36,702 nt of DNA, taken from Macrostomum lignano (taxonomy: Eukaryota). Made by a program: the position numbers and the translations under genes. The notes beneath the pieces are model-generated. The model worked only from the letters and a program-made list of their open reading frames with translations, had not been told where the DNA came from and did not search any database. The DNA is taken from assembly GCA_002269645.1 (NCBI GenBank), contig NIVC01002030.1:174210-210911 (forward strand), in the 5' to 3' direction. Positions 1 to 36,702 of the stretch are shown one piece after another; positions within the stretch are counted from its first letter, which is position 1; each line of letters starts with the position of its first letter.

Positions 1-1055
1 TCACACGACATCTCCATTAGTAATTCATATATGCTTTACTATGCTATACTTTGTTCGGCATGACTGCCCTACCGATAAGGCGGAAAACTCTCAGTCCTGC
101 TGGGGTTGGTTCGATTCGAATTAATCAGAATTTTCTCTGCCTTATTTATGGCTTTTCGATGCAGAACGCACTGGTGAGCCGCCAAGAATGAATCTCTCAG
201 GAGAAGGAAGAGCGCATTTATAAATATGTTTCGCGTTAAGGGTAAACGAGCTGATATACATAAGTGCAGCCATTCAAATCGCCTGAACTTCCACATTTAG
301 CACTTTTCGCAGCCAATTCAAAGACTTGCTGCTTTGCTGTCTGTATATCTGTCGCATGCGCGAAATATAATTTTAGTTAGCAATTGTGCATTAGCTGGTC
401 GCATGGCATGCGTTGCCTCGGTGCCTGTTCCTGCCTTAATAACAGAGCCGCAGACACGGAAATGAGAGCTACACTGCTGCTATCGCTGCGCACAGGCACA
501 TGCTACACACACATACACACACTGATACACAGGCTGCCACGTACCGCTCTACGAAAGATAACCAAGCACTCGTAGGCTTGTGCATGGCGGCTCGATGCGT
601 TCGGTTTAGCTGAGCTCGCCGAATCTCAACTGACCGAAGGATCGAGTTGAATCGAGAGAGAGAGAAAGAGAGATCAGAGTGCGCGGGTGGGGACTGTGGA
701 ATTAAATTTATGTCAGGGAATGACTATTTTTTTCAATGCGAATTTCGCAATTTCAGTAAACTATGGAACCGCAGCTACATGACTGGCATGCATGAGTTCA
801 GTTGCTTGTTATCTCAAAATTGTTGAGCTTTGCGTAAGCATACTCACAGTGCGTTGTAGAGGAAAACAAACCAAATTTACCAAGCACATCTGGAGCGATT
901 TTTGCTGACTAGAACTTTTTGTATGTACTAGCACGATTAGGACATGCTGGTGTCTCCTGACTCCTAATATCCATGCGATTCAGAATGAGTCAGCTGAGCT
1001 CAGTCACAGGTTTCTCACCAAAATTGTGAAAATCAGGATTGGATCCTGGCTCTTT

Positions 1056-2080
1056 CTGTGTCAGATTCTGTGAAGCTATATCAGATACTGCCAACCCCTG
1101 TGTCAGATGCTGTCAAACTATGTCAAGTAGACACTGCCAAGTGCCAACCCTGTGTCAGATGCTGTCAAACTATGTCAGATACTGCCAACCCCTGTGTCAG
1201 ATGCTGTCAAGCTATGTCAGATACTGCCAACCCCTGTGTCAGATGCTGTCGTCATGTGTCAGATGCTGTCAAACTATGTCAGGTACTGCCAACCCCTGTG
1301 TCAGATGCTGTCAAACTATGTCAGATACTGCCAACCCCTGTGTCAGATGCTGTCAAACTATGTCAGATACTGCCAACCCCTGTGTCAGATGCTGTCGTCA
1401 TGTGTCAGATGCTGTCAAACTATGTCAGATACTGCCAACCCCTGTGTCAGATGCTGTCGTCATGTGTCAGATGCTGTCAAACTATGTCAGGTACTGCCAA
1501 CCCCTGTGTCAGATGCTGTCAAACTATGTCAGATACTGCCAACCCTGTGTCAGATGCTGTCGTCATGTGTCAGATGCTGTCAAACTATGTCAGATACTGC
1601 CAACCCCTGTGTCAGATGCTGTCAAACTATGTCAGATACTGCCAACCCCTGTGTCAGATGCCGTCGCCATGTGTCAGATGCTGTCAAGCTATGTCAGATA
1701 CTGCCAACCCTGTGTCAGATGCTGTCGTCATGTGTCAGATGCTGTCAAACTATGTCAGATACTGCCAACCCCTGTGTCAGATGCTGTCGTCATGTGTCAG
1801 ATGCTGTCAAACTATGTCAGGTACTGCCAACCCCTGTGTCAGATGCTGTCAAACTATGTCAGATACTGCCAACCCCTGTGTCAGATGCTGTCGTCATGTG
1901 TCAGATGCTGTCAAACTATGTCAGATACTGCCAACCCCTGTGTCAGATGCTGTCGTCATGTGTCAGATGCTGTCAAACTGTCAGGTACTGCCAACCCCTG
2001 TGTCAGATGCTGTCAAACTATGTCAGATACTGCCAACCCCTGTGTCAGATGCCGTCGCCATGTGTCAGCTGCTGTCGCTC
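1056..2080. repeat. Minisatellite of ~20-22-bp subunits (TGTGTCAGATGCTGTCAAAC / TATGTCAGATACTGCCAACCCC / TGTGTCAGATGCTGTCGTCA) combined into 42- and 62-bp higher-order units
   Basis: Directly visible tandem repeat; explains the three overlapping Cys-rich repetitive ORFs (1039-2126). Confidence 0.97.
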
Positions 2081-5000
2081 TCTATCTAAAAGTTCTGGCG
2101 CTATCCTAGCTAGCCTAAAAGTTTAAATTTCTAAAAAAACAAGCTGGACATTCCCTGATGCAACCAAAATATAACTCTTGGATAGTACTGAGCTTGACTG
2201 CACTCGGGTTTCGGGACAGTGGGTCCAGTAAAAAGTTTATGAGCCGGCGGCTTGCCTTCTTTGATCCCAGCCCAGCACTAGGAGCAGGAGGGGAAATTCC
2301 CAACGTTCGTCGTGCGCATGATAAAATCGGATCGCTAAATAGCCCCCCGCCACAGATGGTGGGATAAATGCACCGGGAGATTCCGGAGATTTAGACAACA
2401 CGTTGTTAAGTAGTCCTTGGATTTAGATTGGTAGATTCAGCATGGAGTCTGCGCCGGACCATTGGTAAAATCTGAACAAAAAGTGACGAAAATGTGACAT
2501 TTTTTGTTGATTCCCTTGCAGTCACCATGGTGATCTGACAATGACCAGAAAAAATGATTAGGCTTTCAGTTGTTGCAATGCCAAATAAATGATACCTTAT
2601 ATTATATTGCTCCGTGACCTTTTTGCAAATAGCATTTTGCAAATCGGCGACCATCTTGGCTAGTTTGGTTATTCAATAGTTGAATAGTCTATGGTCATAA
2701 GTTGGAGCTTCGACCCACACCCAATTCCGGCCCAAATGTCTATGGTACAATACCAGTAATACAACTGACGGCGCCTGGAACTAGACCCAATCACGTGGGT
2801 GGAGGTCTCTCACGTGCTTCACTTGCGGAGGGAAGTATGCGTGTGCATTGCCAGTCCAAAAGAAACACTATTAGACACAGTGTTAGCCATGAATTTTATA
2901 TTTGGGTTCAAATGGAATACCGTCCATGATATCCACTGGCTTTAGAGAGGCTTGGCTGAGTCATGTGACATGCTAGACAAGGCCAGACGCGCATTGTCGG
3001 TCCCGTGCTCAGCGCTCCACTCCTCTTTCTTTTTCCTCGCATGAGTCACTCACTCACTCGCTTTCCTCTCAAGCCTGGGCTGAACTCGCGCGCACACTTA
3101 GCATGCCGGGGGGGGGGTTGCCACAGCCTGCCCAGAGCTCTCTTTTCCAAGTCCTATAATAGCTGAGCAAGGATGGGGCGTGCGTGCGGTCCACCCACCA
3201 ACCCTCCCTGCCCCCAGGGGAGTCTGAGCTCAGAGCGCAACCCTGGAGCGCAAGATGACTCAACGGCGTACAGTCTGAAAGAATTGCCTGTAACAGTCTC
3301 CTTACTATCCTTGCAATAGCGCTTAAAATGTGAATTTTTCAATCAATATCAAATAAACAATGAGGAGCAAATCAATACAGCATGAAGTCAATAGTCAATG
3401 CTTGGGGCCTAGCAGCCGACTTAAATAAGCTTCAGTCGGATACATACAAAAATTTCTGGCTGATCTTCCTTTCCATTTTCCTGAATTTCCTGAATAGGTC
3501 GCATTAGTCAACAAAGCGCCATCCAGCATGACTCATCTGAAACACACTGAGGCAGCAGCTAGCTATGTGAAAATCCTTCTCTCGCTAAACAAAGACCGAA
3601 TAGCTTAGCTATCCACGATTAATGCAGGTTTTTGGCTCCAAACATGAACAGACAGGAAATTGTAAGAATTTAGTTTTGTCTTGGCTCGGGACTCGATTAA
3701 GTATATTAATATGTATTTAGCACGGCCGAGAGAGGGGAGCGAAGTCTGCGAAGAGACGGGGAGCAAGTTAAATTATCGTTAAAAAATGATGACAAAAATC
3801 GAACTAAATGAATTGGAAAAATTGCGCGATTAATTTAAGAGAAATTACACAAGCTGTGCAAGAAGACGGAGAATGAATAGAGCAAAACACAACACCAATT
3901 AGCGTGCTCGGGTGTTTAACTTAATACAAAAATCAGTATTTGAGGTTGTCCGCGGAAAAATTCTGGGGCTTTGACTTTTCCAAATGAATGGTAAATCTCT
4001 TGATAACAAGTGCAAAAATAGCCTTGAATGATGATATGACAAAGTTCTGATTCGGAATTCTCAATACTCATCAGCCGGTGTCGGAAACACACGTCGCTAG
4101 CGAATCACAAGACCGCTTCCAAAATGTGGGAGACCTTGCCGAGTCATGACCTCACAGGAGGTGCTGCACAGCTCACTAATTCATAATTCGGATTCAATAA
4201 TTCAATGTTTCCATGTCTCGGCTCGGTCTCCTCCACATTTAGGAACCTCTAGCTTTGCACCTGAGTGAGCAGTGTTTAGAAAATATAGCAGACGAGTGTT
4301 CTCAGACGCACAGATATACTCCAAGCATAGTGGGAGATATGATATAGGGCGGATATTTATAAATCTATTGTCACGCAGAGGGGGGAGATGCAGAATTGTT
4401 ATCGCGGATTAGAACTTCTGGTCAGAGCAATTTGCTATATGAAGTATGAATAAATGAAATATAATATAGAGTCCATAGTCCATACCGATATTAGCAGCAT
4501 CAATCCAGCAGTAAAAATGTACACGGAGCAGGTGAGGGCACCATTTTCAAACGATCGCAACAGGTGGTGTTAAATTTGAAAAAAAACGATAGCATTGGTT
4601 TTGCAGGCGAAAGTGCAAATATCGAACAGCGATGCAGACACAAAAACTCGATGTCACACCCGCACAAAGATATTCAAAGATATTGCCTATGTTAGCAAAA
4701 ATAGTCGACACTAAGCTGGAACAGTGGATTAAAATAATTTATCATAGCGGCTAGATTCCATCAAACTATATAAAATGGGAGGGCATATCTCAAACAGCGA
4801 ATTTCTGAGGGGGGGGGGCGATTTGCGGGTACTCGAATTAAATGATTTTAGTGCCATCAGCTGAGTAAAATGCACTGCAGTTGTTGTGCTTGGATTTGCA
4901 GCCATATAAAGCAATAGAAAAATACCTAAACTATATGCTGGATCTCTCGACGTGAAAAGCTATCTAGATATAAAAGTACGCACAAAATCTCGTTAAAAAT

Positions 5001-6606
5001 TGTCAGTTAAAGCGGACAGTCCCGTCTTCAGCTAGGAGCGCACAGTGCAAACATCTTTGTCGATGAAAATTGTTGACTAATAAAATTAGGATTAAAATAG
5101 ATTCAATGGGAAAACCAACTATTAGGAGAGCTGCGATTGAGAAGCGTCAGTTAGAAAAATAGAGAATGCGGATGCCAGGCCGTTCGGACAAAATTGCAAA
5201 TTCGCACAGCTAAATGCCTGCCTAATTGACAAACGGAAAGGAAAACTGCTCTGATTTATAGTTGCTTTTGTTTAGGGTTTTTTTAGAAAAAAAGCTATCG
5301 GTGAATAAACGCAGGCAGCGGTTAGAAAATCTGACCGAAGTACAAAAAGATCGGCAGTGGCAGCGTCATTGAAGTTCGCGTTTAAGTCTCTAGCAAAAAA
5401 TAAACCAAGCAGTGGCCATCCATTGCGACAAGCTGAGTAAAAAATAGGAGTTAAAAATATTGAACGAATTTGAGAGCCGCGAATTGAAAATGTGGGGTGA
5501 GGGGCACTTGTTAAAGCCGCTGAAATGAGTTGATGGATAGCACGGACAGATGGTAGAACCGGTAAATTTGTTTAAAAAATTTCATCTAAAAACTGTTTCT
5601 AAAAAGTGTTTAAAACTGACGTAAATCGAGGATCCAATTTGCGGGGTTTCAATACATTAGCAGGCAGATAACTATGGTAGAAAATTCGCTGATTTGTAAC
5701 AGATTTGCAGCAAGAATATCCGAAGGGAGCAGCGGACAGTCACCGAGCTTGGATCAGCTAATTTATAAACGCAGAGTCATAATAGTTGAAAAATGAATTC
5801 GGACATCATTATGTACAGTGCGCAACGCCTACAGTCAGACTGCATTGGAATTAACAGTGACAATTGTGAGAGCATTATCGCAATTATGGTTGACTTTCTG
5901 TGGACTTGTAAACATTTATACATTGATGATATAGATTAGCCAATTGATTAATTCCCGCAAATGCATCCAGTCCTACTGCATCTATACAGAGATAAAATAT
6001 ATGTATATAATATAGTATATATATTCGACATAGTATATATATATGTATAACGTAAAACGCAAAATTGCTAATGATATTTAACTTAGTGGCGAGGTACTAC
6101 GAAAATACGAGCATTTCAAGTAGCAAATAGACCTTTGTGAGGCGCCTTGAAATACTGTACCAATAGATAAATATATTTATATGCAGAAATAGACTATAAT
6201 ATAGGAATTTGATAGGCTATCTCCGCTTTAAAGCAAAATATTAATAAAAAACTTTCATAGCAAATGATAGATTTGTAATTAAAAAAAGAGAAATTTCAAA
6301 AAAACGCGCGCCGACCTTATAGTAGGAAAATAGAAAATAGAGAAGCAATGAACTTTGCGTCAGTGCAAAATATAGCAAACAGAAGTTTGAGAACTGGCAG
6401 GCTGTGCGATAAAATACAACATTCGCTGTCGCTGCAGACATTTAATAAAACATCGAGTGAATTCTCCGCTTTGGAGGGGGAACGCATTTCGGGCATTGTT
6501 AATATACAACTATTAATAGAAAGATTAATATATGAGCAGACGCGCTCAGTGCATGCATACCGGTGACCTCAAACAAACTCATCCGGTGAGTTTCGGAGCG
6601 ATATTC

Positions 6607-7488
6607 TCACATCCAGCCTGGCCCGGGTCGGAAGCCGCTGGCAGCGACAGCACCGGCAACGGGCGGCTGCGGTGACACCTGCTCATCGCTGCGCGACTTC
6701 GTCATGGCGCTGGCGGCAGCGCCCGCACCGACCGTGCCGGGGGCCGCCGAGCCGGCGTGCTGCGCGTCGGCCGAGAAGCGTCGATCCCCGGTGACCAGGC
6801 AGCTGGGCCCGCCGCTGTACATCATTGGATTCCAGACGCCAGTCTGCATGTAACGACGCGGCGACTCCTGGCCGGAAGAGCCGGCGGAACTGGTTGGAGC
6901 GCTGGCACGAGCGGCGGCCGAGCCCCAGAGGTCGTCCATCTCGCTGATCAGCTGTTTCACGCTGGCCGGGTTGTGGTCTCCGTCAGCCGCGCCAACCAAC
7001 GGGCGACCGGCAGCGGCCGCGGCAGATCGGCCGAGCACAGGCGTGTTGCTTGCCGGCGGGCTGCCCTGCGCTGTACGGCGCTGGTTGTCCTCAACCTGAC
7101 GCCGCTGGTGAAAGTCACGCACCAGCTTGGAAGCCTCGGCAGACGGCTCCAAGTCCGGGTCGAGCCAGAGGCCCTGGCAGCGCAGCGTCACGTACTCGCA
7201 GATGAGCTGCTTGGCGAACTTGACCTTGTCGGGCGTGCCGCAGATGGTGAAGTAGGTCTGAGGCGGCGGTAGGCCGGGGATCGATTCCTGCTTGCGCGGC
7301 GTGGCGATGTGCGTGTCCGACAGCTGCTGCACCCAGCGAATGGTCTGGCCGGAGGCGCCCACAATGAGGCCCACTTTGTCCTGCTCGACGTACAGTCGAT
7401 CCTCGATGCGGTTGGGCTCCACACGGTGGAGTCGCTCCTGCTGCACCTTGGTGAAGTGCTCGCTCATCTGCAGGATGATGCGCTTGGC
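6607..7488 (-). CDS. MEX3: MEX3, coding exon 3 of 3 (end of KH1, KH2, low-complexity tail)
   Basis: tgcag|GCC AAG CGC.. gives AKRIILQMSEHFTKV (cf. ARREIxSAAEHFS) then KH2 VGLIVGASGQTIRWVQQLSDTHIATP; TGA at 6607-6609. Confidence 0.92.
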   Translation of the reverse strand, partial: AKRIILQMSEHFTKVQQERLHRVEPNRIEDRLYVEQDKVGLIVGASGQTIRWVQQLSDTHIATPRKQESIPGLPPPQTYFTICGTPDKVKFAKQLICEYVTLRCQGLWLDPDLEPSAEASKLVRDFHQRRQVEDNQRRTAQGSPPASNTPVLGRSAAAAAGRPLVGAADGDHNPASVKQLISEMDDLWGSAAARASAPTSSAGSSGQESPRRYMQTGVWNPMMYSGGPSCLVTGDRRFSADAQHAGSAAPGTVGAGAAASAMTKSRSDEQVSPQPPVAGAVAASGFRPGPGWM

Positions 7489-7864
7489 CTGCATTTATGA
7501 GTGAAGAGAGTGGAGTTCAGTGAATCATTGGAATAAGAGTTTAGCATATCAATAACATTACATAGAGTCTGAGATGTTATGCAGTCAAATGGGAAGGTAT
7601 ATACGTGAGTCAGATTGTCAAAACTGGTAAAATATTTTATTATTTATGTAACTATACATCAAGTCTACAAAATCTTATTTGGTGAACAAATTCCTAATAG
7701 TGTAAGAATGGTCGCAACTGGAAGCTGCATGTTTTTTTTTCATACCGGGGCACGGAGAATAACAATGTTGGGGGTCTCTCGTTTTAGCAGTGCGGCCTAA
7801 AACACAATTTAAGTGTACATTAACGCGATCAGTTTTTGGCATACTAAAAAGATTTTATACTCAC

Positions 7865-7974
7865 CTCTGCTAGTTTCTCAGGTAGGCCCGTCACCTCAAA
7901 GATGGGCGGCTCATCCCGCGAAGGCGTCTTCACCCACACCTTGAGCTGCTCGCGCAACTGCTTGATCCGCTGAC
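7865..7974 (-). CDS. MEX3: MEX3, coding exon 2 of 3 (KH1 core)
   Basis: ctgcag|GT CAG CGG ATC.. encodes (G)QRIKQLREQLKVWVKTPSRDEPPIFEVTGLPEKLAE, homologous to [30 protein letters not shown]; donor GTGAGT at 7864; phases 1/0 are consistent. Confidence 0.92.
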
Positions 7975-8440
7975 CTGCAGGTTTTACGAACAGGCGGGGA
8001 TAAAAAAGGGTTGCGATAATGTACGAGCGTACACAGTATGTGCTGTGTGCGTGCTGCCTATGTCTAGTGCTTACTTGAGCATTTCGCTGAGCTGGCACTT
8101 GTGGTTTTACTTAGAGTCGGCGAGAGCTATTGAGCTTTCATTTCATTATCATCAATAAATTTGCAACACGCCTTGTATAGATTACTGCTAGTTTAGAAAA
8201 CACGATAAAGATTCTATTGTACTTACTGTATATTATACATATATAGTAGCTGCATCATGAGCCTAGACAAAACGAAAACGTAAAATTTATACTTGACAAT
8301 CGCTAAATAATGCATTAGACTCAAACTGCCAACTGCCTCCTCAAAAAGCTCAGATTCAAAGCTCGTTCAAGGAATTGTTTTCATTGCAAAAATGGATGCA
8401 AAAATAAGGCAGTAGAGACTGGAAAAAGAACTTCACTCAC

Positions 8441-9092
8441 CATTTTTGCCAACTATTTCGGCCACGTGATCAGAAGAGGGCACCTGAATTCTCTCGGTGA
8501 TCGTCATATAGCGCTTCTCCTGGTTAGCCAGCGGATCCGGCAGCACGCCCTGCAGAATGTCCAGCGTCTGCTTCTTCTGCGAAATCTTCTGCTGCAGCGA
8601 TTCGAAATCCGTCGCGCCATATTGCACCGGCTTGGCAGGCGCAATCATTCCCGGATAGTTGCAGTTCATCTGGCTGAACTGCTGAGTGTTGCCACTAAGT
8701 GGGTTAAAAGCGTAGTTCATGTCAGCGGAGCCAGGATAGGCACCCGTACTGTTGCGGTTGCTCTGGTACTGAGAAGCATTTCCAGCGGCGTACATTTGAT
8801 CTTCGAGTTTTACGTTCTCGTACATGCCAGCGTGTCCGTGACCATTTTGATCAGCGCCAGCTAGAGCCATTGCCGAGGGTGAATTTTGACTGGCCTGCAT
8901 GTATGGTATGATGTTGTCAAGGTCTAGGTTTAGACCATGAAAATCTACGCCAGAAAAGGCAGATAGATAATCCGAGAAGGCAAGCTGATTCTTAGTGCTG
9001 TCCGCAGATAGCATTGCTGATGGATGACTGAAAGCGGCAGAATCCGAAAAAGGGACGGATTGAATCTGACTATCTCCAATTGATTCACTCAT
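8441..9092 (-). CDS. MEX3: MEX3-family KH RNA-binding protein, coding exon 1 of 3 (join complement 8441-9092, 7865-7974, 6607-7488; ~547 aa)
   Basis: Ends ..ITERIQVPSSDHVAEIVGKNG, matching the MEX-3 KH1 start (VPxSEHVAEIVGxxG); donor G|GTGAGT at 8440, phase 1. Confidence 0.92.
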
Positions 9093-9190
9093 TGTGTGTT
9101 TCGCTAAATTAAGTGAATAATGACAGCACTACGAAGCCGAATAGATGAGGGTCGCCGGGCATGCTAAGTAACGTAGCACGTTGAATCACT

Positions 9191-9200
9191 TCTTATATAA
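9191..9200 (-). promoter_or_regulatory. Possible TATA box for MEX3
   Basis: TTATATAAGA on the minus strand ~100 bp upstream of the MEX3 ATG; position only, no TSS data. Confidence 0.3.
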
Positions 9201-10610
9201 CCGCGCTTTTCTACCACGTAGACAAACAAATTTTTAGATTAAAAACTAAAATAAAAGAATAGAGTAAGACTGTTTTTGCAATATATTCGATTTATTTCTT
9301 AAAAGTGTAGTCGTGGTAAGTAAAATATGAAAATGGAAGCTTTGATTAATATGTTTTAAATATTTTGTGACTGCTTTGGACGTGCCTTGGAATGGCTTGG
9401 ATATCCTAAACTAAACTGGCGTCGCGTTCTTTTGGTTTGGCTTTCATTTCCACTTTTTTACAGTTGAAGATTTATTCTTTACATATAATCTAATATATTT
9501 CTAGGCGAAGTTTTATACCTAAGGGTAATCTAACATATCAGCAATATACATTTATAAAGACCTCAGTAAAGCAAGATCAAGGCAATTTATAATAAGTGCA
9601 ATTTAATTAAAAAATAACATATATTTAGAGCTGCTAATTTTCTCCATGAATATTTTAAAAAATTTCTTGTTACAATTTTAAAGACATGCAAAATACATTG
9701 CTTTTTATAATCTAGATATGCTGTTTAGCATCAAGGAGCTAAATATTTATTAAAAGGAATTTTATAAGTAAATTAATTCAGAAGCACAATATAATAAATG
9801 AGTAGTCACTTTATTCAGTAAATTTAATTAAATTCAGCAACTTCATTAAAATTTATCTTCAATAATTAGTTATTTATAGGTTAGGTAGCTGCAAAATTAA
9901 TATAAACATTCAATTTTTTAATATTATAATCAGTAGGCTATACATAAAAATACAAAAATTTAAAACCCTTTGAATGCTAATTTCCAAAAGTATACCTTTG
10001 GTATTTTAAGAATCAAGGTTTTAGTGCTACTTTTAAGCATAATAGGCCTAGTAAAATTTAAAATGCTAATTTCATGCTGATCTTCCCCTATCTACAAGTG
10101 CATTTTTAATATTAAAATGAACTTTGTTGGCAATAAATTGTCAAAATTAATAAAACATTTTGAGTGAAAAAAAAATTAATTAATATTTAGGCATTTTTCG
10201 ACTTCTATAAATTTGATTAAAGGCTTTTTAAAATTAGAAATACAAAAACAGTTTCCCCACCAGTTCTATACATATCTTAACATAGTAAGTATCAATAAAA
10301 CTACTAAGAATTTTGTTGCGCTAATTTTTGTTGATCATAGAATTAAATGCTACAAGTATATCAAATCAAATATAACATTGTTGTTAATAACAGTTGGCAA
10401 TACAAAATCGAATACATACAATATTAAATTGAATAAACTTGCAATATGATTTACTTAAATTAAATATTAAACTTTAATCAGTAAGGCACATATTACTTGG
10501 CCTTTTTAAAAACATTTAAATAAAAGCAAAAAAATTAATGAACTTTTAGCTGAGTAATGCCCTCTAAGCTTTAATAAGCACAATAAAATGTCAATATAAT
10601 AGAAAAGTGA

Positions 10611-10840
10611 GTGATGTCCTGTTAGACACAGTTCAGAGTGACACCCTGTTAGACACTTGGATACAGGTAAAGTGACGCCCTGTTAGACACTTGGATAGGG
10701 GTAAAGTGACGCCCTGTTAGACACTTGGATAGGGGTAAAGTGACGCCCTGTTAGACACTTGGATAGGGGTAAAGTGACGCCCTGTTAGACACTTGGATAG
10801 GGGTAAAGTGACGCCCTGTTAGACACTTGGATACGGGTAA
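10611..10840. repeat. 34-bp minisatellite (GTGACGCCCTGTTAGACACTTGGATAGGGGTAAA) x ~7
   Basis: Unit starts at 10638, 10672, 10706, 10740, 10774, 10808, plus a degenerate first copy at 10611. Confidence 0.97.
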
Positions 10841-10854
10841 TATGTATATGATCT

Positions 10855-11185
10855 TGATCTTGAGTTGTGGAGTGACGCCCTGATCTTGAACCAGTTGTGG
10901 AGTGACGCCCTGATCTTGAACCAGTTGTGGAGTGACGCCCCGACCTTGAACCAGTTGTGGAGTGACGCCCCGATCTTGAACCAGTTGTGGAGTGACGCCC
11001 TGATCTTGAACCAGTTGTGGAGTGACGCCCTGATCTTGAACCAGTTGTGGAGTGACGCCCTGATCTTGAACCAGTTGTGGAGTGACGCCCTGATCTTGAA
11101 CCAGTTGTGGAGTGACGCCCTGATCTTGAACCAGTTGTGGAGTGACGCCCTGATCTTGAACCAGTTGTGGAGTGACGCCCGGAGT
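10855..11185. repeat. 30-bp minisatellite (GTGACGCCCTGATCTTGAACCAGTTGTGGA) x ~11
   Basis: GTGACGCCC recurs every 30 bp from 10872 to 11172. Confidence 0.97.
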
Positions 11186-11330
11186 TGTAGGGGATTCACT
11201 AGTTATAATCAGAAATACTGCAGCTTGGATACGCCGAACAGTTAAGCAGCGGAAACTCCTTGCATTTAACTTAAGAGTTCACTGTACACATGATCGATTT
11301 AATTGCAGCATTGCACTTCTAATCATCGGC

Positions 11331-11600
11331 ATGTCAGCCCCAGCAAACAATAGCGACCCAGCATCTGTGGCCAGCCAAATCGAGGCCCTGGTGTCGGCCG
11401 CGGTCGAGGACCTGCTGGCTGGCAGGCAGCCGACTTTGTCTAGGCGGCCTGACAGGGGAAGAGGCTCGGCTCGCGCCCGCGCCAGCGCCCTGGCCAAACG
11501 GGCCCGCCTGCTAGCGCTGGTGCAGTCGCTGGTGCTGTCCGGCTCTGTGGCTACCAAGCGCGATCTTTACTACTTAGATCCGCAGTTCTGGGGCTGCCAG
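11331..11600 (+). CDS. SPO11: SPO11 meiotic DSB transesterase (Topo VIA family), exon 1 of 2 (join 11331-11600, 12731-13471; 336 aa)
   Basis: Encodes the 5Y-CAP/WH motif ATKRDLYY with the catalytic Tyr; donor CAG|GTTGGT at 11601, phase 0. Confidence 0.93.
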
Positions 11601-11789
11601 GTTGGTCACTGGTATCTTTTGTTTTGCATTAGGCAGTATTAAAAGTTGCAGTTTGAACTTTGAAAGATTGTGAAGCTCCACCTTTGTACGACCAGAGACC
11701 GGCAGAGAGTGCACTTTTACTGTCAAGAGACTCTCTGACTCATCCGACCTGATTCAGAACCTGCTAACGTCGTTCAGAGATCCTTAAAC

Positions 11790-12620
11790 AGAAACCCAAC
11801 CGACACCACTCAGAAACCCACCAGCACTCCTGAGAAACCCACCGACACTCCTCAGAAACCCACTCGACACCACTCAGAAACCCACCGACACTCCTCAGAA
11901 ACCCACTCGACACAACTCAGAAACCCACCGACACTCCTCAGAAACCCACCCGACACCACCCAGAAACCCACCCGACACCACTCAGAAACCCACCCGACAA
12001 CACTCAGAAACCCACCCGACACCACTCAGAAACCCACCCGACAACACTCAGAAACCCACCCGACAACACTCAGAAACCCACCCGACACCACTCAGAAACC
12101 CACCCGACAACACTCAGAAACCCACCCGACAGGCCGACACCACTCAGAAACCCACCCGACAGGCCGACACCACTCAGAAACCCACCCGACAGGCCGACAC
12201 CACTCAGAAACCCACCCGACAACACTCAGAAACCCACCCGACAACACTCAGAAACCCACCCGACACCACTCAGAAACCCACCCGACACCACTCAGAAACC
12301 CACCCGACAACACTCAGAAACCCACCCGACACCACTCAGAAACCCACCCGACAACACTCAGAAACCCACCCGACACCACTCAGAAACCCACCCGACAACA
12401 CTCAGAAACCCACTCGACACCACTCAGAAACCCACCCGACAACACTCAGAAACCCACCCGACACAACTCAGAAACCCACCCGACAACAGTCAGAAACCCA
12501 CCCGACACAACTCAGAAACCCACCCGACACAACTCAGAAACCCACCCGACACCACTCAGAAACCCACCCGACACCACTCAGAAACCCACCCGACACCACT
12601 CAGAAATCCACCCGACACCC
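11790..12620. repeat. 22-bp C-rich minisatellite (CTCAGAAACCCACCCGACACCA) x ~37 in the SPO11 intron
   Basis: Direct tandem repeat, period 22 with CCA/ACA variants and three 30-bp variants. Confidence 0.97.
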
Positions 12621-12730
12621 TTCAGAGGCCCTAATAGCCTTTAGAGAACCGCTATCCCTCAGACAAAAATCATTATTATTAAGTCCCTATGGTTGAATCT
12701 CATCTGGCCCTCCCTCAATACCCGCGTTAG

Positions 12731-13471
12731 CGAGCCCTCGACAACCGTCTCGACCGCCTGTGCCAGGAGCTGGACAGGCCGCGCTGGGATCTGAACGTGA
12801 TCGCCGCCTCCAAGACCTCCCTCTTCGGCAACTGCCGCATCTGCCTGCACTCGGAGGCGTCCGCATCCACCGGCGGAGGCGCCCTTATTGACTGCTCCGC
12901 CGAGCCCAAACTGCTGCCAGGCGACCTCCGGCGCATCGCGGAGGTTCATTGCGACGCCGACTATATCCTGGTGGTGGAGAAGGACGCCGTCTTCCAGCAC
13001 CTCGTGGAGCGTCGGACCGCCCTGTCGCAGCGATTCGGCACGCCGCTCCTGCTGACCTCGCGCGGCTTCCCGGAGCTGGCGGCGCGGGAGTTCCTCGCCA
13101 GGCTGAGCAGCCTGCTTGGCCACGCCGTACCGGTCTTCGCCCTGATGGACGCCGATCCCTACGGCCTGGAGATCTTCGCCTGCTACCTGGCTGCCCCGCT
13201 GCCCGGCATGCGGCTCCTCGGCCTGCGCCCGCTGGATCTCGGCCGCCTGATGCCGCCGGCGGCGCACCGGCTGCCGCTGACGTCGGCCGATTGTCGCCGA
13301 CTCGACTCCCTGGCCGGCCGGGTGCCCGGACTGGCTGGCGAGACCGCCGAGCTGCGCCGGCTGGGCTGGAAGTGCGAGATCGAAGCCCTGTACGAGATGG
13401 GCGCCGATTACCTGGCGTCTGAGTACCTGCCGGCCCGCCTGGGGGAGGAGGGCATGTCAATAGCTGAATAG
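12731..13471 (+). CDS. SPO11: SPO11 exon 2 of 2 (Toprim domain)
   Basis: ttag|CGA GCC CTC GAC AAC.. in frame with ORF 12797; motifs LVVEKDAVF, DADPYGLEI, KCEIEAL, YLPARL; TAG at 13469-13471. Confidence 0.95.
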   Translation, partial: RALDNRLDRLCQELDRPRWDLNVIAASKTSLFGNCRICLHSEASASTGGGALIDCSAEPKLLPGDLRRIAEVHCDADYILVVEKDAVFQHLVERRTALSQRFGTPLLLTSRGFPELAAREFLARLSSLLGHAVPVFALMDADPYGLEIFACYLAAPLPGMRLLGLRPLDLGRLMPPAAHRLPLTSADCRRLDSLAGRVPGLAGETAELRRLGWKCEIEALYEMGADYLASEYLPARLGEEGMSIAE

Positions 13472-13576
13472 GTTCGTAGGGCGTCCGCTCAGCAGTTGCA
13501 CTATCTGTGACCGCGGTTTGCGCTGAACATGTTTAATGTTCATGCAGTTTTTTGTTTTGATGTCAAACTGGCCTAA

Positions 13577-14000
13577 GTGCTTCTAGTTCTGACAGGGTGC
13601 ATCTAGTTCTGACAGAGTGCTTCTAGTTCTGACAGGGTGCATCTAGTTCTGACAGAGTGCTTCTAGTTCTGACAGGGTGCATCTAGTTCTGACAGAGTGC
13701 TTCTAGTTCTGACAGGGTGCATCTAGTTCTGACAGAGTGCTTCTAGTTCTGACAGGGTGCATCTAGTTCTGACAGAGTGCTTCTAGTTCTGACAGAGTGC
13801 TTCTAGTTCTGACAAGGTGCATCTAGTTCTGACAGACTGCTTCTAGTTCTGACAGAGTGCTTCTAGTTCTGACAGACTGCTTCTAGTTCTGACAGACTGC
13901 TTCTAGTTCTGACAGACTGCATCTAGTTCTGACAGACTGCATCTAGTTCTGACAGAGTGAATCTAGTTCTGACAGAGTGAATCTAGTTCTGACAGAGTAC
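13577..14000. repeat. 20-bp minisatellite (GTGCTTCTAGTTCTGACAGA / GTGCATCTAGTTCTGACAGG-type variants) x ~21
   Basis: Period-20 tandem repeat starting ~105 bp after the SPO11 stop; two variants alternate in the first half. Confidence 0.97.
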
Positions 14001-15623
14001 TTTGAGATCTAAGTGTTTGCAGACACAGATTTTCAATGTAAGAGGTTGTATTTATGAGAATTTCAACTCCAAATAGTTGCAATTAACAATGTTTGCTTTT
14101 TCTTTTTGTTTTTTTCAGTACAAATATTGTAGTTTGTTTTTGAGCTGCTTGTAATAGTTGATTTTTGAGGCAATATTAGAAATATATTTAACCAGCTTTA
14201 TAATGAACTGTTGTTATGAAGTATTTGTCGCAGATTTAAATTTGATTCGAGAATGAAGCCTGCAGTATTGAAACAATTCATCTTGCAGTGTTCTTCCACT
14301 ATCAATATCAAATTATCAATAACGCAGAGGAAGAATAGACTTCAACAACAAGCATATAAGAAACAGTAGAAAAAAGCGAATAAAAATAATTTTTTATATT
14401 TAAAATATCAAGGCTACGCCACCTCATCTGCGAGGTGAAAGTGTTCATCATCAATATCAGTTAAAAACCAAATGGGAATCTATTCGAGGCCTACAGGTAA
14501 TTTGTTAGCGCTAATAACAGCATTCTGTAAAACAATCAGGAAGAGCAAAATCGGACGAAAGTTAACAGTGCAAAGCCAAAACAGCTATAGCTAATGTCAT
14601 TGTCAATGAGGAAGTTATAAACTTACATTTTTGGACTCTTACGGGTATAATACGAGACAGGAGTTACTAACAGTAGTACTACAAATATTTTTACCCAGAA
14701 TGATGTAGATTTAACTCCAGCAGTTAAACGGTCAACCAAAAATTTTATAAGATAGGAATTTTAATTCGAATTAAAATTCCGATGTTTTTTCACTTCCACC
14801 TTAAACAGCCCATCATCAGTAAACGCGTCTCAAGCGTCACGGCCCCTAGTTTGATTCCTGCCACACTTATGAGAGTGTACATGTCTGACAATAGCTCAGA
14901 AGTCAGCGGAATGGGCGCTGGTTGCGAGACGATCGTGTCGCCAAAGGCGTTGCGCCAGGGTGCCCGCAGCCATACTGCAACAATTTTATGAACATGAATC
15001 ATAGCAGATTCTAGAACCAGAATAATTCAAGAGAAGCCTTATAGTCCGATGGGTAGTGGGGCTGTTATAGTGGTACTATTCAATATAATACAATATAAAA
15101 ACACGTGCTAGGATAGAACTAGTAGACAAAGGCTAATCGTATAAAAAGCAAAGTAAAAATTAATTTCGTTGTCTCTAGTCAGATGGGGCGCTAACGCAAG
15201 AACGAAATATCACAACGCCGAAAATGATTTGATGAATATATGCGACGCAAAATATAATAGAGTCTACTATCGATACTATAATATACAATTGATCCAATGC
15301 CAATAAAGGGGTCAAACATAAAATACGAGTAAATTTAATATCCAGTTCCTGAAATGTTGGCACTCCCCTCAGGTCATAGGCTGTTCCTTTTGGTTTAAGC
15401 GCTTTCGTCAGCTAGAAGCTAAAAATGACAAAGTTCGAATAAAAAAACAGACGGGCACATTAAACTCCAGTCAATCTGAAGTTGAATCGCTAAATTTGTA
15501 CAGGAAACGAGGCTCATTTGGAAATCAGTCCTTACAAAGTCTTGAATTTTCACCAGCGTTAAATTCAGTATTCAGTAAAACAAAATTTAGCATATTAACT
15601 AATAAAAGTAGAAAGTTCAGCTA

Positions 15624-15833
15624 CTAGCTTGACCCCGAGACGGCGGCTGTTGGCGGCGGAGGCAGCGGTCGCATGTCTCGAATCTCCTTCATCAAGTACT
15701 GCTTCTCGTCGTTAAACTGGCTGTCATGCTGCCTGTCCGTCTGGAAGTTCTGCAGAAAGTCAACCAGCTTGTCCTGATTCTGCACCAGGATGTTCTGCAC
15801 CGAGCGGGGCTTGTTCGGATTCGCCACGAATAC
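15624..15833 (-). CDS. CAB39: MO25/CAB39 coding exon 5 of 5
   Basis: gtccag|GTA TTC GTG GCG AAT CCG AAC AAG = VFVANPNK; QFNDEKQYL; TAG at 15624-15626. Confidence 0.95.
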   Translation of the reverse strand, partial: VFVANPNKPRSVQNILVQNQDKLVDFLQNFQTDRQHDSQFNDEKQYLMKEIRDMRPLPPPPTAAVSGSS

Positions 15834-15850
15834 CTGGACGGGTTGTTGAG

Positions 15851-16800
15851 CACTGAATAATGATTGCCCTGCTGACTCACTCACTCACACTGATGATTGC
15901 CATGCTGACTCACTCACTCACACTGATGATTGCCATGCTGACTCACTCACTCACACTGATGATTGCCATGCTGACTCACTCACACTGATGATTGCCATGC
16001 TGACTCACTCACACTGATGATTGCCATGCTGACTCACTCACTCACACTGATGATTGCCATGCTGACTCACTCACTCACACTGATGATTGCCATGCTGACT
16101 CACTCACACTGATGATTGCCATGCTGACTCACTCACTGATGATTGCCATGCTGACTCACTCACACTGATGATTGCCATGCTGACTCACTCACACTGATGA
16201 TTGACATGCTGACTCACTCACTCACACTGATGATTGCCATGCTGACTCACTCACTCACACTGATGATTGCCATGCTGACTCACACACACTGATGATTGCC
16301 ATGCTGACCCACTCACTCACACTGATGATTGCCATGCTGACTCACTCACTCACACTGATGATTGCCATGCTGACTCACACACACTGATGATTGCCATGCT
16401 GACTCACTCACTCACACTGATGATTGCCATGCTCACTCACACACACTGATGATTGCCATGCTGACTCACTCACTCACACTGATGATTGCCATGCTGACTC
16501 ACTCACTCACACTGATGATTGCCATGCTGACTCACTCACTCACACTGATGATTGCCATGCTGACTCACACACACTGATGATTGCCATGCTGACTCACTCA
16601 CTCACACTGATGATTGCCATGCTGACTCACTCACACTGATGAGTGCCATGCTGACTCACTCACTCACACTGATGATTGCCATGCTGACTCACTCACTCAC
16701 ACTGATGATTGCCATGCTCACTCACACACACACTGATGATTGCCATGCTGACTCACTACACTGATGCCTGTCATGCTGACTCACTACACTGATGCCTGTC
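15851..16800. repeat. 25-33-bp minisatellite (CACTGATGATTGCCATGCTGACTCACT[CACT]CA) x ~30 in MO25 intron 4
   Basis: Direct tandem repeat with variable number of CACT sub-units. Confidence 0.97.
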
Positions 16801-16883
16801 AAGCTCGACTTACACGAAAATGGTCTACTGACCCACTCTACAAAGCGCTACCTTGACCCGGTGACTGCAATCGGAAAACATAC

Positions 16884-17027
16884 CTTGAAGCAGTGGAATG
16901 CCTCGAATGCGATTTGCTTTTGCCGGCTCTTGAGCGCGTTCATAATCAGCTTGAGATGCTCAGCGCTAGCAATATACCGAGTCATTATGCCGTAGTTGTG
17001 CCGGTCCAACAGAATTTCGCCCAGCAA
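16884..17027 (-). CDS. CAB39: MO25/CAB39 coding exon 4 of 5 (not in the ORF track)
   Basis: tttgtag|TTG CTG GGC GAA.. translates [48 protein letters not shown]; donor GTATGT; 144 nt. Confidence 0.95.
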
Positions 17028-17190
17028 CTACAAACCAAAGTTTTGGTTGCCAGGGTCTTTAGGATTAAAAAAAAGCATTATCAATGAGCGCTGAGGCAAT
17101 TCTGCAAATTCCGCTGACTCCTGAGCAGGCCGTTGCTACTAGCAACAGACTGAGCTAGCAGTCAGTCACATGACCCACATCAAGCCTCAC

Positions 17191-17428
17191 CTTAAGCGCC
17201 TGCCTCCTAGTTACGTAGTTGTCAGACTCTACCAGACCGCGGTAATTTTCAAAGAACTGGTCAAAATTCTTTTCTAGAAATCTGGCCACCATCGGCTTGT
17301 GCCTGGTGAGCAGGTCCCTCAGGGTGGTGAAGCCGTCCGAGCTGATGTCAAATGCTGTGCCGTGTACGTGAGAGAACAGGCTGTAGAACCGGGCATCGTG
17401 CAGGAAAATCTCGGCGATCTTCTCGTGT
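17191..17428 (-). CDS. CAB39: MO25/CAB39 coding exon 3 of 5
   Basis: cacag|A CAC GAG..; FDISSDGFTTLRDLLTRHK and NYVTRRQALK; donor GTGAGG, phase 0. Confidence 0.95.
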
Positions 17429-17965
17429 CTGTGTGGTGAATTGGCAGCAACACCCGGCTCACACACTGAGACAGTAGAATTATATTCTATGTTAGTAGAA
17501 TTATACCGTATACTTTAGATTAGGGAAGTTTTTGTTATACATATACGTAGGACTACATGCCGTTATATGACTAACACAAGATTTGTGAGACAGCTCAAAC
17601 CGTTTGCGGTTACCTTCTCGGTTACATTTTTACCTTTCTTTTATTCAAATATATAAGTAAGATTGTTTGGTGCCGTGAAAACTCCAACTAGCCTACTGAG
17701 TTAGTAGACAGTTAAGCGCCAACACAACGATCTTGGACGACTCTCTTGCGATTCTATGGTACAGCTCACGTGACGCGCTTGTGACTCAACGGTCGCCTCT
17801 CCGTCGCATTAGACACATTAGAGTTGTTATTAAAAAGTCACAAGAGAACTCTTGGAAAAAAAACTTGGGTAGCAACGATGGAATTAAAGACGAGATTCCC
17901 AGAGAGCCGGGAGCCCTACCAAAACATTATCTAGCCAGCTCAAATACTAAGCCGAACGCACTGAC

Positions 17966-18273
17966 CTGCAAGCCTCGCGCAACATGCCACCGAAGCTGAC
18001 AGCGTGCTCAGGATTCTGGTAGCCATCGACCAGCATGTATAGCACGGACATGTTCCTTGTGATGTAGTCGACAGCTGGATACTTGTCTTCGATCCTCTTC
18101 GACATCAGCAGGGTGAACAGGTGCTCAACAAACTTGGCACTCTCAAAGTCGATCTTGTCAATATTTTCCAGCAGCATTGGGATCGCGGTCCGGTGCTCGT
18201 TGCAGAACATTTCGTGCGCCACTTCGGTCAGGGCCTCGCTGATTCGCAACTTCTCCGAGTTGGCATCAGACTC
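17966..18273 (-). CDS. CAB39: MO25/CAB39 coding exon 2 of 5
   Basis: ccgcag|GAG TCT GAT..; contains IDFE, PAVDYI, LVDGYQNPEHA, GGMLREAC; donor AG|GTCAGT, phase 2. Confidence 0.92.
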
Positions 18274-18340
18274 CTGCGGGGTGGGCTGGAAAGTGCAGCT
18301 AGCTGCTCTGCTTGTGGGATAGCTGTTTCCGGTGGGGCAA

Positions 18341-18762
18341 AAAGGCACACACGGGGAGGCAGCAGCCCCACCCACACCCGCCAAAGGCACACATAGGGAG
18401 GCAGCAGCCCCACCCACACCCGCCAAAGGCACACATAGGGAAGCAGCAGCCCCACCCACACCCGCCAAAGGCACACACGGGGAGGCAGCAGCCCATCCAC
18501 ACCCGCCAAAGGCACACATAGGGAGGTAGCAGCCCACCCACACCCACTAAAGGCACACACGGGGAGGCAGCAGCCCCACCCACACCCACTAAAGGCACAC
18601 ACGGGGAGGCAGCAGCCCCACCCACACCCGCCAAAGGCACACACGGGGAGGCAGCAGCCCCACCCACACCCACTAAAGGCACACACGGGGAGGCAGCAGC
18701 CCACCCACACCCGCCAAAGGCACACATAGGGAGGTAGCAGCCCACCCACACCCACTAAAGGA
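18341..18762. repeat. 41-42-bp minisatellite (GGGAGGCAGCAGCCCCACCCACACCCGCCAAAGGCACACAC-like) x ~10 in MO25 intron 1
   Basis: Direct tandem repeat; accounts for the repetitive ORFs at 18228-18755. Confidence 0.96.
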
Positions 18763-18786
18763 CCATTTAATAATTGTCACACAAAC

Positions 18787-18990
18787 CTTTGAGCCATGCC
18801 CATGCTCAGCACGTTCAGTTAAAAGAGACTTCAGGCCAGTCAAAGATTTGGCCACCTCCTCCTGGGCCTTCTTAATGTCCTTCTCCAATCGTTTGCTAGC
18901 AGTTGCATTGGCTTCATCAAGCGCACACAGGCTGGCATACAGATGCACTACCAGATCCTTTGGTGATTTGTGCCTACCAAACTTCAACAT
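18787..18990 (-). CDS. CAB39: MO25/CAB39 (calcium-binding protein 39-like scaffold), coding exon 1 of 5 (join complement 18787-18990, 17966-18273, 17191-17428, 16884-17027, 15624-15833; 367 aa)
   Basis: MLKFGRHKSPKDLVVHL..KKAQEEVAKSL matches MO25 N-terminus (FGKSHKSPADIV..KATEEVSKNL); donor AAG|GTTTGT. Confidence 0.9.
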
Positions 18991-19465
18991 GACTGCCAAT
19001 TATGTCTTAAAAAAAGTAACATTGATAAATATTTTTATGGAAAAGAATAGATTATTGCCATAAGTGTTTATAAATAAAAAACTGGTTCATATAAGTAATA
19101 GATTGTGGAATAAGCAAAAACATAAAAAATCCATAAAACATTATATTTTGTCAGCTTATCTTTTCATCCAAATTAGAATGCAAATCAATATAGGGCTGAT
19201 AATAATTTTAAATATAAAGCAGATTGGAACACCTTTGCTTAGGATTTATGCTATCTATAATAGCCAAGTTTAGTATTTTTAAAAAATGAGTATATAGGAT
19301 TCTTAGCTCTCTCTTTGTATCAATTTTAAAATGTCAAGAAACAAGAATTTATTTGCAAAACAAAAATAAAGCTATTAACCACTATTTTGACCAATAGATA
19401 GCAACTTTTGTATGTATGTTGCAAATAGAAAAAGCCCTAAATAAATCCCATGGTTGCATATTTAT

Positions 19466-19744
19466 CCTGATTGCAGCGCATGGGCATTTTGGCGGACGGC
19501 GTCCGGCGCGGATCTAATATGGCGCGGCGCGGCGCGTATGGCGCGCGGCGATTAGTACAGCGCGGCGCGGTACTAATTAGATGCCGAGGCATTTAGGCTT
19601 GATAAGACAGTCATAGTTACTCCTGCCGTTTACCCAAAACTGCGTTAATTTTGCTTTAGGGTTTCTTTCACAGGTAAGTCATTTCACAGCGTGGCGCAGG
19701 TTGTGTAGGCGTCTGGCGTACTTAAGCCATGCGCTGCAATAGGG
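19466..19744. mobile_element. 279-bp non-autonomous DNA transposon (MITE), superfamily unassigned, 8-bp TSD
   Basis: TIRs CC(TG/CT)ATTGCAGCGCATGG (14-bp perfect core at 19470-19483 / 19727-19740); identical flanks ATATTTAT at 19458-19465 and 19745-19752. Confidence 0.8.
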
Positions 19745-20087
19745 ATATTTATGGTAGATTTATAATAAAATTTTAAAGTATTTGTAATTTAAATGACAAA
19801 TCCTATATTTGTCTCATGGCTAAAGATTGTATGAAGAGGTCATCTAGATTATTCTTATTAGTGTTAAAGCTTTTAATTATATTCAATATAATTTTCCGTC
19901 TTTGTTTGATAAACGTTTTATAAGTTAGGGGCATAGGAATAGGATATTATACCATAGATAAGATTAAGATAGGATATCCATCAGTGGTAGATTTAGGGGG
20001 AGGCGCATAGAGCATGCGCCTCCCTCTTAAACTGAATTTTTTTTATTTTTACATTGAATAGAAAATATAAATTTATCATATATATAT

Positions 20088-20885
20088 ATGAGCTGGAGTA
20101 TATATATATATATATATATATATATACTCTCGCTCATCTTTCCTTTCTCTTCTTTTATCTTTTCTCTCTTATCTCTTCTCATTTCTCTCTGCCCCCTCTC
20201 TCTCATTTTCTCTCTCTCTCTCTCTCTTTTATCTCCTCCTCTCTCTACTCTCTCCCCTCTCCATTTTCCTCTTTCCTTTCCTCTCTCTTCACCCACTTCT
20301 CTACATTTATCTCTCCTCTCTCCTCTCGTCTCTGTAATCTCTTCTCTGTTCTCTCTACTCTCCCATCTTTCATCTGTTCACTCTTGTTTCTGCTCTCTCA
20401 TCCCCCTCTTTTATCTGGCATCTCTGTCTTATATGTTCTCTCACCTCTCTCCTCTGTACTCTTTTCTTTCCCCTCTTTTGACTCCTCACTTTCCTTTCTC
20501 CTTTCTTTTCTCTTCCCTTTTCTATACTCTCTCTCCTTCTCTTCTCTCTCCACTCTCCTCTCTCCTTTGTTTCTCATCTCTCCTTCCACCTTTCATCTCT
20601 ATAACCTTAGAGATGTAGAGATGTATCTTTATCTCTTCTCTCTTCCCTTTACTCTCTCATCTCTTCTTTCACCTCTTTCCTTTCTGCTCTCCTCTCTGCT
20701 GTCTCCCCTCTCCTCTCATCTGCAGCTCTCTGCTCTCTTATCTCTACTCTCTCCCCTCTTCTCCCCCTTTCTCTCATTGTCCTCACCCCCTCCTCTCTTC
20801 TATTATCTTTTCTTTTATCCCCTCTGTCACCTTTTCTCTCTTCAAATTGTCTATTCTTTCTTCTTTCCACTCTCATCTGCCCCTC
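20088..20885. repeat. (AT)n microsatellite followed by ~760-bp CT-rich polypyrimidine low-complexity tract
   Basis: Plus strand is predominantly C/T; produces the spurious S/L/F/P and R/E/K ORFs. Confidence 0.95.
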
Positions 20886-21924
20886 AGCCATGAGCTGGCC
20901 TTTGAGGTAAAAGTCTGCCCATCCCTGCTTGGAAAGCCAGTTTGTGGGACGTAGTACTCTCATGGTTGTTCTCATGCTTTAATCACGTTATCTTTCTTGC
21001 CAATTTATAGCCCTGAAAGGAATTTGTATATCTTTAGCTCCACTGCAGTCTGCATCAGTCTAACAACCAAGGAAATATGCATTTCTTAGGAGGCCATTTA
21101 AAATTTACACAGTACCTTTAAAAGAAACCTAAAATGTTCATGGTGTATCTAATTTAGTAGGGTTGTATTGCATAGCATTGCGTTGCCTTTTCATAAATCT
21201 TTTGCTTTTAAAAACCATGCTAGATTCCCTGAATTTGCCAATTGCCATCCACTGTTAAACTGCTGCAGAGTTTGCCAATACAGAGGGGAAGGCAGTGGTT
21301 AGAATTTCTCACTAAACTGTTATGGCTAAACGTAGCCTCTCCACTCTTGGGGTGTAGAGAAGGCTATAAATAAAGTTATTCCAAAACACTGTACATTTGC
21401 TATATACATTCAGTCTTATTGCCTGACCCTTTGTCTGGCTCTGGGGGAATGAGTGAGTGAGTGGCACAAACAACAGAAAAATCAGACAAACTTCACATGC
21501 TTACAGTTTCTTTTTTGAATGAGTTACAGAGTTGTAACTTTACATTTAGACATAAAATGAGTCAATGAAGAATTATGTCAAGTTTAAAGTAAATTGTTTT
21601 ACGTGGAGCAAACTTATGGCAGCCAAAAGTTAGTCAATTTTGAAACCCCTTTTACACATCTGGGCCCAGATCATGAAAAAGAGGCAGGCAGCAGAGGTTG
21701 GGATGGCTGTCTTGTTGAAAAAAGCAGCCTAACTTTAAAAGTGCACAGTGCTATTCAGGATTAACTTTGAGACTCAAAACTTTACATGATTGTGTCAAAA
21801 TAGTTAAACATTGTTTGTGTCAAATTTGAAGAGGATTAGTAAAAGTGGAGCGGCGCTATGGAGGATTTAGTGAAAAAATGCACATTTTAAGCATTTTTTT
21901 ATAACTTTAGGTAAGAAGACTTGA

Positions 21925-22090
21925 GTCTAGGAAATTTAAAGGTAGCCTAAGACATTTTCCGTAGTAAGTTTAAGGTGGGTGTAAAGTTTGGTAAAATTTG
22001 GTTGAGCGGTTTGGGAGTCCATAGCAATCAAAATTGTACATACAGACACATACACACACAGACCAAGTTTTGATTTTTATATGTAGAAAT
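21925..22090 (+). mobile_element. Probable 3' part of a non-autonomous Helitron-like (Lep1/DINE-like) element
   Basis: Layout AAGGTAGCCTAA..AAAGTTTGGTAAAATTTGGTTGAGCGGTTTGGGAG..(AC/ACAG)n..TTTGATTTTTATATGTAG resembles such 3' ends as recalled; not verified by search. Confidence 0.4.
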
Positions 22091-22634
22091 ATATATATCT
22101 GTATCGCCATTAATTTTTTTTGGATCCTACCTGATATCCATTCTTTAAGACTTCATAGTAATTCAATTCTTAATCTTAATTAAGGCTCTTAATCTTTTTT
22201 GCTTAAGTCTAAAATATTAAAGTAAGGAAGTTGTAGAAATAGATAATTTAGATTTAAAAATAGGATAATAGGTAATAAAAGGCATAATTGTTTTAGGTCT
22301 AATATATAAGTCTTTCATACTAAAAATAGTTTGTTATTATCTAAAATGATAATATCTAGCTTCTTTATTATAAATAATTTATAGGGAACAGTATAGAATA
22401 TTTATTAGGCCTAATAGTAATACTTAAAGAAATACTAACACAGAGATGGATCTAGCCTCCAGGTTCTAGGGGGTAGGGGAAGCTAGAGGCCAGGGATTAA
22501 TGCAGTTGTTTTGTCTACTATTAGTATCAATTTGTCTAATAATGTTTATTGTTGGTAAACAAAATGATTATTCAATGATAGGTATGTGGTATATTAATTG
22601 TTTATTTTAGCATAATTAATAATTATATTATATA

Positions 22635-22898
22635 TGTCGTAGGGGTATTCCCGTACGGTACAAAATCCTACCGCGGTAACCAAGTTGTTACAGGTGTTTT
22701 ACCTCCCACTTTATCAATTTTAATCCCAACCGCTGATACCAAGTTGTCGTAGGCCTTTTGGCTCTCTATAAGAATTTCACCGTTATGCCACCAAAGTTGT
22801 ACTAGGGGTGATTCTTTCTTCTTATATTGATTTTACAAAGTCACCAAAAGCTATCACAGGGCTAATTTACTAATCTCTTAAGTTGGTAGCTGCCACCA
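22635..22898 (-). other. Array of ~5 [LTR-end + PBS-like] cassettes with unique spacers, period 52-59 bp
   Basis: Plus-strand CCA ends at 22682, 22741, 22793, 22846, 22898; the first four are followed by 3-5 nt and TGTTACAGG / TGTCGTAGG / TGTACTAGGGG / TATCACAGGG. Confidence 0.75.
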
Positions 22899-22982
22899 GG
22901 ATTATCCTATTAATAAATTGTGAGTTTATCAATCTTAGAATAATCCGAGAAATGTTTCTTAGAATAAGTCTGGGTATTTATT

Positions 22983-23125
22983 TAGTCTGAGTATTAGTCT
23001 GAGTATTATTCTGAGTATTATTCTGAGTACCAGTCTGAGTATTATTCTGAGTAAAACTGTTAGCCCTGAAAGGTGTACTCTTCTGATTATTCTGGTAGCG
23101 TTCTATTATTCTGGTAGCGTTCTAC
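22983..23125. repeat. 12-bp repeat (TATTCTGAGTAT-like) x6 plus 19-bp repeat (TTATTCTGGTAGCGTTCTA) x2 inside the LTR
   Basis: Direct repeats at 22983-23054 and ~23088-23125. Confidence 0.85.
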
Positions 23126-24131
23126 TTAATAATGGCCTGAGCGGTATTCTTGGCTTACTGGTATATGTATTTCATGTACTTTGCAAGTCCTTGGGCGTTA
23201 CCGAGATCAGAGGGTCACAGCCTCCGGTTATTCTTATACTTATTACTTAAGAACTACTTCGTATTCTCTTACTACTCAATGCTGCTGCTTCTCAATAGTA
23301 TATACTGTATACGCTTCAGTCTATTTCACTCTTACTTCTTAAAAAGAATCAACACAGAAAACACTTAGAACTTGAATTCTTATTTTCTCGGAACTCTTAC
23401 TATTTGTTATCAACTATTTTGTTAGTGAACCGCGGTGCGCGAGGTTGGTTCTTCCTCCGCCAAATTTGCTTCTATTTATACTAAAATTTGCTACAGTTTT
23501 AAACAAAAATTCGTTAGTGCAAAATATTATAGAAAATACGAGTATTAAAACAAAATATGTTTCTTAGTTTTGGCGTGAATTCAAATTGACTAAACGGTGA
23601 CTATTTTATAAAAAAATTGGGAGGGGCCCTGCACATATATTATATAAAAGGTTTTTACCATACATTTTTGGCCTAGGCCTATAACTATAAGTAAGTATAA
23701 CTATGCAAGGTCTATTTTCCTAGATAGGTTGTAGTGCTTGGTATAGGCCTAGCAATTGACCTATCCCATAACAAATTTACTAGATTTCCCCCTGGCCTAA
23801 TATCAACATACTTATATTAACAATAAGCATTAACCCTAAGCTAATAACCAGTCACATTTAAGGCTCTATAAGTATAACTAAGTATAAGCTATAGGCCTAA
23901 CTCCTAATGATTGAAGGGATACAGTAGTCGTAGACTGAATGGTGTGGTTGCAAGTTGCAAACAGACACAACAGTGCTTGTCTTGACCAAACTGGCATCAC
24001 ATCCAACAGAAGAAAACTAGGAAATAATTTATTGAGCATTGCCGATGTCAAAAAATGAATTCTTCGGCTCTAATAAGTCTAATTAGCTAGGGAAATTGAG
24101 GATTGGAGCGCGTGAATTTAAGAATGTATGC

Positions 24132-24786
24132 AAATTCGGCGACAGAAATTTAGCATGGCCAAATTCGAAAGCAAATCGGCGACAAGTCTTTCTAAGTCTG
24201 ATTTATTGATTGCAACCAAGGTACAAAAGTATAAGCCGTCTGCTGTCAGACCAACCCCCATCCTCTTCGTTAATAGTACAACACATGACTTCAACTAAGT
24301 ATGAGGTGTGCATTGTCAGCTGAGCGCACTGCAGAAAAGTGTACATCAGAAATCAGAATGAGAACAGAGATACTGTCAATAGATAATACTGCTACACATG
24401 CATGTACATTTATATTTCTGTGGCAAAGAGACTTAAGGCCTTAAGACTCCAGCCAGACACTAAACTCTTGCATGACCTTTGATAGAAAAAAATTGTATCA
24501 AGAGCAAGGCAACGCGCGTCGTTGAGAATTAAACGAATATTTCTTGGAAAGCACATTTGAATTAAAGTTCAGGATAAATAATGGATGAAACAAATTCAAT
24601 TAAAAAGGAAAGCTAATATGCATAACCTAATACTATTGTACCAAAATAATTAATAAGATTATACAGAATTATTCCGTCGCTGAATTTGACGAGATTGTCA
24701 GCGAATTTGCTTTCGCCGAATTTGTCCATGGTGCAGTGAATCTCTGTCGCCGAATTTGTTTGTCGCCGAATTGGACAACACCCGAA
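24132..24786. mobile_element. Degenerate DNA-transposon remnant with inverted subterminal repeats (CAAATTCGGCGACA / TGTCGCCGAATTTG)
   Basis: Motif occurs in forward orientation at ~24131-24185 and 3-4 times inverted at ~24714-24775; left terminus and TSD not identifiable. Confidence 0.4.
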
Positions 24787-25808
24787 TTTAGTACGCTAGA
24801 AATTAAATTAAAAGGTCCAGAAAATTTTCTAGGAGGGGCCAAGCTATACCAAGCACTATATATACGATCCAATATTAAAAAATAGAGTTTGGATAGTTAT
24901 ATACCAAAAAAGTATTGCCAAATTTATTTTTGGTCCGAGACTTCTTAACAACTAAAAGAGATGTTTAGTAGTTCTTGTTTTTGGCCACGGCTTAGAGGGG
25001 GTGGGGCATGGCTCCTTTTGCCCCCGCCTGGATCCGCGCCCCTGAATCTGCCAAAGGGCCAACCAAAGCAAAAATTTAATTAAAAACTCGTCTGTGTCTG
25101 ACCTCAAGTGCCTCCTTACAGACAAACTTTCTAAGAAAGAAGCAGTAAAACAGGGGCAGCATGTCAAAGTGCAGCTTTGTTTAGAAACAGTCAGTCAGAC
25201 CGTTAATTTTCCGATTTCTTTCTTTTCTGATTTACGTACCTGAACTTTCTGATTTTTTCGGATAAAAAGTTTAAATTAATCGCAGGCTTTTCCAACATAC
25301 GGCTTAAATTTGTGTACTATTAAATTTCTATTTATTTAGGCAATTAGGCGTAACTACCTGCGTTGAAATTTAACATTATTCGTGATAAGTGTCGACTAGT
25401 GTGGTGGGATACAGTTAGTAACTATCCGGTAGCTCGCTTTGGTGTGTCAAAAGGATATATTTCATATATTGGATAGTTTTTACATGCACATGTACATGTA
25501 GTGGTCCTTGGTAGGTGCACTGTCAAGGAATTAAGGGGTTAAACTTACGATTAATGAGTGATAAGCCAAACGAACCAAGCAAGGGGAAGGTTTTCATCCA
25601 ATTAATTAGCCATTAACTGTTGTCATACATGGCTGATGTAGATATGAAAGTTCTCAATTTCTATTCTAGCTTTAATTAATTCTTCGATCTATATAATTCA
25701 AGAACAGTTCAAAATTTGCAATTCAAATTCTTTCTCATCTTTAATGTTATGTTTATGTCAAGTTTGAGACTTAAGCCTATTTTGCGTCATCTTTTCCGTA
25801 ACCATAGA

Positions 25809-26097
25809 GGTAATGGCTAGAGTTCCGGCACCGGAACCCGTTTTCTAACAGCTAGGGATCCGGCAGTGCCGTATAGAAGCATATAAAGACTGCTAAGAAC
25901 ATATCTAAGAAGTCTGGATATTAGAAGCATCTCGTCCCGAATCTTATCATATTGTCTTAAATTTTAATCTAGAACAAAATCTCAATATCAGCCACATGTA
26001 GAAAGAAAAATATAATGTTCCATCTATATTATAATGGCACTGCCGGATCCGTAGCCGTTAGAAAATGGGTTCCGGTGCCGGAACTCTAGCCATTGCC
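25809..26097. mobile_element. 289-bp MITE with ~65-bp TIRs, probably Mutator-like
   Basis: TIRs GG(T/C)AATGGCTAGAGTTCCGGCACCGGAACCC..GGATCCGGCAGTGCC; flanks AACCATAGA (25800-25808) and AACCATGGA (26098-26106), an 8/9 match to a 9-bp TSD. The TIR could alternatively extend to CCAT ends. Confidence 0.8.
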
Positions 26098-26138
26098 AAC
26101 CATGGAAGACATTATGTTCTATATTAGTTCACAAATGT

Positions 26139-26298
26139 CAGTGGCGGATACAGGATTTTTAAAGTAGAGGGCGGATTTGCCTAACTTTTTGGATTGGCCG
26201 AAAATTAAAATACACCTCCAATTATATGCAAGTTCACCCCTGGCAAAACAAGGGGGGGCAGTTGTCCCCCTTCGCCCCCGCCCTTGGATTCGCCACTG
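26139..26298. mobile_element. 160-bp hAT-type MITE
   Basis: TIRs CAGTGGCGGATACAGG / CCTTGGATTCGCCACTG; perfect 8-bp TSD ACAAATGT at 26131-26138 and 26299-26306. Confidence 0.9.
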
Positions 26299-26408
26299 AC
26301 AAATGTAGTTGGATAGCTTTCGGGAATTGGTTCCGATGTAACCGATAAATGAATATTTCGGATATGAAAGGTCACAATAGGCTACATATACGAGCGTACA
26401 TGTATCAA

Positions 26409-27676
26409 TCAGACTACCGTTAGTGGCAAATCATAATAGAGTGTCTCGTCTTGGTAGACTTCTAGCCAGCGGCGTCGTCTTTGTATAACTGCCGCAGTAA
26501 TAGATAATTTTCGGCGCTGCCAGAGCCGAAAAGCACTACCAAAAGTTGCAGAAACAGCTCTGGACAGATCGCAGATTCCTTTGCTGTAAAACTGTATTGC
26601 GTCTTGACGGAACTGTGGTACCATCACAGACAACACAAGAAAATTAGAAAAAAGCTGGACACCGAAACATACCCTGCTAAAGTACACCAACGACTCTTCA
26701 TCAATTGGTCGGTAAATCTCTTGAGGCTGAGTCGCTAGCGAACCCTGTACTGATTGACTACCGCCGGCTGATAAGAATCTGGCGTACATTAGACATCCGT
26801 GCAGCAAACCCGGGGTGCTGAGCACAGCATGACCGAGACAACAAGCCAACAAACCCGTCCGCATTCGGATGAACAAGTCCACGTGGATTATTCGGTACTC
26901 AAGGCAGCGTCGACATTCTGGCTGGGGGCGTCTTTTGAATAACAGAAAAACGGTACATGCACTAACCACCGCGGTGACTGGCAGGATATCAGCGCATAAA
27001 ATATCAATTGCTGGCCACAACCAATCTGTGAATTCCTCTGTTATGGGCCAGCGTCGAGTCCATCCGCAGTGGTACACCTTGTCCAGATCATTAGTGGAAC
27101 TGCCTCTGTCAACAGTTAAGGTCCATGCAAAATGAGCATTGATAAGTGCTGCTAGTACAACCGATAGGAGTGCACAGTTCTTCACTCTGTCAGTGGAACC
27201 AGCGTTTGTGAAGCTGACTGGCTTCAAAAACATTCGTCTCGAGTCAAAAGCCATAGCGGCCTGTAAAAGCGATTTTAAGTGCAACAGACCGGAGTAAAGC
27301 ATGGTTAACAGCTGACAGTTGGACTCGTCCATCACGAGCAGCGATAGCATTATCTTTAAATCGAATGCGGACTGAAACCAGAGGTCAAGGAAACGAATAT
27401 ATAGCAGAAGAGTGTCCAAGACAGTGATAACCAGCGCATAGTAGCAGATTGGAAGCTGAGTCGATGCGTAGCGCAACATTAGCCGACAGGTAGCCAGATT
27501 ACAGACTGTGCCCATCAGCACTAACAGCAGAGGCAGCGCTGTGTTGATTAAAGCGAACTGTTCGCTGCTGAAGTCGCCAGAGCAGATCAAAACTTCATGG
27601 CCTAGCTGCGACAGTGCAGGCTCCACCATCGTCACGGACTCAATAAGCTCGGGTCCAGCTGTTGTAGCATTGCGAA
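26409..27676 (-). CDS. Class A (rhodopsin-like) GPCR, peptide-receptor-like (FMRFamide-R/GPR139-like clade); main 7TM exon
   Basis: Seven hydrophobic segments: TM1 GTVCN, TM2 ITVLD, TM3 C..MAFDSR, TM4 INAHFAWT, TM5 WPAID..LP, TM6 STP, TM7 SNFLVL..FR. Acceptor tctctccag| at 27677; an in-frame ATG at 27629 is the alternative start. Confidence 0.85.
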
Positions 27677-28005
27677 CTGGAGAGATGTATGGTTGAAGAA
27701 CTTTTGATCAAATAACCATAAATAATTATTCTGTTTTAGTATCTAGCTCTCTAATGTCCTTTTACAATATATAATTTATCCACGCGAAAAGTGTAAGCGT
27801 AGAAGCGTAGACTTTTACTCCTAGAAAGAAATTTAAGAAAAGGGCAAGTTAAGTTGTGCATGAATATACGCTCGTATTAACTATTGAGACATTGGAAGTC
27901 TTTGGTCGCCAGGGGCTAGCGGAATTGGCTGTCCTCTACGCCTCCTCGCTGCAGTTGAGTCAAGTAAGTCAGAGGTAAAATATTTTTAAATCTGGGTAAA
28001 TTCAC

Positions 28006-28240
28006 CTGTCTCTGACAGTTGTGCTTCCTCATCTTGCAGCTCAGTCCACATGACACAGTAAAAATCTGTCAGTCTGTTTGGACAATACTGGCTGCCACTC
28101 TTGTAGAAGCAGCCGCTATTTAGCGCAGCCAGTCTAGTATTGTTGCGTCGGCGAACTAGTTCCTCCTGTGCATCGGCCGCGTGGCCTGACTTGGCCGCAC
28201 GGAACCGGATTCTGCCGCCACCGCCGCCTCCGCGAGCCAT
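28006..28240 (-). CDS. Probable coding exon 1 of the GPCR (spliced product ~500 aa)
   Basis: GC-rich ORF from ATG 28240 ending ACA G|GTGAAT (phase 1), which joins in frame to the phase-1 acceptor at 27676; adds NNT/NAT sequons. Confidence 0.55.
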
Positions 28241-28795
28241 GTTTGATATCTTGATTTGCTTCCCAGCCTTTTATTTTTGCATGTATGCCTCACAGTGAAC
28301 CGTTAGTGTACCAATTCGTCGACAAGTATTACGGAAACAGAGACGATACGAGCCGTATTAGCGTTTGTTTCACCTCAGAGAGAATATCTTCGTGTTAATT
28401 TCTGTTTTTCTTCTCGAGTTCTTTGATTTCAGGACAGATGTTTTAGCTATGAGCACGGTGAAGGTCAGGAAAAATGATTGACACAAAGACTCTCGATTTA
28501 TTCTAAATATCGGAGTAGGATCTTAGATTTCCTGCTCCAGGATTTTTCTATCCTTTTTGGCTCAGCAGTTGTCATTGGATCTAGGAAATTCAAGCAGAAA
28601 CCGGACTCTTCTCGGTTCGTCCCAAGCCAGTTAGCATCTGTTAGCTGAATTTCTCTGCTGCGATACAGAGAGTGTTAAAATCGAAAGAAAGTATTCTCGG
28701 CTCGCCTTAAAACCCAAGAGCATGGGGATACTGGAAAATTTCGGTGAGATCATCAGTATCTTAATCTAGACAAATATCTCTCTAGCAGGTCACGA

Positions 28796-28946
28796 AATGG
28801 TAGATTGTGTCTATGGTTTTGGAGGTAGAGAATGGTAGATTGTGTCTATGGTTTTGGAGGTTGACAATGGTAGATTGTGTTTATGGTTTTGGAGGTAGAG
28901 AATGGTAGATTGTGTCTAGGGTTTTGGAGGTAGACAATGGTAAATT
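28796..28946. repeat. 35-bp minisatellite (AATGGTAGATTGTGTCTATGGTTTTGGAGGTAGAG), left part
   Basis: ~4 units, interrupted by the P-like element. Confidence 0.95.
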
Positions 28947-29143
28947 CAGGGACAACTAAAACCCTCGGGACGCGAAACGAGCCAATTCATGGCAAAAAAT
29001 CTAAGGGGCTCGCTTAAAAGTATTGTTCTATGGCTTTTTCAAGTCTTCTCTGCTATCAAGCAAATTAAAATTGCTTTAGCTGCGGCCAGCAGTGAAGCTA
29101 AGCTGAACTATATCAAGAGAAGCATTTTTATTCACTTGATGAA

Positions 29144-29278
29144 ATGCCAAGAAAGTGCAGCGTATTTCTGTGCTCGTCAAGTTCCAACTCTGAAGCCGTT
29201 CGAACACGGACATTTGCGTTTCCCAGAGATCCACAGGAGCGAGAGCGATGGAGAAAGGCGCTGCCAAATATTCTCCAG
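29144..29278 (+). CDS. THAP-domain protein of the P-like element, exon 1
   Basis: MPRKCSVFLC..FAFPRDPQERERWRKAL: THAP C-x4-C, P and W; donor CAG|GTAAGA. Confidence 0.88.
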
Positions 29279-29383
29279 GTAAGAAACCAGATCATTTGCT
29301 GTCATTACTGCTGCATAATTCCGCTTCAATTCTGCATGCCAGTCTCGTCCAAACAACTTGAAACCCAAAATTTATTATTTTAG

Positions 29384-29525
29384 AGAGTGACTGACAATAT
29401 GGGCGTGTGCGTAAAGCATTGGCCAAGCGATGCTCCAATGGTCAAGAAAAACTCTACCGAAAGGCCAATTAATCCTCCTTCTGTTTTTAATGGAGTTCCT
29501 AGCTCGTGTTTTGTTCAGAACCAAG
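29384..29525 (+). CDS. THAP-domain protein, exon 2
   Basis: ttttag|AGA GTG.. = RVTDNMGVCVKHWP..NPPSVF, completing C2CH and the AVP-box-like motif; donor G|GTACGT, phase 1. Confidence 0.88.
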
Positions 29526-29615
29526 GTACGTAACTTAAAGATTGCTCAACACTTAGCGTCTATATCGATTTTGCCGCTCACAATTATCTTACTTTTATTT
29601 TTACTCTTATTTTAG

Positions 29616-29964
29616 ACCAGGACCGACAGGCCGAAAAGCGCGGTGTTCTTTCTGACGCGAGGTGCGGCGACTTCGATGAGATGGACGCTTTTCAGCTGCT
29701 TGATTTTTTGCCGGCATGGGAAAGTTTTCGAGCTGAGGTGAAAAATTCGGATGTCGTATCTCGACATGCACTGAACACAGCTATTCTGAACGAAGACGTT
29801 TACTTGTTTACGTTAGATAAAGATGGAGACCTGTCTGTTCGAATTTTTGTCTCACCCAACTTTCTGATTCGTGCATTCAAACTGCATACACCGATTTCGG
29901 TTCGAGACTTGTTGGAATTAGGAGCTTTCCATTTCGGAGATGGCTTCGCTCTACTATATCGCAG
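29616..29964 (+). CDS. THAP-domain protein, exon 3 (crosses the deletion junction; spliced product ~213 aa ending ..RLYSD* in exon 4)
   Basis: ttttag|AC CAG GAC.. is in frame with ORF 29681; donor AG|GTAAGC. Confidence 0.7.
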
Positions 29965-30428
29965 GTAAGCTGGATATTAATTAAAATTTAATTCACAACG
30001 AGGTTTTATACAATCTCATAAAAACAATTCAAACCGTGCTTTATTGGAAATTGACAGGTTATACAGCGACTAAAGAAGGCATCAAAGGAACAGATTTGAT
30101 ATCAGAGACGAGCATTCCAGCCAGCGAATTCACTGAAGAGTTATCTCGCGGAAAGCTTTGTCATCCTCCACAATGGCTGTTAGACTTATCCTGTCTCTGC
30201 TACAGCAGTTTTATTCTGCACTCTCCTACGTGCGCAACTCGCGTGCAGAAGCTGTTTTATGTTATTAAGGACTTTTACTTTCCAACTAAGACACAGTTCA
30301 GCATGGACAGTGTGTCCCGTCGGCTAGCCAACGTTTTTTTCAAAGGACTAGTAAGACGCTCGTCAAAACTCCCACCAATACCGACGACATCCCATGATAG
30401 AAAGCTTCGGAAGTTAGATGCTCAGTAG
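29922..30428 (+). pseudogene. Out-of-frame C-terminal domain of P-element-type transposase (split by intron 29965-30057)
   Basis: A second frame reads ELSISEMASLYYIAG|YTATKEG..SEFTEELSRGKLCHPP..RRLANVFFKG; YIAGY and SRGxLxxP are typical of P-transposase C-termini. The frame is preceded by TAG at 29919-29921. Confidence 0.8.
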
Positions 30429-30504
30429 GTGAAGTTCCAGCGTTTCCTTTATGTACGAGCTACTGACTGTTTGTGTCGTCTTGTCCTTGGAGTTCCGTAT
30501 TTGC

Positions 30505-30650
30505 TTCTATCTTCTTGCCGTTGGAGTTTCATCTTCGCTTTCATCCTTTATCTTCTTGCCGTTGGAGTTTCATCTTCGCTTTCATCATCTTCTTGCCGTT
30601 GGAGTTATATCTTTGCTTTCATCTTTTATCTTCTTGCCGTTGGAGTTTTT
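30505..30650. repeat. 37-41-bp repeat (TATCTTCTTGCCGTTGGAGTTTCATCTTCGCTTTCATC) x ~4 in the 3' region of the P-like element
   Basis: CTTCTTGCCG at 30511, 30552, 30589, 30630. Confidence 0.9.
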
Positions 30651-30879
30651 TGTTGATATGGCGGTTACTTTATTGTAAATACATTGTAATTATATCACTG
30701 GTTCTTATTCTTTAAATTAAATACTCGACATTGCCTCGCTTTACTATTTAATCTAACCGTTAATGCCTGATAGCAGAGAAGACTTGAAAAAGCCATAGAA
30801 CAATACTTTTAAGCGAGCCCCTCAGATTTTTTGCCATGAATTGGCTCGTTTCGCGTCCCGAGGGTTTTAGTTGTCCCTG

Positions 30880-31075
30880 GGTAAATTGTGTCTATGGTTT
30901 TGGAGGTAGAGAATGGTAGATTGTGTTTATGGTTTTGGAGGTTGAGAATGGTAGATAATGTCTATGGTTTTGGAGGTTGAGAATGATAGATTATCTCTAT
31001 GGTTTTAGAGGTAGAGAATGGTAGATTGTGTTTATGGTTTTGGAGTGGACAATGTTGGATTTTTTCTATGGTTTT
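30880..31075. repeat. 35-bp minisatellite, right part
   Basis: Continuation of the 28796 array after the TSD, decaying rightwards. Confidence 0.93.
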
Positions 31076-31163
31076 AGGCAGACAATAATTGATTTTTCCC
31101 CACGAGTGATTGAAATTAAGCATGTGCGACAAAACGAAATGCACAACCCGTATAACAAACTTA

Positions 31164-31450
31164 CATATCCAATAGAAAGCTTGACGTCTCCAATACGTAT
31201 TTTTTAGGTCGTAGGAACGTCCCTGAGACATAACCAATTCATTTATGATCCTTCAAGAAGCTTGACTTTATAAATAAAATTGTGAATTAATAATACGAGC
31301 TACATTGCAAATCTATTCTTTATTATTTATTCGCCATTTTTGTAGAAACAAGCTTCTTGAAGGATCATAAATGAATTAGAAACATCTCAGGGATGTTCCT
31401 ACGACCTAAAAAACACCTATTGGAGACGTCAAACTTTTTTATTGCATACG
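31164..31450. mobile_element. 287-bp MITE with ~100-bp TIRs and TA flanks (Tc1/mariner-like)
   Basis: Long inverted repeat (..TTGACGTCTCCAATA..TTTTTAGGTCGTAGGAAC..CCCTGAGA..AATTCATTTATGATCCTTCAAGAAGCTTG) around a ~85-bp AT-rich core; TA at 31162-31163 and 31451-31452. Confidence 0.8.
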
Positions 31451-32412
31451 TAGGCTCGTAATTTTGTTATGCGGGCAAGCGTATGGTCTCATGAATGTAT
31501 TTATAGTAGCCTTGAATAATGATTTCGAAGCGTTGAATAATGAGCGTACAGCGTTGGAAAATGCCATTGGAGGGGCTTTTTCGCCATGTTTTTGGTGCCA
31601 GAGTTATTTTCAATTTACATTTACCTGCAGAGACATGCCATCCATAGCTAGTATCAAAGTTGGCGCGCATGTTTTTAAAGGTATAGTAGCAATACACGGG
31701 TCCCAAGAAGAAAAAAACAGCTAAATACTCTCTTATGGCAACACCACTATGAAAATCACCGAAGGCTAAAATTCATGAAAACGGACACAAATTCTGAGAT
31801 AATATTTTCTCGCCTTCCTTGGAAAGAATTCATTGCAAAAGAATCTAATTCGATTTGATTTGGGCTCTCAAAATTATTTGCGCCCGTCATTTTGTGTTGC
31901 TTCAATTGAGGCTGCTGTGAGAGAGACCCTACATGCAGATCGGAATCCAGCTGAGCCCGCCGCCTCTATGCGCCCCATGGCATTTGGGCGAGAGGAGGAT
32001 ACAAAAAGATTTCAGAATTTTCAACGATACACTGCATTCTTATGCAGAGCATTCTCGGCTACAGGAATTTCGATACAGCCTGTCCCAAATAACACACAAA
32101 AGCTGCTATCCGAGACTGTCAGTTCGAGCCTGGTTAAGGCTACAGATAATGTAGCTAAAAATACAGCGTATCTTAACTACTGCTATGCGCGTACATCTAA
32201 TTTCTGGGTTATACATTATATAATCTACTATTATTTATTACATTTTATTGCTTTTTTCTACAAAGCCTCTTAACTCATTTCCCAGTGCTGCTGGGTCGTT
32301 CGGGCTCTGTCTAAATGTGGCTCCGTCTGCATGTCTTGACGTCTTGACGTCTAACGTCTTGTAGTCTTGACGTCTACTGTGTGCCTGACGTAATATTTAA
32401 ATGCTTGATAAG

Positions 32413-32632
32413 AATCCGTCGGCGACTCCAGCTGGCAGTCCACATCATCCGCGCCGAGTCGTACTGCCCAGAGCCGGTGCAGGTGCTGCTGCTAACGCTG
32501 CAGGCACCCTACCGGCGGGGGCAGGCGCGCACTCGGCGTTTCGTCGACTGCCTGCTGGCTGACGCCGGCGCCCCGGATTCGGCCGGTGGCGTGGCGTTCA
32601 TTCGCGACCTGGCCTTGAGGCGCGCCCTGTGA
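32413..32632 (+). CDS. Possible terminal coding exon of an unidentified gene
   Basis: Abrupt GC-rich island with the same codon style (CTG/GCC/CGC) as SPO11 exon 2, open to TGA at 32630-32632; weak acceptor taag| at 32412; no family recognised. Confidence 0.35.
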
Positions 32633-33079
32633 CGCTAACTGCGTATTCTGTTGTTGTTGTAGATAAGAGTAAATTTCTTAGCAACAGTTCTTAATTCCTA
32701 AACTATGCTAAACATCTCAAACCGACCAATGGTTTTGCTTTCTTGATAAATTTAAGACCAAGTTATGCCATGCAAACTATGCATGGCTTTGATACAAAGG
32801 TAAGATATTATAGCTACCACTTTGGTCAGGCCATTCGCTACTTTGCTATTCAAGTGGGGAGCTTAGCTACATAAGTGGCGAAAAATCAGAGCTATCTTTT
32901 ATGCCTACTAAATATATTAATGTCTCACTTATCAAGCAATTGAATATTGTATATCCTAGTTGACGTGGCAGTTGCATAGTTGTATCTCTAAGTCAAGAAG
33001 TTATTTAAGAATTCAATAATACCTATCGCTGACTTATGGTTTTTTGCTGAAGGAATCGCTATAACAAGCAGAAGTTATC

Positions 33080-35578
33080 ATGGAATCGTACCTGGAACCG
33101 CTGCGACGAGCCGCACTTGGCATCATGGATTCTGGACACCCTGTCGATGGAGGTGTGTTTCGCCTGATCAACGAAGACTCTATGTTGCAGAGGCTGTACG
33201 GAAATAGAACTATCCAGAAGGAATTAATAATATCGCATGCCCTCGATACAATTCTCTCATTCGAGAGTCTCTTTGTGGTAACAACATCTTGCATTCTGGC
33301 TATCGGTCTTCTGATCTGTATGACGGTTTTCGCCTGTTGCCGAAAACAGATTCGAGCGCCATGGACTTTGCGAAGTCATGCTTGCGGGCTATACCGAAGG
33401 ACGCCGCGAATTGGCTTTGCAGTGCTGCGAATTCTTGGAGCAGGCATATTATTATTGGAGTTTATCTCACTAGCTACAGCTTTTACAACTAATATCTGGA
33501 TCTATGCAGAAAGCCATCGACAAGCCGGAGACTCTGTGCATGGTAGTGTTGAAAGATCGTTTCAGTTTTTGGATTCATTCTTTCAAACATTGGTGCCAAA
33601 TGCTCGAATCGAGATGCGCCCAATCGTCTCACACGCTCTCGAGAAGACGGAGACTGTTCGTCGAAAGTCGCAGGCAAATTTTAGACGGGATTTCGAGAAC
33701 GAAATCTCTGCCAAAGTAATGAAAGAATCCAGCTCAGAGCTATTAAAGAGTGTCCGGTTTTTTTACAACTTTGGACTACTCCATGGAAGCCAAAGAGTCG
33801 CATTGAACAAAACTCTTGAGGGAATGAAGCAAAAAACAGCAATAATAAAATCATCAGATAAAACTTGCATTGAAGCCAAGTTTTCGCCATTATTTTGCGA
33901 CAAGCACCGAGACAACGTCAATCAAGCAAACAAACTAATTAACTTAGTTCTGAAGAATTGGACTAAGCCACCAGAGATAAGCGGTGAGGCTCTAGCGGAC
34001 GCTATAAGCGCAGCTATGAAAAAGCCGGAAGAATTTGCAGCCGCTTTGCGAGCAATGGATAGCAGTCCAGAACATCTTGCAGCTGATCGAGACCGCAGAC
34101 TGAATCTCAGTAGGTCACTCAACAAAGTAATTAGCCGCGCATTCGATAGGGACCTGAACACGACAGCGTTTGTAATAAATGGATTCGAAAAAAACCTGGT
34201 AAAACTGGAAACTCAAGTTGTTCGTCCTTCTCGACAGTCCCTTCGAAATTTATCTGGCATTATAGGGCTTGCTAGCCGGCGACTCATCACAGGATTTGAG
34301 AACGCAAGGTTTGGGATTGCTACAGTTGTTTTGGTGCCATCTATTGTTGTCGCTGCTGTGCTGACATTTGGTTTCACGGTCGTGATTGTGACCCCTGCGC
34401 GGACTAGCCGCGTAATTCGGCGCCTACGACCTTGGCTGACGGCGGGTTACCTGACCTGCATTACTTGCCTCTTACTAGCACTGGCAGTCTTCTGCTTAAC
34501 CAACTACGCTCGAACTCAGGGCTGTCGGTACTTTGAGATCGGCGAAAAATGGGATGAGGTGTTTGGAAACTCCTCAGCAGACGCCTATTTGGTTCCAGAA
34601 GTGAACAAGGTACTTAGACACGTGCGCAGTCGCCGGATACCTGTCACTGCCATTGGGAGTGTAATCGGAGGCATCAGCAACGGTTGTCGCGCCAACAAAC
34701 CCCTTCTGCTAGCTCTGGATGCTATCCAGTACATTAATGTTGATTTGGCCAGCCAAGAAAGTGCAGAAAAGGCACAGAGATTTAAGGAAAGTGGAACAAA
34801 AATCCTGCGACGGGAACTAGATCGCGCTAATATAACCAGACTTTACGACAGCAGTCAGAGAGGAAAGCTTGAAAAGTTAGCCAAATTGACTCAGAACTAT
34901 TCGAGTGTTAACTATGAGAGAGTCTCACAGGACATTCGGTATCAGCTTCTGGAGGCTGTGAAGCCGGCAGCAGAACGGCTGCTTTCTGTGCAAACTGACG
35001 AGGCTCTTATACTCAACGGCCTGAATAAGAGTACAGATCGAAAATTCATTGAGAGCAATCTGTATAGAATCAGGCTGAATATCGGATTACTACACGACCT
35101 AAAGAATTTAAGTCTCAACTACGCTAATATGCTTACTCAGCTAGATAAGCACAAAATGATTGCGTCTATAGCTACGAGACTAATTTCAGCAACTAGCAAG
35201 TTTAAAACTTTCTCTCAAAACAAGAACCTATGGATCGAGACAGCAATCAAGCATTATATTAAAAGTGTTGTTAATGATACCACCGATGACTCTCTGACAA
35301 TTGCCAGAGAGTCGGCAACCGAATTTCTAGCTAAAATCGGCAGTTGCCGGCGCCTGTTTGACTTCTATTGGACGTTTGTCGGAGTGCCCTGCCGCTCGCT
35401 GCTGAATCCTCTCAGTGTTCTGTGGCTGTGCCTGGCCGTTCATCTCTGCTGCGCGGTGCCTCTGCTGGTGTGTGGCAGCCTCGTCAGCGTCAGTGTCAGA
35501 GACGAATTCGAGCTGTTTGACCATAAGGCTGACCATGCTGGTCCTGTGATGACTAACTATTCTGACCATACTAACTAA
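33080..35578 (+). CDS. Prominin-like pentaspan membrane glycoprotein (832 aa), single uninterrupted ORF
   Basis: Topology TM1 (..VFACCR), TM2, large loop, TM3/TM4 (..QGCRYF), large loop, then SC..VPCRSLLNPLSVLW..TM5, matching prominin (SCKP..C..IIDPLNLFW); many NxS/T sequons. Confidence 0.85.
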   Translation: MESYLEPLRRAALGIMDSGHPVDGGVFRLINEDSMLQRLYGNRTIQKELIISHALDTILSFESLFVVTTSCILAIGLLICMTVFACCRKQIRAPWTLRSHACGLYRRTPRIGFAVLRILGAGILLLEFISLATAFTTNIWIYAESHRQAGDSVHGSVERSFQFLDSFFQTLVPNARIEMRPIVSHALEKTETVRRKSQANFRRDFENEISAKVMKESSSELLKSVRFFYNFGLLHGSQRVALNKTLEGMKQKTAIIKSSDKTCIEAKFSPLFCDKHRDNVNQANKLINLVLKNWTKPPEISGEALADAISAAMKKPEEFAAALRAMDSSPEHLAADRDRRLNLSRSLNKVISRAFDRDLNTTAFVINGFEKNLVKLETQVVRPSRQSLRNLSGIIGLASRRLITGFENARFGIATVVLVPSIVVAAVLTFGFTVVIVTPARTSRVIRRLRPWLTAGYLTCITCLLLALAVFCLTNYARTQGCRYFEIGEKWDEVFGNSSADAYLVPEVNKVLRHVRSRRIPVTAIGSVIGGISNGCRANKPLLLALDAIQYINVDLASQESAEKAQRFKESGTKILRRELDRANITRLYDSSQRGKLEKLAKLTQNYSSVNYERVSQDIRYQLLEAVKPAAERLLSVQTDEALILNGLNKSTDRKFIESNLYRIRLNIGLLHDLKNLSLNYANMLTQLDKHKMIASIATRLISATSKFKTFSQNKNLWIETAIKHYIKSVVNDTTDDSLTIARESATEFLAKIGSCRRLFDFYWTFVGVPCRSLLNPLSVLWLCLAVHLCCAVPLLVCGSLVSVSVRDEFELFDHKADHAGPVMTNYSDHTN

Positions 35579-36702
35579 ATATTCGACTGATCTAGCAACA
35601 AGTTATCCACCGCAGTTCGATAAGTTGTAGCCTGTCATGTACACAAATTTCCAATACCCAAAAAAGACACAAACTTTATTTACTATTTCGCACACCAGTT
35701 TGACTCTACTGAAAAGCTTCTCAATTTGGACCAGAGTTCAGGTGGATGGGTGCAGTTCTGAAAACCGAAGTAAGTATCTCAAGTGAGAGCATAACCATTT
35801 TCCTGTTTTACTTGCACATGCGCGCTACGATTCACTTTACTATCTAGCAAGAAAAGCTTGGGTTGTAGCTGGAAATTATCATACCTGCTTTTTCTTAGGA
35901 GTATACCTAGGCGTCTAGGAGTCTTTCAAAACACGAGTCTACTTCGTATAACGCTTTGATACGATTTGCTACCGCTTTACCAGTACAAGATTCCAGATAA
36001 AACCTCGAGAAAATCGACCCTCTCTATTATTATGCATAGTTACGCTACTAACAGTAAAGCATAAAATTGGTTATTTTAATGAGTAACCAGGCGGTGTTTG
36101 GTCGCTACAATTTTCCTTTTATTCAGCTCAATATCTTTCGAACCTAGTATTCTGCATTGTTCTGATTTCAATATTTGGTTCATTATTTTACTTACAATCC
36201 GTACTTACATACGCTCGTACTATCCAGTGACTGTGTATAGCAACTAATCGCTATTGTAATTGTAAGTCAACCAAAATTTTCAATTGCAATACTAATTTAA
36301 TTTTCCCGCCAGAATCTTATTATTAGCAAAAGTCAGCTCACACTCTTTCGACGATTTTACCTTGTTAATTTTATGCTCGTATGCTCGGCACCTTGTTCTT
36401 ATACGAGAATTAACTTTTGCTTTTCCTTTTAAATAATCGTTTTCAAATGCAATTGTTAAGCAATACAGTCATTACTGATATAACAAAGCGACGAAAAATG
36501 GTGTTACCAGACACGTGACCTTGTCAAAGTGCTCTCCTTGCGGCGTGAACGAGCCTTAATTGAATCGCAGATCAGTCGTACATTATCTGCGCTTATGCAA
36601 TAGATGCGTAGTTACATATAAGTTTGAAAATGATTTACTCTGATGAAAGCTTCTGTACTTCGAATTAATATTTTATCTAGAACAGATCATTTCGTTATAC
36701 TC

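Follow-up and report, generated by a model that had tools for sequence, protein, structure and literature searches.

A single primer-binding site (PBS) is usually taken to fix where an LTR ends, and a new copy is taken to have two identical LTRs. A locus in the flatworm Macrostomum lignano raises the question of how an LTR can come to end instead in a stack of PBS-like motifs, each in its own setting. The window analysed here is the whole stretch of 36,702 nucleotides (contig NIVC01002030.1, forward strand, positions 174,210 to 210,911), and the LTR in question occupies about 1 kb of it.

The LTR in the window

The features of the LTR are listed below in window coordinates.

22635–23635, minus strand: solo LTR of a Ty3/Gypsy family, 1001 bp, TG..CA, with TATA on both sides
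23636–23639, minus strand: target-site duplication (TSD) TATA, upstream copy, read from the sequence; 4-bp TSDs are typical of the family
22631–22634, minus strand: TSD TATA, downstream copy, read from the sequence
22852–22898, minus strand: first unit, a 10-nt PBS head plus CTACC, spacer and att-like end, with no preceding att end
22798–22846, minus strand: cassette 1, most decayed PBS-like head (8 edits), spacer, att end
22745–22793, minus strand: cassette 2, PBS-like head (5 edits), commonest spacer type, att end
22686–22741, minus strand: cassette 3, PBS-like head (3 edits), spacer, att end
22635–22682, minus strand: cassette 4, terminal, PBS-like head (4 edits), spacer, att end used here
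22982–23053, no strand assigned: 12-bp tandem repeat within the LTR, upstream of the array
23475–23480, minus strand: TATAAA, a possible TATA box by sequence only

The element is a solo LTR: one LTR is present, the TSD lies on both sides and the internal region is absent. Neither an RT nor an integrase family was found in the ten window ORFs scanned. The LTR is 83–86% identical to the LTRs of two-LTR elements elsewhere in the genome. The first-pass annotation had called it the solo LTR of a gag/pol element, and the duplicated TATA and the related LTRs flanking gag/pol elements bear this out; the 1-kb segment is thus neither single-copy nor foreign to such elements. In the public runs X15 and X16, read depth over the LTR was up to several hundred times that of the flanks. 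One X15 contig crossed the left junction between LTR and flank, and the contig at the right junction reached 30 letters into the LTR, one below the bridging rule.

Could the arrays, or the unequal LTRs described below, be artefacts of assembly? The assembly is redundant, and the window insertion also lies on a second contig (L002) with identical flanks, which is not an independent copy. Cassette junctions are nevertheless present in contigs from four public runs, and elements with unequal LTRs have matching 4-bp TSDs and LTRs that are 99.7–99.9% identical. An artefact is therefore scarcely credible.

The window also holds several features apart from the LTR. Frames at 11160–11639 and 12731–13468 (plus strand) match TP6A_N and the Spo11/TOP6A Toprim domain; they are probably exons of one Spo11-like gene, and a 22-bp minisatellite sits between them. 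A frame with a KH domain lies at 6607–7491 (minus strand) and one with a Mo25-like domain at 17947–18543 (minus strand). Open frames of 837 and 432 codons, at 33065–35578 (plus strand) and 26409–27707 (minus strand) respectively, gave no Pfam match. Inverted repeat arms of 116 nt, 1.7 kb apart and each beside a 35-bp tandem array, span 28796–31075 and are possibly a foldback-type element.

Match of the array to host tRNA-Leu

Five motifs headed by TGGT fall within the final 264 bp of the LTR. Their TGG starts on the minus strand are at 22898, 22846, 22793, 22741 and 22682, which gives spacings of 52, 53, 52 and 59 bp, the same as those read earlier from the CCA positions. The PBS complement TGGTGGCAGCGGTGGGAT(T) was derived from the host tRNA-Leu(AAG) and tRNA-Leu(TAG) genes in the genome. 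The edit distances of the five heads to this 18-mer, in minus-strand order, are 6, 8, 5, 3 and 4, and the 15/19 and 17/19 (plus one insertion) matches first noted for the two terminal cassettes hold on inspection. The array therefore has 2, 3 and 4 sites at no more than 4, 5 and 6 edits, counts matched by none of 300 dinucleotide shuffles of the 270-nt array.

Four of the five heads are preceded by an att-like end plus a 3–5-nt linker. The claim of about five cassettes, each an att end joined to a PBS, consequently stands for four true junctions and fails for the first motif (22898), where no att end precedes the head. In this first unit a fixed 10-nt head is followed by (A)CTACC; it was terminal in 0 of 12 arrays, and a related motif was present at 17 of 26 loci checked, in both lineages described below.

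If the cassettes were alternative sites for different tRNAs, the element could switch primers, as the first-pass annotation had suggested. Among 244 distinct units, 30 are closer to the Leu(CAG)-type complement than to the AAG/TAG type, yet no unit is closer than 2 edits to the CAG type. The host set sampled comprised 31 genomic tRNA-like ends in three classes, and the common inner heads matched none of them. Every exact head is of the AAG/TAG type, and other Leu tRNA ends have no exact inner match. Primer switching is accordingly dropped as very improbable.

The family and its breadth

Querying the genome with the array gave at least 59 matches, the best 40 of 433 candidates having been scored. 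The junction motif occurs 1018 times genome-wide, compared with 0 for the control. Pfam matches in one copy (C35) are in the pol order protease, RT, RNase H and integrase, and integrase lies downstream of RT in all 39 loci with both matches. One two-LTR copy carries gag, a pol frame in Gypsy order and a third frame, and two others lack pol. The third frame, beyond pol (L033, 2632–3735, minus strand), is of low complexity, has no Pfam match and is shared with a pol-less copy. With this pol order, paired TG..CA LTRs, a polypurine tract (PPT) ahead of the 3′ LTR, TSDs and a PBS complementary to the 3′ end of host tRNA-Leu (AAG/TAG) adjoining the 5′ LTR, the family belongs to Ty3/Gypsy. Gmr1-like elements in the strict sense carry integrase upstream of RT, and that assignment is ruled out by the order in the 39 loci.

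The LTR pairs are mostly 99.5–100% identical, which argues for a young lineage, and 4-bp TSDs were found in 40 distinct elements. The closest named Pol is from Macrostomum lignano (94%). In a quick tree, one genomic RT segment was at zero distance from this Pol, and all sampled families formed one long-branch clade (15 rows, SH-aLRT 100) in a tree built without named clade references.

The exact 18-mer of the Leu complement occurs 666 times in the genome, and a sister lineage was sampled through twenty stretches from this list, chosen for perfect pairs. The sister families have unrelated LTRs and RTs that are 45–62% identical, and they stack perfect heads with spacers of 17–67 nt. Nine two-LTR elements of the sister lineage comprised seven symmetric ones, one with a longer 5′ LTR (L252) and one with a longer 3′ LTR (L253+254). 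The cassette stack is a real and clade-wide trait.

Beyond this genome, a pattern scan returned no viral contigs and seven metagenome stretches, none with an RT match. Five of these metagenome contigs are AT-rich and carry tandem units of an LTR-end-like sequence plus a Leu PBS. Three of them (L264, L265 and L267) have near-identical 60–63-bp tandem units, each a partly palindromic mini-repeat with a GTTACA end followed by a perfect Leu PBS; tandem Leu PBSs of two different types occur in L268, and L270 is a PBS-derived satellite. L266 and L269 are GC-rich and have no relation to the retroelement; each contains a tRNA-like gene, the 3′ end of which recurs 66 bp away.

Other arrangements were recorded alongside. 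Head-to-tail tandems with shared LTRs and two or three internal regions occur at L169+L170, L201+L202 and L212+L213. At its downstream end L168 has another PPT and then an LTR of which only about 45 bp is left, the LTR start being joined to the last cassette. Satellites of 35 bp and 58 bp with a tRNA T-loop-like motif are found at L038–L041, L051–L055 and L061–L065.

Modularity, order and decay of the arrays

A parser applied to the fetched loci of the lineage resolved 106 distinct arrays of 1–8 cassettes each, with about 45 spacer types; it missed some junctions and admitted a few false units at 8–9 edits. Three spacer types of the window recur in these arrays. That of cassette 2 has 43 occurrences, is terminal in 10 and follows 16 predecessor types; those of cassettes 3 and 4 have 23 and 21 occurrences and are terminal in 4 and 8 respectively. 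The spacers had been described as unique, which does not survive this comparison. The suggestion that inner cassettes possess their own integrase att ends fared better: among the 23 types seen at least 3 times, 15 end the array in some copies and lie inside it in others. Pairs of spacer types occur in both orders in 21 of 122 cases. The reversible pairs, the types that are both terminal and internal and the 16 predecessors indicate that the order has been shuffled, and not that one long ancestor was merely trimmed.

Heads come closer to the tRNA complement towards the leader (Spearman rho −0.46; 222 units, 52 arrays), and without the first unit rho is −0.26; significance is overstated in both cases, the units having common ancestry. 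This test took 91 of the 106 arrays; the 15 that were dropped had a recorded locus retrieved on account of a perfect head, although a few of the 15 had been found without that bias. The polarised arrays, and spacer types common to several families, agree with the proposal that the array is a serially acquired record from related elements.

Is the stack instead an ordinary tandem repeat of one U5-PBS unit, diverged and rearranged by slippage, unequal recombination or template switching of the minus strand, with tRNA uninvolved? Exact duplicates of neighbouring cassettes do occur (L005/L006, L256 and L257). Different spacer types are 53.4% alike, compared with 49.3 ± 0.6% for shuffled spacers (shuffle maximum 51.3%); this weak relatedness favours a repeat origin, and a distant common unit behind the spacer types is possible on sequence grounds. 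Tandem Repeats Finder made no call on the array in the window LTR, and the roughly 53% likeness of the 45 types is not that of a homogeneous unit, so the array is no plain tandem repeat or minisatellite, in agreement with the first-pass annotation. Polarity is also left unexplained by a tandem repeat, as is the finding that one spacer can follow a decayed head in some arrays and an exact head in others. This explanation is taken up again below, with the unequal LTRs.

Pairing between att end and PBS was considered as a further constraint. Hairpin covariation showed no excess between att end and next head (113 junctions; 1391 of 2000 permutations reached the observed value) or between att end and the head of its own cassette (161 pairs; 1781 of 2000 permutations). 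Selection on an att-PBS hairpin was therefore rejected, covariation being no higher than in permuted pairs.

Leader PBS alleles

The PBS in the leader was perfect in 10 of 40 elements, and its first 11 nt were kept in 39. Two alleles, in which the first 11 and the last four bases are kept and the middle is changed, account for 28 of the 40; the remaining two are one hybrid allele and one with a single mismatch. Several copies with a perfect PBS differ by only 0–2 positions at the LTR start from a copy with an imperfect allele. A variant host tRNA to match the imperfect alleles was sought in the genome, giving 0 exact and 8 one-mismatch matches; at three of the five returned near-match loci that were scanned, a tRNA gene was absent. 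Predicted pairing with the tRNA end is strongest at the perfect site (−39 kcal/mol), weaker for the two leader alleles (−25) and weaker again for imperfect inner heads (median −21).

By analogy with retroviruses, the pattern of leader alleles would be the outcome of tRNA copying followed by heteroduplex resolution. A review describes Ty1 and Ty3 as inheriting the PBS without tRNA copying (PMC7472051), and by that account the present lineage would differ from Ty3. The same review argues that mismatched PBS alleles are favoured against 3′-tRNA fragments (3′-tRFs). In the flatworm alleles, the changed middle would pair with the 5′ seed of an 18-nt 3′-tRF.

These alleles bring in a reading in which the stack is kept by selection against host 3′-tRFs: a leader PBS with a broken seed would still prime, and the inner sites would be decoys, or spare imperfect sites that escape tRNA-templated repair. 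The 28 leader sites changed between their first 11 nt and last four speak for this, as do the persistence of imperfect leader alleles though repair towards the tRNA is one-way, a seed heptamer that is intact in just 19 of 201 distinct inner units, a trait that is clade-wide across RTs 57–62% identical, and the similar trade-off argued for mouse endogenous retroviruses (ERVs) in that source (PMC7472051). The inner heads tell differently. Their changes are G>A, G>T or C>T in 526 of 588 cases, with G>A alone making up 357, which fits AT-biased drift; moreover, the sister lineage stacks perfect sites, and a seed-broken decoy would be a poor binder. Selection of this kind is unlikely as the cause of the stack, and an adaptive role in evading or decoying tRNA fragments is possible as far as sequence can tell.

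Elements with unequal LTRs

The leader motif marks 74 sites, of which 66 were examined. One had no PBS, seven had no 3′ LTR in the stretch, 17 were left out for want of a TSD-bounded end (tandem, truncated or interrupted) and one was a duplicate by its flanks, which left 40 elements. Array ends match on both sides in 36 of these, including L180, in which a 75-bp indel lies upstream of the array. Three elements (L175, L176 and L184) are longer on the 5′ side by whole cassettes: the 3′ LTR ends at an inner att next to an intact TSD, and the 5′ side has one, one and two extra cassettes respectively ahead of the leader PBS. One element (L220) has a 3′ LTR that is longer by one cassette. L176 also has an LTR from one subfamily joined to the leader and gag of another.

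In all three 5′-longer elements the first extra head is the exact tRNA-Leu complement, a match shown by 3 of the 84 remaining inner sites (Fisher p = 1.9e-4, for sites that are not independent). The three other exact inner heads sit in L171, L172 and L181, which are symmetric sisters of L176 and L184 and have the extra cassettes of those sisters in both LTRs. Spacers of the extra cassettes also occur with imperfect heads and other neighbours (L173, L209, L019 and L020). Exact heads at the junctions are predicted if priming or the landing of plus-strand DNA took place there, whereas deletion after insertion would be indifferent to head quality. The earlier suggestion that inner sites serve as alternative priming sites thereby gains ground, in the form that they join in priming or plus-strand transfer.

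A tandem repeat without tRNA involvement could shorten one LTR by deletion between att repeats, which may account for L220. The three exact tRNA copies at three unequal junctions are left unexplained by it, and this origin for the stack is distinctly unlikely.

Differences between 5′ and 3′ LTRs showed no significant concentration within the array (9 in 5570 nt, compared with 31 in 27342 nt; p = 0.40), and a general sign of two templates is thus lacking. Segment identity gave no parent–daughter order for L184/L172 or for L176/L171/L181. Heads at 1–2 edits are scarce (1 of 84), which steady birth with slow decay does not predict.

Growth of the stack

Taken together, the findings make it fairly probable that the stack is built in reverse transcription, when an inner PBS-like site is used instead of the leader PBS. 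The inner site would be taken either by tRNA-Leu priming or by the tRNA copy that ends plus-strand strong-stop DNA. Minus-strand synthesis would continue through the U5 of an RNA that is unprimed or co-packaged, and on this extended minus strand the tRNA copy would anneal out of register. The leader end would thereby receive a fresh head together with the downstream cassettes of the partner. In the following round, primed at the leader PBS, these cassettes would pass into both LTRs. The same asymmetry would arise by another route, if priming took place at an inner head that was already perfect. Template switching at shared junctions would then reshuffle and trim the arrays, and the heads would decay afterwards, mostly from G to A. 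No benefit to the element need be supposed to explain the stack.

Growth by use of inner sites in reverse transcription is supported by the exact junction heads (3 of 3), the symmetric sisters, the recurrence of the extra-cassette spacers with imperfect heads, the signs of tRNA copying at the leader PBS, the polarity, the pairs found in both orders, the mixed make-up of L176 and the 5′-longer sister element L252. Against it stand several observations: the main set has only three 5′-longer elements, known from assembly, and the longer 3′ LTRs of L220 and L253+254 need another event. The scarcity of heads at 1–2 edits, the even spread of LTR differences and the review's account of Ty3 weigh the same way. 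Seven of nine sister elements are symmetric despite perfect inner heads, which also counts against it and indicates that such heads are neither always used nor quickly lost.

A wider proposition is that the whole Gypsy clade trades integrase-end/primer-site modules by out-of-register transfer while replicating under 3′-tRF silencing. It joins tRNA-templated plus-strand transfer, co-packaged families, a polarised record of partners and a stack coupled to a seed-broken leader PBS, and as a whole it is doubtful.

Comparison with known systems

Tandem PBSs are present in Drosophila 412/mdg1. More than one PBS-related site per genome is described for HIV-1 MAL, with its partial PBS duplication (PMC3185550), and Drosophila Gypsy (PMC1635307). 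Unlike the flatworm stack, the MAL duplication is a single 23-nt insertion that lies downstream of the PBS (PMC3185550), and Drosophila Gypsy has its second PBS at the genome 3′ end (PMC1635307); in neither case do these sources describe stacked sites that bring integrase ends of their own within the LTR. In HIV, MLV and mouse ERVs, as in the flatworm elements, the prevalent PBS alleles are mismatched to the primer, and perfect revertants are scattered among close sisters; those elements have a single PBS, whereas the flatworm Metaviridae element has a tRNA copy also inside U5 (PMC7472051). Aberrant second-strand transfer in HIV-1 offers a further likeness, a misplaced plus-strand transfer leaving tRNA-derived sequence at the junction. 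Its products are defective proviruses, whereas the flatworm product has two LTRs and a TSD, and its sisters are symmetric (PMC12657518).

Terminal repeats and PBS-bearing units also alternate in tandem-array TRIMs. These arrays repeat whole LTRs and internal domains, whereas the flatworm unit is the last 25–40 nt of U5 plus a PBS (PMC6934838). The flatworm arrays also differ from TRIMs in having heterogeneous spacers and in lying inside each LTR of coding elements. A tandem-array TRIM is ruled out, the units being U5 ends of about 50 nt within the LTRs of gag/pol elements.

Ty3/Gypsy (Metaviridae) elements of Macrostomum lignano itself have the same PR-RT-RH-INT order, TG..CA LTRs, PPT and tRNA PBS as the present family, according to PMC12801592, in which the Macrostomum lignano clades are given as Mag, CsRN1, Gmr1/Osvaldo and Mdg3. 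In a term search, PBS and tRNA were unmentioned in its main text, and four short leader motifs, 'PBS' and 'primer binding' were absent from its five supplements. No description of such cassette arrays was found in the open full-text literature, a scope outside which subscription papers and Repbase reports lie. The LTR architecture appears to be a new form, assembled from known parts.

Significance

The lineage departs from both rules given at the outset, that of the LTR end with one PBS and that of identical LTRs, and it does so in a way that can be read in the genome. Cassette arrays will mislead the calling of LTR ends, the annotation of PBSs and the dating of LTRs. On the reading favoured here, the stack would be an ordered record of exchanges between families, and it argues that a Gypsy element copies the tRNA when plus-strand DNA is transferred. 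Sister copies that differ in whether their sites are perfect or imperfect occur naturally, and they would let the question of priming versus tRFs be tested in an unaltered invertebrate.
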